A stretch of 63,314 bases of DNA, counting the filler, from Eubacteriales bacterium (lineage in GTDB: Bacteria > Bacillota > Clostridia > Oscillospirales > CAG-382), in NCBI GenBank assembly GCA_045636665.1. It is 8 parts of 8 records of this genome, joined end to end, with 100 filler letters (N's around TTAATTAATTAA, not from the genome) between each part and the next. Parts side by side here need not be neighbours in the genome. Positions count along the whole stretch, not along the records: positions 1 to 23,378 come from JAZTXY010000071.1; 7 more parts are not named here. One strand, 5' to 3'. This document shows, piece after piece, positions 1-63,314 of this stretch. The notes beneath the pieces were generated by a model. It was given only the letters and a program-made list of their open reading frames with translations. It was not told the DNA's origin and ran no database searches. Numbering within the stretch: the stretch's first letter is position 1; each line of letters starts with the position of its first letter. The translations under genes were made by a program, and so were the position numbers.

Positions 1-13
1 CAAAATGCACAAC

Positions 14-23
14 GGGGGGGGGG
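14..23. repeat. G10 homopolymer upstream of the fibre cluster
   Basis: Ten consecutive G at 14-23, about 20 nt upstream of a TATATT hexamer (45-50). Confidence 0.9.
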
Positions 24-164
24 TACAACCCTATCTCGTTTGGCTATATTACACAACGCTTGTGGAGGCGTTCTCGACCTAACTAACTGCCTCCGTTCAT
101 TGGCGCTGACGGAGTGCAGTTCTGCACTTGCGCCAATGAAAATATTAAGGAGGTCATAGGTAAT

Positions 165-1697
165 ATGACAAAAGTAACCAAACGCGCACTTCTCACAAGC
201 GCACTCGCACTTGTTGTTTGTGTTTCTATGCTCATCGGCACCACCTACGCGTGGTTCACCGACAGCGTTGTTTCCAACAACAACATTATCAAGTCCGGTA
301 GTCTTGACATCGCAATGGAATGGGCTAACGGCTCTGAAGCTCCCGCAACCGCAACTTGGACTGACGCTTCCACCGGCCCCATCTTCGATAATGACCTTTG
401 GGAACCCGGCTACACCGAAGCAAGACACATCAAAATCACCAACAAGGGCACTCTTGCACTCAACTGGACTCTCGCAATCGTTCCTAACGGCGAAGTTTCC
501 GCACTCGCTGACGTAATCGACGTTTACTACTATGATGGCTATGGTTACGGTCATGCAAAGCAAGTTATTGATCGTAACGTAACAGGTATGGAATACGTTG
601 GTACTCTCCGCGAATGGCTCAGCGCAGGTATCGATAAAGGTTTCCTTGATGCCGGCAAATCCTTCTCCGCAACTATCGTTCTTAAGATGAGAGAAGAAGC
701 AGGCAACGAATATCAAAACCTTTCTATCGGCGACAGCTTCTCTGTTCAACTCCTTGCAACTCAGAGAACTTATGAATCCGACAGCTTCGACGAAGATTAT
801 GACGTAGGCGCAAGCAAGACTCTCGTTACTCCCGCAACTGCACAGGCAGCTATCTGGGCAGCTAAAGAAGGCGATGTAATCTATCTTGACCATGGCAAAT
901 ATGGTAATCTCGTTATCGAAAACGAAGATGGTTCTTCCAAGAAGGGTATCACTATCGAACACGATTCTCCCAAAAATCCTTACAATGAACCCCTTACTGT
1001 TGCATCTATCAACTTGAACGGCTCTGAAAATATCACAATCCGTGGTATCTTCTTTGCTGCTGAACAAGCTGAACGCGTTTATAGTAAGAAGTCCGGCGAA
1101 ACCAATTATTACGCAAGCATCATCGGTTCTAAAAAAGATGGCAACACCGGCGCGAAGAACATCGTGATCGACAACTGCCGCTTCGCTAAAGATGGCTCAT
1201 ATTGGGATGAAAGCACTGTTAACCCCAATAACTACGTTCCTGTTTGCTTCGAAGAACAAGGTCGTCCCACCAGCCGCGCTACTAACATCATCGTTGAGAA
1301 TTGTTATGTAGACGTTGAAGTATTCAACTTCGTTCGCGCAAACTATATGGCTGATGGCTTTGTAACCGTTCAGAACAATCAACTTATTAATGCAACCAGA
1401 CACAGTGTTATCAACTTGACCGGCAACGCTGCTAACATCTATGTAAGAGACAACGGCATCAAGGGTTGGAACCCTGAAAAGGCAATGCTCGGTACCTCTT
1501 GGCAGGATAAAGTTGTTGATATCGTTGTTACCGGTAATACCATCGCTCCTCGTGCAGCACTTACCGGTGAAGGCGTAGTTCTTGATATCAAGCCTTCCTA
1601 CACCAAGGATAACTGCAACATTACCTTTGAAGGCAATACCTTCGGTGGCACACTTGCTGGTTTGAACGAATCTACCGTTCCTTGCAACAGACCTTAA
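165..1697 (+). CDS. SipW-dependent-type signal peptide protein: TasA/camelysin-like N-domain plus C-terminal parallel beta-helix
   Basis: AAGGAGG RBS before ATG 165; signal ends GTTYA-WFTD; WEPG..I.ITNKGTLAL TasA-like motif; C-half has AQAAI..AKEGDVIYLDHGKYG and Asn/Ile-rich beta-helix turns. Confidence 0.8.
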   Translation: MTKVTKRALLTSALALVVCVSMLIGTTYAWFTDSVVSNNNIIKSGSLDIAMEWANGSEAPATATWTDASTGPIFDNDLWEPGYTEARHIKITNKGTLALNWTLAIVPNGEVSALADVIDVYYYDGYGYGHAKQVIDRNVTGMEYVGTLREWLSAGIDKGFLDAGKSFSATIVLKMREEAGNEYQNLSIGDSFSVQLLATQRTYESDSFDEDYDVGASKTLVTPATAQAAIWAAKEGDVIYLDHGKYGNLVIENEDGSSKKGITIEHDSPKNPYNEPLTVASINLNGSENITIRGIFFAAEQAERVYSKKSGETNYYASIIGSKKDGNTGAKNIVIDNCRFAKDGSYWDESTVNPNNYVPVCFEEQGRPTSRATNIIVENCYVDVEVFNFVRANYMADGFVTVQNNQLINATRHSVINLTGNAANIYVRDNGIKGWNPEKAMLGTSWQDKVVDIVVTGNTIAPRAALTGEGVVLDIKPSYTKDNCNITFEGNTFGGTLAGLNESTVPCNRP

Positions 1698-1713
1698 TCA
1701 ACTAAGAAAATAA

Positions 1714-1791
1714 GCCCGTCCCGACTCCTTTCGGGGAGTCGGGCGGTAAGCAAAGGGTATAAAACCTAATGCTTGTATCTTTTGCTTGCCG
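1714..1791 (+). other. Intergenic tandem double stem-loop, copy 1
   Basis: CCCGACTCC/GGAGTCGGG (1720-1743) followed by an 18-bp stem CGGTAAGCAAAGGGTATA/TGTATCTTTTGCTTGCCG (1744-1791). Confidence 0.7.
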
Positions 1792-1932
1792 AGGGCAAAA
1801 ACCCAAGGCAAAAGTAAAAGGCGAACCCGTCATTCGCCCAAGCTTTAAATTGTCATATTACCTATGAATTTCGGTTAGTTTTTTAATTTGAACCAAAAAA
1901 ATTAAAAAAATAATTCATAGGAGAAAATTACA

Positions 1933-4281
1933 ATGGCTAAAAATGCAACAAAGCGCGCTTTAATTTCCAGCGCTCTTGCACTTCTTGTTTGCGTTTCTAT
2001 GCTCATCGGCACCACCTACGCGTGGTTCACCGACAGCGTAGTTTCCAACAACAACATTATCACTGCTGGCAACTTAGATCTCGAAGTTGAATACACTCTC
2101 GATGGCGAGAATTGGGATACCCTTGATGGCGCAGACGACCTCTTCCAAAAGGGTCTTTGGGAACCCGGCCACACCGAAGTAGTAGCTCTTAAAGTTACTA
2201 ACGCAGGTACCTTGGCATTTAAGTACACCGCAAATATGAATATCGTTAACGAAGTTATCGGTACCAGCGTTGAAGGCAACGATATCGTTCTTTCCGATAT
2301 TCTTACCGTTAGCACTGTAACCCAACAGGTAAACCAAATTGGCGATATTTTGCTCAATATGGTTTTCAATGGTGCTGAAAACACTGATAAAGGCAGTGCA
2401 AAGAGCTTTAAGTCCGCAAATGTTCTTCAGGAAACTACTGAGCTTTTAGCAGGCGATTCGCACTATATCATCATTACTGTTGATATGGCAGAAACCGTTG
2501 GCAACGAAGCTAACTACCGCGGCGATAAAATTCCTTCTATCGAATTCGGTATCAACGTATTTGCTACTCAGTACACTTATGAAAATGATACCTTCGGCAA
2601 TGACTATGACTTGAACGCACCTTGGACCGGTGAAGTAGATACCGCTTGGTACAACACTACTGACACTGAATTTGTTCTTGAGTCTGCTGAAGAATTTGCC
2701 GGCTTTGCTGCTCTCGTAAACAACGGCACCGAATATTTCGAAGGCAAGACCATTAAGCTCGGTAGAAATATCGACCTTAATAACCTCGAATGGACTCCTA
2801 TCGGTTCCGCTACTCTCGATCACGGCTTCATGGGTAACTTCGATGGTAATGGCAAGACCATTTCCAATCTTACCATTAACAACATCGCACTCGATGCAGA
2901 TGGCTATGCATACGCTGGTTTGTTCGGTGTTACCGAAGGCGCAGCTGGTGCAGAGAATGAAATTAAGAATCTCACCATCAAGAACGTTACCATTAACACC
3001 ACTGGCGCTATCGTAGCTGCAGCAATCGCATACCCCTACTACACCACTTTGAGCAACATCACTGTTTGCGGCGATATTGCTATCACCGGTGGCGACTACA
3101 CCTCCGGCGTTCTTGCTTACACAAGACGTTGCACAACCGCAAGCAATATTACCATTAACGGTAACGCAGGTTCTTACATCACCGGTAAACAAGTCGTTGG
3201 TGGTGTCATTTCTGACATCCAGATGAACGGCGGCTTAAAGGCTAACTATTCTAACTTCTCCGCTTCCAACCTCACCATCACCGGTGACAAGATGGTTGGT
3301 GGTATCTCCGGTATTATCTGTAACCAAACTCTCAATGGCGCTAACGTTAATAACGTTACCCTCGTTTGCTCCGATAATCGTGTAGGTATTGTTTCCGGTT
3401 CGTTTGATACCAATCCTGTTATCAACAATGTAAAACATAGCAATGTTACCGGCGCAACCTCTATTGTAGGTGCTCCTTACGGCACGACTGGCGGCAATAT
3501 TACCATCGATGGCAAGGAATGCATTGGTGATGTAGTTTCGCTCCAAGCAGCTATTAATGAAGCTAAAGACGGCGATGTTATCACTCTCGGCGCTAGCATC
3601 TCCGGTAACGTAACTGTTGCTCAGAAGCCCGGCGTAGTTGTTACCATCGATGGTAACGGCAGCGAATTCAAGGGTGGTCTGCTTGTTGACGGCGGTTCTA
3701 ATGCATCCGCTGACGAAGGCATTATCATTCAGAATGTTGTTTTCACCGGCACTCTTCCCAGTGGCGTTGACGCTTGCATCAGATTGGGTGAACAGGGCAA
3801 CAACAACACCCGTTACACCAGTAACGTAACCATTAAGGATTGCATCTTTGATATCGAAGGCGCAGTAGGCATTAAGTCCTACACTGGTGGCGACAAGAAC
3901 CTTACCATCATCAATTGCGTTGCAACCGAAAAGGCTCACTCCTTGCTTCAGGCAAAGGGTATCGACGGCATTGAAGTTGTAGGTTGCGAAGTTTATTCCA
4001 AGAATGGTCTTAACTTCAACAACAGCACTAACGTAATCGTTGATGATTGTAACGTTGACGTTAAGGGTTATGCAGTTCGTTTCGGCGAAGGCTCTGTTGC
4101 AGACACTAATGCTGAAACCTACCTTATCAAGGATTGCACTTTGAAGTCTGCTTGCGCTGAGTCCGACGATGCTGTAATCGTTCTTCGTGGCACTGCTGCC
4201 AATGCAACTCTTACCATCACCAACACCACCCTTGTTGGCACTAATGAAATCGCTAACAACACTAACGCAACTGTTAAATAA
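1933..4281 (+). CDS. SipW-dependent-type signal peptide protein: TasA-like N-domain plus GLUG-like/beta-helix adhesin region
   Basis: GTTYA-WFTD signal, WEPGHTEV..LKVTNAGTLA, then WTPIG..F.GNFDGNGKTISNL..GLFG adhesin motif and a second beta-helix. Confidence 0.8.
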   Translation: MAKNATKRALISSALALLVCVSMLIGTTYAWFTDSVVSNNNIITAGNLDLEVEYTLDGENWDTLDGADDLFQKGLWEPGHTEVVALKVTNAGTLAFKYTANMNIVNEVIGTSVEGNDIVLSDILTVSTVTQQVNQIGDILLNMVFNGAENTDKGSAKSFKSANVLQETTELLAGDSHYIIITVDMAETVGNEANYRGDKIPSIEFGINVFATQYTYENDTFGNDYDLNAPWTGEVDTAWYNTTDTEFVLESAEEFAGFAALVNNGTEYFEGKTIKLGRNIDLNNLEWTPIGSATLDHGFMGNFDGNGKTISNLTINNIALDADGYAYAGLFGVTEGAAGAENEIKNLTIKNVTINTTGAIVAAAIAYPYYTTLSNITVCGDIAITGGDYTSGVLAYTRRCTTASNITINGNAGSYITGKQVVGGVISDIQMNGGLKANYSNFSASNLTITGDKMVGGISGIICNQTLNGANVNNVTLVCSDNRVGIVSGSFDTNPVINNVKHSNVTGATSIVGAPYGTTGGNITIDGKECIGDVVSLQAAINEAKDGDVITLGASISGNVTVAQKPGVVVTIDGNGSEFKGGLLVDGGSNASADEGIIIQNVVFTGTLPSGVDACIRLGEQGNNNTRYTSNVTIKDCIFDIEGAVGIKSYTGGDKNLTIINCVATEKAHSLLQAKGIDGIEVVGCEVYSKNGLNFNNSTNVIVDDCNVDVKGYAVRFGEGSVADTNAETYLIKDCTLKSACAESDDAVIVLRGTAANATLTITNTTLVGTNEIANNTNATVK

Positions 4282-4300
4282 TTAACTTAAGTTAATTCAA

Positions 4301-4372
4301 GCCACCCGTCCTTAAACGGACGGGCGGCAATCAAGGTACATAAGTTTAAATATTTATGTATCTTGATTGCTG
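4301..4372 (+). other. Intergenic tandem double stem-loop, copy 2
   Basis: GCCACCCGTCC/GGACGGGCGGC (4301-4328) overlapping a 19-bp stem CGGCAATCAAGGTACATAA/TTATGTATCTTGATTGCTG (4325-4372). Confidence 0.7.
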
Positions 4373-4406
4373 AATCATTCAATAATATAAAAAGGAGGTC
4401 ATTAAA

Positions 4407-4970
4407 TTGGCAAAAATTAAGATAAGAATATTCGTCGTAGCGCTTGTGGCAACTCTTATGGCGTTTTTTAGCCAATCCACCCTCGCCTTCTATTCGACAG
4501 TAGGTACTGCCACCAACGTTGTGACCTCCGGTAATATCCGTTTTATAATCAACGAAACGACCGACCAAGGAACTGCGTTCCCCGAGGAAGGTGTTTATAT
4601 CGTACCCGGTGATATCGTTTCCAAGAAGGTTAACATTACAAGCGATTGCGAGCATCCCTTCTATCTTCGTGTTAAGATAATCTATGGTATTAACTCCGAA
4701 GAGCTCACGGCAGAGGATTGCTTCAAGCTCAACGTTAACGAAGCCGATTGGGAGCTTCGCGACGGTTGGTATTACTACAAGGGAATCGTTAACCCCAACG
4801 AAACCACGCCCGACATTTTCTCGCACGTTGAAATCGTCGGCGCAAAGGTTGATAACAGCTATATCGGCAAGACCTTGAACCTTACAGTTAAAGCGCAAGC
4901 CGTTCAGAGCGAAAACAATCCGCTTCCCGACGGCAACACCCATTCCGCCTCCGGTTGGCCCAAGGAATAA
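4407..4970 (+). CDS. Small SipW-dependent biofilm matrix/fibre subunit (BsaA/TasA-like)
   Basis: AGGAGG plus TTG start; STLA-FYS...TNVVTSGNI, PGDIVSKKV, YLRVKI, DGWYYY, AQAVQS motifs. Confidence 0.75.
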   Translation: MAKIKIRIFVVALVATLMAFFSQSTLAFYSTVGTATNVVTSGNIRFIINETTDQGTAFPEEGVYIVPGDIVSKKVNITSDCEHPFYLRVKIIYGINSEELTAEDCFKLNVNEADWELRDGWYYYKGIVNPNETTPDIFSHVEIVGAKVDNSYIGKTLNLTVKAQAVQSENNPLPDGNTHSASGWPKE

Positions 4971-4983
4971 GGAGGTTTTGTAG

Positions 4984-5652
4984 ATGAAAAAGCTATTTTT
5001 GGTATTTATCGTTTGCATCCTCGCTCTTTCCTCGATGCTCACCGCAAGCGCGGATAACGGCAAGGTTACTTACAGCGGAAATGCAGGAAACTTTATTTTC
5101 GCACCGGGAAGTGACTATTCGCTTACCGATTTGTTCCCGAATTTCAAGGGAGTTATGCCCGGCGACACTTTGACCCAACAAATCACGGTTAAAAACGATG
5201 CCGATGATAAGGTTAAGGTGAAAATTTATATCCGTTCCAAAGGCGCGCACGAGAATTCTGTCGATTTTCTTTCCCAGCTTCACCTTACCGTGAAGACGAG
5301 CGAAGAAAACGAAATGGCATATATGTTCGATGCCGCTGCGAATGAAACCGCACAGCTTACCGAATGGACTTATCTCGGCTTGCTTTATTCGGGCGGTGAA
5401 GTCAACTTGGACGTTAATTTGACCGTTCCTGTTGAGCTTGACAACCAATATCAAGACCAAATCGGATATCTTGATTGGGAATTTATGGTCGAGGAAATGC
5501 CTGCCGAGCCCGACGATCCTGTAAAGCCGGGCGACGACAGCAACAAGCTTTTCTATATCACGTTAATGCTTGGTTCTGTAATATTTTTGATTATTCTTTT
5601 GGCTTGGCGTAAAAAGGATAAGGAGAAAAAACAAAACACTGCACAATTCTAA
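4984..5652 (+). CDS. TasA-like protein with C-terminal sortase-like sorting signal
   Basis: Standard Sec signal (TASA); MPGDTLTQQITVKN motif; C-terminal VKPGD, hydrophobic helix and RKKDKEKK tail. Confidence 0.65.
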   Translation: MKKLFLVFIVCILALSSMLTASADNGKVTYSGNAGNFIFAPGSDYSLTDLFPNFKGVMPGDTLTQQITVKNDADDKVKVKIYIRSKGAHENSVDFLSQLHLTVKTSEENEMAYMFDAAANETAQLTEWTYLGLLYSGGEVNLDVNLTVPVELDNQYQDQIGYLDWEFMVEEMPAEPDDPVKPGDDSNKLFYITLMLGSVIFLIILLAWRKKDKEKKQNTAQF

Positions 5653-5667
5653 CAAAGGGGGAATAAA

Positions 5668-6321
5668 GTGGTGTCGAATTTAAAGAAAAAACCGTATAAA
5701 AAGATCGCTTTAGCCCTCAGCTTGTGCTTTCTCATCGTTTGGGGCATACTCGGTACGGGCGCATCGCTTGCGTGGTTTACCGATACCTCGAACGAGCTAA
5801 ACAACATTTTCCATTTTGCCGATTTCGAGCTTAAGGTTTCTCACCGCACCGAGGACGGAAATTGGGAAGTTGTTGACAGCGAGACCAAAATTTTCGATGA
5901 AAACGCTTTATACGAACCGGGCTACGTTCAGGTTGTGTATTTAAAGGTTGAAAATTTGGGCGACCGTCCGTTTACCTTCCACACCGCGGTGAACGTAAAC
6001 GATTGCGTTATTGCTACAAACGTGTTCGGTCATAAGTTTATGTTGCAGGATTTCTTGAAGTTCGGTGTTGCATCTGCAGATACCGAAGCAGAAATGGATA
6101 ACAGCGTTATCAGCCGCGACAAGGCGGTTCAAATCGCAAATATGCCCTTGCATAATTATTACGAAACCGATACGGCTGTTTTGGACGCTAACGGTACAAA
6201 GTATATTGCATTAATCGTTCGTATGCCCGAGGAGGTTACAAACGTTGCGAATTACCGCGGCGAAGACATTCCGAAGGTTGATTTGGGTATCACGGTTAAA
6301 GCAGAACAAATTAAGAACTAA
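5668..6321 (+). CDS. SipW-dependent-type TasA-like subunit
   Basis: ASLA-WFTD signal, LYEPGYVQVVYLKVENLG, MPEEV.N.ANYRG; similar to the N-domain of 1933-4281. Confidence 0.75.
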   Translation: MVSNLKKKPYKKIALALSLCFLIVWGILGTGASLAWFTDTSNELNNIFHFADFELKVSHRTEDGNWEVVDSETKIFDENALYEPGYVQVVYLKVENLGDRPFTFHTAVNVNDCVIATNVFGHKFMLQDFLKFGVASADTEAEMDNSVISRDKAVQIANMPLHNYYETDTAVLDANGTKYIALIVRMPEEVTNVANYRGEDIPKVDLGITVKAEQIKN

Positions 6322-6357
6322 CACGTCCGGAGTACTCTTTGAAAGGAGGTTTAGCTT

Positions 6358-7350
6358 GTGAGAAAACTGTATAACGAATTTTTTGCTGTTTCAGAAAACG
6401 GAAGAATACGTGAAAAAGTAATGATTGCTCGTGTAGTTTTGACAGTAACAGTTATGGTTGTCTGCTTAGCGGCAATGAGTATGACTGCTTATGCATATTT
6501 TTCTCACGAAGTTGTTACCTCTAATAATATAATTAAATCTGCCGAATTTTCGATTGAAGTAACATCCCAAGACGTAGATATTACAGCGGTCAACAGCAAG
6601 ACCTTTACTGCAAATTTAACGGGTGGTAGTACCTATACTTTCACCGTTAAGGGCAGTGGCGATGCTACAACAGGATTTTGCACCGTTTCTGCATCTGATT
6701 GCTATGACGGAACTTATCACACCAGACAAATCTATAAAAACAACGAGGGATATGATGTAATCAGTTTCTCGATCAAACCCACGAAGGATACTGTTGTAAC
6801 GATTACGGCACATTGGGGAACTTCTTCCAAATATCAAGAGTTCCAAGAAAACGGTGTTGCTAAGTTGTATATCAATGACAAAGACACGGTCGAAATGAGC
6901 ATCGGCACACCTCCTGCGTTTAAAGCACCCAGACCTTCCGTTGACAATACCGACGATAACGAAAGTAACGAAGATAATGCCGACGTAAGCGACGAAATCA
7001 TCGAAGAAAGCACCGACGAGAGTGTTGACGAAAGTACCGACGAAGGTACTGACGAAGGTACCGACGAGTCGCAACCTACCGTTAACGAAAACGGTGAAAT
7101 TATCCATATCGTAAAAGATGGCGAAAATCTTTCGAGAATAGCTAATCTTTACGGACGTAATTCGCGCGACCTTGCTTATTATAACGAATTGAAAAATCCC
7201 GACACCATAAAGGTCGGTCAAGAGATTATAATACCGCCTTCCGATTGGAAGCGGCCGAAGGATGAGGTTGAGTCTTCACCCGAAGCGTCAACACCCGAAG
7301 CGTCAACACCCGACGAATCGACTGCGGTCGAAAACGAAAGTTCACAATGA
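6358..7350 (+). CDS. SipW-type subunit with acidic linker and LysM domain
   Basis: TAYA-YFS..VVTSNNIIKS; DE-rich spacer; HIVKDGENLSRIA..YG....LAYYN.LKNPDTIKVGQEIIIP matches LysM. Confidence 0.8.
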   Translation: MRKLYNEFFAVSENGRIREKVMIARVVLTVTVMVVCLAAMSMTAYAYFSHEVVTSNNIIKSAEFSIEVTSQDVDITAVNSKTFTANLTGGSTYTFTVKGSGDATTGFCTVSASDCYDGTYHTRQIYKNNEGYDVISFSIKPTKDTVVTITAHWGTSSKYQEFQENGVAKLYINDKDTVEMSIGTPPAFKAPRPSVDNTDDNESNEDNADVSDEIIEESTDESVDESTDEGTDEGTDESQPTVNENGEIIHIVKDGENLSRIANLYGRNSRDLAYYNELKNPDTIKVGQEIIIPPSDWKRPKDEVESSPEASTPEASTPDESTAVENESSQ

Positions 7351-7355
7351 AAAGT

Positions 7356-7397
7356 AATCCGAATTTTTGCCAAAATGGTCAAAGGTTCGGATTTTTT
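7356..7397 (+). terminator. Rho-independent terminator of the fibre cluster
   Basis: AATCCGAA...TTCGGATT stem followed by a T run. Confidence 0.55.
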
Positions 7398-7592
7398 CTT
7401 TACCGTATGATTTGTTACGGGTGAATTTGCCATATTGCGGTGTCTGATGTTATCGCAATGCCCAATCTACAATCGCATATTATCTTTATATTATAAATCG
7501 GGCGGCAGAAGCGCTATTATTGCTAAAAAAAACAAAAGCCGACGAGAAATTAAACTCATCGACTTTTATTGTAGCTTTACATTGACTTGATT

Positions 7593-9353
7593 TTACTTGC
7601 TTGTTTCAGAAATAAACATTTCGATCTGGTCGGTAATGGTCTTAAGACTTTCGCGCCAGAACTCGGGACGTGTTAGATCGATTCCGGCAATAGCGGCTAC
7701 GTTTTCAACAGTGTCAACCGTTGTAGCACGGAGAAGCTCGCGGTATTTGGGAAGGAACGCTTCGCCTTCTTCAAGATACTTGGCGTAAAGTCCGCGCGAG
7801 AAAAGACCGCCGAATGCGTAGGGGAAGTTGTAATAGCTTAATCCTGCGCGGTAGTAATGACTCTTGCAGCACCACATATAAGGGTGTAAGCATTCGGGAT
7901 CGAGTCCGTCGCCGTACGCTTCCTTTTGCGCGTTTGTCATTATCTTTTCAAGCTCGTTGGCATAAAGGAAGGTGTCATTTCTGCGGCGAATAACCTCATC
8001 TTCAAACAGGAATCGCGAGTAGATATCAACGATGATCTGAGTCGAATCCTGAATCTGGCTTTCAATCAGCTGAATCTTTTCTTCGCCCTCGGATTTGGCA
8101 ATAGCATCGTTTACGATAATAAGCTCGTTAAAGTTCGACGCAGTTTCGGCAACGGGCATTGTGTATCCGGTGTTAAGAGGACGGTGTGACTGAATCTGCT
8201 GACCGTGGTATGCGTGTCCGAGCTCGTGTGCGAGAGTTACGACCGAGCCGAAGCTTCCTGAGAAGTTAGTAAGAATTCTGCTCTGACCGACAAAGGGAAG
8301 ATTGGAGCAGAATGCACCGCCCACTTTACCTGCACGCGGATAAAAGTCAATCCATTCCTCATTAAACGCGCGGTCTACCATTTCGGCAAGATCGGGCGCG
8401 AAGGTTGCAAAGTGCTCTACAAGATACTTATGCGCGTCCTCAACCGAAAAACTTTCGCTGCCTGCCTTCCCCATAGGAGCCAATATTTCGTACCAAGGAA
8501 GCCCGTTTTCGTATCCCAGAAGCTTTGCCTTGTGACGGAGATACTTTCTGAAAGCAGGCATTGCCTCGCGCATTGCTTCAAGCATGGCATCAAGCGTTGC
8601 TTTCTCCATACGGGACTGCTTAAGAGTCATCGCAAGAGGATCGGCATATCCGCGAAGCTCTGCTTCAAGATTAACCTGTGCCTTTATACTGTTAAGAGCG
8701 AATGCGATGGAATCCTTTATCTTGTCATAGCAAGCGATCTCGGCTTCAAATGCCGACTTTCGCACAGCAGGATCTTCGCTGTCAGCAAGACCTCGTATAG
8801 CGGAGAGAGAAGTTACCTCGCCATTATAATCCACCTTGACAGTGGACGTAAGGTGCGAGAACAGATCGCCCCACGCCTTGCCGCCGGATATGTTCATCTT
8901 TGCGAAAAGAGCTTCTGCCTCGTCGCTCATCATATGTGATATGTCATTTTTTATTTCTTCAAAGTAGAATTTATATTGCGAAAGAAGCTCGTCGGATTCA
9001 ATAACGCTGTCAAGATCATCAAGATTTCCCGCAAATTTCTCGAACATTACGTTGTCCTTTGTGGTGGATGCGATCATGGCAGAGATCTTTGTCAGGTACG
9101 ATGCACCCTCTGCGTCACTGCTGTCGGCAGAACGGCGAAGACTGAAATATCCCGCAAGTTTGCGCACCAAAACGGTCAGCTCCTCCTTAACCTCGATAAC
9201 GTTTCTGAGCGTTTTAGCCGCATTATCCTTGTCAAGTGCAGCAACGGTTTCACCGAAAACGGAAATGAGCGTCTTAAAGCGCTCCATATCAGATGCAAGA
9301 TTCGGGTCGTCGATACCGCGGTAAAGCACGTCAAGTGACCAAGTGTTGTACAT
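7593..9353 (-). CDS. pepF: M3B oligoendopeptidase F
   Basis: HELGHAYH zinc motif, GK.GGAFC, AETASNFNE, YNFPYAFG; AAAGGAG RBS before ATG 9353. Confidence 0.9.
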   Translation of the reverse strand: MYNTWSLDVLYRGIDDPNLASDMERFKTLISVFGETVAALDKDNAAKTLRNVIEVKEELTVLVRKLAGYFSLRRSADSSDAEGASYLTKISAMIASTTKDNVMFEKFAGNLDDLDSVIESDELLSQYKFYFEEIKNDISHMMSDEAEALFAKMNISGGKAWGDLFSHLTSTVKVDYNGEVTSLSAIRGLADSEDPAVRKSAFEAEIACYDKIKDSIAFALNSIKAQVNLEAELRGYADPLAMTLKQSRMEKATLDAMLEAMREAMPAFRKYLRHKAKLLGYENGLPWYEILAPMGKAGSESFSVEDAHKYLVEHFATFAPDLAEMVDRAFNEEWIDFYPRAGKVGGAFCSNLPFVGQSRILTNFSGSFGSVVTLAHELGHAYHGQQIQSHRPLNTGYTMPVAETASNFNELIIVNDAIAKSEGEEKIQLIESQIQDSTQIIVDIYSRFLFEDEVIRRRNDTFLYANELEKIMTNAQKEAYGDGLDPECLHPYMWCCKSHYYRAGLSYYNFPYAFGGLFSRGLYAKYLEEGEAFLPKYRELLRATTVDTVENVAAIAGIDLTRPEFWRESLKTITDQIEMFISETSK

Positions 9354-9438
9354 ATCGTTTGCTCCTTTACAGTCGTTTAAATTTGTTTTAAACATTATAT
9401 CATTAAAAAACGGCTTTTTCAATAACAAAACGAAGCTA

Positions 9439-9467
9439 TTGAAGTATGAATAAAAATATGATATAAT
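9439..9467 (+). promoter_or_regulatory. Sigma-A promoter of the accessory array
   Basis: TTGAAG-17nt-TATAAT with extended TG. Confidence 0.6.
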
Positions 9468-9544
9468 TAAATTAATATTTGTGGAGAACGACGCCTTTGA
9501 ATTAAAGTATGCGGTGATATATAGAAATACAAGAAAGGGAAAAA

Positions 9545-10339
9545 ATGAGCGATAAATTTTTATTTTTCAGTTCTGAAACCACACCTCCCGCAGGACAGTT
9601 ATTGTCTGATATTTATCTTCCTATAGAAACAGAATTTAATCGAAAGTTTAGCGAAAAAAATTACGGTACAGAACTGGATAGAGTAGCTATAATTTGCGTT
9701 TGTTTTGCAAAAGAATGGATTGACTACAATCCTATTAATGAACGCAAATACGTTAGTAAAAAAAACAGATATGCCGATTTTCGTTTGTCATTGGATTTTG
9801 AACAATTCATGAAAGCTGATAATGATGCCCGTGAAAAGCTATTTCTTGATTTGGTCAAAAATGCTATCGACGTTCTATGTTTGCGTTTGCCAACTTTTTC
9901 AAAACATGAATTTCTTGACGATCTCAGTGAAATTGTTGAATCGGTCAAACAAAACGATAAGAGAAAACAAAGTGTTTCAAACACAATTTGTATAGATAGT
10001 CGTTTTATATTTATCGCAAATCACTGCCCTGAATATATAGGTGGAAACGAAGTTGAGCAAAGTCAAATATTGTCGAATATATATGATTCAATATCCGAAG
10101 ATATATCGGAAGAAGAACGCATTTCTATATTTATTAATCATGTTAATAAGACTTTTAATATAGAAGATGAACATTATCCCAAATGGACAGAAGCTCCCGA
10201 ATGGCCTGTATGTAACGGAATACCAATGAAATTCATATCCCAGAAGAGGGATATGGGTAATTCGGGTGATATCCGCACCGAGTATGTATTCGAAGATATT
10301 TTCACAGGAGAACAACGGATTGTTGAACAATTCACTTGA
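9545..10339 (+). CDS. Hypothetical fusion: Imm44-like immunity N-domain plus C-domain paralogous to the next gene
   Basis: N-half resembles Imm44-type proteins (NYG.EL..I.II.C, ADFRL.LDF..F); C-half CPEYIGG..YPKW.EAPEWP..PMKF.SQK..GEQRIVEQFT. Confidence 0.5.
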   Translation: MSDKFLFFSSETTPPAGQLLSDIYLPIETEFNRKFSEKNYGTELDRVAIICVCFAKEWIDYNPINERKYVSKKNRYADFRLSLDFEQFMKADNDAREKLFLDLVKNAIDVLCLRLPTFSKHEFLDDLSEIVESVKQNDKRKQSVSNTICIDSRFIFIANHCPEYIGGNEVEQSQILSNIYDSISEDISEEERISIFINHVNKTFNIEDEHYPKWTEAPEWPVCNGIPMKFISQKRDMGNSGDIRTEYVFEDIFTGEQRIVEQFT

Positions 10340-10346
10340 TGTATTG
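10307..10346 (+). repeat. 40-bp perfect direct repeat, copy 1
   Basis: GGAGAACAACGGATTGTTGAACAATTCACTTGATGTATTG, identical to 11158-11197. Confidence 0.95.
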
Positions 10347-10503
10347 CTCATGCATAATGGTGTTAACGGAAAACATACAGTATTGCATTTAAAAGACACC
10401 TTTCAAACTCGAAACTGTGAAAGAGTTATTAGAAAAGTTGCTATGTAGTTGTGAACCGAACCGTTAAAAACGGTTCGGTTGCATGACAATAAAGAGGGTA
10501 ATT

Positions 10504-11190
10504 ATGGAAAATATAAAATCGTATTTAATTGATTTTGCAGAAGGTCGAGTTGAAGTTTCTGACTTTCTCGATTATTGTAAAATACATCCGGAGGTTCTTG
10601 ATTTTCTTACAAGCATAGCAGATACGAAATTCAAGACAACGATTGTGCATAAAGTAAGGGACGAAAATGGCTTTACCCAGTACATTCCCGAACAATTGCC
10701 GTTCGACGCTAAATTATTCATAGATGAAGAAACTAAGACTAATGGCGGAACGATAGGAAAATATTTTAATATCCATGATCTGTTTTCAAATGTGTTGGTT
10801 GCCGCATTTCCGCACGAAAACATCATTATTGATGAAACTTTGCATGAGAAATATTGTTTTATGTTGGATGCTTGCCCCGAGTATATCGGCGGCGAACAAG
10901 CGGATGAATTGATAGAACAATTGTTAGAATCGCTTCCTAAAGAGTTGAGCAAAACAAAACGCATCAAACTTTTTAAAGAGCAAGTGAAGGAATTATTCCA
11001 TATTGAATCAAACAAATATCCGAGATGGATCCAAAGTCCGGAATGGCCGATTGGAGAAAACGGTGTTCCTATGCGATTTGTTTCTCAAAAACGAAAAAAA
11101 GGCAAAGAGTATGAAACCATTCTATATACAGAGTTTTTGTTTGAGGATGTAAAAACCGGAGAACAACGGATTGTTGAACAATTCACTTGA
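10504..11190 (+). CDS. Hypothetical protein, possibly YwqG/DUF1963-like immunity-related
   Basis: YPRWIQSPEWP..PMRFVSQ motif; paralog of the C-half of the upstream gene. Confidence 0.5.
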   Translation: MENIKSYLIDFAEGRVEVSDFLDYCKIHPEVLDFLTSIADTKFKTTIVHKVRDENGFTQYIPEQLPFDAKLFIDEETKTNGGTIGKYFNIHDLFSNVLVAAFPHENIIIDETLHEKYCFMLDACPEYIGGEQADELIEQLLESLPKELSKTKRIKLFKEQVKELFHIESNKYPRWIQSPEWPIGENGVPMRFVSQKRKKGKEYETILYTEFLFEDVKTGEQRIVEQFT

Positions 11191-11197
11191 TGTATTG
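11158..11197 (+). repeat. 40-bp perfect direct repeat, copy 2
   Basis: Identical to 10307-10346. Confidence 0.95.
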
Positions 11198-11221
11198 TTT
11201 AAGAATCGAGGTATTCTGTAA

Positions 11222-12031
11222 ATGACTGAACCGAAAACGAAACCGTCTGTTCTTATCACGGGCGCATACGGCGGTATGGGCAAGGCGACGGTAAAGACTT
11301 TGCGTGACAACGGCTTTCGCGTCTTCGCGCTTGACAAAACCGTAGGTGCGGAAGAGAAAAATATAATACCCATAAAAGCAGATATAACCGATGAAAACAG
11401 CATAAAAGCCGCATTTGAAACGGTAAGCGGAATGACCGACGGGTTATTTGCCATAATTCACTTTGCGGGGATCTATATGCTCGACTCGCTTGTCGAAATG
11501 GAAAGCTCCGATTTTGAAAAAATATTCAAAATAAACCTTGGCGGCGTTTATCTTATAAACAAGACCTTTTTGCCGCTTCTGACCGAAGGCTCGAGGATAT
11601 TAATAACCACAAGCGAGCTTGCACCGCTCGATCCTCTTCCTTTCACGGGAATTTATGCCGTAACCAAGAGCGCACTTGACAAATATGCCTATTCACTGCG
11701 AATGGAGCTGCAGCTTAAAGGAATAAAGGTCAGCGTTCTTCGTGCGGGTGCTGTATCCACGGGTATGCTCGGCGTATCTACCGATGCGCTCGACCGATTT
11801 TGTAAAAAAACCGATATTTACACCTGCAACGCAAGTCGCTTCAAGCAAATAGTCGAAAGGGTAGAGGCGAGAAGCATATCACCCGCCAAGATTGCTGAGA
11901 AGGCTGCCGGTATACTCGCTAAACACTCTACGCGCTTTTCGTACAGCATCAACCGGAATCCGTTACTCCTGATGTTGAACGCTTTGCCTAAAGGACTTCA
12001 GCTTTGGATAATCAAACAGGTGCTTAAATAG
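11222..12031 (+). CDS. SDR family oxidoreductase
   Basis: TGAYGGMG nucleotide-binding motif and YAVTK catalytic motif. Confidence 0.9.
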   Translation: MTEPKTKPSVLITGAYGGMGKATVKTLRDNGFRVFALDKTVGAEEKNIIPIKADITDENSIKAAFETVSGMTDGLFAIIHFAGIYMLDSLVEMESSDFEKIFKINLGGVYLINKTFLPLLTEGSRILITTSELAPLDPLPFTGIYAVTKSALDKYAYSLRMELQLKGIKVSVLRAGAVSTGMLGVSTDALDRFCKKTDIYTCNASRFKQIVERVEARSISPAKIAEKAAGILAKHSTRFSYSINRNPLLLMLNALPKGLQLWIIKQVLK

Positions 12032-12046
12032 AGGTAATATTACGCT

Positions 12047-12733
12047 ATGAAAATCGAAAATAACGTATTGAGGCATTATCTGAAAAATGTATATTTTATC
12101 ACAGGTACTGCGTATGCCGGAAAGTCCACCGCGGTGAAAATGCTCGCGGAAAAATACGGTATGGTTCTCTGCGGCGAAAATTATCATATGACGGTGTCCG
12201 ATTCGGTGGCAACGCCCGAAACATACCCCGACCTCTGCTATAACAAAAGCTTGACAAACTGGGCGGATTTTGTAACGCGCACACCCGAGGAGTATGAGCG
12301 TTGGATCTTCAGCGTAGGCAGAGAAGCGGCGGAGTTTGAAATAGCCGAGCTTATTTCCGTATCAAAAGACAAAAAGGTAATAGTTGATACCAATATTCCG
12401 CTCGACGTCTTAAAGGAAATATCCGATTATAATCGTGTTGCGGTGATGCTTTGCCCACGATCAATGTCTGTTGATCGCTTTTTCGACCGAACAGATCCCG
12501 ATAAACAGTTTCTTCTAAACGTTATTAACAACTGTGAAAACCCCGAAGCGGTAATGGAAAACTATCGTAAGGGGTTAGAACGCATCAACAGTAAACAACA
12601 CTACGATGAATACGCTGACAGCGGCTTTTTCACCGTCATCCGCGAGGACAACGGTATCGATACACGAGAAGAGGTTTGCGGCAAAATCGCAAAGCATTTT
12701 GGGTTAACGGAGATTCCAAACGAAAACGAATAA
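12047..12733 (+). CDS. P-loop kinase-like protein
   Basis: Walker A GTAYAGKST. Confidence 0.7.
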   Translation: MKIENNVLRHYLKNVYFITGTAYAGKSTAVKMLAEKYGMVLCGENYHMTVSDSVATPETYPDLCYNKSLTNWADFVTRTPEEYERWIFSVGREAAEFEIAELISVSKDKKVIVDTNIPLDVLKEISDYNRVAVMLCPRSMSVDRFFDRTDPDKQFLLNVINNCENPEAVMENYRKGLERINSKQHYDEYADSGFFTVIREDNGIDTREEVCGKIAKHFGLTEIPNENE

Positions 12734-12890
12734 GGATGATATAATGTTTTTACAGAAGTTATTTACGGAGAACAGCGGAGTTGAAAATGAAGCTTGCACT
12801 CAATGCATTATCGTGACCCCACAGAAAAGTCCAAGAATTACGCAAAAGAGAAGCGGGCAGATATAATCGCCACTTACATCAAAGACTGAT

Positions 12891-13646
12891 ATGAACCAAT
12901 ACCTTAAAAACCTAAATAAAATCGAATTTGTCATCACTTACGCCTGCACGGGTCGTTGTAAGCATTGCTCCGAGGGTGACCATACGATTTGCGGTGAGCG
13001 AATCGACCCTTTTATTGCCGCGGATGCTGTGCGAAAGATTGCTAAAGAATACGATATAAAAACCGTGATGACCTTTGGCGGCGAACCGCTTTTGTACCCA
13101 GATGCCGTTTATGAAATTATGAACGCCGCAAAGGAACTTAATATTCCTAAACGTCAGGTAATAACCAACGGTTACTTTTCAAAAAATGCCGAGCAGATTT
13201 GCGAGGTTACAAAGCGACTTGCCGAATGCGGTGTGAACGATTTGCTTCTTTCTGTGGATGCCTTTCATCAGGAAAACATTCCGCTTGAAGTGGTTAAAAT
13301 TTTCGCCGCAGAAGCAAAGAAAAAAGGCATTCCGATACGCCTTCAACCTGCGTGGCTGGTGAGTCCGACAGATGATAACCCATACAACCGCAAAACGAGA
13401 GAAATACTTAACAGCTTTTCCGATATGGGAATCTTTGAAAACGAGGGTAATATTATCTTCCCCGAAGGTAATGCGCTGAAATATCTCGCCGAGTATTTTA
13501 TGGACGAGCTTCCCGAAAATCCGTATATCGAAGACCCATTCGACGTGCGTTGTGCTTCGTTCTCGCCAAACGGCGACGTTCTTGGCGAAAACGTGTATCG
13601 GTGCGATATTATTGAGATAATGAAACGCTATACTCCGCAGAAGTAG
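12891..13646 (+). CDS. Radical SAM protein
   Basis: CTGRCKHC, FGGEPLL, ITNG. Confidence 0.9.
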   Translation: MNQYLKNLNKIEFVITYACTGRCKHCSEGDHTICGERIDPFIAADAVRKIAKEYDIKTVMTFGGEPLLYPDAVYEIMNAAKELNIPKRQVITNGYFSKNAEQICEVTKRLAECGVNDLLLSVDAFHQENIPLEVVKIFAAEAKKKGIPIRLQPAWLVSPTDDNPYNRKTREILNSFSDMGIFENEGNIIFPEGNALKYLAEYFMDELPENPYIEDPFDVRCASFSPNGDVLGENVYRCDIIEIMKRYTPQK

Positions 13647-13668
13647 TTCAAAAAGGAGATTTTACGGT

Positions 13669-14346
13669 ATGGATACAAGCCGTTACATACGATACAAGCA
13701 AATGCTTTTCGAAAAAGGTTTTTCGGAAGCAAAAAAGAAAAGCGGACGTTTCTTTCGCCAAGCAACCGAGCAAACCGCTTTTGTTTTCAACCTCGAAGAC
13801 GATGGCGACAATTGCGTAACTATCCTTTACGGCTTTGCCTCTACTGCATATATGCTCGGTGACGAAGAGTGGTTTTCAAACCATGGCTCCGATGCCGAAG
13901 AATGTCAGGTAAGGAATATTTGCTGTATATATGACGAAAAGAGCGAAAACGAGATTGGCGAAAGCATTTTGCAATTTTATAATCAATACAAAGATTATTC
14001 AAAGGCAGAGATACTTGCAGTAAAAAAAGAACGGCAAAAGGCGTTTCTTGCACATTTCGCCCGTGCTTTGAAGCCGCTCGGCTTCAAAAAGAAAGGAACA
14101 AGATGGTCGAAAACGATCGATGGCAAAAAAACTCTTTCCTTCGATGCTCAAAAATCCGCGTATTCGGATCAGTATTATTTCAATATCACCGTACACAATC
14201 CTTCCGATTATTATTCGGCCTTTTCTAACGAGCGTGTAGTTATGTGTGGGAAAAATATATATAATTGGCAATTAATGACAGACGAACAGATAGAAAATCT
14301 GATTCAATTTACTTTGAAAACTTATATCGAGCCGATATTGAATTGA
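13669..14346 (+). CDS. DUF4304-like protein
   Basis: LKPLGFKKKG.RW...QKS.YS..YYFN motif. Confidence 0.55.
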   Translation: MDTSRYIRYKQMLFEKGFSEAKKKSGRFFRQATEQTAFVFNLEDDGDNCVTILYGFASTAYMLGDEEWFSNHGSDAEECQVRNICCIYDEKSENEIGESILQFYNQYKDYSKAEILAVKKERQKAFLAHFARALKPLGFKKKGTRWSKTIDGKKTLSFDAQKSAYSDQYYFNITVHNPSDYYSAFSNERVVMCGKNIYNWQLMTDEQIENLIQFTLKTYIEPILN

Positions 14347-14429
14347 GCGTGTTTTATGATTGCCTGTGTTATCATACTTATGACAAGGCAAACTTGTAAA
14401 GCTTAAAGTAATAATTTTGGGAGTATAAC

Positions 14430-14918
14430 ATGGAATTCAACCCTATTGATAAAATACCTGAACTAACTAAAATGCTTCAAGCATATAACCCGATAATTCA
14501 TTCGAAATCTGACGAGGGATATGATTGGTTGGAAGAAGATTCATTGTGCATAGAAATACCCAACCCTTACGGAGGCGACAGCATCACGATAGAATGTGAA
14601 GATTGCGGAGAATTTACGGTTGGGTTTTCATATTATCATTCGCATTATTTCGCGCATAATTACGGATACAGCAATATGTGCGAGGAATTATCGAGCTTAT
14701 TAAATAACAAATGTTGTTCTGCCGCCATATTCTGCGGAAGTGAGAACGAATGGCTCGGAAGCACATTGATTGAAACTGAGAAGCTATCGCTTCCGATTGA
14801 AAAAACATTCGACTTCGTATTCAAGCATAATGAGCGCAAAGAAAAGTTGCGCATAAACGGCGGCGAGGCGCGATTTGATTTTTGGGACAGTAACTTAAGC
14901 AAAATAATCAAGCTATAA
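14430..14918 (+). CDS. Hypothetical protein
   Basis: 162-aa ORF with GGGAG RBS; no recognised motif. Confidence 0.6.
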   Translation: MEFNPIDKIPELTKMLQAYNPIIHSKSDEGYDWLEEDSLCIEIPNPYGGDSITIECEDCGEFTVGFSYYHSHYFAHNYGYSNMCEELSSLLNNKCCSAAIFCGSENEWLGSTLIETEKLSLPIEKTFDFVFKHNERKEKLRINGGEARFDFWDSNLSKIIKL

Positions 14919-15048
14919 AATCTCAAGTTATTTTGGTTTAACGAACGAATAAGGTTACCTCACGTCTTCAACCTTCGCGGTCGGTAAGAGCGACGTTTTA
15001 GACGGAAGCCTATATTATGGAGATTTTACGTAAATACAGAGGACTGCA

Positions 15049-15648
15049 ATGACAGATAACGAAAACGCTTGGGACAAGCTGTTAAATATAAAAACAAGCG
15101 GTCGGGATGACACAAACGCAGACCTTTACCGTTATCCATACGAGCCAACGCCCTACTGTGTTTTGGAGCGCTTGGCGAATAGCGCTCTTATTCGCAAGGG
15201 CGACGTGGTTTTGGACTATGGCTGTGGGAAAGGTCGTGTTTCCTTTTTTCTGTCCTATCAAACAAAAGCCAAGACCATAGGAATTGAATATGACGAACGG
15301 ATTTATGCCCGTGCGTTGGAAAATTTGAAAACGGCAAGAGCAAAGGCAGACATTGTTGCCACTCGGGCAGAAGAATATGATGTACCGCAGGATGTCAATC
15401 GATGCTATTTCTTCAACCCGTTTTCTGTGGAGCTTCTTCGTTCGGTTATGGCAAGAATTATCGAATCCTATTATACAGCCCCAAGGGAAATGTTTTTGTT
15501 TTTCTATTACCCGTCGGACGAGTATATGTGTTATCTTGCCACAATTGACGAGCTGGAATTTTACGACGAAATAGATTGCGTCGACCTTTTTGACGGTAAC
15601 AACCGCAGGGAACGGATAATGATTTTCCGTTTGCCTTTGATGGAGTAA
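15049..15648 (+). CDS. Class I SAM-dependent methyltransferase
   Basis: YEPTPY, LDYGCGKGR, FFNPF. Confidence 0.85.
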   Translation: MTDNENAWDKLLNIKTSGRDDTNADLYRYPYEPTPYCVLERLANSALIRKGDVVLDYGCGKGRVSFFLSYQTKAKTIGIEYDERIYARALENLKTARAKADIVATRAEEYDVPQDVNRCYFFNPFSVELLRSVMARIIESYYTAPREMFLFFYYPSDEYMCYLATIDELEFYDEIDCVDLFDGNNRRERIMIFRLPLME

Positions 15649-15653
15649 AAATT

Positions 15654-16079
15654 ATGACTAAACAACTTATGCACGACCCGATATTCCTTGCAGGAAAGTC
15701 GGAAATCGCAACAAAAGAAGATTTACAAGTCGCGCAAGACCTGCTTGATACGCTCATAACGCACAAGGATGGCTGTGTCGGTATGGCGGCGAATATGATC
15801 GGTGTCCGCAAGCGAATCATAGCATTCCTTGATGAGAGCGGGAAGTCGCCGACCTACACGGTGATGCTCAATCCCGAAATTATCAAAAAGGACGGCGCTT
15901 ACGATGCGGAGGAAGGCTGTCTGTCCCTCCTCGGAGGTCCCAGACCTTGTAAACGCTATAAATCTATTAAGGTCAAATACCAAACCACCGAGCTTCAAAC
16001 GCGCATCAAAACCTACACCGGCTGGACAGCGCAGATTATCCAGCACGAGGTCGATCACTGCAACGGTATATTGATATAA
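15654..16079 (+). CDS. def: Peptide deformylase
   Basis: VGMAAN, EGCLS, QHEVDH motifs. Confidence 0.85.
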   Translation: MTKQLMHDPIFLAGKSEIATKEDLQVAQDLLDTLITHKDGCVGMAANMIGVRKRIIAFLDESGKSPTYTVMLNPEIIKKDGAYDAEEGCLSLLGGPRPCKRYKSIKVKYQTTELQTRIKTYTGWTAQIIQHEVDHCNGILI

Positions 16080-16101
16080 CCTGATTCAACGGAGATTTCA
16101 A

Positions 16102-16617
16102 ATGCAAACAAAAAAGGTGATAGTTAGCCCTTACGACGAAGCTTGGAAATCAGCTTTCGAAGCAATCAAGCGGGAAATAGAAAGCGCTATCGGTGATTTA
16201 ATTCTCGGTATCGAGCATGTTGGCAGTACGTCGGTAGAAGGAATGTCTGCTAAGCCTTGTATTGATATTGATGTGATAATCAAGGATTACTCGGTATTCG
16301 ACACAGTCGTTGGTAAATTACAATCGATTGGATATACCCACGAAGGCGACCTTGGAATCAAGGATAGAGAGGCATTCAAATATTCAAATAAGCCGCATTT
16401 GCAAAACCACCATTTATATGTGTGTCCGCAGTATTCCGAAGAACTGCACCGTCACATCACTTTCAGAGATTTTTTAAGAGGTAATACGGAAGCGGTTAAA
16501 AAGTACAGCTTGATAAAGGAAAACGCCGCAAAACTCTTTCCGAACGATATTGATAAATATATCGAATACAAATCACCTTGCATCGAAGAACTATATGCGC
16601 TGTGCGGTTTAAAATAG
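16102..16617 (+). CDS. GrpB/UPF0157 family nucleotidyltransferase-fold protein
   Basis: IEHVGSTSV.G..AKP.IDID; HITFRDFLR. Confidence 0.9.
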   Translation: MQTKKVIVSPYDEAWKSAFEAIKREIESAIGDLILGIEHVGSTSVEGMSAKPCIDIDVIIKDYSVFDTVVGKLQSIGYTHEGDLGIKDREAFKYSNKPHLQNHHLYVCPQYSEELHRHITFRDFLRGNTEAVKKYSLIKENAAKLFPNDIDKYIEYKSPCIEELYALCGLK

Positions 16618-16704
16618 CGGGTAAGCATAGCATACAAAGGAAACCGAGGACCGCTTTGTCCCTGACTTGAAATAATCTATATAAAATAAAGCAGAGGTTA
16701 AAAT

Positions 16705-17706
16705 ATGGAATTAAAGTACACGAAGCCGATAACCGGAACTTGGTTTGAGTTCCGCCATCATAATGCCAGAGAAGGCGTATATTGGGATAATACTCTTCAA
16801 AATTTCACCGAAGAACAATGGCGCGCAAAGATTCGCGAAATGAAAGAATTCGGTATGAAATATGCGATTTTGCTTTGCACCACGCTAAACGGTAAGACGT
16901 ATTTTAAATCATCTGTGTTCGAGGAACGATGGGAGCTTGCCTGCAACGATCCTATCGAGGTCGTTCTTGACGAGGCGGACAAAGTAGGGTTGAATATATT
17001 TTTGAGCAACGGATTTTACGGCAACTGGCGCGAAACAGGGCGTAATATGACACATCCGAGAGATATTATGTCTAATGCGGAAATTCTCCGTCGCACGTGC
17101 GTGGCAATGAACGAGCTGACAGAGCTGTACGGTCACCATAGCAGCTTTTATGGTTGGTACTATCCCGACGAAACTTGGATTAACAAGTATATGGACGAAT
17201 CGTTTATTAAATACGTCAACTATTCCTCTGCGGAGATGCATAAGCTCGGAAAACGATTCAAATCACTCATCAGCCCGTACGGCACAAAGGATTTAGTTGC
17301 CGACGATAAATATATCAGCGATCTTTCACGCCTTGACGTTGATATATGTGCATATCAAGACGAGGTCGGTGTTCAAAAAAGCTCCTACGACGATACCGCC
17401 GCATATTATGAAGCGCTTAAAAAAGCACACGATAAAGCAGGCAGATCTGTTCTTTTCGGCAACGCGGAGGCCTTTCGCTTTGAAGGACAGGTCTATCAAT
17501 CCGCACTGCTTCCCGCACCGTTTGAGCGCTTGCAAAAACAGCTCGAGGCTATGTCTCCGTACGTTGAGGAAATCTTTATTTATCAGTATCCGGGACTAAT
17601 CAGCAAGCCCGAAAGTATAGCGCAGCTGGGACATTCCGATACCGAAAAGCTGTACGTTGACTATATGAATTACCGCAAGAAAATTGAAATAGAGGGTGTA
17701 AAATGA
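16705..17706 (+). CDS. DUF4434 family glycoside hydrolase-like TIM barrel
   Basis: PITGTW, HSSFYGWYYPDE, AYQDEVG. Confidence 0.7.
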   Translation: MELKYTKPITGTWFEFRHHNAREGVYWDNTLQNFTEEQWRAKIREMKEFGMKYAILLCTTLNGKTYFKSSVFEERWELACNDPIEVVLDEADKVGLNIFLSNGFYGNWRETGRNMTHPRDIMSNAEILRRTCVAMNELTELYGHHSSFYGWYYPDETWINKYMDESFIKYVNYSSAEMHKLGKRFKSLISPYGTKDLVADDKYISDLSRLDVDICAYQDEVGVQKSSYDDTAAYYEALKKAHDKAGRSVLFGNAEAFRFEGQVYQSALLPAPFERLQKQLEAMSPYVEEIFIYQYPGLISKPESIAQLGHSDTEKLYVDYMNYRKKIEIEGVK

Positions 17707-18095
17707 AACGTGTTTATGATTTCTTGAAAAAAGCAGAAACCTATTACCTTGCAACGGTTGAGGGCGACCAGCCGAGAGTCCGTCCCTTCGGCACGATTAA
17801 CGAGTTTGAGGGCAAGCTCTATATACAAACGGGCAAGGTTAAGCCCACAAGCCACCAACTCGCGGCAAACCCCAAGGCGGAGATTTGCGCGTTCACAGAG
17901 GGCGCGTGGATTCGTATCGCCTGCGAGCTTATCGAGGACGACCGCTTTGAGGCAAAGAAGTCTATGCTCGATGCCTATCCCAACCTTCGCGGAATGTACG
18001 ACGAAAACGACGGCAACACTCAGGTCTTCTATATGAAGAATGCCGTTGCGACCTTCAGCGCATTTGGTAAGGCTCCCGAGATTGTTGAGTTTTGA
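17703..18095 (+). CDS. Pyridoxamine 5'-phosphate oxidase-like flavin-binding protein
   Basis: YYLATVEGDQPRVRPFG; NPKAEIC. Confidence 0.85.
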   Translation: MKRVYDFLKKAETYYLATVEGDQPRVRPFGTINEFEGKLYIQTGKVKPTSHQLAANPKAEICAFTEGAWIRIACELIEDDRFEAKKSMLDAYPNLRGMYDENDGNTQVFYMKNAVATFSAFGKAPEIVEF

Positions 18096-18101
18096 TTTAT
18101 T

Positions 18102-18473
18102 ATGACTAAGCAAGAATTTCTTGAATACTGCTCGAATACATACGGAACCTCGGCAGACTATCCCTTTGACGAGGATTTTGAAACGGCGGTGCTTCGTCAT
18201 ATAGACAACCGCAAGTGGTATGCTATCGCGATGCGCGTGTCAAGACGTAGGTTCTGCGAGGACAGCGACGAGGTGGTTGATGTGGTCAATCTGAAAATCC
18301 CGTTAGAGCTGTTCGGCGCGTTTGATGCGTTTGGCGGTGTCTATCCCGCCTATCATATGAATAAACGCCATTGGATTTCGGTGCTTCTTCCCGACGTATC
18401 GGACGATTTGCTGTTCCACCTTGTGAATTTAAGCTTTGATGCAACAATGTCCAAAAAGAAAAAAGCCAAATAA
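18102..18473 (+). CDS. MmcQ/YjbR family DNA-binding protein
   Basis: NRKWYA, VNLK, PAYHMNKRHWISV. Confidence 0.9.
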   Translation: MTKQEFLEYCSNTYGTSADYPFDEDFETAVLRHIDNRKWYAIAMRVSRRRFCEDSDEVVDVVNLKIPLELFGAFDAFGGVYPAYHMNKRHWISVLLPDVSDDLLFHLVNLSFDATMSKKKKAK

Positions 18474-18512
18474 ACAATGATATTAATTATGCATAGCGAT
18501 AAGATTATTGAT

Positions 18513-18545
18513 AAAAAAGTGCTGACGCCAAAAACGTCAGCACTT
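18513..18545. terminator. Terminator between convergent genes
   Basis: AAGTGCTGACG/CGTCAGCACTT stem with flanking A run. Confidence 0.7.
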
Positions 18546-18552
18546 AATATTT

Positions 18553-21165
18553 TTATTCGGTGATATTGATTTTAATAGTTATGGTCTTTATAGTACCCAT
18601 TCTGTCGGAAACCGTGAACTTCAACTCGTCGTCGCCCTTGTATCTGCCCATAGCCTTAACAGTCAGCTTGCCGTCTCTGTTAAGCGTGATCGAGCAATAT
18701 GCGGGCGAAACCTCGATACGGTAATCAAGACAGGTAAGGTTGCCGAGCTCGATATCCACGCTCTTGCCGTTGACTATCGTGATCTCTCTGTCTGTAAATG
18801 AATCAAGGTTGGCGTTTTCGGGCAGGTTGTAATTTCTGTCAAGCTCGTTCTTTGCGTAAAGCAGAGTCTCTTCATGTATCGCCGCTTCAAATTCGTTTTT
18901 CTTACGTTCTACGTAATACAAAGCACCGGGAACGGCACCCTGATAGTAGAGCGTCGGCGCGTTGATATATCCGTATTCAACGCCCTGGCCGAGATACTCG
19001 CGATGGTATCGAAGCGCCATATCGCCCATTTCACCGCTTTCTATCTCTACCTCGATGCCCATACCGTAAAGCCAAGCCAGATTTGCGGCAGCCTCGACTC
19101 TTGTGGGCGGAACGTAATAGAAGGGATAGTTGGGTTGCAACCAAGAAATATCAAAACCGAAAATATGGTTGTATTGATATTTGTTTCCGTTATAATAAGG
19201 ACACCAGGATGTAATGTAACCCAAGCTGTGAACGTATTCGTTAAATGCTATACAAGCATCGTAATCATAGGCTTTTGCTTTGTTCCATTCGTTAGGCTTA
19301 ATAGCCTCGTCATGCCAGTAAAATCCTACAAATTCGATGTTTTCGTAATTGCTCTCGTTAAATCTGCGGATGAGCTCGTCAACCTGCCATTTTAAGCATT
19401 CGTTGTAGTCCTCAAGCGTCTCTGTTTTCTTGCCCTTAAAAACGTCGCCGATAACGGGTATATAAACACCGATCATTATTTTTTCTTTATCATTCGTGCC
19501 CAAATCGGCATTTATCTTAGCCTTCGCCTTGTTGATAGCATCAAGGTTGATTCCCTCATAAAACAGACTGTCATAGCAGAAATTAAAAACCTTTTCTTTG
19601 TCTTCTGTTGCAGCGTGTGCGCTTCCCAAGCTGAGAACGAACGCATCCATATATACGTCGGTAGCCTTACCGTTCTCGTCAAGCTCCGCCATATAAGTAA
19701 GAGCTATCTCCTCGGTGAAAACGTTTGTTTCGGAATTGTTTACGCCAGGCTCCTGTGCGGCAATTCCCGCAAAAAGAGCATTATCTATTCCAAAATCCTT
19801 GCTATCGGGATATCTGCCGTAAAGGATGTCCTTGTTTACCGTAGCAGTAATTGCGTTTTCGGGATTTTTTCTGCCGATTATTTCAAACTCTCCGAGAAAT
19901 ACCATTACAGGACCGTCGTAAAGAGGCGCGGTCTGGAATGTAAGACGGACGTATCTCGCTTTATATTCGTTGCCGAAATCGCAATTCCTCGTGTCTTTTA
20001 CCTTTTCGACCTTGTTAAAGTCGCGGTTTTCTTCAGCATATACCGTCACCCAATCGGTTCCGTTTTCGCTTAAGCTTATGCAGTAGACCAAGGGCGTGCT
20101 CGTACCCCAAGTGTATCTGTCGAAGAAAGAAAGGGTGCATCCCTTGACCGACATCACTTTTCCGAGATCGGCTACCACGTTTCTGCCGCAGCCTCTCCAA
20201 AAGATGAAATAATCTTTTAGAAAATCGCCTCCGTGAAGCACACCGTCGGTAAGAAGACCAAGATCCTCTCTCGTGGAATTGCTGTTTTCGGTAGTAATAG
20301 CTTCAAAATGCTCTATCTGGAAATCCACACCCTCAATGGTGGCGAGATTTCTTATCTCGTTGTAATCGGCGTCGCTTTCGCTCACCTTAACGTCGGACTC
20401 GCCTAAATTAAGGTCATATCCGTAAAGATCGTTGATGGTATAATATTCGTCGCGATATTCGCCTATCGTCATATCGATAGTACCGTTTTCGCTGTATTCA
20501 TATGCGGATATCTCGTCTACGAAAAGAAAGGTATTTTCCTGCGGCGCAAATAAAACGCGTATGTATCTCGCCTTAATACCCTTCGAGAAGGCAAAACGGT
20601 AGTTTTCTTTTGTGGTTTCGGGAAGGTTCTCGGGGGTAGTTATACGGCTGATCTCGGTATAGTCCTTGCCGTCGTTCGAAACGTATACGGCAACGTATCT
20701 CGGAAGACCAATGCCATAAGGCATTGAGCGTAAGCACCCTATCTCGATATCGGCGATAACGTTATCGTTGCTGCCGAGGTCAAAATCTACAGCAACCGGG
20801 TTTCTGCCGTCCCAACATACGAACGTGTCTGTTCCGTACAGAAGGTCCATACGCGCGCCGTTGGTAAGCTTATTACCGTTCGGGTCGTTGTAGAGGGCGT
20901 TCACTTCGCGGCTGACACTATAAGGCTTTAGGTATAACAAATTTGTTGCCTTTAAGCTTCTGTCAATATCCTCAGTAAGATATTCCTGTATTTTTTCAGC
21001 CGACTTGTTCCATTCAAGGTCGCTTTTGGAGCTTTCTTCGGAATTTTCTTCGACGCTGTTGTCGATATCCTCGTTTCCGTTGTCGATATCCTCGTTTCCG
21101 TTGTCGCAAGCTGCGAACGAAAACAACGTCGCAAAAGCAAGAATTAAAGCAAAAAGTCGTTTCAT
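18553..21165 (-). CDS. Lipoprotein with two discoidin (F5/8-C)-like domains and a DUF4855-like catalytic domain
   Basis: Lipobox FAAC; VYVSNDG..ARYIRV and LSENG.DW..ARYVRL; GFYW.DE, WCPYY, GFD...QPNY, GMGIEVE. Confidence 0.75.
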   Translation of the reverse strand: MKRLFALILAFATLFSFAACDNGNEDIDNGNEDIDNSVEENSEESSKSDLEWNKSAEKIQEYLTEDIDRSLKATNLLYLKPYSVSREVNALYNDPNGNKLTNGARMDLLYGTDTFVCWDGRNPVAVDFDLGSNDNVIADIEIGCLRSMPYGIGLPRYVAVYVSNDGKDYTEISRITTPENLPETTKENYRFAFSKGIKARYIRVLFAPQENTFLFVDEISAYEYSENGTIDMTIGEYRDEYYTINDLYGYDLNLGESDVKVSESDADYNEIRNLATIEGVDFQIEHFEAITTENSNSTREDLGLLTDGVLHGGDFLKDYFIFWRGCGRNVVADLGKVMSVKGCTLSFFDRYTWGTSTPLVYCISLSENGTDWVTVYAEENRDFNKVEKVKDTRNCDFGNEYKARYVRLTFQTAPLYDGPVMVFLGEFEIIGRKNPENAITATVNKDILYGRYPDSKDFGIDNALFAGIAAQEPGVNNSETNVFTEEIALTYMAELDENGKATDVYMDAFVLSLGSAHAATEDKEKVFNFCYDSLFYEGINLDAINKAKAKINADLGTNDKEKIMIGVYIPVIGDVFKGKKTETLEDYNECLKWQVDELIRRFNESNYENIEFVGFYWHDEAIKPNEWNKAKAYDYDACIAFNEYVHSLGYITSWCPYYNGNKYQYNHIFGFDISWLQPNYPFYYVPPTRVEAAANLAWLYGMGIEVEIESGEMGDMALRYHREYLGQGVEYGYINAPTLYYQGAVPGALYYVERKKNEFEAAIHEETLLYAKNELDRNYNLPENANLDSFTDREITIVNGKSVDIELGNLTCLDYRIEVSPAYCSITLNRDGKLTVKAMGRYKGDDELKFTVSDRMGTIKTITIKINITE
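21058..21106. repeat. 21-bp tandem repeat (2.3 copies) encoding DNGNEDI
   Basis: GTTGTCGATATCCTCGTTTCC twice, plus a partial copy. Confidence 0.9.
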
Positions 21166-21380
21166 TGGTTTGTCCTTTCTGATAATAGAAGTATATTAAT
21201 TATCTCACAAAACAAAGAAAATTTCAATAGCCATTTCGAAGAATTGACACGGTTCAATTAGTGCACCCTCGCTAAATTAAGGTTGCATTCGCCACGTGTT
21301 ATGCTGTATTAAAAGTAACAACTCGATCTTACCCTCTAATTGATTTAAAATGCATTAAACAATTTTAAAATTAATAATCA

Positions 21381-21415
21381 AAAAAGCCGTTTTTCAATTC
21401 GAAAAATGGCTTTTT
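21381..21415 (-). terminator. Terminator downstream of the tRNA fragment
   Basis: AAAAAGCCGTTTTTC/GAAAAATGGCTTTTT. Confidence 0.65.
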
Positions 21416-21459
21416 GGTCGAAGTGACAGGACTCGAACCTGCAGCATCTTGGTCCCAAA
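21415..21459 (-). mobile_element. 3' half of tRNA-Pro(TGG), an att site of an integrative element
   Basis: Minus strand TTTGGGACCAAGATGCTGCAGGTTCGAGTCCTGTCACTTCGACCA: anticodon loop, T-loop GGTTCGAG and CCA end, with no 5' half or D-arm. Confidence 0.8.
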
Positions 21460-21641
21460 AAGTCCTTTATACCTACTTTCTACTGCTTTCGCACCATTTC
21501 TAATGCGTTCTAATTAAAAATAAGCCCTCTCCTAACCTCTCGTGCCCACTGTTTCCGTGTACTCCGTGCGTCAAAGTGGGATAAACTGTGGTCAAATTTC
21601 TCCCCAAAAATCTTTCGATTTTCGGGGACCCCATATAATAA

Positions 21642-21679
21642 TGCTCCCCCGAAACGATGAAATTCATCTCGGGGGAGCA
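21642..21679 (-). terminator. Strong hairpin downstream of the NTase gene
   Basis: TGCTCCCCCGA/TCGGGGGAGCA 11-bp stem. Confidence 0.6.
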
Positions 21680-21730
21680 ACGCTTTTGTATGTTAACTGT
21701 GAATCGGAAGTTTGTCAAGGCCTTGTCGAA

Positions 21731-22369
21731 CTATTTTCGATAGCCGTTTTTCTGGCACATTTCGTTTATTGATTCAGCAAAAATGGAACGGGAATGCTTG
21801 TCGGGATTATCATTTTTGTTTTTCTTGATGAGATAATATTTCAGTAGTTCACACCATAATTTTTCTTCCTTCAGCCAGTCTATCTTCTTGTCTAATCCAA
21901 CAAATCCTTTGCCTTGGTATTCCCAGGAATAGTAATTGTTGTCCTTGTTGAATCGAATGTACTGCTGCCTACCGTCATCGCAATTATATACGATTGCAAA
22001 GTCGCAGCTGTGAATGATTGAAGAAGTCCGAGTGTTTACTTTTTTGATAGTTAGGACACGGGTGGAATCCTCGCAATACTTGTATCCGTATCGAGGTGCA
22101 ACACGGTTGATGGCATTTCGGATTTTTTCTCTTATTTCTTTCGGCTCGAAATTTTCTTCGTCATCATTCACCTCAATGTTGATATCAAAGTCAAAACCGA
22201 TATTCGACTTCGTGTCGTAAGTAATCATATTGCGACTTGAACTACCAACCGTAGTGAATTTGAATGTGAAATGATCTCTCACAAGGTCTTGAACTTCATA
22301 AAGGATTTGATATAACTCTTCCCTTATCGGCTTCGCTTCATTTCTTGTAACGTACCTAAAATCGTGCAT
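21731..22369 (-). CDS. Pol-beta superfamily nucleotidyltransferase, cGAS/DncV (CD-NTase/SMODS)-like, 212 aa
   Basis: VGSSSRN, GFDFDINI and SCDFAIV give the GS motif, DxD and third Asp; STRVLTI strand. Confidence 0.7.
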   Translation of the reverse strand: MHDFRYVTRNEAKPIREELYQILYEVQDLVRDHFTFKFTTVGSSSRNMITYDTKSNIGFDFDINIEVNDDEENFEPKEIREKIRNAINRVAPRYGYKYCEDSTRVLTIKKVNTRTSSIIHSCDFAIVYNCDDGRQQYIRFNKDNNYYSWEYQGKGFVGLDKKIDWLKEEKLWCELLKYYLIKKNKNDNPDKHSRSIFAESINEMCQKNGYRK

Positions 22370-22429
22370 TGGTTTAACTCCTAAAAATGTTCTCCCTAAC
22401 CGACCATTTAACGAGTGTTAAATCGTTAT

Positions 22430-22457
22430 AGTATACTACGGAATTTTTATTTGTCAA
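22430..22457 (-). promoter_or_regulatory. Sigma-A promoter of the NTase gene
   Basis: TTGACA-16nt-TATACT on the minus strand. Confidence 0.65.
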
Positions 22458-22536
22458 GATCTATTTTAATAATATCATAAAAATGTCGATTTTTCAAGCA
22501 AAGTTCAATCATTGCCCCGCGGTAGACAAAGAAAAG

Positions 22537-22593
22537 GCAACAGCGCGTTGCTTGTTATTTCCCTTATGATCTGCTATAATAGAACCATAGAAA
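22537..22593 (+). promoter_or_regulatory. Promoter/operator of the XRE gene (repeat copy 1)
   Basis: Palindrome GCAACAGCGCGTTGC overlapping TTGCTT; extended -10 TGCTATAAT. Confidence 0.65.
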
Positions 22594-22610
22594 ACAAAGG
22601 CGGTAGCACT

Positions 22611-23273
22611 ATGGAAACGAAAGATATTATCCTTGAACTCAGAACAAAGCACGGGCTCTCCCAGGACGAGCTTGCCGAAAAGGTATTCGTCACCCGTCAG
22701 GCAGTCAGCCGTTGGGAGAATGGCGAAACGATACCCAACACCGAAACGCTTAAATCTCTCTCCAAGCTGTTTGACGTTTCCATCAATACGCTTCTCGGCT
22801 GTCCCCGCGAGCTCGTCTGTGAATGCTGCGGTATGAAGCTTTCGGACACCGATATCAGTCGCGAAAAAGATGGCTCGTTCAATGAGCATTACTGCGGATG
22901 GTGCTATGCCGACGGAGATTTTACTATGGATTTTTGGAAGCAGTATATTAACCTCGGCGGTAAGGAAAGGTTTGAGGAATTTAAACAGCAGATCATCTCT
23001 GAATTCAACACCCTGCTTCATATTGAAGGACTGCCAAAGGTCGAAAGCCTTAACGTGCTGTCGGGGAGCTTTATCAATCTGGAATATACATTGCCCAACG
23101 GACAAAAGGTAAAATTCCTTGACGATAACGCTACCTACCTCGGCAATCAGCTTGAATGTGAATTCGGCGGTGACCGTTGCTTCGGTTTAGCCGCCAATAT
23201 GGACTTCCTCTTGGTCTGCACCTACGAGGAAAACGGCGAAAATCCCGAGCTTGTTATTTATAAAAAGAGATAA
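22611..23273 (+). CDS. XRE-family HTH regulator with zinc ribbon and C-terminal domain
   Basis: LSQDELAEKVFVTRQAVSRWENG; CECCGM...YCGWCY. Confidence 0.85.
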   Translation: METKDIILELRTKHGLSQDELAEKVFVTRQAVSRWENGETIPNTETLKSLSKLFDVSINTLLGCPRELVCECCGMKLSDTDISREKDGSFNEHYCGWCYADGDFTMDFWKQYINLGGKERFEEFKQQIISEFNTLLHIEGLPKVESLNVLSGSFINLEYTLPNGQKVKFLDDNATYLGNQLECEFGGDRCFGLAANMDFLLVCTYEENGENPELVIYKKR

Positions 23274-23277
23274 AAAT

Positions 23278-23314
23278 GCCGATGAGGAATCGAAAGAAAC
23301 CTCATCGGCTTTTC
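23278..23314 (+). terminator. Rho-independent terminator
   Basis: GCCGATGAGG/CCTCATCGGC followed by a T run. Confidence 0.75.
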
Positions 23315-23321
23315 TATATTA

Positions 23322-23378
23322 GCAACAGCGCGTTGCTTGTTATTTTCCTTATGATCTGCTATAATATAACCATAGAAA
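23322..23378 (+). repeat. Second copy of the 57-bp promoter/operator at the contig end
   Basis: 55/57 identical to 22537-22593. Confidence 0.9.
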
Positions 23379-23478
23379 NNNNNNNNNNNNNNNNNNNNNN
23401 NNNNNNNNNNNNNNNNNNNNNNTTAATTAATTAANNNNNNNNNNNNNNNNNNNNNNNNNNNNNNNNNNNNNNNNNNNN
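23379..23478. other. Artificial contig linker (also at 39917-40016, 43043-43142, 52965-53064, 54883-54982, 56846-56945, 59919-60018)
   Basis: 100-bp N run with central TTAATTAATTAA all-frame stop. Confidence 0.98.
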
Positions 23479-23686
23479 TAGAGAGAAAATAAGCGATTTT
23501 TTCATACTTGCTCCTTTCATACTTTTAAAGACTTCGGAGAAATGATATAGCCGATAAATATTCTATATAAATAATATCACACCGAAAATGCGGTTGTCTA
23601 TAGTAAAGCAAGCGCGTTAACAATATTCTGCTTTTTGCATAAAAATCAACTGCCGAATAAAAATATTGCGGCAGTTGATTTGTTTA

Positions 23687-25309
23687 TTACTTATGAAACC
23701 ACATGGGGTCGACGAATACTCCGTCGATAGAAACGGCATAGTGAAGAACGGTTTTGCCGTTGGTAAATCCGCTTTGTCCCGCAGTGCCGATAATTTCACC
23801 GTCGGTGAGGGTATAGCCGACACGGACGTTAAGGCTTTCGAGGTGGTAATAATAGGTATAAATACCGTAGCCGTGATAAACGACGACCGTGTTTCCCGTA
23901 GGAGCAAGATTACCGCTGAAAACGACCTCGCCTGCTTGCGCGGAACGAACCGAGCTTCCCGCATCAAGCTCGTAAACCACGCCCTCGCAAACTCGCTCAC
24001 CCGTATCGCCCGTTGTGTTTGCGGAGCCGAGGTTGACGGGTTGACCATAGGTAAAGGCAGGGGTACTGTTTTTATTTACGGGTAAATGCAATTCGCTTTC
24101 GGCATAATTGAAATAATCGGTTTCGGGACGTTTTTCGGTTGCGCCGGCAAGCGCCGTTTTGAATTCCTCCATCTTTTCGGTAGAGAGCATCGAATAATAT
24201 TGCGTTTCTGTTATTTCAATAGGAGTCCAAGCATCGTTTTTGCGCTCGGTGATAACGATATCATTTTTGACACTGCCGACACCGGTGGTTATTTCAAGCG
24301 AATGAACGCCCACGCCGTTGGCAAGACCGACGGGCAAAAGCGCAACGCCCTTGCTGTTTTCGGTAATTCCAAAGCCGATTTGGGGGATTTGCATCGAGGT
24401 TTTGATGCCTATCGTTTCGTCGTTGTTAAGGTGGGTTGCATCGACAACGATAACCTCGCCGAGTGAAAATTCGGTTTTTTGAAGCTCGACGATTGCGGGA
24501 ATATCGTAAAGGATTTTGAACTTATATTTTGCCTTGCCCGATGCCTGCGCGCCGTTTAATTCGCTCCATTTAACGGTAAACGAAACGTTAAGAAGCGTAT
24601 CGAACGAAAGATTAAGCTCTGAAATATCGCTTATCGCATATTCGCTTCCGTTTTCGGCGATATAAGAAATGTCGGTCATTTCATAGGGGCGAACCTTGCC
24701 GTCGGGAGTGAAATCGAGCTTGTTGTCAAGCCCTTTAAGGATTATATAGGTTTCTTCGCCCGTTGCAAGCTTGTCGGGCGCATAGGTATATTCATTTCCG
24801 TCGGTCTTGAAATATTTCCATTCGCATTCGACGGGGTTGACGGGAAACTTGTTTTCGCCGCTTATGACCGAAAGGTTGGGAAGGAAATAATCGGCATAAA
24901 GATAATCAAATTCGCTTCTTAAAAGGAAATCCTTTGCCGTTTCGGTATCAAGCACGAAATATTCACCCTCGGGGTCAACGAGCAAACATCCCGAAAGGTT
25001 AAGCGAGGGATAAAAACGGTATTCCGAGGGCGAATCGCCCGAATAAAGCGTTATCAAAACCGGTATTTCCTTTGAAACGTCGCGCATTGCCGTCCTTATC
25101 GGGAGCGCGTTCTTGCACATATCGACAAAAAAGTTAACCTCTTGCTCGGCGGTGAAGAAAATCTCGTCCGCCATGGGAGCGTCAAAGGTAACTCGGTCAA
25201 CACTGTCAAGCGAGGTATAGTATATCAAAAAGCAGAGTATGACGGCAAGCGGCAGACAGAAAAACGCCACAAGCAAGCCGTTGCTTCTTTTTTTGCGGTT
25301 ACGTGCCAT
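23687..25309 (-). CDS. Membrane-anchored M23 family peptidase
   Basis: N-terminal TM; GNTVVVYHGYG..TYYYHL, GEIIG..GQSG, VLHY, VDP. Confidence 0.8.
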   Translation of the reverse strand: MARNRKKRSNGLLVAFFCLPLAVILCFLIYYTSLDSVDRVTFDAPMADEIFFTAEQEVNFFVDMCKNALPIRTAMRDVSKEIPVLITLYSGDSPSEYRFYPSLNLSGCLLVDPEGEYFVLDTETAKDFLLRSEFDYLYADYFLPNLSVISGENKFPVNPVECEWKYFKTDGNEYTYAPDKLATGEETYIILKGLDNKLDFTPDGKVRPYEMTDISYIAENGSEYAISDISELNLSFDTLLNVSFTVKWSELNGAQASGKAKYKFKILYDIPAIVELQKTEFSLGEVIVVDATHLNNDETIGIKTSMQIPQIGFGITENSKGVALLPVGLANGVGVHSLEITTGVGSVKNDIVITERKNDAWTPIEITETQYYSMLSTEKMEEFKTALAGATEKRPETDYFNYAESELHLPVNKNSTPAFTYGQPVNLGSANTTGDTGERVCEGVVYELDAGSSVRSAQAGEVVFSGNLAPTGNTVVVYHGYGIYTYYYHLESLNVRVGYTLTDGEIIGTAGQSGFTNGKTVLHYAVSIDGVFVDPMWFHK

Positions 25310-25450
25310 TAATATTCCTCCAACGTCAAAAACGACGCAAAAAATACATATTATTACATCTTTATTTTATAACATACCAGGGCTTTAGTCAATAGTTTTT
25401 TCTCGTTTAAAGATTCCGTTTTTTGGGAATAATTAACGCGAGGTGACGGT

Positions 25451-26854
25451 ATGAGCAATGAATTTAACGATTTTAAAAATACAGTGGTAAATATTTTTTC
25501 GGATTGCGAGGATTTCGTTTGCCGTGAATGCGGTCGGGACGGCGCAAGGCTTGCCTTGATGTTTATCAAGGGGATAACCGCGCGCGATTTTATTTCCGAG
25601 CGCTTGCTTCGTCCTTTACAGCTTGCCGATATGGAAAATTTCAACGGCGATTTCGGCAGTATTATCGAAAGCCCGAATTTATCGACGCCGAGCGATGCGA
25701 AAGCGGCGGCGCAATCGGTTGCGATTGGCGAGGTTATAATAATCGCCGAGTGCAAAAACGGTTTTTTCGTAACGCTTGCAAACGCGCAATACACCCACGG
25801 CAGAAGCGTTGACGAGCCCGACAGCGACGTTACCGTGCGCGGCCCGAAGGCGGGCTTTGTAGAGGATGCCGAAACGAATATGGCGCTTATCCGCAAATAT
25901 ATCCGCACACCCGATTTGAAATTTATTCGCTTTACCGTCGGCGACGTTTCGCAAACAAAGGTCATCGTTTCCTTTGTTTCGGGCAGGGCAAATAAAAGGC
26001 TTATCGAGGATATAAAGCAACGCATTTCGAACCTGAAAGCGACGGCAATAACCGACAGCGGAAACGTTGCGATGCTGCTTGACGGCAACAAAAACCGCTT
26101 TCTTCCGACCTATGGCAGTACCGAAAAGGTCGACAAGCTTGCGTCAAAGCTGATGTCGGGCAGAGTCGCAATAATAGTCGACGGCAGTCCCTTTGTGCTG
26201 ACTGTTCCCTTTGTGTTTGCCGAAAGTCTGCAATCCGCCGACGATTATCTGCACACGCCTTATTATGCAACCTTTATCCGCACTTTGCGTCTTATCGCAT
26301 TTGTTTCGGCAATCTTTGCGCCAGCAATACTTTGCGCTTTGGTCAGCTTTGATTACGCTCAAATGCCGCCCGAATTATACGGCATAATCGCCGATTCGCG
26401 CAAGGATATTCCGATTTCGTTCTTTTGGGAGATTGTTGCGATATTACTGCTTTTCGAAATACTGCGCGAGGTCGGTGTGCGAATGCCGCGCTCGGTCGGT
26501 GAGGCGGTGGGAATAGTCGGCTCGATAATACTCGGCAACACTGCGGTCGAGGCAGGAATAGTTTCGTCGGTAGGGGTTATTACCGTCGCGTTTTCTGCGG
26601 TATGCGCCTTCATAACTCCTGCATATATGTACGTTATAGTTATCGCGCGGATCGTTTCGCTTTTACTTGCCGAGCTTTTCGGCATTTACGGGCTTGGACT
26701 TGCCGCAACGGTTTTGTTGCTTATGCTTTGCGAAAAAAACAGCTTCGGCGCTCCTTATTTGTTTCCGCTATCTCCGTTTGACAAAAAGGGGATGCAGGAT
26801 TTTATCTTCTCCTATCCCAAAAAGACCTTGGGCAGAAAGGAGCTTGACGAATGA
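25451..26854 (+). CDS. Spore germination protein, GerA/GerKA family
   Basis: RSVDEP..D.TVRGPK.GFVED, GRVAIIVDGSP, EILREVGVRMP, GAPYLFP. Confidence 0.9.
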   Translation: MSNEFNDFKNTVVNIFSDCEDFVCRECGRDGARLALMFIKGITARDFISERLLRPLQLADMENFNGDFGSIIESPNLSTPSDAKAAAQSVAIGEVIIIAECKNGFFVTLANAQYTHGRSVDEPDSDVTVRGPKAGFVEDAETNMALIRKYIRTPDLKFIRFTVGDVSQTKVIVSFVSGRANKRLIEDIKQRISNLKATAITDSGNVAMLLDGNKNRFLPTYGSTEKVDKLASKLMSGRVAIIVDGSPFVLTVPFVFAESLQSADDYLHTPYYATFIRTLRLIAFVSAIFAPAILCALVSFDYAQMPPELYGIIADSRKDIPISFFWEIVAILLLFEILREVGVRMPRSVGEAVGIVGSIILGNTAVEAGIVSSVGVITVAFSAVCAFITPAYMYVIVIARIVSLLLAELFGIYGLGLAATVLLLMLCEKNSFGAPYLFPLSPFDKKGMQDFIFSYPKKTLGRKELDE

Positions 26855-27498
26855 ACGCCCTTTGCGCTCTGTTGCCGCTTGCGTCAACCTTTGTTTCGCT
26901 TTCGTTCGGCGGAGCAACTACTCCTTTTGTTTTGTTGCAATTCCTTGTGCTTTTGCCGTTGCTGAAGGGTGTGGGGAAAACGACGGCGCGAATATTTACG
27001 CCTCTGCTTTTGCTGTCCGTCGTTTTGCGGCTCGCGTCGCTTATAACCGTTTCAAACGGCGCTTTGACCTTGATCGGCTCAAGCGTTCTTGCGGTTATCT
27101 GTCTTGTAATTTCCTGCGTTACCGCGGTCAAGGCGGAAACCTCATTTCTTTTTGCAACACCCTTGTTTTTCGTTGTGTCGCTTTTTGCGGTTTTCGTTAC
27201 CGTCGTTTCCTTTTCGACGTCTTTGCGCGCTCCGTTTGAAGGTGTAACACCGGTCGAAATACTTTCTGCGGCGGTTTGCCCTTTTTCATCGTGCGTCGCC
27301 TTTTCCTGCTTTGCAAAAGTGCGCTCGCTGAAACGCTTTTATGCCGTAATTGTTGGGGCTTTGCTTTGCGCCGTTTTTATTGTTTTCGATGCCGCAGGTG
27401 CGGAATTTGCATTTTTAAGCGTACCGCTTGTGATATTGGTTTCTTCAATCGAAATAAAGGCGGTGATAAAAGGCATTAAAGGCGAAATCACCGAATAA
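26851..27498 (+). CDS. Hydrophobic membrane protein, possibly a reduced GerAB-like subunit
   Basis: Overlaps the gerA stop; almost entirely TM helices; 215 aa. Confidence 0.5.
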   Translation: MNALCALLPLASTFVSLSFGGATTPFVLLQFLVLLPLLKGVGKTTARIFTPLLLLSVVLRLASLITVSNGALTLIGSSVLAVICLVISCVTAVKAETSFLFATPLFFVVSLFAVFVTVVSFSTSLRAPFEGVTPVEILSAAVCPFSSCVAFSCFAKVRSLKRFYAVIVGALLCAVFIVFDAAGAEFAFLSVPLVILVSSIEIKAVIKGIKGEITE

Positions 27499-27518
27499 AA
27501 TGTTTTCGGTGATGAATA

Positions 27519-28103
27519 ATGCTGTTGACGAAAAAGAAAAGCCTTTGTATCGAGGAAGCGACGGTTAAAAGGGAAGTGCAGGACGGTGAAATTTGTCTTG
27601 TCAAAATAAATCTTCGCTATCCTCGGCTCGATTGCGGAAAAAAAGACAGTATGCTGTTGTTTGCGAAGGATTTTTACAAAAATCTTGCGGAAGCGTTTGA
27701 AAATTATGCCGTTGACGAGCTTTCGAAAAAAGCGAAAGAGGTTTATAACGCAAATCCCGAAGAATTTGTCCCATTTTCGGCATTGATGAAATACGAGGTA
27801 ACGCGGCTTGACGAAAAATTTCTGTCGGTAATCACCGATATTTCGGTCTGCGACGGAGTTAATCCGCCGAGCATTGAGCGCAAAACGCAGGTTTGGGAGC
27901 GCGATTTCGGAACTAAATGCAAGGCGCAATACTTTATGCCGAAAAAGGAAATACAAAAAATGCTGACCGAGGCTTTGGGAAAGGACGAATCGAAGAAAAT
28001 CGACCTTGAGCTTTTCGTTATGCGAAAAGAAAATTTGGAATTTTTCCTGCGTGAAAACGGCAATTACAAATCGGTTGAGCTTTCTTTGCAAAAAATAGAG
28101 TAG
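27519..28103 (+). CDS. Hypothetical protein, DUF4163/PdaC-like
   Basis: INLRYPRL, YEVT.LDEKFLSV, TQVW pattern. Confidence 0.5.
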   Translation: MLLTKKKSLCIEEATVKREVQDGEICLVKINLRYPRLDCGKKDSMLLFAKDFYKNLAEAFENYAVDELSKKAKEVYNANPEEFVPFSALMKYEVTRLDEKFLSVITDISVCDGVNPPSIERKTQVWERDFGTKCKAQYFMPKKEIQKMLTEALGKDESKKIDLELFVMRKENLEFFLRENGNYKSVELSLQKIE

Positions 28104-28189
28104 AATCGCAATATTTTTCTTTACTTTTCGGAAATAGTTTGTTACAATACTGTTATAAAGAAAAACCTTCCGAAAAGGAGCTTTAAATT

Positions 28190-29245
28190 ATGAAACAGAT
28201 TCGCATTGCTATACTCGGTCAGGGCAGAAGCGGCCGCGATATTCACGGCTTGCATCTTAAAAAGGACACAGAACGCTTTAAGGTCGTTGCTGTAGTCGAC
28301 CAAATGGAAATTCGCCGCGAAAGAGCCGCAAAGGAATACGGCTGCGACGTTTATGCCGATTACAAGGAAATTTTAAACCGCGACGATATTGATCTTGTTG
28401 TTAACTCGCTTCCCAGTAATTTCCACTTTGCGGTAACAAAGGATCTTTTGGAGCACGGCTTTAACGTTCTTTGCGAAAAGCCCTTCGTTCCCACCGTTGA
28501 AGAATATGATATTCTCGTTGCTCTTGCAGAAAGCAAGGGTCTTAAGCTTCTTGTTTTCCAACAAAGCCGTTTCGCTAACTATTTCCTTAAGGTAAAGGAA
28601 GTTATCGCATCGGGCGAATTGGGAAGAATCGTTCACATCGGTATCCAGTTCAACAACTTCGCAAGACGTTGGGACTGGCAGTGCTGTCTTGATCTTAACG
28701 GCGGTAACCTTGCAAACACAGGTCCTCACCCGCTTGACCAAGCGCCTAACCTTTTGGATTATTATGACGGAATGCCTACCGTATTCAGCCATATGGACCG
28801 TTGCAACACCTTCGGCGATGCAGAAGACTATTGCAAGCTTATCCTCAAGGCGCCCAACAGACCTATCATCGACCTCGATATTTCCTCGTGCGATGCTTAT
28901 CCCGCTTATACCTATAAGGTAGAAGGCACTCGCGGTACTCTTAAGGGCAATATGGCGCATATCGATTGGAAGTTCTTTAAGGAAGAAGAAGCGCCCGAAC
29001 AGCACCTTATCCGCGAATCGCTCACAATGGGCGAAGAAAAGCTTCCCGCATACTGCGGCGAATCTCTTACCTGGTATGAAAAATCCTGGGACGGCGACCC
29101 TCAAGCACCCTTTATTGCAGCTGTTCAAACCTATTACGATCAAATTTATGCCCTCTTTACCGAAGGCAGAGAACACGATATCAAGCTTTATCAGGTTCGC
29201 CAACAGCTCGCAATCATCCGCGAAGCACACAACCAGAATTTCTAA
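28190..29245 (+). CDS. Gfo/Idh/MocA family oxidoreductase
   Basis: GQGRSG, VLCEKP, GGNL.NTGPH.LD. Confidence 0.9.
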   Translation: MKQIRIAILGQGRSGRDIHGLHLKKDTERFKVVAVVDQMEIRRERAAKEYGCDVYADYKEILNRDDIDLVVNSLPSNFHFAVTKDLLEHGFNVLCEKPFVPTVEEYDILVALAESKGLKLLVFQQSRFANYFLKVKEVIASGELGRIVHIGIQFNNFARRWDWQCCLDLNGGNLANTGPHPLDQAPNLLDYYDGMPTVFSHMDRCNTFGDAEDYCKLILKAPNRPIIDLDISSCDAYPAYTYKVEGTRGTLKGNMAHIDWKFFKEEEAPEQHLIRESLTMGEEKLPAYCGESLTWYEKSWDGDPQAPFIAAVQTYYDQIYALFTEGREHDIKLYQVRQQLAIIREAHNQNF

Positions 29246-29253
29246 TAAAATGC

Positions 29254-29284
29254 AAAAAGCAGGACTTTGCAGTCCTGCTTTTTT
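29254..29284. terminator. Bidirectional terminator
   Basis: AAAAAGCAGGACT/AGTCCTGCTTTTT. Confidence 0.8.
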
Positions 29285-29285
29285 G

Positions 29286-30785
29286 TTATGCGTAAAATAC
29301 GGGTGTTGGCTCGTTATAATTAAATTTCCGTATTATTCCATCGTCGCCGATAAGCGCTTTTAATTCATCGCGTTCATAAAGCGTTGCCGAGCCGTCGGGG
29401 TTGACGACGTAATAAGCATCGTCCTCGACATATTCGTCGTCGTTGCACCAAAGTGTCCAATATATTCGCACCACGCCGTATACGGCATCTCCGTTCTTAA
29501 CGTATTTTCCGGACACACGGCGCGAGCCCAATTCAAGCGACGATGCGTTTTCGGTGTGGCTTGGTATAAGCGAGTCAAAATTAAAATTTTTCATAAAGCG
29601 TCCGATATCGGGCGCGTTTTTAATATCGTCATTCGAAAACCTTACTCCCGAATCGACAACGCCTTCGCTTTCAAGCGTTGAAACGAATATTTTTTCGTTG
29701 GTAAAAAAGCCGTTGATTATACGGACGAAGCTTGTTGAATCGACCGAAAATTCGTGTTGGGCGAAATATCCGTTTTCGAACGGCTCGACGTATTCAAAAG
29801 CCTCGTCGGCTCCGTCAACCGTAAAATCCGATTTAAGAGTAAAGCGTTGCTGTTGATTATCGTAAGTATCGCTTAAGAGGTTAACGAACTCTTTTAACTT
29901 TTCAATCGTTACCTCAAGCGAATTTTTTTGCTTTATAGGGCAATCGTACTCGTTTTCAATGTCGCCCTGCATAGAGTGTTCAAGAAAATATTTGTCGCCG
30001 ACAAAGCCCTTTTTGTCAAAAAGACTTGTATCGCACTTGCCGTCGGTATAAGCGATAACGCTGCCCTGCATTATATGGTCAAAAACGAGGTTTTCAAACG
30101 CTTCCACACGTTTTTTTTCGCGGTTTATAAGAACCATTTTGCCAACCCCTGCTTGACGGAATGCGAAAATAATATCATCGTATTCGCGAAGATCGGGATC
30201 TCTTGAGCCGTGAAGCAGATAATAAAGCTCGTTCGGTACGTTTTCGCCGACGATAACCTCTTTAACCGTCAGCTTCAATACGCGATATCCCCATTTCGAG
30301 GTAAGGTCGCCCGGATAAACGTAGGTGTCGGGCATAAAGCTCTCTACCTTTGCGACAACGATCATACCGTTGGGGTATAGACTGTAAAGCGAATCCGGCT
30401 TGTTCGCCGAAGGACCGGAGGATGACGGCTCGTTAATAACTTTGTCGTAATTATCGATAAAGACCGAGTTATCTTCGCCGACAACGTAATTATCGCCGCT
30501 TGAAATCGTATCGTCGGAGACGTCGGGGGCGGATGTGTCGGGGGTGGAGGTGTTGGGCGTGGAAATTTTGGAGTCGCTTACGCTTGGTATTTCGGGAGAT
30601 TCGGAATATATTGCGGCAAGCACCGAACCGATAATAACACAAAAGCAAGCGGCGATTGCTGTTATTTTTAAAATCAACGGCTTGTAGGATTGCTTTTGCG
30701 AAAGCCGATTATCGATTTCATTGAATCGTTCAAGTAATTCATCGTCGATTTGACCGACCGATTTAATAAATAATTTTTTGCTCAT
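29286..30785 (-). CDS. Putative anti-sigma factor (single TM, large extracellular domain)
   Basis: GQIDDELLE N-terminus, AACFCVII TM, overlaps the ECF sigma stop. Confidence 0.65.
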   Translation of the reverse strand: MSKKLFIKSVGQIDDELLERFNEIDNRLSQKQSYKPLILKITAIAACFCVIIGSVLAAIYSESPEIPSVSDSKISTPNTSTPDTSAPDVSDDTISSGDNYVVGEDNSVFIDNYDKVINEPSSSGPSANKPDSLYSLYPNGMIVVAKVESFMPDTYVYPGDLTSKWGYRVLKLTVKEVIVGENVPNELYYLLHGSRDPDLREYDDIIFAFRQAGVGKMVLINREKKRVEAFENLVFDHIMQGSVIAYTDGKCDTSLFDKKGFVGDKYFLEHSMQGDIENEYDCPIKQKNSLEVTIEKLKEFVNLLSDTYDNQQQRFTLKSDFTVDGADEAFEYVEPFENGYFAQHEFSVDSTSFVRIINGFFTNEKIFVSTLESEGVVDSGVRFSNDDIKNAPDIGRFMKNFNFDSLIPSHTENASSLELGSRRVSGKYVKNGDAVYGVVRIYWTLWCNDDEYVEDDAYYVVNPDGSATLYERDELKALIGDDGIIRKFNYNEPTPVFYA

Positions 30786-31363
30786 AAATCGATTCCTCCT
30801 TCATTCAGTTTTTGTAAAAGCTCGTCCTTGATCGCCCTTATTTCCTTATTTACCGACGATTCACTGCAGCTCATCTTGATTGCAATGTCCTTTATCGGCA
30901 TCGCAAAGTAATATCTGCTTATGAAAATATAAAGTCTTTTATCGTTGGTATGCTTTAAGTAATCGCTGATGATTCTGCCGATTTCTTTGGCTTCCAATTC
31001 CTCGTCGACGGTCTTTTTGTCGGAAAGAAATTCTTCGAAATCCGAAAGTGAATCGGACATTTCGGTCGGTATTCTTTTTAAGCGCTTTGCTTCGTCATAT
31101 CGGTCAAATGCAAGATTTCGCGTGATTTTTGCAAGAAAAAGCTTCAACGCCTTGGGTATTGTCGGCGGTATCGCGTTCCAAGTGCGATAATAGGTATCGT
31201 TTAGACATTCGTCACAATCGGATTCGTTGCACAAAACGTTATAGGCGACCGAAAAAAGATATTGGCGGTATTTTCTGTCGGTTTCGTTTATTGCCGTCTC
31301 GTCGCGGTCGAAATAAAGCTTTATTATCGCTTCGTCGGATAAAAAATTTTTTTCGTCTTTCAT
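30782..31363 (-). CDS. ECF RNA polymerase sigma factor
   Basis: DECLNDTY..WN.IPP..P, RNLAFD, region 4 IKDIA. Confidence 0.9.
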   Translation of the reverse strand: MKDEKNFLSDEAIIKLYFDRDETAINETDRKYRQYLFSVAYNVLCNESDCDECLNDTYYRTWNAIPPTIPKALKLFLAKITRNLAFDRYDEAKRLKRIPTEMSDSLSDFEEFLSDKKTVDEELEAKEIGRIISDYLKHTNDKRLYIFISRYYFAMPIKDIAIKMSCSESSVNKEIRAIKDELLQKLNEGGIDL

Positions 31364-31523
31364 AACGCACCTCCCGTTACCCTATAAGACGGCAAAATTA
31401 CAAAAAACTGTATTGTTTTTTATATTTTATTTTATCATATCAAAATAAAAAAATAAACCATTCTCTTTTCTTTTGCATAAAATGGTTACAAGGTAGGTCA
31501 TTATATATACGGAGTGATGCTTT

Positions 31524-32555
31524 ATGGAATATTTTGCGGCAAGTAATACGCGCAACGGCTTTAAATCGCTTTTCGACGAATGCTTTAAAAACGTTACAAG
31601 ACTTTTTATACTTAAGGGCTCGAGCGGATGCGGAAAGTCGACTTTTATGCGGAGGATTGCGGGTAAAGCCGAGCAGTTGGGTTATACGACCGATATTATA
31701 CGCTGTTCGAGTGACCCCGATTCGCTCGACGGCGTAATCGTACACGACACGGGTGTCGCGGTGGTCGACGGTACTTCTCCGCACATTATGGACGTTAAAT
31801 ATCCCTGCGTGCGCGAAAGCATAATAAATCTCGGCGAGTTTTGGGACGAGAAAAAGATATTGCTTCATAAAAGCGAAATAATTTCGTTTACCGATAAAAA
31901 GGGTGAGCACTATAAAAACGCATACCGCTGTCTTTCGGCAATGGGTAATGCCGAGGATATAAAACGGCAAATCGTTCAAACGTCGATAATATCCGATAAA
32001 TCCGACGAAACGGTTTTTTCGATAGCCGAAAGGGCAATAGAAGGTCACGGAGATGAAACAAAGCTTTTCACCTCGGCGTTTACTTCAAACGGAATCAAGG
32101 TTATTCCTACCTTCGGCAGGGTGAAAAGGCTTTACCGCATAAGCGGCTATGCATCGTTTTATCTTTTAAATTCGCTTTACGGAATCGCGCGTGAAAGAGG
32201 TGCTGAAATGACCGTTTCGCTTGCAACGCCCGACCCGTCGATGCCCGATTCGCTTTATTTTCCCTCGACCGATACGCTTGTTACTCTGCTTCAAAATCCG
32301 CCGTTGCATTCCTTTGAGGAAGAGAAAAACATTTCCTGCGCGAAATTCACAAACACTGACATTCTTTCAAGCTGTCGCGTGCGGTTGAAGGGACTCGACC
32401 GAATTATCAACGAGCTTTCGCTTGAAGCGAAAAACGAGCTTTCACACGCAAAGGAAATGCACGACCGTATTGAAAGCATTTATATCAACGCAATGAATTT
32501 CAGCCTTTTGGACGAATATACGCTTTTGTTTATAAAAAAGCTTTTCGGGGAATAA
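31524..32555 (+). CDS. P-loop ATPase, PRK06851-like
   Basis: YFAASNT..GF.S, LKGSSGCGKST, CSSDPDSLDG, DGTSPH. Confidence 0.8.
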   Translation: MEYFAASNTRNGFKSLFDECFKNVTRLFILKGSSGCGKSTFMRRIAGKAEQLGYTTDIIRCSSDPDSLDGVIVHDTGVAVVDGTSPHIMDVKYPCVRESIINLGEFWDEKKILLHKSEIISFTDKKGEHYKNAYRCLSAMGNAEDIKRQIVQTSIISDKSDETVFSIAERAIEGHGDETKLFTSAFTSNGIKVIPTFGRVKRLYRISGYASFYLLNSLYGIARERGAEMTVSLATPDPSMPDSLYFPSTDTLVTLLQNPPLHSFEEEKNISCAKFTNTDILSSCRVRLKGLDRIINELSLEAKNELSHAKEMHDRIESIYINAMNFSLLDEYTLLFIKKLFGE

Positions 32556-32601
32556 ACGGGGAACAAAGGACATATATATCAACCGAGAGGAATGATATTA
32601 T

Positions 32602-33045
32602 ATGGAACGAACAAAAAGAACCAACCCGATGAACGGTAATGAAAGCAGATTCCTTTTGCCGTCTGTAATCGGCGGACTTGTCGGCTTGTGTGTAACGGTT
32701 GCGCTTTTACTTGTTTTGCCGTTTGCGATTTTGGGGTTTGAGGACCCGAATTCTTTCGTTTTGCCGTCGGTTTGCCTTTGCACGCTTGTCGGAAGCGCTG
32801 TCGGCGGATTTTTTGCGGTTTCGAAATGCAAGGATACCGCCGTTCTTTCGGCGTTGACCTCGTTTGCCACTGTGATTTTGCCGATAGCTTTGATTTCGTT
32901 TTTCGTATCGGGCGAAATCCGAGTCGCTTTGATAATTGCGGTTCCGATGTCTGCATTGGCAGGAAACGGTTTGGTCGCCTTGGCGGTTACGAGGCTTTCA
33001 AAAAGCAAAAAACGCAAAATGAAAAACGCGATGAAAAGACGTTAA
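32602..33045 (+). CDS. Small four-TM membrane protein (TIGR04086-like)
   Basis: Hydrophobic helices, basic C-terminal tail. Confidence 0.55.
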   Translation: MERTKRTNPMNGNESRFLLPSVIGGLVGLCVTVALLLVLPFAILGFEDPNSFVLPSVCLCTLVGSAVGGFFAVSKCKDTAVLSALTSFATVILPIALISFFVSGEIRVALIIAVPMSALAGNGLVALAVTRLSKSKKRKMKNAMKRR

Positions 33046-33112
33046 CAAATATTAACTTGATTTTCGTTTACCCTTATGTTATCATATAAAAAACAAAAGT
33101 AAGGGGAAAGCG

Positions 33113-33472
33113 ATGAAGCTCTTGGAATCGGGCGAAATGTATCTTGAAGCGGTATACATTTTGTCGAAGGAACTCACAACGGTCCGTGCGATCGATATAT
33201 GCGACTATCGCGGCGTTTCTAAGCCGAGCGTTTCGCGCGCTGTCGGCCTTTTGAAAGAGGGCGGATATCTTAACGTCGGCGCAGACGGCGGATTGACTCT
33301 TACCGAAAGCGGTATAAGCGTTGCCGAAAAGATTTATGAACGGCATACGGTGCTTACGAAGTATCTTATTTCGCTCGGTGTTTCGGAAGACGTTGCGTCG
33401 GAGGATGCCTGCAAGATAGAGCATATTATAAGCGATGAAACCTTTAAAGCGATTAAAAGCAATTTAAAATAA
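33113..33472 (+). CDS. DtxR/MntR family metal-dependent regulator
   Basis: EMYLEA, SKPSVSRA, YERH, DACKIEH. Confidence 0.9.
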   Translation: MKLLESGEMYLEAVYILSKELTTVRAIDICDYRGVSKPSVSRAVGLLKEGGYLNVGADGGLTLTESGISVAEKIYERHTVLTKYLISLGVSEDVASEDACKIEHIISDETFKAIKSNLK

Positions 33473-33800
33473 AAAACAGACCGCTGATAAACGGTCTGTT
33501 TACGCCCTTGAAAGAAAACAGCACAAAAAAAGTGTACTTTCGTCAAATTTGAAAGTGCACTTGCTTTTTTATAAGAAATTTTTGATTTTTATTGTATTTT
33601 CAAGGGCTTTGAAGAAAAACTTCGACTGCCTTACTTTTGTAAGCCGACGCTCGTTTTTCTTCAAAAACAGTCACATTTCTCTCGGTCTGCAAATTGTTGC
33701 ATCGGCGTTTTCGTCGGTGCATTTTTTTACCTTGCATATATGACCGTCTTTTGCGCAAATTAAACTTGATGAAAATCAAAAACAAGACAAGAGGTATTTA

Positions 33801-34853
33801 ATGAACTGCAAATTCAACAAAAGATTTTTTGCGTTGTTGGTTGCTTTTCTGATCGTTTTTACACTGTCGGCTTCGGCTGCGGCAAAAACCGATTCCTATG
33901 AGCTCATACCGGGCGGTATGGCTTTCGGGGTCAAATTTTTTACCGACGGCTGTGTCGTTATCGGCACAACGGGTGTCGAAGCGGCATCGGGACTTTGTTC
34001 GCCTGCGAAGGATGCGGGACTTGAAGCGGGCGATATAATAATCCGTGCAGGCGGCAGAGAATTTGAAACGGCGGAGGAGCTTGTAAGCCTTATTGCGGGA
34101 TGCGGCGGCAGGGCAATAGCTATCGCTTATATACGCGACGGGAAGGAAAATACCGTCAACGTAACACCGGTGCGCGATAACGAAAACGGAACCTATCGAA
34201 TCGGCGTGCTTGTGCGCGATTCGACCGCGGGCATTGGAACGGTTACCTATATTGACCCGAAAACCAACGATTTCGGCGGTTTAGGTCACGGTGTTTACGA
34301 TTCCGAAAGCTCTATCCTTCTTCCGCTTGCGCGCGGCGCTGTTGTTAACGTGAATATAAACGAGGTAATCAAAAGCTATCCTAATTCGCCCGGTGAGCTT
34401 CGCGGAAGCTTCGATAACGTGGCAATAGGAGAGCTTTGGGACAATTGCGAGCAGGGTGTTTTCGGAAGCTTTTCGCAAATCCCCAAAACCGACAGAGCAC
34501 CAATCCCCGTGGCAAGCAGAGATGAGGTAACCGAGGGCGAGGCGACTATTCTTACAACCCTTTCAAGCGGTGCGATAGGGGAATACGGAATAGAGATCGA
34601 GAAGATTTATAAAAGCTCGGGCGATACGAAAAATTTTCTTATCCGCGTAACCGATAAAAGCCTTATCGACCAAACGGGTGGAATCGTGCAGGGTATGTCG
34701 GGCAGTCCGATTATCCAAAACGGCAAGCTTGTCGGCGCGGTAACACACGTGATAGTTAACGACCCAACGAGAGGCTACGGCATTTTTATTGAAAATATGC
34801 TCAATTCGGCATACGGCGAGAATGTATGGAGCATCGTTGGCACAGCGGCATAA
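33801..34853 (+). CDS. spoIVB: SpoIVB peptidase S55
   Basis: PDZ domain; VRDSTAGIGT.T; TGGIVQGMSGSPIIQNGKLVGAVTHV. Confidence 0.95.
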   Translation: MNCKFNKRFFALLVAFLIVFTLSASAAAKTDSYELIPGGMAFGVKFFTDGCVVIGTTGVEAASGLCSPAKDAGLEAGDIIIRAGGREFETAEELVSLIAGCGGRAIAIAYIRDGKENTVNVTPVRDNENGTYRIGVLVRDSTAGIGTVTYIDPKTNDFGGLGHGVYDSESSILLPLARGAVVNVNINEVIKSYPNSPGELRGSFDNVAIGELWDNCEQGVFGSFSQIPKTDRAPIPVASRDEVTEGEATILTTLSSGAIGEYGIEIEKIYKSSGDTKNFLIRVTDKSLIDQTGGIVQGMSGSPIIQNGKLVGAVTHVIVNDPTRGYGIFIENMLNSAYGENVWSIVGTAA

Positions 34854-34857
34854 AATT

Positions 34858-34885
34858 AAGACGGTGCTTTTGCACCGTCTTTTTT
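34858..34885. terminator. Terminator after spoIVB (related copy at 36859-36877)
   Basis: AAGACGGTGC/GCACCGTCTT followed by a T run. Confidence 0.8.
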
Positions 34886-34886
34886 G

Positions 34887-35777
34887 TTAATATTCAATTC
34901 TGAAATAATCTAAATAGCTTTTGAACTTATCCTGTGCGGAGAGGCAGGTGTCGATCAAATATCCCTTTTCGTTATCCCATTCCTTTAATCCGCGATAATA
35001 GAACATCTTGATCTCATCCTCAATAATGAAAGGAACTATATTATGCTTTAAGCATTCTTTAAACATAATCAACCTTCCGACGCGTCCGTTTCCGTCCTGA
35101 AAGGGATGGATGCGCTCAAACCGAACGTGAAAATTGATTATATCTTCAAGCGTTATGCAGCTTTTTTCGTTATACTCTGTCAATAATCTTTTCATTGCAT
35201 CGGGAACTTTTTCGGGAAGAGTCGTTTCATTTCCGCCAACCTCGTTGGGCAAAATTTTATAGTTGCCAACGGAGAACCAAGACTTCGTTGCATCGCAGGT
35301 TCCGGTTTTTAGTATCAAGTGCAATCGCTTTATCAGCTTTTCGGAAAGTTTGGAGTTTGCATTCTCGATTATTTCATCTATGCAACGGAAGTGATTCGTA
35401 GTTTCTATAATATCGTCAACTCTCACGCTTTGATCGGAAATACCTATCGTGTTTGTTTCGAAAATATATCTCGTCTGGTCGTGAGTCAATCGGCTTCCCT
35501 CAATATGATTGGAATTGTACGTCAATTCTATCTGAGTCTTATGGTAAATGCCGCCCTTGATCTGTGACGATCTTTCTTCTTTTAATATGTCAAGCAAGGT
35601 TCTTTTGGAATGAGTGCTTTTGTTGATCCTTTCGGGTTTTACTGCAGTTTCAGGCACGTTCCAGGTTTTACCCGTGAGAAACGCACCGTCAATGCGCCCC
35701 TCGGTGCAGTAATTACGGACGCTTCGCTCGGATAAATTCCATTTTTTTGCCGTTTCGGCAACGGAAAGATATTTCAT
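34887..35777 (-). CDS. Fic family protein with N-terminal HTH
   Basis: HPFQDGNGRVGR Fic motif; SNHIEGS inhibitory motif; GGAGG RBS before ATG 35777. Confidence 0.9.
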   Translation of the reverse strand: MKYLSVAETAKKWNLSERSVRNYCTEGRIDGAFLTGKTWNVPETAVKPERINKSTHSKRTLLDILKEERSSQIKGGIYHKTQIELTYNSNHIEGSRLTHDQTRYIFETNTIGISDQSVRVDDIIETTNHFRCIDEIIENANSKLSEKLIKRLHLILKTGTCDATKSWFSVGNYKILPNEVGGNETTLPEKVPDAMKRLLTEYNEKSCITLEDIINFHVRFERIHPFQDGNGRVGRLIMFKECLKHNIVPFIIEDEIKMFYYRGLKEWDNEKGYLIDTCLSAQDKFKSYLDYFRIEY

Positions 35778-35796
35778 TATATCACCTCCGCTTGTT

Positions 35797-35863
35797 ATTA
35801 TAACATCGTATCGGCAAAAAGTCAACCGAAAGAGCTCGGAAATTGTCGATAATTTTGCCGATA
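35797..35863 (-). promoter_or_regulatory. fic promoter with TTGCCGATA operator repeats
   Basis: TTGACT-17nt-TATAAT on the minus strand; inverted repeat TATCGGCAAAA (35809-35819) / TTTTGCCGATA (35853-35863). Confidence 0.55.
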
Positions 35864-35963
35864 ACGGTAAGATTTGTTTTGGTTCCGATTTTTTATTGCC
35901 CTTGTGTTTTTTATATATCTGTGCTATACTGTTTGCGCATTTATCAACTATGAGGTCTATCTT

Positions 35964-36416
35964 ATGTGTTTTATATGCCAACGAATCGAACAGATAAAAA
36001 ACGGAAGCAATCGGTATTTTGTTAAAGAATTGGAAACCGGTTACGTCGTTTTGGGCGATCATCAGCATTTTGAAGGATATACCATATTTATATGCAAAGA
36101 GCATAAAACCGAACTGTTCGAATTAGAAACATCCTTCAGGCTTGAATTTCTTGATGAAATGTCGAGGGTTGCCAAAGCGGTCGGAAAAGCGTTTTTTGCC
36201 GAAAAGATGAATTATGAATTGTTGGGCAACGGAGATACACATCTGCATTGGCATTTATTCCCGAGGAAGAGCGGAGATATTGAAAGCTACGGAAACAACG
36301 GAAAAGGTCCTGTTTGGTGGTATCCTGCCGAGAAGATGTATGATGACAAAAACATACCTTCCGACGAAAAATTGGCAGAAATGAAAGAGAGGCTTTTAAA
36401 GGAGCTGTGCGAATAG
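35964..36416 (+). CDS. HIT family protein
   Basis: MCFIC start; HLHWH triad. Confidence 0.9.
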   Translation: MCFICQRIEQIKNGSNRYFVKELETGYVVLGDHQHFEGYTIFICKEHKTELFELETSFRLEFLDEMSRVAKAVGKAFFAEKMNYELLGNGDTHLHWHLFPRKSGDIESYGNNGKGPVWWYPAEKMYDDKNIPSDEKLAEMKERLLKELCE

Positions 36417-36854
36417 ATGGTACGTGAGATCAATGAAAACGAACTTAATGAGATTTTGGCTTTGTATACTCATCTGCACGAAATCGATATTCCCGAAATG
36501 ACCGAGCAACTAAAAAACATTTGGGATCAAATAATTGAGGACAAAAATCACCACATTATTGTTAACGAGGTAGACGGAAAAATCGTTTCTTCTTGTGTTT
36601 GCATCATTATACCTAATTTGACGCGGAATCTAAGACCGTATGCCTTCGTTGAAAACGTTGTTACGCATTCCGCTTTTCGCAGGAACGGATATGCTACCGA
36701 ATGCCTGAACTACGCAATAAGCATTGCCGAGAGAGAAAACTGCTATAAAATCATGCTGATGACAGGCGCGAAAGACGATGAAACGCTGAGCTTTTACCGC
36801 AAAGCAGGGTTTAACAGCGACGATAAAACCGCGTTTATACGATGGCTTAAATAG
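36417..36854 (+). CDS. GNAT acetyltransferase
   Basis: VENVVT..FRRNGYA; FYRKAGF. Confidence 0.9.
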   Translation: MVREINENELNEILALYTHLHEIDIPEMTEQLKNIWDQIIEDKNHHIIVNEVDGKIVSSCVCIIIPNLTRNLRPYAFVENVVTHSAFRRNGYATECLNYAISIAERENCYKIMLMTGAKDDETLSFYRKAGFNSDDKTAFIRWLK

Positions 36855-36889
36855 AAAAAAGACGGTTGCACCGTCTTGTTTGTTTGCAA

Positions 36890-38056
36890 TTAAATATCGC
36901 TCTTGATATTTCCGTAATACCAGCCGACGATTCCGCTTTTCTTTGCAAGGATTCCGCGGTTGGTTTTTCTTATTACCGATAATTCATCACCTGCGTTTAC
37001 TTCCAGACGATGGTCGGTGCAGGATGATGCTTCGGCAATATTGCCGACGGAGATTTGATTTTGATCCCAAATATAATCGGTGGGCAACCAAAATACTCTT
37101 CCGCTTTTTATATGCTCTATTTCAACGGCGGTTTCTTCGATGCAGAGTATACGCACCTCGTTATCGCCCCAGCAAATATTAACGCTCGTTTCCGAAGCCG
37201 ACTGTGAGTCGAGAGCGATGCAGGTGTCAAGTCCGTCGTAATAGATATGCTCTATCTCGTTCGTTTCGCAATTGATATTCGGCATTATCAGCAGATTCAA
37301 TTGTCCGTCGCGGTTGGTTCCGCAACCGCCGTCGATAGATATTACGTTTATGTCTTTGTCAAAATGCGGATTCATATTTCGCATTTCGCGGCTGTTATTG
37401 ACGACCGGCCAATGACCGACAACGATATTTCTTTTGAATTTCAAGCCGTTTTCACGCACGAAATCCGAAAAGCGGTCGAATTTAAGACATTTGTGACGGT
37501 CTTTTTTGCAGTCGGGGATTTGCAAAAAATCCGATTCCGATTCATAAATTCCGCCGTGTATAAAAATATATTTGTCCGAAACGAGCATTGTCGGAAGCTC
37601 GCGCATAAAATCAAGCTCTGCTTTGAAGTGCGATTTTATTTTGTTTAGCAACTCCAAAACCGCTTCTGCGGTCTGAGGGACTCCGCCAAGCTCTTTTGCC
37701 ATTTCGTCAAAAAGCGACGTTCCGACCCAATTGCGCATATATATCAGATAATCCAAAAACGATTTTGCCGAATCGAGGTCGGGTATATTATCCAACTGCC
37801 ACAAAAAACGGTTGTCGACGTTGCCCGTTAAAACGGTCGCGCGGCGCTCTTGGCAAAGCTTCATAAGAAAGCGGATCGCGTTAAGACTGTCGGGCCCTTT
37901 TTCCACCATATCGCCGATGACGATTAAGAAATCGTTGCCGCCGAAGCTTGCTTTATCAAGCGCTCTTAACAGATATGCAAAATGACCGTGAATATCGCTT
38001 GTGACCAACACACGGCCTTCCGACGGTTTCATATATACAGTTTTAAAATTTTCCAT
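36890..38056 (-). CDS. Calcineurin-like metallophosphoesterase with C-terminal SH3-like region
   Basis: SDIHG, GDMVEKG, GN, HGG, VGHW, IDGG. Confidence 0.85.
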   Translation of the reverse strand: MENFKTVYMKPSEGRVLVTSDIHGHFAYLLRALDKASFGGNDFLIVIGDMVEKGPDSLNAIRFLMKLCQERRATVLTGNVDNRFLWQLDNIPDLDSAKSFLDYLIYMRNWVGTSLFDEMAKELGGVPQTAEAVLELLNKIKSHFKAELDFMRELPTMLVSDKYIFIHGGIYESESDFLQIPDCKKDRHKCLKFDRFSDFVRENGLKFKRNIVVGHWPVVNNSREMRNMNPHFDKDINVISIDGGCGTNRDGQLNLLIMPNINCETNEIEHIYYDGLDTCIALDSQSASETSVNICWGDNEVRILCIEETAVEIEHIKSGRVFWLPTDYIWDQNQISVGNIAEASSCTDHRLEVNAGDELSVIRKTNRGILAKKSGIVGWYYGNIKSDI

Positions 38057-38062
38057 ATTGAT

Positions 38063-38192
38063 TTACTCGCACTTTCTCGCTGCGTAAGTGATAACCTTTG
38101 AAGCCAATCTGCTGTTTTGCGCTCCTCTTGGAATATATTTCGGTGTGCGATATTCTTTCATTTTCCCTGATGCGTGCCGTTCTTTCGTCCAA
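38063..38192 (-). pseudogene. Probable internally deleted gene remnant (methyltransferase-like termini)
   Basis: GGTG RBS plus TTG start encoding MDERTARIRENERISHTEIYS, joined out of frame to SKVITYAARKCE-stop. Confidence 0.35.
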
Positions 38193-38326
38193 AGGTATCA
38201 CCGCTTATCTTTTTTGTAAATCATACCACACGTTGGGAAGAAATTCAACCTAAATCGCTTGACACAATTTAGCCCAATCGACAAAAAACGTTTAAATTCC
38301 GCAAAGAAGGCATTCTTGACGATTAT

Positions 38327-38404
38327 TTCGACAAACGACGAGTTTCGACAAAATACGACAAAATTTTTGTCGAAAAGCCTTGAATAAGGAAATAAATTGT
38401 CGAG
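38327..38404. promoter_or_regulatory. Cluster of Spo0A boxes upstream of spo0A
   Basis: TTCGACA at 38327 and 38344, TGTCGAA at 38368, near-match TGTCGAG at 38398 (consensus TGNCGAA). Confidence 0.7.
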
Positions 38405-38543
38405 AAAACAAAGTAAAACTCTTGTTTTGTTGTACGAAAGTTAAATGGAATTGCGACTTTTTGGGTAAAATCTATTGCTTATAACCGTTTTTGTGTGTTA
38501 AAATACATTCACGGAAAATAAAAAAACAAGGAGCTACAAGTTT

Positions 38544-39320
38544 ATGGAAAAACCGAGGGTGTTAGTGGCTGATTCTAACAGCGATTTCAGAAATCAGTGT
38601 GTGCAAAGTCTTAAACGGCTGGATATAGAGGTTGTGGCGGAGGCCGCAGACGGTCAGGAAGCATTTGCAAAGATAGCGAGAACAAAACCGAACGTGGTCG
38701 TGTCCGACCTTTATCTCGGCAAGATCGACGGCGTTGGTATTATACGCAGTGCGAAAAAGCAAATGCCGGACGATTTTCCCGCATTCATTATGCTTGCGTC
38801 GTTTACAAGCCAAAATCTGTTCGAGGAATGCTGTGAGGCGGGCGCGGCATACTGTATGCTCAAGCCGATAGATTTTAATGCGCTTGCCGACAGAATCAAG
38901 CGTCTTGCCGATAAAACACGCCGCCGCGGAAACGCCAAGGTGCCCGGCAGAGAGGACGGCGATTTGGAGGCGCAGGTGACAAAAATAATACATCAAATAG
39001 GAGTACCCGCGCACATAAAGGGCTATCAATATTTACGAACGGCGATAATAATGGCGATAAACGATACCGAGGTCATCAATTCGGTAACGAAGGTGCTTTA
39101 TCCGACGGTCGCAAAGCAATACGGCACAACAAGCTCACGCGTTGAACGCGCGATACGCCACGCGATTGAGGTTGCTTGGGACAGAGGTGACCTTGACGTG
39201 CTTAATTCATTTTTTGGTTATACAGTCCAAAATTCACGCGGAAAGCCCACAAATTCTGAATTTATTGCGATGATTGCCGACAATTTACGGCTTAAAAACA
39301 AAGCGTTTGCAACGGTTTAA
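38544..39320 (+). CDS. spo0A: Sporulation master regulator Spo0A
   Basis: Receiver domain plus [14 protein letters not shown]...[17 protein letters not shown]...KPTNSEFIA. Confidence 0.97.
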
Positions 39321-39416
39321 TAACGAAAGTCGAAGGGGCAAGGCAGGGTTGCGTTGCTCCTCTTTCCTTATATAAATAATATGTCATAAAATATTAAAAA
39401 AATTCGGCGAAAACTA

Positions 39417-39445
39417 TTGACTTTCAAAGGTATTTGTGTTAAACT
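39417..39445 (+). promoter_or_regulatory. Sigma-A promoter of rplU
   Basis: TTGACT-17nt-TAAACT with extended TG. Confidence 0.65.
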
Positions 39446-39449
39446 TTCA

Positions 39450-39515
39450 TTTGCCGCATGTATGGGGTTTTTGAAGTTGCGTCACCGATGCACACCCTCT
39501 AAGCAGCGAGTCTTA
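39450..39515 (+). ncRNA. Probable L21 leader
   Basis: Structured 5' UTR directly upstream of rplU, ending GCGAGTC. Confidence 0.5.
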
Positions 39516-39537
39516 TGAAAGGAATTGGTGCTTACAA

Positions 39538-39846
39538 ATGTTTGCAATCGTGGAAACAGGCGGAAAGCAGTACAAGGTTAGCGAAGGCGATATCATCTTT
39601 GTTGAAAAGCTCGGTATCGAAGAAGGCGAAACCTACACCTTCCCTAAGGTTCTTGCTATCGCCGACGATAACGGTTTCGTTGCTGGTACTCCTACCGTTG
39701 ATGCTACCGTTACCGCAAATGTCGTTAAGAACGGCAAGGGCAAGAAGATTCATGTAATCAAGTACAAGCCTAAAAAGGATTCCAAGAAGCATATCGGTCA
39801 TAGACAACCCTATACCAAGCTTCAAATCCTCAGCATCTCGAAATAA
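39538..39846 (+). CDS. rplU: 50S ribosomal protein L21
   Basis: [22 protein letters not shown]. Confidence 0.98.
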
Positions 39847-39849
39847 GAG

Positions 39850-39916
39850 ATGATTCCCGCTTCGTTTTTTAAATCGAACGGAAAAACAATTGGTTTTCGC
39901 ATCAGCGGTCACTCGG
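39850..39916 (+). CDS. Ribosomal-processing cysteine protease Prp/YsxB (5' fragment)
   Basis: MIPASFFKSNGKTIGFRISGHS directly after rplU; cut by the gap. Confidence 0.75.
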
Positions 39917-40118
39917 NNNNNNNNNNNNNNNNNNNNNNNNNNNNNNNNNNNNNNNNNNNNTTAATTAATTAANNNNNNNNNNNNNNNNNNNNNNNNNNNN
40001 NNNNNNNNNNNNNNNNCAAAGCTTGCCGCAAACGGTCAGATCGCTACTCAGTACGTCGATCTTGAAAATAACGCAACAGGCGATATCCATTTCAACCCCA
40101 ACGGCTCTATCAGCGCTA

Positions 40119-40202
40119 AAGTCGGATCGTAGCCATGTCGTTCTGTGAGCCAAGGAGTTGATGTGATGTGTTGTCTTCCTAAGACCGCTTGGCCTCCGAC
40201 TT
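40119..40202. other. MGI/DNBSEQ adapter plus barcode (artefact)
   Basis: AAGTCGGATCGTAGCCATGTCGTTCTGTGAGCCAAGGAGTTG, 10 nt, TTGTCTTCCTAAGACCGCTTGGCCTCCGACTT. Confidence 0.95.
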
Positions 40203-40204
40203 CA

Positions 40205-40444
40205 AAGCTTGCCGCAAACGGTCAGATCGCTACTCAGTACGTCGATCTTGAAAATAACGCAACAGGCGATATCCATTTCAACCCCAACGGCTCTATCAGC
40301 GCTATCGAAGGTATCACCTCGCCCGATGGCCGTGTATTCGGTAAAATGGGTCACAGCGAACGTATCGGCGCGGGACTTTACAAGAACGTTCCCGGCAACT
40401 ATGATATCAGAATGTTCGAAGCGGCAGTTAAATACTTTAAATAA
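40205..40444 (+). CDS. purL: FGAM synthase C-terminal fragment
   Basis: [26 protein letters not shown]. Confidence 0.85.
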
Positions 40445-40458
40445 TAGGAGTTATTGCG

Positions 40459-42135
40459 ATGCAGTATAAGACCGATATTGAAATTGCTCAAAGCTGTCAG
40501 TTAAAGCCCATAATGAAAATTGCATCGGTTGCTCACGTTGATGAAAAATACATCGAGCAATACGGAAAATACAAAGCAAAGGTCGATTTGTCCTTGCTTA
40601 AAGAAACCGATAAAAAAGACGGAAAGCTTATCCTTGTAACCGCAATAACGCCCACACCCGCAGGCGAAGGCAAAACAACGACTACTATCGGACTTGCCGA
40701 TGGCTTAAAGCGCATTGGCAAGGACGTTACCGTTGCGCTTCGCGAGCCCTCGCTCGGTCCTGTATTCGGTGTAAAGGGCGGCGCGGCAGGCGGCGGCTAT
40801 GCCCAAGTAGTTCCTATGGAGGATATCAACCTTCACTTCACGGGTGACTTCCACGCTATCGGTGCCGCAAACAACCTTCTTGCGGCAATGATCGATAACC
40901 ATATCCAACAAGGCAACTCGTTGGGAATCGATCCTCGCCGTATCACTTGGAAGCGTTGTGTCGATATGAATGACCGTCAGCTTCGTTTCATCCTCGACGG
41001 TATGGGCGGTACCGCAAACGGTACACCCCGTGAAGACGGCTTCGATATCACCGTTGCTTCCGAAATTATGGCGGTGCTCTGCCTTTCGGATTCTATAACC
41101 GACCTCAAAAAGCGTCTTTCCGAAATCATCATCGGATATACCTATGGTGACGAACCCGTAAGATGCGGTCAGCTTAAGGCGGAAGGCGCGATGACAGCGC
41201 TCCTCAAGGATGCCTTGAAGCCCAACCTTGTTCAAACTCTCGAAGGCACTCCCGCGTTCGTGCACGGCGGTCCTTTTGCAAATATCGCGCACGGCTGTAA
41301 CTCTGTTATGGCAACCAAAATGGCGCTTAAAATGGGTGACTATACCGTTACCGAAGCTGGCTTCGGCGCAGACCTCGGTGCGGAAAAGTTCCTCGATATC
41401 AAATGCCGTATGGCAAACCTCACACCCGATGCTGTAGTTGTCGTTGCAACGGTACGCGCTCTTAAAATGCACGGAGGCTTGGCAAAGACCGAGCTCGGCA
41501 CCGAGGACCTTTCGGCGCTTGAACGCGGCATTCCCAACCTTTTGCGTCACGTTTCCAATATCAAAAACGTGTATAAGCTTCCTTGCGTTGTCGCTGTTAA
41601 CAGATTCCCGACCGACACCGATAATGAAATTGAATTCATTATCGCGAAATGCCGTGAATTGGGAGTTAATACCGTTCTTTCCACCGTATGGGCGGAAGGC
41701 GGCAAGGGCGGCGAAGACCTCGCAAGGGAAGTGGTACGCCTTTGCGAAGAAGAAAAGGGCGATTTCACTTTCTCTTATACCGATGATATGACTATCACCG
41801 AAAAGATCGAAGCTGTTGTTAAAAAGGTCTATGGCGGCGACGGCGTGAATATTATGCCCAACGCGTTAAAGCAAATTAAAAAGCTCGAAAGCATGGGCTT
41901 TACCAAGTGTCCCGTATGTATCGCCAAAACGCAGTACAGCTTCTCTGACGATGCAACAAAGCTCGGCGCACCCGAAAACTTTACGGTTACCGTTAAAAAC
42001 GTTAAGATTTCCGCAGGCGCGGGCTTTATAGTAGTTCTTACCGGTGATATACTTACAATGCCCGGTCTTCCCAAGGTTCCTGCCGCTGAAAGAATCGACG
42101 TTGATGAAAACGGCGTGATTTCCGGTTTGTTCTAA
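40459..42135 (+). CDS. fhs: Formate--tetrahydrofolate ligase
   Basis: [40 protein letters not shown]. Confidence 0.98.
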
Positions 42136-42186
42136 TCAATCAATGAGCTGTTTGGAATAAACAGCTCATTTCCATATGAGGTAATT

Positions 42187-42909
42187 ATGAAGCTTAAAAT
42201 AATGACGTTTAATATCCAGCACGGCAGAAACCATAATTTCAAGGGTGACGTGATCGACCTGCCCGCAATGCTTTTGAACGTGCGTGAACAAAACCCCGAT
42301 ATTTGCGGCTTTAACGAGGTCAGAAAAGGCACCGAGGCAGATCATTCCACAGGCCGTTCTAACCAAACGCTGTTCTTCCAAAACGAATTGGGCGGAAACG
42401 CAAAATTCGGCAAGGCGATCGATATCCACGGCTTTGAATACGGCAACGCTATCTGGTCGAAGCATCCAATTCAAAGCTTCGAGGTGTTTTCCATCCCCGA
42501 AGTTGTAAATAAGGTCGGTGGCAGTTACGAAAACCGCTCTGTTACCAAAACCGAGTATTGCATCGAGGGCAAAAAGCTCACGGTTTTAAACAGCCATTTC
42601 GGCTTGGGCAAGGGCGAATCCGATAACGCGGTTGCAACAGTGCTTGCACTTTCGGAGAAAATCGAAGGACCTCTTGTTCTTATGGGCGACTTTAATATGA
42701 CACCCGATAATCCCTTAATCCAAAAGCTTGCAACTGTATTTACCGATTCCCATGCTTCTGTCGGTAAAGACGTTACAACCTTCCCTTCGCACGCTCCCGA
42801 TATCCGCATCGATTACATTTTCGTGCGTGACGCAAAGGTGCTTGATGCCAATACTGTTTGCAAGGTAGTTTCCGACCATTTTGCAATCACCGCAGAAATA
42901 GAATTTTAA
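42187..42909 (+). CDS. Endonuclease/exonuclease/phosphatase family protein
   Basis: MTFNI, NEV, GDFN, IDYIF, SDH. Confidence 0.9.
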   Translation: MKLKIMTFNIQHGRNHNFKGDVIDLPAMLLNVREQNPDICGFNEVRKGTEADHSTGRSNQTLFFQNELGGNAKFGKAIDIHGFEYGNAIWSKHPIQSFEVFSIPEVVNKVGGSYENRSVTKTEYCIEGKKLTVLNSHFGLGKGESDNAVATVLALSEKIEGPLVLMGDFNMTPDNPLIQKLATVFTDSHASVGKDVTTFPSHAPDIRIDYIFVRDAKVLDANTVCKVVSDHFAITAEIEF

Positions 42910-42921
42910 AATTAAAAAACA

Positions 42922-42951
42922 GCTCGTCGCGTAATGCGACGGGCTTTTTTT
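42922..42951 (+). terminator. Rho-independent terminator
   Basis: GCTCGTCGC/GCGACGGGC followed by T7. Confidence 0.8.
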
Positions 42952-43153
42952 CTTTTTGCCTAAAACCCATAAAGAATTTCAAATCCGAAGCCATCGAAAA
43001 GAAAAGCAAAAGGGAAGAAACAGGTAAATTAAAGCCGTAAATNNNNNNNNNNNNNNNNNNNNNNNNNNNNNNNNNNNNNNNNNNNNTTAATTAATTAANN
43101 NNNNNNNNNNNNNNNNNNNNNNNNNNNNNNNNNNNNNNNNNNCGATCCGACTT

Positions 43154-43307
43154 AAACAATGACAGAAACTGCCGCGCGCTTTCCGTTAACCTCGGTCACA
43201 GTAAAGTTTTCGGAAAATTCTTCATCCGCAGCACTTGCGATAAAGGAATTGCAAAGAGAAAATGTTAATAAAATCGTGAGCGATAAAGCCGCCAGTCTTT
43301 TTATCAT
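43154..43307 (-). CDS. N-terminal fragment of a secreted protein
   Basis: GAGG RBS; MIKRLAALSLTILLTFSLCNSFIASAA signal peptide; cut by adapter and gap. Confidence 0.6.
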
Positions 43308-43322
43308 AAATTACCTCATAAA

Positions 43323-44723
43323 TTATTTTAATTCGGTCACTACGAAATCATCGGATATTACTGTATTAATACTAAGCTTTCTGAGTGATTCAAGCTGAGA
43401 TTTTCCGTCCTCACCCGAATTTATGTAGGTAAAGTTATCGCTTTGCATCATCGGGTAAAATACGTTTGTAAGATTTCCCTCTTTATCGATTGAAAGCTTT
43501 AGCATACCGCAGGTAAGCTTAAAGCTCGAAAATACAAAGTTACCGAGACTGTATGCGATAAGCTTGCCTTTGTAGTATTCAAGTCCTTGCATACAGTGCG
43601 AATGCATACCGATAACAACATCGGCACCCGCATCAACAAATGCTTTGCCCATGCTTTTTTGTCCGCTTGTAAGGTTTGTGGTGCTTTCTACGCCCCAATG
43701 CACATAAGCGACCACATAATCCGCCTTTTCTTTAGCCGCAGCGATTTCGTTGGACATTGAAACCGTATCAAAGATCTGGAATACGCCGCTTTGCGAATCG
43801 GTGGCACCGCGGGTGCTGTAGGGGTCGATTGCAGAGCCCGCAACGATAGCAACAACATAACCGTTTATAACGTAATAATACGGTTCCTTTGCATCGTTTA
43901 AATTTTCGCCTGCGCCGACATGGGCAATTCCGGCACCGTCAAGATGAGTCAAGGTATCGGTCAGCGACAACGGTCCGTAATCGAAAGCGTGATTATTTGC
44001 CAAGCCGACTATATCAACACCAAGCTCGCCAAAAATGGAAACGTTTTTGGGGTCACCTCTAAAGGTCCATTTTTTGCCTTTAATAGGCGATCCGCGATCG
44101 GTTAACGTGAATTCGTGGTTAGCCATCGTAACGTCGGCAGAGCGCATAATTTCAAGCACCTCTTCCGAAACCAAGCCCTCGATACCCTTACCGCGCGAAT
44201 TATAGCGATTCATAACGCTGTATCCGTTGGGGAAGGCGGTATCGCCGACAAAAATGAAATCTGCAACTCCGTCGTCGGTATCTTCAAGAATTGTCGTGCG
44301 TTCGGGATTGCTTAACGCAACTGCGTAAAACGCCTTTGCCGAATAACCCGTAACGGTTTTAAAGGTATCGGAATCGACCTTGCCGTTTTCAAGCGAGTCG
44401 GCAAGCGCTTCAACCGCTTCTCTTCCGCAAAGGCTTTCGAGCTTATCAATCGTTTCGCGGTTGAACGATGACGAAAAGAACACATCGAGATTAGATAGGT
44501 TATCCATTATTGCATCGACCGTAAAGGAATAGGAATCCAATTCGTCAGGCTTGCTGATTTCATCAGGCTCGGAAACGTTTTCGGGCGGCGGATTAACGGA
44601 AAGCGGTGAATAACCGCTCGTTTCGTCAACCTCCTCGGAAAAAAACGAAGGTATGAGCAAAACACAGCAAAGGAAAACCGCAATGACCGATGCGATAATT
44701 GATATAATTTTAAAATTACTCAT
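43323..44723 (-). CDS. CapA/PGA_cap family metallophosphoesterase
   Basis: GD, NHE, LANNHAFDYG, HWG.E, GMHSH, YSLGNF; start codon uncertain. Confidence 0.85.
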   Translation of the reverse strand: MSNFKIISIIASVIAVFLCCVLLIPSFFSEEVDETSGYSPLSVNPPPENVSEPDEISKPDELDSYSFTVDAIMDNLSNLDVFFSSSFNRETIDKLESLCGREAVEALADSLENGKVDSDTFKTVTGYSAKAFYAVALSNPERTTILEDTDDGVADFIFVGDTAFPNGYSVMNRYNSRGKGIEGLVSEEVLEIMRSADVTMANHEFTLTDRGSPIKGKKWTFRGDPKNVSIFGELGVDIVGLANNHAFDYGPLSLTDTLTHLDGAGIAHVGAGENLNDAKEPYYYVINGYVVAIVAGSAIDPYSTRGATDSQSGVFQIFDTVSMSNEIAAAKEKADYVVAYVHWGVESTTNLTSGQKSMGKAFVDAGADVVIGMHSHCMQGLEYYKGKLIAYSLGNFVFSSFKLTCGMLKLSIDKEGNLTNVFYPMMQSDNFTYINSGEDGKSQLESLRKLSINTVISDDFVVTELK

Positions 44724-44733
44724 ATTTAACAAC

Positions 44734-45543
44734 TCATTTTTCATTCTTGATATGAATGTCAACCTGAGGATAAGGAATTTCGATATTCGAGGTCTTGAAC
44801 GCTTTTTGAACGCCGCTTACAAGCTCCTCACGAACGGTCCAATAATCCTCGTTTTTGCTCCAAACACGAAGTGTATAGGTAATTCCGTTATTTCCGCATT
44901 CGGACATAATCGATACGGGTTCGGGGTCTTTGAGCACCTTTTCACACGCGGTCGCAACCTCAAGCATAGTTGCCTTTACCTCGTCGGAATCGTGCTTATA
45001 GTCAGCGGTAAACACAACGTCAATACGGCGTGTTTCTTCAACGGAATAGTTAGTAATGACGGAATTGGTCAGTGTGCCGTTGGGAACGGTTATTACCTTG
45101 TTGTCAGGGGTAACCAAAACGGTATAAAATACCGAAATATCGCGTACCGTACCCGAAGCGTTTTCAGCATCGATGTAATCGCCGACGCGGAAAGGACGGA
45201 AGAAAAGTATCATTATACCGCCGACAAGGTTAGAAAGCGCGCCTTGTACAGCCAAACCGATTGCAACACCGGCAGAAGCAACAAGCGCGATAACCGAGCT
45301 CATAGGAACACCGAGAATGGCAATGACGGTAACCAAAATGACAATTTTAAGTGAAATCGACAAAAAGTTTGCAATAAAGCTTGCCGCAGAAGGGTCGATA
45401 TTCTTAAGAATTTTGCCTTTTTTTATACGCTTTGAAACAACGTTTACAACTTTGAAACCGATAAAAAACACTAAAATCGCCACCAAAAGATCTTTTGCGA
45501 GAGGCACGATCATAGCTGTAAGGTCTTTTAAAATTTGTTCCAT
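44734..45543 (-). CDS. mscS: Small-conductance mechanosensitive channel
   Basis: AGVAIGLAVQG.LSN..GG, RPFRVGDYI, VPN, IEIPYPQ. Confidence 0.9.
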   Translation of the reverse strand: MEQILKDLTAMIVPLAKDLLVAILVFFIGFKVVNVVSKRIKKGKILKNIDPSAASFIANFLSISLKIVILVTVIAILGVPMSSVIALVASAGVAIGLAVQGALSNLVGGIMILFFRPFRVGDYIDAENASGTVRDISVFYTVLVTPDNKVITVPNGTLTNSVITNYSVEETRRIDVVFTADYKHDSDEVKATMLEVATACEKVLKDPEPVSIMSECGNNGITYTLRVWSKNEDYWTVREELVSGVQKAFKTSNIEIPYPQVDIHIKNEK

Positions 45544-45667
45544 AAAATTCTCCTCAGTACATATTATTTCATTCTGGATGATAACCTTTTTTTGTTACAA
45601 TGTCAACAGTTAGAAAAACATTTGTCGCTCTTTTACGAAAAAACATACCTTTTAATATAAAAAATAT

Positions 45668-45695
45668 TGACATTTTAGGTCTTTTTGTTATACTA
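45668..45695 (+). promoter_or_regulatory. Sigma-A promoter of the soj operon
   Basis: TTGACA-16nt-TATACT. Confidence 0.6.
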
Positions 45696-45739
45696 TAATA
45701 TAGTTATAATTATGTTATTTACGTCTTTAAGAGGCCTTT

Positions 45740-46513
45740 ATGAATAAATCAAAAATCATTTGTTTTGCCAACCAAAAAGGCGGTGTCGGTAAAACCACGA
45801 GCGCGTTGAATATCGCGGCATGTATAGCAAGAAGCGGCAGACGCGTTTTATTTATAGATTCCGACCCTCAAGGTAACGCAACAAGCGGCATCGGTATTAA
45901 AAAACGCAGTATTACCGGCAGTGTTTACGATCTTCTTATCGGCAGAATGAAATGGGAGGAAGCCGCTTTAAAAACAAGCGTTCATAATCTTTCCATAATA
46001 CCGTCGAGTATGAACTTAGTCGGTGCCGAATTAGAGCTTGTTGATGAAAATGACCGCGAATATAAGCTCAAAAAGGCATTGAGCGGAGCAGAAGATAAAT
46101 TCGATTACATTATCATCGATTGCCCTCCTTCGCTTGGCTTACTTACTATAAATTCGCTTACGGCGGCAAAGTACGTTGTTATTCCGGTTCTTTGCGAATA
46201 TTACTCGCTCGAGGGACTTTCACAATTAACCTCGACTATCAAGCTTATCAAAAAGCTTTATAATCCCGAAATCGAACTGTTGGGCGTTTTGATAAATATG
46301 TTTGACGGCCGTCTTAACCTTACCGTTGCGGTTTTGGAAGAAATTAAAAAGTATTTTGCAGACAAGCTTTTCAGAACACCGATTCCGAGAAGCGTTAAAA
46401 TCAGCGAAGCACCGAGCCACGGAATGGCTATTACCGATTACGATAAAAACGGCAAGGGCGCGGCGGCTTATTCCGCAGTGGCGCTTGAGTTGATTCAGAG
46501 ATGTGAAAAATAA
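45740..46513 (+). CDS. soj: ParA/Soj ATPase
   Basis: NQKGGVGKTT, DPQGNAT, DCPPSLG, EAPSHG. Confidence 0.95.
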   Translation: MNKSKIICFANQKGGVGKTTSALNIAACIARSGRRVLFIDSDPQGNATSGIGIKKRSITGSVYDLLIGRMKWEEAALKTSVHNLSIIPSSMNLVGAELELVDENDREYKLKKALSGAEDKFDYIIIDCPPSLGLLTINSLTAAKYVVIPVLCEYYSLEGLSQLTSTIKLIKKLYNPEIELLGVLINMFDGRLNLTVAVLEEIKKYFADKLFRTPIPRSVKISEAPSHGMAITDYDKNGKGAAAYSAVALELIQRCEK

Positions 46514-46524
46514 CGGAGGTTTTA

Positions 46525-47418
46525 ATGGCAAAAAAAGGTTTGGGCAGAGGGCTTGATGCTCTCCTTGCCGATAACGATATCACCGAAAAAGAGCAAAACG
46601 GCGTTACAATGCTTAAAATTTCCGATGTTGAGCCAAACAGAGGCCAAGCAAGAAAGCAATTTGATGAAACAGCTTTGCTTGAGCTTGCCGATTCAATAGG
46701 AAAGCACGGCATTCTTCAACCGATTGCAGTCAGAAAGAAGGCAAACGGGTATTATGAAATCATCGCAGGTGAAAGACGTTGGAGAGCTTCGAAAATCGCA
46801 GGTCTCAGCGAAATTCCCGCGTTGGTAAAGGAAATTGACGACCGCACCGCAACCGAGCTCTCTCTTATCGAAAATCTTCAGCGCGAAAACCTTAATGCCG
46901 TTGAAGAAGCTTTGGGTTACCGCGATCTTATGGATAAATTTGGTCTTACCCAAGAGGAAGCGGCAGAAAGAGTTGGCAAATCACGCGCATCGGTAGCAAA
47001 CATTTTGAGACTTTTGAAATTACCGAATTCGGTGCTTTCGCTCGTAGAAAGCGACAGTCTTTCCTACGGACACGCAAGAGCGCTGATTCCGTTAACCTCG
47101 CACCTTGACGAAGACGGCATTCTTGAGCATGCCGAATATATAATCAAAAGCGCGCTTTCTGTCAGACAGACCGAGCAATACGTTAAAAACGTGCTAAACG
47201 GCGGAAAGAAAAATCCTTTAAACAACCGCAACAGCGTGAGCAACGCTTATTATAAGAAAATCGAAAACGATATGAGCGAAATTCTCGGCAGAAAAGCAAA
47301 TATCAAGCAGGATGCAAACGGAAACGGAAAAATCACGATATCATTTTCCGGCTCGGATGACCTTGAGGATCTTATAAAACAAATATGCGGCGAATTATTT
47401 TTTGAAAACGAAAATTAA
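46525..47418 (+). CDS. spo0J: ParB/Spo0J
   Basis: KGLGRGLDAL, AGERRWRA, ENLQRENL, HARAL. Confidence 0.95.
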   Translation: MAKKGLGRGLDALLADNDITEKEQNGVTMLKISDVEPNRGQARKQFDETALLELADSIGKHGILQPIAVRKKANGYYEIIAGERRWRASKIAGLSEIPALVKEIDDRTATELSLIENLQRENLNAVEEALGYRDLMDKFGLTQEEAAERVGKSRASVANILRLLKLPNSVLSLVESDSLSYGHARALIPLTSHLDEDGILEHAEYIIKSALSVRQTEQYVKNVLNGGKKNPLNNRNSVSNAYYKKIENDMSEILGRKANIKQDANGNGKITISFSGSDDLEDLIKQICGELFFENEN

Positions 47419-47437
47419 ACGAATGGAGTAAAATATA

Positions 47438-48715
47438 ATGATCGACATTAAATTTCTTCGCGAAAACCCCGACGTTGTACGCGAAAACATTAAGAAAAAG
47501 TTCCAAGACGATAAGCTTCCTTTGGTAGATGAAGCTATTGCTCTTGATATTCGCAACCGCGAAATTAAAACCGAGGTTGAAGCACTTCGCGCTAACCGTA
47601 ACAAGGCATCCAAGCAAATCGGCGCGTTGATGGGACAAGGCAAGCGCGAGGAAGCCGAAGAGGTTAAGCGCGCTGTTGCCGCTGACGGCAGCAAAATCGA
47701 TGCACTTTCTGCAGAAGAAAAGGAAGTCGGCGAAAAGCTTAACACCATAATGATGCGTATCCCCAACATTATCGATCCTTCCGTTCCTATCGGCAGAAAC
47801 GATGAAGAAAACGTTGAGGTACAACGTTACGGCGAACCTCTCGTTCCCGATTTTGAAATTCCTTATCACGCAGAAATTTTAGAAAAGCTTAACGGTCTTG
47901 ACCTTGACAGCGCAAGAAAGGTTGCGGGCAACGGCTTTTATTATCTTACCGGCGACATCGCGCAGCTTCACTCCGCGGTTATCACCTATGCGCGTGATTT
48001 TATGATTCAACGCGGCTTTGAATATTGCATTCCTCCGTTTATGATCCGCAGTAACGTTGTTACCGGTGTTATGAGCTTTGCGGAAATGGAAGCAATGATG
48101 TATAAGATCGAAGGTGAAGATCTTTACCTTATCGGTACAAGCGAACACTCGATGATCGGCCGTTATATCGACACTATTATCCCCGAAAAGCAGCTTCCCA
48201 AAACTCTTACAAGCTATTCGCCTTGCTTCCGTAAGGAAAAGGGCGCTCACGGTATTGAGGAACGCGGCATTTACCGTATTCACCAGTTTGAAAAGCAGGA
48301 AATGGTCGTTATTTGTAAGCCCGAAGAAAGCATGATGTGGTTTGACAAGCTTTGGCAGAATACCGTTGACCTTTTCCGCACTCTTGATATTCCCGTTCGT
48401 ACGCTTGAATGCTGCTCGGGTGACTTGGCAGATCTTAAGGTTAAATCGGTTGACGTTGAAGCTTGGTCTCCCAGACAGAAGAAGTATTTTGAGGTTGGTT
48501 CCTGCTCAAATCTCGGCGATGCTCAGGCACGCAGACTTAAGATCCGCGTAGACGGCGAAAACGGCAAGTATCTTGCGCACACTCTTAATAACACCGTTGT
48601 TGCACCTCCCAGAATGCTTATCGCTTTGATTGAAAACAACCTTAACGAAGACGGAAGCGTTAATATTCCCGAAGCACTCAGACCTTATATGCTTGGAAAA
48701 ACTATTATTAAATAG
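47438..48715 (+). CDS. serS: Serine--tRNA ligase
   Basis: LIGTSE, CFRKE.G, HQFEKQE, SCSN, HTLN. Confidence 0.97.
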   Translation: MIDIKFLRENPDVVRENIKKKFQDDKLPLVDEAIALDIRNREIKTEVEALRANRNKASKQIGALMGQGKREEAEEVKRAVAADGSKIDALSAEEKEVGEKLNTIMMRIPNIIDPSVPIGRNDEENVEVQRYGEPLVPDFEIPYHAEILEKLNGLDLDSARKVAGNGFYYLTGDIAQLHSAVITYARDFMIQRGFEYCIPPFMIRSNVVTGVMSFAEMEAMMYKIEGEDLYLIGTSEHSMIGRYIDTIIPEKQLPKTLTSYSPCFRKEKGAHGIEERGIYRIHQFEKQEMVVICKPEESMMWFDKLWQNTVDLFRTLDIPVRTLECCSGDLADLKVKSVDVEAWSPRQKKYFEVGSCSNLGDAQARRLKIRVDGENGKYLAHTLNNTVVAPPRMLIALIENNLNEDGSVNIPEALRPYMLGKTIIK

Positions 48716-48723
48716 GTGATCCG

Positions 48724-49173
48724 ATGGATATTACTGTAATTATCTGGATGTTTACGCTCGGTGCGGCGGTTGCGATGATGATTATGTATTATAACATCCG
48801 TTTTTTGGGTCGACTTGTTCGCAAGCTTATCGAAATTGATGCAACCTCGCCCGAAAGCGCGCTTACGCTTGAGGAAATCAATGTGAAGCTCTCCCCTGCT
48901 TTAAAGCATTCTTTAAGACCGGGCACCAATTTTTCCGAAACCGTTCTTCGCACAGAAGACGGAAGATATTATATCGCACCCGATAAGTTGAGCATGGCAA
49001 AATCGAAATACAGAGGAAAAGACGTTAACCTTGTGTTTATCCTGCTTTCCTTTGTGATGCTTTTGATTTTTGCTTACGTTCTCACGCTCATACTTCCCGA
49101 TATCATCGAGGGTACAAGCGGACAGCTTTCTGACGCCTTTGGCGGAGATAACGGCGGAGGTGAAATTTTATGA
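48724..49173 (+). CDS. Hypothetical membrane protein
   Basis: Two hydrophobic segments; operonic with serS. Confidence 0.6.
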   Translation: MDITVIIWMFTLGAAVAMMIMYYNIRFLGRLVRKLIEIDATSPESALTLEEINVKLSPALKHSLRPGTNFSETVLRTEDGRYYIAPDKLSMAKSKYRGKDVNLVFILLSFVMLLIFAYVLTLILPDIIEGTSGQLSDAFGGDNGGGEIL

Positions 49174-50024
49174 GCAAACGTAAGACCAACCCCATACTTT
49201 TAATTCTTATTGCCGCAGTAATTATGGTGGCGATTACCGTTTCGGTTATCTATCTCTCCGGCGGAAGGTTTTTAACCCTTTCTAATGGCGCAAAGTTCCT
49301 TGGCGAATGGGAAAACGACCAACCGATATCGGGCACTATAAAGTACCAAAACGATACCGAGGCAACGCTTGATTATTTCAACAGAACTATCAGCTATTCA
49401 AACGGTGACGTTTACGTTGGAGAAATCGTTGGTGGCTGCAGACACGGTCACGGTGTTATGAGCTTTGCCGCAACCGGCGATATTTATGAGGGTTATTTCC
49501 AAAACGATGAAATCACCGGAAACGGAGTTTTTAAGTATTCCAACGGTGACGTTTACGAAGGCGGATTTATAAATTCGCAAAAACACGGAACCGGCGTTTT
49601 CACCTATGCTAACGGCAACAGCTATGAAGGCAATTACACTAACGACGTAAGAAGCGGCAAGGGTAAGTTCAAATGGTCTTCGGGCGCTTCTTATGAGGGC
49701 GAATTTGCCAACGATCTCAAAAACGGCTACGGCATTATGACTTATGAAAGCGGTGACCGTTACGAAGGATTTTTTAAGAATGACAAGCGCGACGGTGCTA
49801 AGGGCATTTATATGTGGAGTAACGGCGAACGTTACAACGGCACTTTCCGCAATAATCTTATGGACACTCGCGAAGTTGATTCCGAAGGAAACTTTATTTT
49901 AAACGAGAAGGGCGAATATGTTCACGGCGAAAAAGCCATTTATACCTTTGAAACAGGAAGAACCTATACCGGTTATTTTATCGAAGGTCAGGCTGTCGGC
50001 GTAAACATTACTGAAGGTAATTGA
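49170..50024 (+). CDS. Membrane-anchored MORN repeat protein
   Basis: Repeated GDxYEGxFxNxxxxGxG units. Confidence 0.9.
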   Translation: MSKRKTNPILLILIAAVIMVAITVSVIYLSGGRFLTLSNGAKFLGEWENDQPISGTIKYQNDTEATLDYFNRTISYSNGDVYVGEIVGGCRHGHGVMSFAATGDIYEGYFQNDEITGNGVFKYSNGDVYEGGFINSQKHGTGVFTYANGNSYEGNYTNDVRSGKGKFKWSSGASYEGEFANDLKNGYGIMTYESGDRYEGFFKNDKRDGAKGIYMWSNGERYNGTFRNNLMDTREVDSEGNFILNEKGEYVHGEKAIYTFETGRTYTGYFIEGQAVGVNITEGN

Positions 50025-50025
50025 T

Positions 50026-50880
50026 ATGGCAAACTTTATATTTTCGGCGTTTGCTGATGAAATCGACGCTGATTTTGATAAGCAAATTGAAGGTCTTAAG
50101 GAATTAGGCATCGGTTTAATCGAGCTTCGCGGTGTAGACGGAAAGAGCTTTATTACGTTGACCGATGAAGAGGTTTATTCGGTTAAGGACAAGCTTCAAA
50201 AGAACAACATCGGCATTTCGGCGCTCGGTACCCCCATCGGCAAAATTAACGTAGACGACGATTTTGAAGCGCATAAGCAATTGCTTACACGCATTATGGA
50301 TATTGGCGATATTCTCGGCTGTAAGGTATTGAGAATGTTCAGCTTTTATCCCGCTGACGGTATGAGCGACGAAGAATTCAAGAAGATCGCTTTTGAATAT
50401 ATCGGCGAATTGCTTGATATGGCAGATGAGCGCGGATTTATTCTTTGCCACGAAAACGAAAAGGATATTTTCGGTTGCTCCCCCGAGCGCGAGCTTGAGC
50501 TTATGCAGTATTTCGGCGGACGCCTTAAGGCGGTTTTAGACCCAGGAAACTTCGCTTTCTGCTTTGAAGACGCATCGAAGGGTTATCCCCTTTTGAAGGA
50601 TTATATTCATTACTTCCACATTAAGGATGCGGATGAAAGCGGCGCGATCGTTCCTCCCGGAAAGGGTGTTGCTTGTCTTGAAGAAACACTTAAGGCGGTA
50701 TCGCTTGACAGAGAAAACGAAACCGTTATTCTTACTATGGAACCGCACTTAATGAATTTCACGGGACTTTCAAGTCTTTCCAAGCTTGACGATATTCATC
50801 ACGTTTATTCCTTCGAAACTCCTTTCGAGGCATTTAAAGTAGCCACGGAAGCGGTTAGAGCGATGGTAGCAAAGCTTTGA
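50026..50880 (+). CDS. Sugar phosphate isomerase/epimerase (xylose isomerase-like TIM barrel)
   Basis: SAFADE, HENEK, DPGNF, HIKD, EPHL. Confidence 0.85.
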   Translation: MANFIFSAFADEIDADFDKQIEGLKELGIGLIELRGVDGKSFITLTDEEVYSVKDKLQKNNIGISALGTPIGKINVDDDFEAHKQLLTRIMDIGDILGCKVLRMFSFYPADGMSDEEFKKIAFEYIGELLDMADERGFILCHENEKDIFGCSPERELELMQYFGGRLKAVLDPGNFAFCFEDASKGYPLLKDYIHYFHIKDADESGAIVPPGKGVACLEETLKAVSLDRENETVILTMEPHLMNFTGLSSLSKLDDIHHVYSFETPFEAFKVATEAVRAMVAKL

Positions 50881-52475
50881 AAAATACAATAATTAAATTT
50901 GTCGCGGCAATTGACCGCGCGATAGTCAGCAAGCGCATCTCGCTGTTACTTTGCCTTTTGGCGGGTGCATTGGGTGCGCTTCCCTATTATGTTGAAGAGC
51001 TTTTTATATTTACGTTCATTTCGTTATTTGCGATTTTTTATATTGCGATAAAGCAAAGAAACGAGTATGAAAGTTTTTTCGCGCCGTTTTTTTGGTACTT
51101 TATGGGCTTTTACAGCCCGTTATATCTGTTTTTATCCGAAATGTATCCCTATTCAAGGTTTGGATTTTCGGAAGATCAGGCGGTATTTATTCTCGTTTGC
51201 TCTTGCATCGCCATTCCTTTACTGCACGCTGTGGTAAGCGCATCCGTTTTGCTTCTTGCAAGGTTTTTCAAATCAAGTAAGCTCGATATAATTGGGTATG
51301 CATCGGTTTTTGTTATTAACGAATGGGTTTTATCCTTGGGTATGCTTGCCTTTCCTTGGAGCGGTGTTTCGGTTTCTTTAACGGGATTTCTTCCCTATTT
51401 GCAAACGGCATCGCTTTTCGGGAAGTATTATATCACCTTCATAACCGTGGCGGCATGCTTTGCTTTAGCAAGGGCGGCAATTAATCGAAAGAGATTTTTT
51501 GCGTTGGTTGGCGCTTTGATAGTTGGTGTTAACTTGATTGTTGGAACGACGCTTTGGTTTATTCCTTATGAAAAAAACGCTCCTATCAAGGCTTCCGCAT
51601 TACAAGGCAACGTTTTGTCAAATGAAAAATGGGACAGCGAAAACAAGGGCTCGATTTTTGACATTTACGTCGGTATGACCGAGGATGCGGCAAAAAGCGG
51701 CTCCAAGATAATCGTTTTGCCCGAAACGGCAATACCTACGGCTTTTGTGCCTAACGGTATAATTCATAAAGAGCTTGCTAATATCGCAAAAGAATACGAC
51801 GTTACGATAATTTCGGGCGTACATTATTATGGCGACAAAAACAAATATAACGCAGTAATTGCAATACTTCCCGACGGTACACTTTCGGATAGGTACGATA
51901 AACGTCACCTTGTTCCTTTCGGCGAATTTATTCCTTTTGCAGATTTCATTGGTGAGATGCTACCCTTTGTGGGTGAATTCAACGAGGGCACAAGCGACTT
52001 GACCGAGGGTAAAGAACCAATCGTAATCGATACCGAATTCGGCGGTGTTGCGCCGCTGGTTTGCTTTGATTCGATATTCCCCGAATTTTCACGCGAGGCG
52101 GTCGATAACGGCGCCGAAATGATTGCAATTGTAACGAACGACAGTTGGTTTAACGACAGCGTTGGTATTTACACGCATTTAAGACACGCACAGCTTCGCG
52201 CAATTGAAAACCGACGTTACGTTATGCGTGCGGCAAACACAGGTGTTTCGGCATTTATCGACGAGCGAGGAAGAGTAATTACTTATACCGAGCCGTTGAC
52301 CAAGGATATCGCCGACTGTGAAATTTTTGCAATCGAATCAACAACGCTTTACACTACGGTAGGCGATGTATTTCTTTACGTTTCGTTTATCATTATCATT
52401 TGCTTTGCTATTTACAGTATTTATGATAAATTAAGGAGAAGATTAAATGGAAATTATTCAACTTCACAGCAATGA
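50877..52475 (+). CDS. lnt: Apolipoprotein N-acyltransferase
   Basis: Multi-TM N-domain, FPW, QGN, PETA (E), YDKRHLVPFGE (K), LVCFDS (C), TNDSWF, RAANTGVS. Confidence 0.9.
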   Translation: MKNTIIKFVAAIDRAIVSKRISLLLCLLAGALGALPYYVEELFIFTFISLFAIFYIAIKQRNEYESFFAPFFWYFMGFYSPLYLFLSEMYPYSRFGFSEDQAVFILVCSCIAIPLLHAVVSASVLLLARFFKSSKLDIIGYASVFVINEWVLSLGMLAFPWSGVSVSLTGFLPYLQTASLFGKYYITFITVAACFALARAAINRKRFFALVGALIVGVNLIVGTTLWFIPYEKNAPIKASALQGNVLSNEKWDSENKGSIFDIYVGMTEDAAKSGSKIIVLPETAIPTAFVPNGIIHKELANIAKEYDVTIISGVHYYGDKNKYNAVIAILPDGTLSDRYDKRHLVPFGEFIPFADFIGEMLPFVGEFNEGTSDLTEGKEPIVIDTEFGGVAPLVCFDSIFPEFSREAVDNGAEMIAIVTNDSWFNDSVGIYTHLRHAQLRAIENRRYVMRAANTGVSAFIDERGRVITYTEPLTKDIADCEIFAIESTTLYTTVGDVFLYVSFIIIICFAIYSIYDKLRRRLNGNYSTSQQ

Positions 52476-52964
52476 AATTTATGACGGCGCGACAACCATT
52501 ACCATGGAATTGATGATCCACCGTGTATCGCCCGAGCTTACCAAGGGCAGAAGACCTGCAATGGTCGTATTCCCCGGCGGCGGTTATCAGTTCACTTCCG
52601 ACAGAGAAGCAGAACCGATTGCAAGTGCTTATTTTGCAGAGGGTTATAACACCTTTACGGTTAGATATATCACCGGCGACCGCGCAAAGGTTGCAAATCC
52701 GCTTCTTGATGCGGCTGCCGCTATTGCTCACATAAGAATGAATGCCGAAAAATATTGTATCGACCCCGACAAGATTGCCGTTATCGGATTTTCCGCAGGC
52801 GGACATCTTGCAGGATTTATTGCAACACAATGGCATCTTCCCTTCGTTTCGGAAAAATTGGGCATTGATAACGAATTATGTAAACCTAACGCCGCAATTC
52901 TTTCCTACCCCGTTGTTACACAAAACGTTCCTACTCACGAGGGCTCCTTTAACTACCTTTTGGG
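52447..52964 (+). CDS. Alpha/beta hydrolase (esterase), 3'-truncated
   Basis: PGGGY; GFSAGGH nucleophile motif; LSYPV. Confidence 0.85.
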
Positions 52965-53064
52965 NNNNNNNNNNNNNNNNNNNNNNNNNNNNNNNNNNNN
53001 NNNNNNNNTTAATTAATTAANNNNNNNNNNNNNNNNNNNNNNNNNNNNNNNNNNNNNNNNNNNN

Positions 53065-53536
53065 CAACTTCAAATTCTTTGCCGTCGTTGGAAATTGCAA
53101 CTTCAACAGTCATATTAGCACAGCCGATACCTTGGCCGAGACCGGAGGAGCCGAGATAAATAGCTGCCTCTGTAATGTCGGTTGCTGCGCCGAGATCAAC
53201 AGTGATCCAGGAGTAACCGGTTGCTTTGTAATCGGGAGCGTTGTGGTTCCAACCTGCCCAAACTGCATCATCGTATGCAACATCAGTTGCAGCGATAACG
53301 CCGTCGGTCATGGTGATACCGTCTTCATCGGGGTAAGCAACAGGTGCGTTTGCATCCCAACCCCAATTTACATCCCTACCGCCTTGGCGGAACATTTGGG
53401 AAACGGTATAGCTCTTGCCGAGTGCTACGTTGGTAGCTTCTTCTTCGGCAAAGGCAAGAAACGTGAAAGAGCTGAGCAACATAGCGCAAACTAAGAGCAG
53501 GCTCAACAGTTTCCTGAACGAGAATTTTTGTTCCAT
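53065..53536 (-). CDS. Secreted discoidin-domain protein, 3'-truncated
   Basis: AGGAGG RBS, signal peptide, NVALGKSY, TDG, ITVDLG, ISNDG. Confidence 0.75.
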
Positions 53537-53887
53537 AATTTCCTCCTTATTTTTTACAAGGATTTTCGGCCGTTTCCACAAAGCTTGGAACTTGCTTTGC
53601 TGCTGTTGCCGAAAACGCCTTATTTCTTTCGCCAAACAATATCGGCGATTTTAGTGGTAATATGATAACACACTTTTTACAACTTTGCAATAGTTTTTTG
53701 ACATTTATTACAAAAAAATATTTCTGCGATATAATCCCAAGGTAATATTTGAACAAAAATTGCAAAAAACATTTTTTTGTTGTCGTTTTCAACAAATATT
53801 AACAATTTGTTTTTTACACTTCTCACAAAGAAAAAAAGGAAGACCGCAAAAAGTCTTCCTTTTATATTTATATATAATACACAACCG

Positions 53888-54880
<993 letters not shown>

Positions 54881-54984
54881 CTNNNNNNNNNNNNNNNNNN
54901 NNNNNNNNNNNNNNNNNNNNNNNNNNTTAATTAATTAANNNNNNNNNNNNNNNNNNNNNNNNNNNNNNNNNNNNNNNNNNNNCC

Positions 54985-55983
54985 TTGTCGGCAGAGGAAG
55001 GTGCGGCTGACGAAAACGGGCTTGTAAAATACACCGTTTCGGGCGTATTTATGGAGCCGACTTTTGATATCAGCGACGGCAACGGAAACAATGTGTCTTA
55101 TGTTGTTAAAAACTACAGGGTTATACCCGAGTATTATGATTATACGCTTACCATTCCCAATACACTTACGGTAAAGGTTAACGGCACTGTTGACGAAGGC
55201 ACCGCACGCGAAAACAATCTTGTTTTCCATGAGATCCGTTCTCTGCAAAAACCCGACGTCGTTATTACCGATATGTTCGGCAACAGCGTTTTCTACGAGG
55301 GCAAGGGACTTGATCTGACATATATGACTATCCTCGCTCCCGACAGTTTTTCGGTCAAATACAAAGGCGGCGAACTCCCCGAGGGCGTATCTAAAACCCT
55401 TGTAAATCCCGATTTTGAATCTCTTGTCGGTTTGGTAGACGGTTTGCCGAATCAGGTCGAATATAATATAGCTATTCTTGAAAAGGACGCCGATATAGCG
55501 GTTTATGACTCTAACGGAAATACCGTTGAGCTTGATGCAAACGAAAAATCTCACAATCTTATGAACGTCGAGGTTCTTCAGGAGGTGCCTGCCGAGATCG
55601 CGGCGGAAATCAACGTTTTGGAGGTTGCGCAGAACTGGAGTCTGTATATGAGTAACGACTTTAGCTTTGCCAATATCTCCAAATTGATGTTGCCGAACTC
55701 CAAGCAGTACAAGGTTGCAAAAGATTATTCTACCAGTATAGACAGAACCTTCTTCTCGAATCACATTTTGTTGGATCCCGCTTTTACCGAAAATAAGGTG
55801 AGCAATTTCACATGGATAACAGAAGACAGTTTTTCGGTACAGGTAAGTTTTGTAAAGCACATGAAGCTTACAAGAACCGGTCAGTTTAAAGACGATGCTA
55901 TGAACGACCGTTTCTACTTTGTTCGCAGCAATGGCAAATGGTTGCTTGCCGCGTTGAAGGAGGTAGTAGTTGATGGACAATAA
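54985..55983 (+). CDS. Hypothetical surface protein, 5'-truncated
   Basis: Open frame from the gap; no recognised motif. Confidence 0.6.
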   Translation: MSAEEGAADENGLVKYTVSGVFMEPTFDISDGNGNNVSYVVKNYRVIPEYYDYTLTIPNTLTVKVNGTVDEGTARENNLVFHEIRSLQKPDVVITDMFGNSVFYEGKGLDLTYMTILAPDSFSVKYKGGELPEGVSKTLVNPDFESLVGLVDGLPNQVEYNIAILEKDADIAVYDSNGNTVELDANEKSHNLMNVEVLQEVPAEIAAEINVLEVAQNWSLYMSNDFSFANISKLMLPNSKQYKVAKDYSTSIDRTFFSNHILLDPAFTENKVSNFTWITEDSFSVQVSFVKHMKLTRTGQFKDDAMNDRFYFVRSNGKWLLAALKEVVVDGQ

Positions 55984-56823
55984 TTTGAATAACACCGATA
56001 ACACCCAAAACCGCACCGCCAAAAAGGCGTCCGGAAACAAAAAGTCCAAATCAAACGGTGTTGAAATGGCAAAAAAGGTGGGCAAGATATTGCTCAAAGT
56101 CGGCGCATTCGTAGGCACCTTCCTTGTTGCAGTTGTTATTGTTTTGGCAATAGCGATCAAGATGATATGCTCGGATGCTTTCCCCTCTGCACAGCAGATG
56201 TTTGTAACCACTGTTTTGGAAACAGGTCAGTTCAAATTTCTTGCTTCGATCTTCCTCTCTTCCGAAGAGATTCAGGAAATTGTTGACCGCAACTCCATGA
56301 AAGAACTTAATGCCGAGGTAGATACCGACCTCATCCAGATCGGCGGTTCGGGCAACATTGATATCGGCGGCAGCGGCTCGGGCGAGCAAAAGGATATTGA
56401 GGTTATAGAGGTCAGCGGTGCAACATACACCGGCACCCTGATGATAGTAAAAGACCCCTCCAGAGTTACCCTTGCGTCGATCTATCCTTGGAAAGCAAAC
56501 GGTATAACCTTGGATGAACTTGTCAACTCAAACGGCGCTATCGCAGGTATAAACGGCGGTCTTTACGATTCTAACAACAACACGGGCGGCAGACCTTACG
56601 GTGTTCTTGTTTCCAACGGCGAAATACAGCATAACAGACCGACAGAGTGGCCGGGTTTGGTTATGGTAGGATTCACCGAGGATAATATTTTGCAGATCAT
56701 CGATGTTTCCAAAATGACCTCGGCACAGTGCGAACAGCTTATTAAAGATAAGAAGATCCGCGACGCCGTTACCTTCCAAGAGGAATCCAGCGATGCCAAC
56801 AACCATTTCGTTCAGCTTATAAT
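55973..56823 (+). CDS. Phosphodiester glycosidase (NAGPA-like) family protein, 3'-truncated
   Basis: TM anchor; VKDPSRV, AGINGG, G..VSNG; ends in adapter sequence. Confidence 0.7.
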
Positions 56824-56845
56824 AAGTCGGAGGCCAAGCGGTCTT
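56824..56845. other. MGI adapter remnant (another at 43143-43153)
   Basis: AAGTCGGAGGCCAAGCGGTCTT; 43143 CGATCCGACTT is the reverse complement of AAGTCGGATCG. Confidence 0.9.
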
Positions 56846-56947
56846 NNNNNNNNNNNNNNNNNNNNNNNNNNNNNNNNNNNNNNNNNNNNTTAATTAATTA
56901 ANNNNNNNNNNNNNNNNNNNNNNNNNNNNNNNNNNNNNNNNNNNNCA

Positions 56948-59918
56948 TATAGAGTAAAGAGCGGTCCTACCGTCGACTTTGGCGAAGCAAAATCCTTCGA
57001 ACAGTACAAGGACGGCGAAAAGGACATTCAGCTTTGGTTCTCTGTTTCTCCCGAAAGCCTAAATAAGTTTATTGCGGAAAACCGCAATTTGACTATGACT
57101 TACGTGTTTGACTGGGATGGGGACGCTATCTATGAGCAGACTGTTGAATTTTCGGTTAAACCCAGCGCAAGCATTGTGCTTATGAAGGGCGACGAGCAGT
57201 GTTATCCTCCTGCCGGCACGGTCAATCCTTTAACCGGCGGTACGGTAACCGGAAACGGAACAGATGAGGTCAACGTGATTATCGATGACGTAACTCTTCA
57301 GTGGGTAGAGGGCAACTCGCTCCGCGCTGAAGGCTGGTGGGTCGGTATCGACGTCATCGCACCCGAGGGATATTCGGCAGACGCTACATATAAAGTAAAG
57401 AGCGGTCCTACCGTCGACTTTGGTGAAGCAAAATCCTTTGAACAGTTCAAAGACGGCGAAAGGGATATTCAGCTTTGGTTCTCTGTTTCTCCCGCAAGTC
57501 TGAATAAGTTTATTGCGGAAAACCGTAATTTAACAATGACTTATGTGTTCGATTGGGACGGAAACGGAATTTACGATCAGACGATCGTGTTCTCTGTAGA
57601 TCCCAAGGGCAGCATTGTTCTCAAAAAGGGCACGGTACAGCATTATCCCGAGCAAGGTAACGTAACCGGTTATACCGGTGGAACTGTTTCGGGCAACAGA
57701 ACCGGTGACGTTTCGGTAGTTATCGATGAAGTTGTGCTTCAGTGGTCTCCTGCCGACAGCACCATCGGTCGCAATCAAGACGGTTGGTGGGTTGGTATTA
57801 AGGTGGAAGCTCCCTCCGGTTACGGCGCCGATATTTTGAAGAATGCAAAATATCAGGTAAAGAGCAATCCTGCTATCAGCTGGGACGATATTACCGAGAT
57901 CAAGAGCTTCTGGTCTAACAAGGACTCGAAGGACGGAGCAAAAACTCACTATATACAATTGTGGTTCCCTGTAACACCTGCATCTCTTGAAAAATTCAAG
58001 AACGAGAACCGCAATATCACCATGGTATATAGATTCAATTGGGACGGCGAGGGTGAATATGATCAAATCGTTACGTTCAGCGTTGTCCCCAGCGAAAAGA
58101 TCGTGCTCACTAAGGTCGAGCAGGATGGATTCGAATTCGCAGATCAAAACCCTGCTGATAAATGGGTAGGCAATACCTATACCAACGTTGCAAACGGCGG
58201 TAAAGGTACGGGTGCAGTAACTTACGTCATTACCGAAGGTGCGGACGTTGCGGATATCAATGCCGAAACCGGCGAGTTGACCTTTAAGAAGCTCGGAACA
58301 GTTAAGGTTACTGCTATTAAAGCTGCTGACGATACTTATGCGGAAGCAAGAGCAACCTATACCGTAAAATCCATTAAGTACGACCAAGCGGAATTTAAGT
58401 TTGAAAACTCTAATTCCGATATCACCGTCGGTTTCGCGGACGGTAGCTTCACCAACGTCGCTATCGGCGGCAGCGGTGAAGGAGAAGTGACTTATTCTAT
58501 CGTCGCAGGTGACGAGTTCGCTGCTATCGATGCAGTTACCGGTAAGCTTACCTTTATCAAGGCGGGCGAAGTAACGGTTGAAGCGAAAAAAGCGGCAGAC
58601 AATAATTATAATGAAATCACCGCGACATATACTATCACGATAGAAAAATCTGCACAAGAGGCGCTTGAATTCGAAACCTCTTGCACTGAGACTGTAATTT
58701 ATAACCCTAATGCCCAAAAGGTTCTTCCTGCAGTAATGGGCGGCAGCGGTAACGGTAAAATCACATATTCTATCTATGAAGGACAGGAATACGCAACAAT
58801 AGATCCCGAGACGGGTATGATTAAAACCGTAAAGACCGGCGGAAGATTCGTTGTTATGGTTACAAAGGCCGAAGATGACGGCTACTTGGGGGCGACCTTG
58901 TATAGCGAAGCTATATACGTGGAGCTTGCAGACCAGGATGGCTTTGGTTTCAGGGTCGAAGATTCCTCGATGACCTTCAACGATAATGGTAACAAGTTTA
59001 CCAACGTTGCAAACGGCGGTCAAAGTGTCGGAGAAATCACCTATGCATTTGCCGATGCTGCATCCGACGATATCGCGGATATCGATCCCGTTACCGGCGA
59101 AATTTCAGTTCTTGCCTCCGGTGTGATCAAGGTTATCGCTACAAAAGCAGGCGACGAATATTATAATCCCGCCACTGCACAGTACGTGCTTAGCGTTGAA
59201 AAGGATACTCCCGAATTCACCATTGGAGATGTTGATCTTGTATACGGTGCAACCGAGTATCAAATAAACGTTAATACCGTGCTTGGCGGCTCCGGCAAGT
59301 ATGTTTACACCATTGAAGGTGCCAATAACATCGGTGCTTCGGTAGATGAAAATGGTAAAGTAACTTTCGTTAACTCTGACGAAAAGGTCGGCACTATTAA
59401 TATTAAGGTAAGAAAAGAAGCTGACGATCAGTACGTTGAGTCCGAAACAACCTTTACGCTGACCGTTTCTTATCACGAAACGACCGCAAAGCCCGAGCTT
59501 TCCGGAACTAAAATTAACGATTCCGGCTGGTATACCGACAAGGTTGATATTCTTGCTCCGGAAGGGTATTTGATCAGCTACAAAAACGGCTTGACCGATA
59601 CGGCTTGGAGCGAATCGGTTCAATTTAGTAACGAAGGAATCAATACTGCATATGTGTTCTTGAAGAAGGGCAACGAAATTACCGATGCTATAGCTGTTGA
59701 GAATATCAAGATCGATACCGTCGCTCCTTCTGTAACTATCGATTACGATAGCGAAACTTTCTGGGAAAATATTCTCGAAACCATCACTTTCGGCATTTAT
59801 ACCGCCGATGAGGTTATGGTTACTCTCACCGCCAGCGATGCAACCTCAGACGTTGATTATATAACGTACAACATCGGCGGCGACGATATCATAGTTAAGA
59901 ACGATAAAGAAAAATCGA
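56948..59918 (+). CDS. Large repetitive surface protein with Ig-like (Big_2-like) repeats, truncated at both ends
   Basis: Open frame across the whole contig; GG.G.G.VTY...A.ID..TG.LT...G.V.V.A.KA.D..Y repeats. Confidence 0.8.
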
Positions 59919-60018
59919 NNNNNNNNNNNNNNNNNNNNNNNNNNNNNNNNNNNNNNNNNNNNTTAATTAATTAANNNNNNNNNNNNNNNNNNNNNNNNNN
60001 NNNNNNNNNNNNNNNNNN

Positions 60019-60636
60019 GCCGTCGATGGTCTTGGGACAGCCGATAACCTGAACGCCTGCATTGTTAGCTGCGAAGTATTCAGCCAAAACAGCCGCGTTG
60101 GTGTTGGAGTCGTCGCCGCCGATGATTACGATTGCGTTGATGCCGTGCTTCTTGCAAACCTCTGCAACGATTGCAAACTGTTCTTCGGTTTCGAGCTTGG
60201 TTCTGCCCGAGCCGATAATATCAAAGCCGCCGGTGTTGCGATATTGATTGATATATTCGTCATCGAAAATGATATAGTCGTCTTCCAAAAGACCGGAGGG
60301 GCCGCCCTTGAAGCCGTAAAGAACGTTGTTCTTGTCGGTTGCCTTCAAAGCGTCGTACAAGCCGCAGATAACGTTGTGTCCGCCGGGAGCCTGACCGCCC
60401 GAAAGGATAACGCCAACCTTCTGAGTCTTAGCTTCAGCGGTGTTGGTACCTTTTTGGAAGGTGATTTCGTTCTTGCCGTAGGTGTTGGGGAACAACGCCT
60501 TGATCTTTTCCTGATCCGCTACACTTTCGGTAGGCGCGCCGTTCTTAACGCAAATTTCGGAAATGCCGTTTCTGAGCATACCGGGCAATTTGGGTGCATA
60601 TTGGTATCTTGCAGTTTGAAGAGGGGAAAGTTTCAT
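60019..60636 (-). CDS. pfp: PPi-dependent phosphofructokinase, 3'-truncated
   Basis: [23 protein letters not shown]. Confidence 0.93.
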
Positions 60637-60823
60637 TAAAATGACACTCCTTATTCTTGATATATATTCAAAATCGATATATTATACCCCATTTAAAAAC
60701 AAAAGTAAATAGGATTTTACATTTTTACCGCAAATTTAAAGGTTTTTAGGCACTACACAGCTTTAAACTCAACAAAAAGCACCGCCGAGGAGTTTATTCT
60801 CGGCGGCATCTTGCTATCTATTA

Positions 60824-61708
60824 TTAATATGTAAGCATCTCGGTGTTATTCTCGGAATATTCTATCTCCTCCGAAATAACACTTGCCAAGACCGCAATAT
60901 CGTTTATGGTTTCCGCCCTTTGCGAAGCGATAAGCGACGATAACAACCGTTCGCAGAACAGACAAAACGCCAATCGGGCACGGAAATCGTCATAATCAAA
61001 CGCTTCGGTACAATGGCGGTAAACGAAATATGCCAAAGCCCTTTCCAAGCATTCGTCCCAACCGACCGCGCGCTTTTTATCCGAGTAATTCATAAATAAT
61101 TCTCGGTGCGATTCGTCAAGATACTCCAAGGAATCGATTATTTCCAACCAAACGCAATCGTCAACCGAATCTATTCCGTAATCGAAACAAATCCTTTTAA
61201 TTCTCGCTTGATAATCAAGCCTTGTGTCGCGCAATATCGCAAAAACCCTTTCGCGCTCAAGCCGTCCGTTAAAGGTCAAACACAAATCCTCGGCATCTGT
61301 TTGTCCGATTTCTTCCATAATGCAATAATTCGGTGACGAAAGTATCAGCCTCGCCGCCTCGCGGCAGGACATACCCAACCCCACCTCGGCAACGTCGGTG
61401 TAATTGTAAAAGCGCGGATGCTCACGGCAAATGCCGCAAAGATAATCCTCGCCGACCTCAAGTATTATCCTGCACAAGCCCCTCTCGTCAAGATGCGGAC
61501 ATCTGTCCCTCTCGCAAAGCTTAAAATGCGGCGCGCCGTCAAACGAAATACTGTCGGCAATGCTCTTGCCGTAACCGCATTCAAGCGCTTTGTATCTTTC
61601 AAGGGTATCGTCATCAATGTCGATTTCCCAGCCGATACAACAGCTATGCTCGCATTTATCCGCGATACATATAAACTTTTTGTAATATTCGGGTGCGTAA
61701 AGCTTCAT
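60824..61708 (-). CDS. FliB-like (flagellin lysine-N-methylase family) Cys-cluster protein
   Basis: F.CIA..C.HSCC.GW.I.ID; CP.L...GLC.I; C..HPR; SC.EAA. Confidence 0.8.
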   Translation of the reverse strand: MKLYAPEYYKKFICIADKCEHSCCIGWEIDIDDDTLERYKALECGYGKSIADSISFDGAPHFKLCERDRCPHLDERGLCRIILEVGEDYLCGICREHPRFYNYTDVAEVGLGMSCREAARLILSSPNYCIMEEIGQTDAEDLCLTFNGRLERERVFAILRDTRLDYQARIKRICFDYGIDSVDDCVWLEIIDSLEYLDESHRELFMNYSDKKRAVGWDECLERALAYFVYRHCTEAFDYDDFRARLAFCLFCERLLSSLIASQRAETINDIAVLASVISEEIEYSENNTEMLTY

Positions 61709-61735
61709 AATATACGCCTTTTCATTATTTTCTCA

Positions 61736-62827
61736 TCAGCAAAGCAACAACGAATAAACCGTTTCGCCGCCGTTGACGAAAATTTCCAAAATATATTCAT
61801 CTCGCAGGATTTGAATATCGCTAACTGTCCCTTTGTGAACAAGCGGTTCGCGCAATTCCCTTTCGACAACAAAGCCGTCATCGGTCGGCTTAACCGCCTC
61901 GTCACTGTTTTTAAGCAAATGCTCGACCTCTTTTGCGGGTTTACCGCAAATACGTCCGTTTTCGACAACGATTCTTCGCGGAATCGATAAACACCCAACG
62001 TCCTTCCCTTTTACAAAGCCCGAATAGCGCCAACCGGGAATCCAAGTCATCAAAAGCGGTTCTCCGTCTGCCGAAGCAAACGCCTGACCTGCATATTGGT
62101 CGGGCCCTTTATCAAAGCGATCGGACAGCTCGCAATCGAATTTCCCGTTTTCAAGCGTGCCGATCATTATTTGAAAGAAGTGCGTTTCATTGAGATTGCA
62201 AACCGAGGTCGAAAGCAGGCATTTTTTACCGCCAAGCGGCACGATAGAGGGACATTCGGCATATTTAGCCGCCTCCCACTCGCCCAAAACCGACCGAAAC
62301 TCCCAATTAAGCAAGTCCTCACTGCAGTACAAAAGCAGCCGCGCCGTTTTTGTTTGCGGATGCCCCGAAGCAACCACGCAATAATATATTCCGTCAATAC
62401 AGCACACCGCAGGATCGCGGAAATCGGGTCCACCCTCGGGCGGGAAGGTTGAAATCACAGGGTTTCCGCTGTATTTTTCAAAATTAACGCCGTCCTCGGA
62501 CACCGCAACCGCAACAACCGAAACGGCGGTGATTCCCGCATAAAATAAATAAAGCTTGTCATCCTTCACTATCGCCGTGCCCGACCAGCATCCGCTTTTG
62601 TCATAGGGTGTATCGGGTGTCAACGCTATCGGTAATTCCTCCCATTCAAGGAAATCCTTCGTACGCGCGTGTCCCCAATGCATCGGCTCCTGCCAAGGAA
62701 TCTCGTGATTCGGCGCGTGCTGATAAAACGCGTGGTAATACCCTTTGAAATAAACAAGCCCGTTCGGGTCGTTCATCCACCCCTTTTTCGGTGTGTAGTG
62801 ATATTTAAGCGGTTTTGTGTAGTCCAC
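61736..62827 (-). CDS. GH32 beta-fructofuranosidase/sucrose hydrolase
   Basis: WMNDPNG, WSG, FRDP, ECP; AGGAGG RBS before GTG 62827. Confidence 0.9.
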   Translation of the reverse strand: MDYTKPLKYHYTPKKGWMNDPNGLVYFKGYYHAFYQHAPNHEIPWQEPMHWGHARTKDFLEWEELPIALTPDTPYDKSGCWSGTAIVKDDKLYLFYAGITAVSVVAVAVSEDGVNFEKYSGNPVISTFPPEGGPDFRDPAVCCIDGIYYCVVASGHPQTKTARLLLYCSEDLLNWEFRSVLGEWEAAKYAECPSIVPLGGKKCLLSTSVCNLNETHFFQIMIGTLENGKFDCELSDRFDKGPDQYAGQAFASADGEPLLMTWIPGWRYSGFVKGKDVGCLSIPRRIVVENGRICGKPAKEVEHLLKNSDEAVKPTDDGFVVERELREPLVHKGTVSDIQILRDEYILEIFVNGGETVYSLLLC

Positions 62828-62849
62828 CTTCGCACCTCCTATAAGGCTT

Positions 62850-63314
62850 TCAGCCTTTAATATACCAAGTCGGTATAGGGTTACGCATATTGTCATACCA
62901 AGAAAGAACTTCCTGTGCTTGATTCAGCATCGTATCGATTTCTTTCTGTCCAAACGGAATTGCCCAATATACAGACGATAGAGTATTGCTTGAAATGTAA
63001 AGAGCGAGTAATCTCCAAAATTCCATAGGCACGTTATCGTCAAAATATCCGTTAACCATACCCGAAGCAAAGATGGGTGCTTTTTGAGCACACCAAACTA
63101 TACGATTGAACTCCTCCCAAGGATCACCGTAATCATTTCGGTTGAAATCAATGATATGAAGTTTGCCGCTACGGTCTATCATCATATTCCCAATGTGATA
63201 ATCGCCGTGCTGATACACCTGCGGTCTGTTCTTCAGCAAATGACGGTTATCGTTTATGTAGTCGATAAATGCTTGTCCGTTCTCGTATTTGATGGGACAT
63301 TCGCTGTACCTTTT
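62850..63314 (-). CDS. APH-family phosphotransferase, 5'-truncated
   Basis: HGDYHIGN and IIDF motifs. Confidence 0.8.
   Translation of the reverse strand, partial: KRYSECPIKYENGQAFIDYINDNRHLLKNRPQVYQHGDYHIGNMMIDRSGKLHIIDFNRNDYGDPWEEFNRIVWCAQKAPIFASGMVNGYFDDNVPMEFWRLLALYISSNTLSSVYWAIPFGQKEIDTMLNQAQEVLSWYDNMRNPIPTWYIKG

Follow-up and report, generated by a model that had tools for sequence, protein, structure and literature searches.

Our analysis indicates that six co-oriented genes on the plus strand of an Eubacteriales genome, all encoding exported proteins, are probably the distal part of an operon-like locus for a SipW-dependent cell-surface fibre of the TasA/BsaA type in uncultured gut Clostridia. 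In such a fibre, the larger subunits most likely bear exchangeable domains of adhesin- or enzyme-like type. The genes (g1 to g6, positions 165-7350; Table 1) stand near the start of the window, by which we mean the whole 63,314-nucleotide stretch of DNA analysed; it is a composite in which only positions 1-23378 form a single contig (C71), with the cluster beginning 164 bases from the contig end. A first-pass annotation had marked six co-oriented genes here as a candidate modular pilus, and they are present as it described. The feature exceeds chance, both in its family scores and in a gene order that is kept in 80 loci of other species.

Table 1. Positions and main traits of the features in the gene cluster.
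Feature	Position	Strand	Description
5' leader of g1	1..164	+	begins at contig end; G10 run and conserved structured stretch
g1, cargo subunit, 510 aa	165..1697	+	SipW-type signal, TasA/M73-like N-domain ~30-215, right-handed beta-helix (predicted) 217-510
g2, cargo subunit, 782 aa	1933..4281	+	SipW-type signal, TasA/M73-like N-domain, middle repeat region, C-terminal region homologous to g1 cargo
g3, minimal BsaA-class subunit, 187 aa	4407..4970	+	distant TIGR04090 relative
g4, putative envelope-anchored beta-sandwich protein, 222 aa	4984..5652	+	Sec-type signal, C-terminal membrane helix, basic tail, degenerate sortase motif
g5, minimal M73-class subunit, 217 aa, cargo-free	5668..6321	+	full-length alignment with big-subunit N-domains
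g6, TapA-like layout, 330 aa	6358..7350	+	long signal-anchor, SipW-like motif, donor-strand-like N-terminus, own domain of ~120 aa, acidic linker, LysM 250-293

The five SipW-type cleavage motifs quoted in the first-pass annotation can all be read in the sequence: TTYA-WFTD in g1 and g2, TLA-FYST in g3, SLA-WFTD in g5 and AYA-YFSH in g6, those of g3 and g6 being recognised by eye only. As that annotation implied, g4 has no such motif and begins with an ordinary Sec-type signal. A TasA-like PG...I.N motif, said to occur in most of the genes, is found as PG-x(5-9)-[IVL]-x-[NS] in five of the six, g1 to g5. We placed the start of g1 at the ATG at 165, which has a strong ribosome-binding site and agrees with the starts of its homologues.

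In HMM searches, g1 and g2 passed the gathering cut-off of PF12389 (Peptidase_M73; 28.1 and 31.2 bits, cut-off 22.5) and the cut-off of TIGR04088 (24.8 and 30.3 bits, cut-off 19), confirming the proposed TasA/camelysin family membership of these two proteins. The g5 product scored slightly below the TIGR04088 cut-off (17.5 bits), and PF12389 gave no direct match to g3, g4, g5 or g6. The whole of g5 can be aligned with the N-domains of the relatives' big subunits and with those of g1 and g2; invariant columns are common to all of them, so that the big-subunit N-domains keep the invariant positions of g5, N-terminal strand motif included. The g3 product reached only 21.7 bits against the curated TIGR04090 threshold of 60, and all 41 members of its family matched this model at E <= 0.01 (best 5.8e-18); we therefore treat g3 as a distant relative of BsaA and not as a member by curated score. 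The g3 family comprises 1473 representative clusters (E <= 0.001). An hhalign comparison of this family with the N-domains present in g1, g2 and g5 gave a probability of 97.1% and an E of 6.7e-11; judged by these profiles, the family is homologous to the N-domains of the M73 class. Candidate positions for a BsaA-like N-E-K isopeptide triad in the g3 family, chosen without a BsaA alignment, are N37 (37/41), E50 (27/41) and K73 (26/41).

Searches of the PDB by sequence and by profile returned no significant TasA match, and the best PDB match of the g3 profile was AbpX (E 0.044). The AF2 model of g1 has a pLDDT of 84 overall. Confidence is good except in residues 25-43, which fall below 50, and this predicted disorder just after the signal peptide is as expected for an unpaired donor strand. 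Foldseek matched the g1 model to the TasA fibre chain 8aur_A with a probability of 1.00 and an E of 1.7e-3 but a weak TM of 0.34, and also to the archaeal bundling pilin 7ueg_A. For g4, an unbiased fold search placed 8aur_A first, but at a Z of 6.9 that is level with unrelated sandwiches; FimH, FmlH and PapG domains were also among the weak matches. The g3-family profile matches g4 at E 2.6e-4, and hhalign gave g4 a probability of 96% over 23 columns. We regard g4 as probably being a divergent sandwich of the TasA-like type.

No sipW gene lies among the six, and the first-pass annotation guessed that one lay upstream. Contig C40 of the same MAG ends in two tandem SipW-type genes (sipWA and sipWB), together with a gene for a TetR regulator and with T, a seventh gene of TasA-like type, which encodes a BsaA-class subunit, here with an extension of its own. 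The two peptidases match TIGR02228 at 105.4 and 68.8 bits (cut-off 51.85), and their Ser and His boxes are conserved in 25 and 39 orthologues, respectively. When the entire MAG was searched with profiles, TasA-like genes turned up on C71 and C40 only. The genome's only two SipW-type peptidases adjoin its only TasA-like genes. C40-like and C71-like DNA is continuous in close relatives. In two related loci, L027 and L028, the sequences that match the end of C40 and the start of C71 lie next to each other and overlap, and in G003, a relative whose pepF is 98% identical, the order tetR-sipWA-sipWB-T-big-g3-g4-g5-g6 is contiguous. C40 runs 191 bases beyond the point at which the relatives pass into DNA like that of C71, and an insertion may therefore separate C40 from C71. 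From C40, C71 and the relatives, we reconstruct the order tetR, sipWA, sipWB, T, a possible inserted stretch, g1, g2, g3, g4, g5, g6. The exported subunits fall into two related TasA-like classes, M73 (g1, g2 and g5) and BsaA (T and g3).

The g1 leader carries its G10 run at 14-23; L027 has G12 at this place, and in L028 the run is interrupted. Aligned with these two loci, the leader has a mean column identity of 91%, and an RNA fold of 24-170 has a minimum free energy of -45.9 kcal/mol (z -3.0). No Rfam family matched the leader. Its first 13 bases are found again 192-204 bases from the end of C40.

Among 80 loci from other species, picked through g4, one arrangement recurs: [tetR] sipWA [big] sipWB T big(1-3) g3 g4 g5 g6. 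The g3-g4-g5-g6 module is almost invariant, with g3 upstream of g4 in 72/72 testable loci, g5 directly downstream of g4 in 77/78 and g6 present in 66/72. Where at least 9 kb of upstream sequence was available, all 37 loci had a big subunit and 34 of them a SipW gene. These gene orders bear out the earlier suggestion of a system more elaborate than tapA-sipW-tasA. In one-genome-per-species collections, relatives of g4 are encoded at 325 places, and among metagenome proteins we found 3376 relatives of g4 and 2686 of g1. The relatives are titled Eubacteriales, Acutalibacteraceae or Faecousia, and both they and the organism itself come from gut metagenomes.

From family membership, we infer donor-strand polymerisation and co-polymerisation of different subunits. 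By analogy with the TasA, TapA and BsaA literature, Sec export followed by SipW cleavage would free an N-terminal strand (WFTD..NN.I..G.L), which would complete the beta-sandwich of the next subunit and so build a fibre. Cargo subunits would be built into this polymer by way of their conserved N-domain, with their adhesin- or enzyme-like modules on display. Each peptidase paralogue may serve one subunit class, as suggested only by the order sipWA-big, sipWB-T in 15/30 loci. It is nonetheless conceivable, if unlikely, that the locus makes several independent products and no single heteropolymer: one or two homopolymeric matrix fibres (for example T or g3 alone) beside separate surface adhesins or enzymes (g1 and g2), in which the TasA-like N-domain would be an export and stalk module or would form homo-oligomers. 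The presence of two classes of subunit and a pair of peptidase paralogues would be in keeping with two separate assemblies, and in Clostridium perfringens BsaA reportedly forms polymers by itself, with BsaB left out of its oligomers (PMC11580942, PMC7395162). Against such independence, the big subunits share both the invariant positions and the strand motif of the cargo-free g5, and the four-gene module and the big genes occur together wherever the flank is long enough. The N-terminus of g6 is a further point against it: hhalign of g6 with the subunit N-domains gave a probability of 94% over 79 columns (signal and first strands), and this resemblance to a subunit strand suggests strand donation across classes.

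In the co-polymerising fibre that we favour, g6 would act as a TapA-like strand-donating starter, held on peptidoglycan by its LysM domain (42 bits). The protein resembles TapA in layout only, namely in its signal, strand-like N-terminus and wall-binding part: its TIGR04087 (TapA) score is 13.7 bits against a cut-off of 80. LysM was found in 15/69 relatives of g6. The envelope anchor would be g4, sortase-linked to the wall in most species. The designation of an anchor subunit in the first-pass annotation should be qualified: 73/80 relatives carry a PxTG motif and one among the 3376 relatives found is named LPXTG anchor protein, but the window's own copy has lost the signal. Here KPGDD replaces PxTG, as in the two nearest relatives, and the protein does not qualify as a sortase substrate; the helix and basic tail are kept. 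Since the sorting motif is missing, a wall-anchor role of this copy should not be assumed, and it is probably anchored in the membrane only. No subunit other than g4 has a sorting signal, and the only sortase match of the MAG lies on contig C91 (42.8 bits).

The large subunits consist of a conserved N-domain joined to variable cargo. Residues 217-510 of g1 are modelled with pLDDT > 90, and the VIA matches of the whole g1 model are taken up by this part and hardly by the N-domain. The model identifies the g1 cargo as a right-handed parallel beta-helix, with 300 VIA chains at Z >= 8, although Pfam Beta_helix matched neither g1 nor g2 itself. In g2, the middle region gave only a sub-threshold match to Peptidase_M26_N (17.2 against 27.7 bits). 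Both of the large extensions noted at first pass are real, but they are not wholly unrelated: over 180 residues, the g1 cargo is 25% identical to the final third of g2 (E 3e-7). The only sign of expression is a set of contigs from three RNA libraries of a single study; these cover 2007-3935 within g2 and may contain DNA. A comparison of the window with L027 shows flanking genes at 92-96% identity but big genes at just 39-59%, matching in pieces. Across loci there are 1-3 big subunits of 396-2015 aa, and their cargo includes BspA-type LRR, beta-helix and other domains. Scanning 64 of 104 such proteins, we found Peptidase_M73 in 47, Beta_helix in 10, LRR_5 in 10 and no family in 11. The model and fold search of g1, together with the cargo domains of the relatives, agree with the earlier description of cargo-bearing subunits.

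The nature of this cargo admits a second reading, in which the fibre, or separate proteins, would display active glycan-degrading enzymes and not adhesins, the beta-helix of g1 and g2 being a surface lyase or hydrolase in a loosely cellulosome-like arrangement. The top matches of g1 217-510 are, by fold alone, PL6 alginate lyases, chondroitinase B, pectate lyases, GH87, GH110 and phage depolymerases (Z 17.7-22.2), led by the PL6 alginate lyase 6kfn (VIA; Z 22.2, rmsd 2.8, 234 aligned residues), and a gut origin would suit such activity. However, the non-enzymatic adhesin PfbA shares the fold (VIA; Z 19.9), and neither g1 nor g2 matches a CAZyme or lyase Pfam family. BspA-type LRR is a binding module, and it is equally frequent in the relatives (10/64). 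We consider this second reading doubtful. That the proteins are camelysin-type metalloproteases (MEROPS M73), as the Pfam name of PF12389 would have it, is highly improbable, because the zinc-binding HExxH is absent from all seven proteins (g1 to g6 and T), TasA itself is a fibre subunit, and a 2025 preprint calls the CalY peptidase assignment a likely misidentification (PMC11580942).

The heteropolymeric fibre that we propose has partial counterparts among known systems. In Bacillus subtilis, TasA forms a donor-strand fibre (PDB 8aur) for which TapA is the strand-donating starter. The tapA-sipW-tasA system, the subject of PMC9674648 and PMC10151520, shares with the present locus SipW-type signal peptides, the PF12389 domain, an N-terminal segment that is free in the monomer model, and a TapA-like layout, found here in the last gene; in fold searches, 8aur_A appears among the g1 matches and heads those of g4. 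It differs in having three genes against at least 10 here, and it lacks the cargo-fused subunits and sortase-type anchor of this locus, whose g6 in turn fails the TapA model. Closer is the BsaA-type system, for which the 2025 preprint suggests donor-strand exchange and heteropolymers and already notes multi-paralogue TasA operons with LPXTG partners (PMC11580942). A dedicated SipW is common to both, as are an operon with several TasA-like paralogues, a BsaA-class small subunit and a TasA-like partner with a sortase signal, the last seen here in the g4 relatives. Unlike that system, the present one has two conserved SipW paralogues in place of one, 1-3 big subunits with fused cargo, a TapA-like last gene with LysM, and a TetR regulator in place of the BsaRS two-component system; the vWA protein BsaC is absent. 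Sortase-assembled SpaA/BcpA-type pili are likewise Gram-positive surface fibres with a basal subunit that bears a sorting signal (as in the g4 relatives), but the locus holds no pilin-specific sortase, and polymerisation here is presumed to be non-covalent, via strand exchange. Chaperone-usher pili (Fim, Pap) are alike by analogy only, in their N-terminal donor strand, minor subunits and adhesins made of a pilin-like and a binding domain; here there is no chaperone, usher or outer membrane, processing is of SipW type, and the families are unrelated in sequence.

TasA-type fibres are known as plain one-subunit biofilm scaffolds. The kind of fibre is already known, and its elaborate cargo-bearing form is so far unstudied: here the polymerising domain is fused, in 1-3 genes per locus, to large, fast-changing binding or enzyme modules, and is accompanied by a putative starter, a putative anchor and two peptidases of its own. 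We tentatively raise the possibility of a third kind of Gram-positive pilus, with a donor-strand shaft formed after processing by two specialised SipW paralogues, a LysM-bound TapA-like starter, a TasA-like sortase-signal subunit tying it to the envelope, and, inserted along the shaft, cargo subunits that can be interchanged and reach 2015 aa (LRR, beta-helix, enzyme-like). Such cargo would be swapped between close species and possibly turned on and off via the G-run leader, making the fibre a modular display scaffold of uncultured gut Clostridia. If the subunits do co-polymerise, this would explain how these abundant bacteria attach to particles, mucus or other cells, and the fibre would be a natural self-assembling display scaffold.

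We confirmed that positions 165 to 7350 hold six plus-strand genes (g1 to g6), described in the first-pass annotation as a co-oriented fibre cluster; all of the SipW-type cleavage motifs that it listed are present in the sequence, and the PG motif it ascribed to most of the genes was found as PG-x(5-9)-[IVL]-x-[NS] in g1 to g5. The last four genes are separated by only 13 to 36 bases. The window joins contigs of the source MAG (139 contigs totalling 1.82 Mb, 80% complete) through runs of N, and its positions 1-23378 correspond to contig C71. The MAG divides the cluster between two contigs: C71, which begins with g1 to g6, and C40, which carries a TetR-family regulator gene, two SipW-type peptidase genes (sipWA and sipWB) and T, a seventh TasA-like gene. 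Profile searches of the whole MAG found TasA-like genes confined to these two contigs. In G003, a genus mate with a 98% identical pepF, the order tetR-sipWA-sipWB-T-big-g3-g4-g5-g6 is contiguous, where "big" is a TasA-like N-domain fused to variable cargo, and the same unbroken order is found in three further genomes, one from another family.

The final 500 bases of C40, as far as 191 bases from the contig end, and the opening 300 bases of C71 align as adjacent, slightly overlapping segments in L027 and L028, the loci of two close relatives, and the first 13 bases of C71 are repeated 192-204 bases from the C40 end. This adjacent alignment and the recurring 13 bases argue that C40 and C71 are neighbours, possibly with an insert or strain variant between them. 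The last 191 bases of C40 are unlike the C71-like DNA found at the same point in the relatives. They include the start of a gene (MKKILS...), truncated by the contig end, together with a ribosome-binding site and a promoter-like site; the stretch represents a strain variant or else an additional gene that has been inserted between T and g1. An Rfam scan of positions 1-23378 matched no family, and a promoter and terminator scan returned sites no more numerous than in shuffled sequence. Beyond the cluster, two paralogous genes that share the sequence ...GEQRIVEQFT at the C-terminus lie in a region of low GC (0.34-0.39, versus 0.43-0.48 around it) that may be a small island.

Coordinates and sizes of the cluster genes and neighbouring features
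Feature	Record or locus	Position	Strand or orientation	Details
g1, g2, g3, g4, g5, g6	C71	165-7350	+	510, 782, 187, 222, 217, 330 aa
Oligoendopeptidase-like gene	C71	7593-9428	convergent to cluster	3' of g6
Paralogous gene 1	C71	9545-10339		264 aa
Paralogous gene 2	C71	10483-11190		235 aa
TetR-family regulator	C40		toward contig end	first of four genes in order
SipWA	C40		toward contig end	266 aa
SipWB	C40		toward contig end	233 aa
T	C40		toward contig end	437 aa
C40 terminal stretch	C40 (L003)	1-191	minus	last 191 bases of contig
Inverted pair around tetR	C40 (L003)	3355-3380 and 4096-4121
Inverted pair around tetR	L028	2392-2417 and 3133-3158

Profile searches place g1 and g2 in the TasA-like group, as the first-pass annotation had anticipated: both exceed the curated cut-offs of Pfam Peptidase_M73 (28.1 and 31.2 bits, cut-off 22.5) and of the SipW-dependent signal model TIGR04088 (24.8 and 30.3 bits, cut-off 19), with g5 at 17.5 bits in the latter. 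Along its whole length, the g5 protein aligns with the N-domains of g1, g2 and the relatives' big subunits, sharing invariant positions at the W-F-T-D strand start, the P-G and the N. The g3 family is homologous to this N-domain group (hhalign probability 97.1%, E 6.7e-11, 168 columns). g3 itself matches the BsaA family model weakly (21.7 bits versus a cut-off of 60), and that model is matched by 41 of 41 sampled g3-family members at E <= 0.01, compared with 19 for TIGR04088 and 4 for the TasA model. Residues N37, E50 and K73 are kept in 37, 27 and 26 of the 41 sequences, respectively, and may or may not be the counterpart of BsaA N35-E56-K74. The structural model of g1 also matches the TasA fibre and an archaeal bundling pilin (Foldseek probability 1.00, TM only 0.34-0.37); sequence searches of the PDB with g1, g2 and the N-domain profile returned no TasA match. 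A reading of these proteins as camelysin proteases was dismissed.

The earlier suggestion that a sipW gene might lie upstream proved right, in that two SipW-type genes lie on C40 and are contiguous with the cluster in relatives. They account for the two matches to TIGR02228 (archaeal/ER-type signal peptidase) in the whole MAG (105.4 and 68.8 bits, cut-off 51.85) and stand in tandem, at most 3.3 kb from the contig end. Both proteins keep the serine and histidine boxes; SipWB has a G-D-x-N box where SipWA has G-T-T-T and a 13-residue insert, and these features are conserved across 25 SipWA and 39 SipWB orthologues. The neighbouring T protein is TasA-like, with the motif GTLA|WFTAS (predicted cleavage between A and W) and a C-terminal extension of its own.

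The cargo of g1 is modeled as a right-handed parallel beta-helix (residues 217-510, pLDDT >90) behind a confident N-domain; overall pLDDT is 84.0, and residues 25-43, directly after the signal peptide, fall below 50. The closest fold to this helix is a PL6 alginate lyase (Z 22.2, with an rmsd of 2.8 across 234 aligned residues); scores nearly as high were obtained for PfbA, a pneumococcal adhesin (Z 19.9), and for pectate lyases and phage depolymerases. The g1 cargo has a distant homologue in the last third of g2, whose middle part has only a sub-threshold M26_N match. We scanned 64 of 104 big subunits from relatives at E <= 0.001 and detected Peptidase_M73 in 47, Beta_helix in 10 and BspA-type LRR_5 in 10, with rarer M26_N (3), Pectate_lyase_5 (2), DUF4957 (2), Glug (1), NosD (1) and Hint (1); 11 had no match. 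Identity to the nearest relative, L027, is 92-96% for g3, g4, g5 and sipWB, 71% for T and 63% for g6, whereas the big genes match in pieces only, at 39-59%. The cargo region therefore changes far more rapidly than the core. Giant cargo subunits (1780-2015 aa, with a TasA-like N-domain) occur at L042, L044, L055, L057, L081, L084, L102 and L104, and the one at L042 has a weak Hint-module match near its C-terminus.

Metagenome proteins include 3376 relatives of g4 and 2686 of g1, and 1473 representative clusters related to g3. In a one-genome-per-species collection, g4 relatives are encoded on 325 stretches, and we examined the best 80 of these, all from MAGs titled Eubacteriales, Acutalibacteraceae, Faecousia, Oscillospiraceae or Clostridia, calling genes as simple ORFs and classing them by BLAST against the window's proteins. 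Because the loci were chosen through g4, all counts are conditional on it. In testable loci, g3 lies directly upstream of g4 in 72 of 72, g5 directly downstream in 77 of 78, and g6 is next in 66 of 72. Where 9 kb or more of upstream sequence was present (37 loci), every locus encodes one or more big subunits, a SipW gene is found in 34 (both paralogues in 26) and T in 33; in the three lacking SipW, the flank is filled by big genes of 1780-2015 aa. The number of big genes between sipWB and g4 is one in 23 loci, two in 17 and three in 2, an extra big gene lies between sipWA and sipWB in 15 of 30 loci, and the lengths of big subunits span 396-2015 aa.

The g4 protein starts with an ordinary signal peptide and ends in a membrane helix followed by a basic tail. 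In a comparison of its model (pLDDT 68.7) with 48,161 representative chains, the TasA fibre chain 8aur_A ranks first, and across the fold searches of g4 it is first or second, but at Z 6.9, within 1 Z of Bd1399, FimH/FmlH lectin domains and other unrelated sandwiches. A PGD...V.N strand is common to g4 and the g3 family (hhalign probability 96%, 23 columns), and the g3 profile matches g4 at E 2.6e-4. g4 is probably a divergent TasA-like sandwich. Complex predictions of the g4 ectodomain with mature g3, g5 and the g6 N-domain scored 0.79, 0.83 and 0.79; replacing the partner gave 0.00 and 0.00, and a control with g5 replaced still gave 0.85, so the score is not specific and speaks neither for nor against binding.

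In 73 of 80 g4 relatives a P-x-T-G motif, mostly PPQTGD, precedes the helix and basic tail, and one relative carries the NCBI name LPXTG anchor protein. PPxTG may resemble the motif of clostridial class B sortases. In the window's g4 and its two nearest relatives, KPGDD replaces the motif, a small deletion having taken out the threonine. The source MAG and G003 each have one weak sortase match, while G020 and G021 each have one extra match at 84 bits, which hints at a possible link between sortase content and the lost g4 motif in these incomplete genomes (the first two ~80% complete). G021 and G020, of the same genus, also have a second kind of cluster (L014 on G021 contig C4 and L017 on G020 contig C20) of five or six small TasA-like genes with N-terminal motifs TIAWLTS, TLAWLV and TLAYF, whose last gene is a g4 homologue with LPPTGD. 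The g4 homologue at the end of these clusters indicates that g4-type anchors are shared by different kinds of TasA-like array. The g6 protein resembles the subunits in its signal and first strands only (hhalign probability 94%, 79 columns); it matches TapA very weakly (13.7 bits versus a cut-off of 80) and LysM clearly (42 bits), and LysM occurs in 15 of 69 g6 relatives.

The leader upstream of g1 (positions 1-164) aligns with L027 and L028 at a mean column identity of 91%, above that of coding DNA, and folds well (z -3.0). Near its start, a G run at 14-23 counts ten bases (G10) in the window and twelve (G12) in L027, and is broken up in L028; the leader could have a regulatory role or work as a slipped-strand switch. 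On C40 and in L028, tetR is flanked by a 26-nt inverted pair, 81% complementary and 715 nt apart, and its leader has two copies of a 14-nt direct repeat. The upstream arm of the pair contains a perfect 14-bp palindrome just upstream of a promoter-like site, which favours a possible role as TetR operator over one in inversion. In sequencing runs searched for expression, the share of words was at most 0.19 in all. RNA-library contigs from one study cover most of g2 and parts of g1; their near-absence over g3 to g6 is uninformative.

In the published systems, TasA assembly is driven by donor-strand exchange (PMC9674648), TapA is a strand-donating starter (PMC10151520), and BsaA undergoes strand exchange followed by an isopeptide lock (PMC11580942); the last, a preprint, also reports that operons encoding TasA/BsaA relatives often include genes for LPXTG proteins, sortases and signal peptidases, and that several paralogues per operon suggest heteropolymers. 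By analogy with TasA, TapA and BsaA, SipW cleavage would bare an N-terminal strand that completes the next subunit's sandwich, and big subunits would join the polymer through the same N-domain with their cargo facing outward. The g6 protein could act as the starter of the fibre and keep it attached to the wall, and g4 could tie it to the envelope. Our literature search turned up no work on TasA subunits fused to cargo, on pairs of SipW paralogues or on the cluster in Oscillospirales, although Figure 9C and the supplements of PMC11580942 may show such operons. We rate the cluster as a real, widespread and uncharacterised form of a known TasA-type system.
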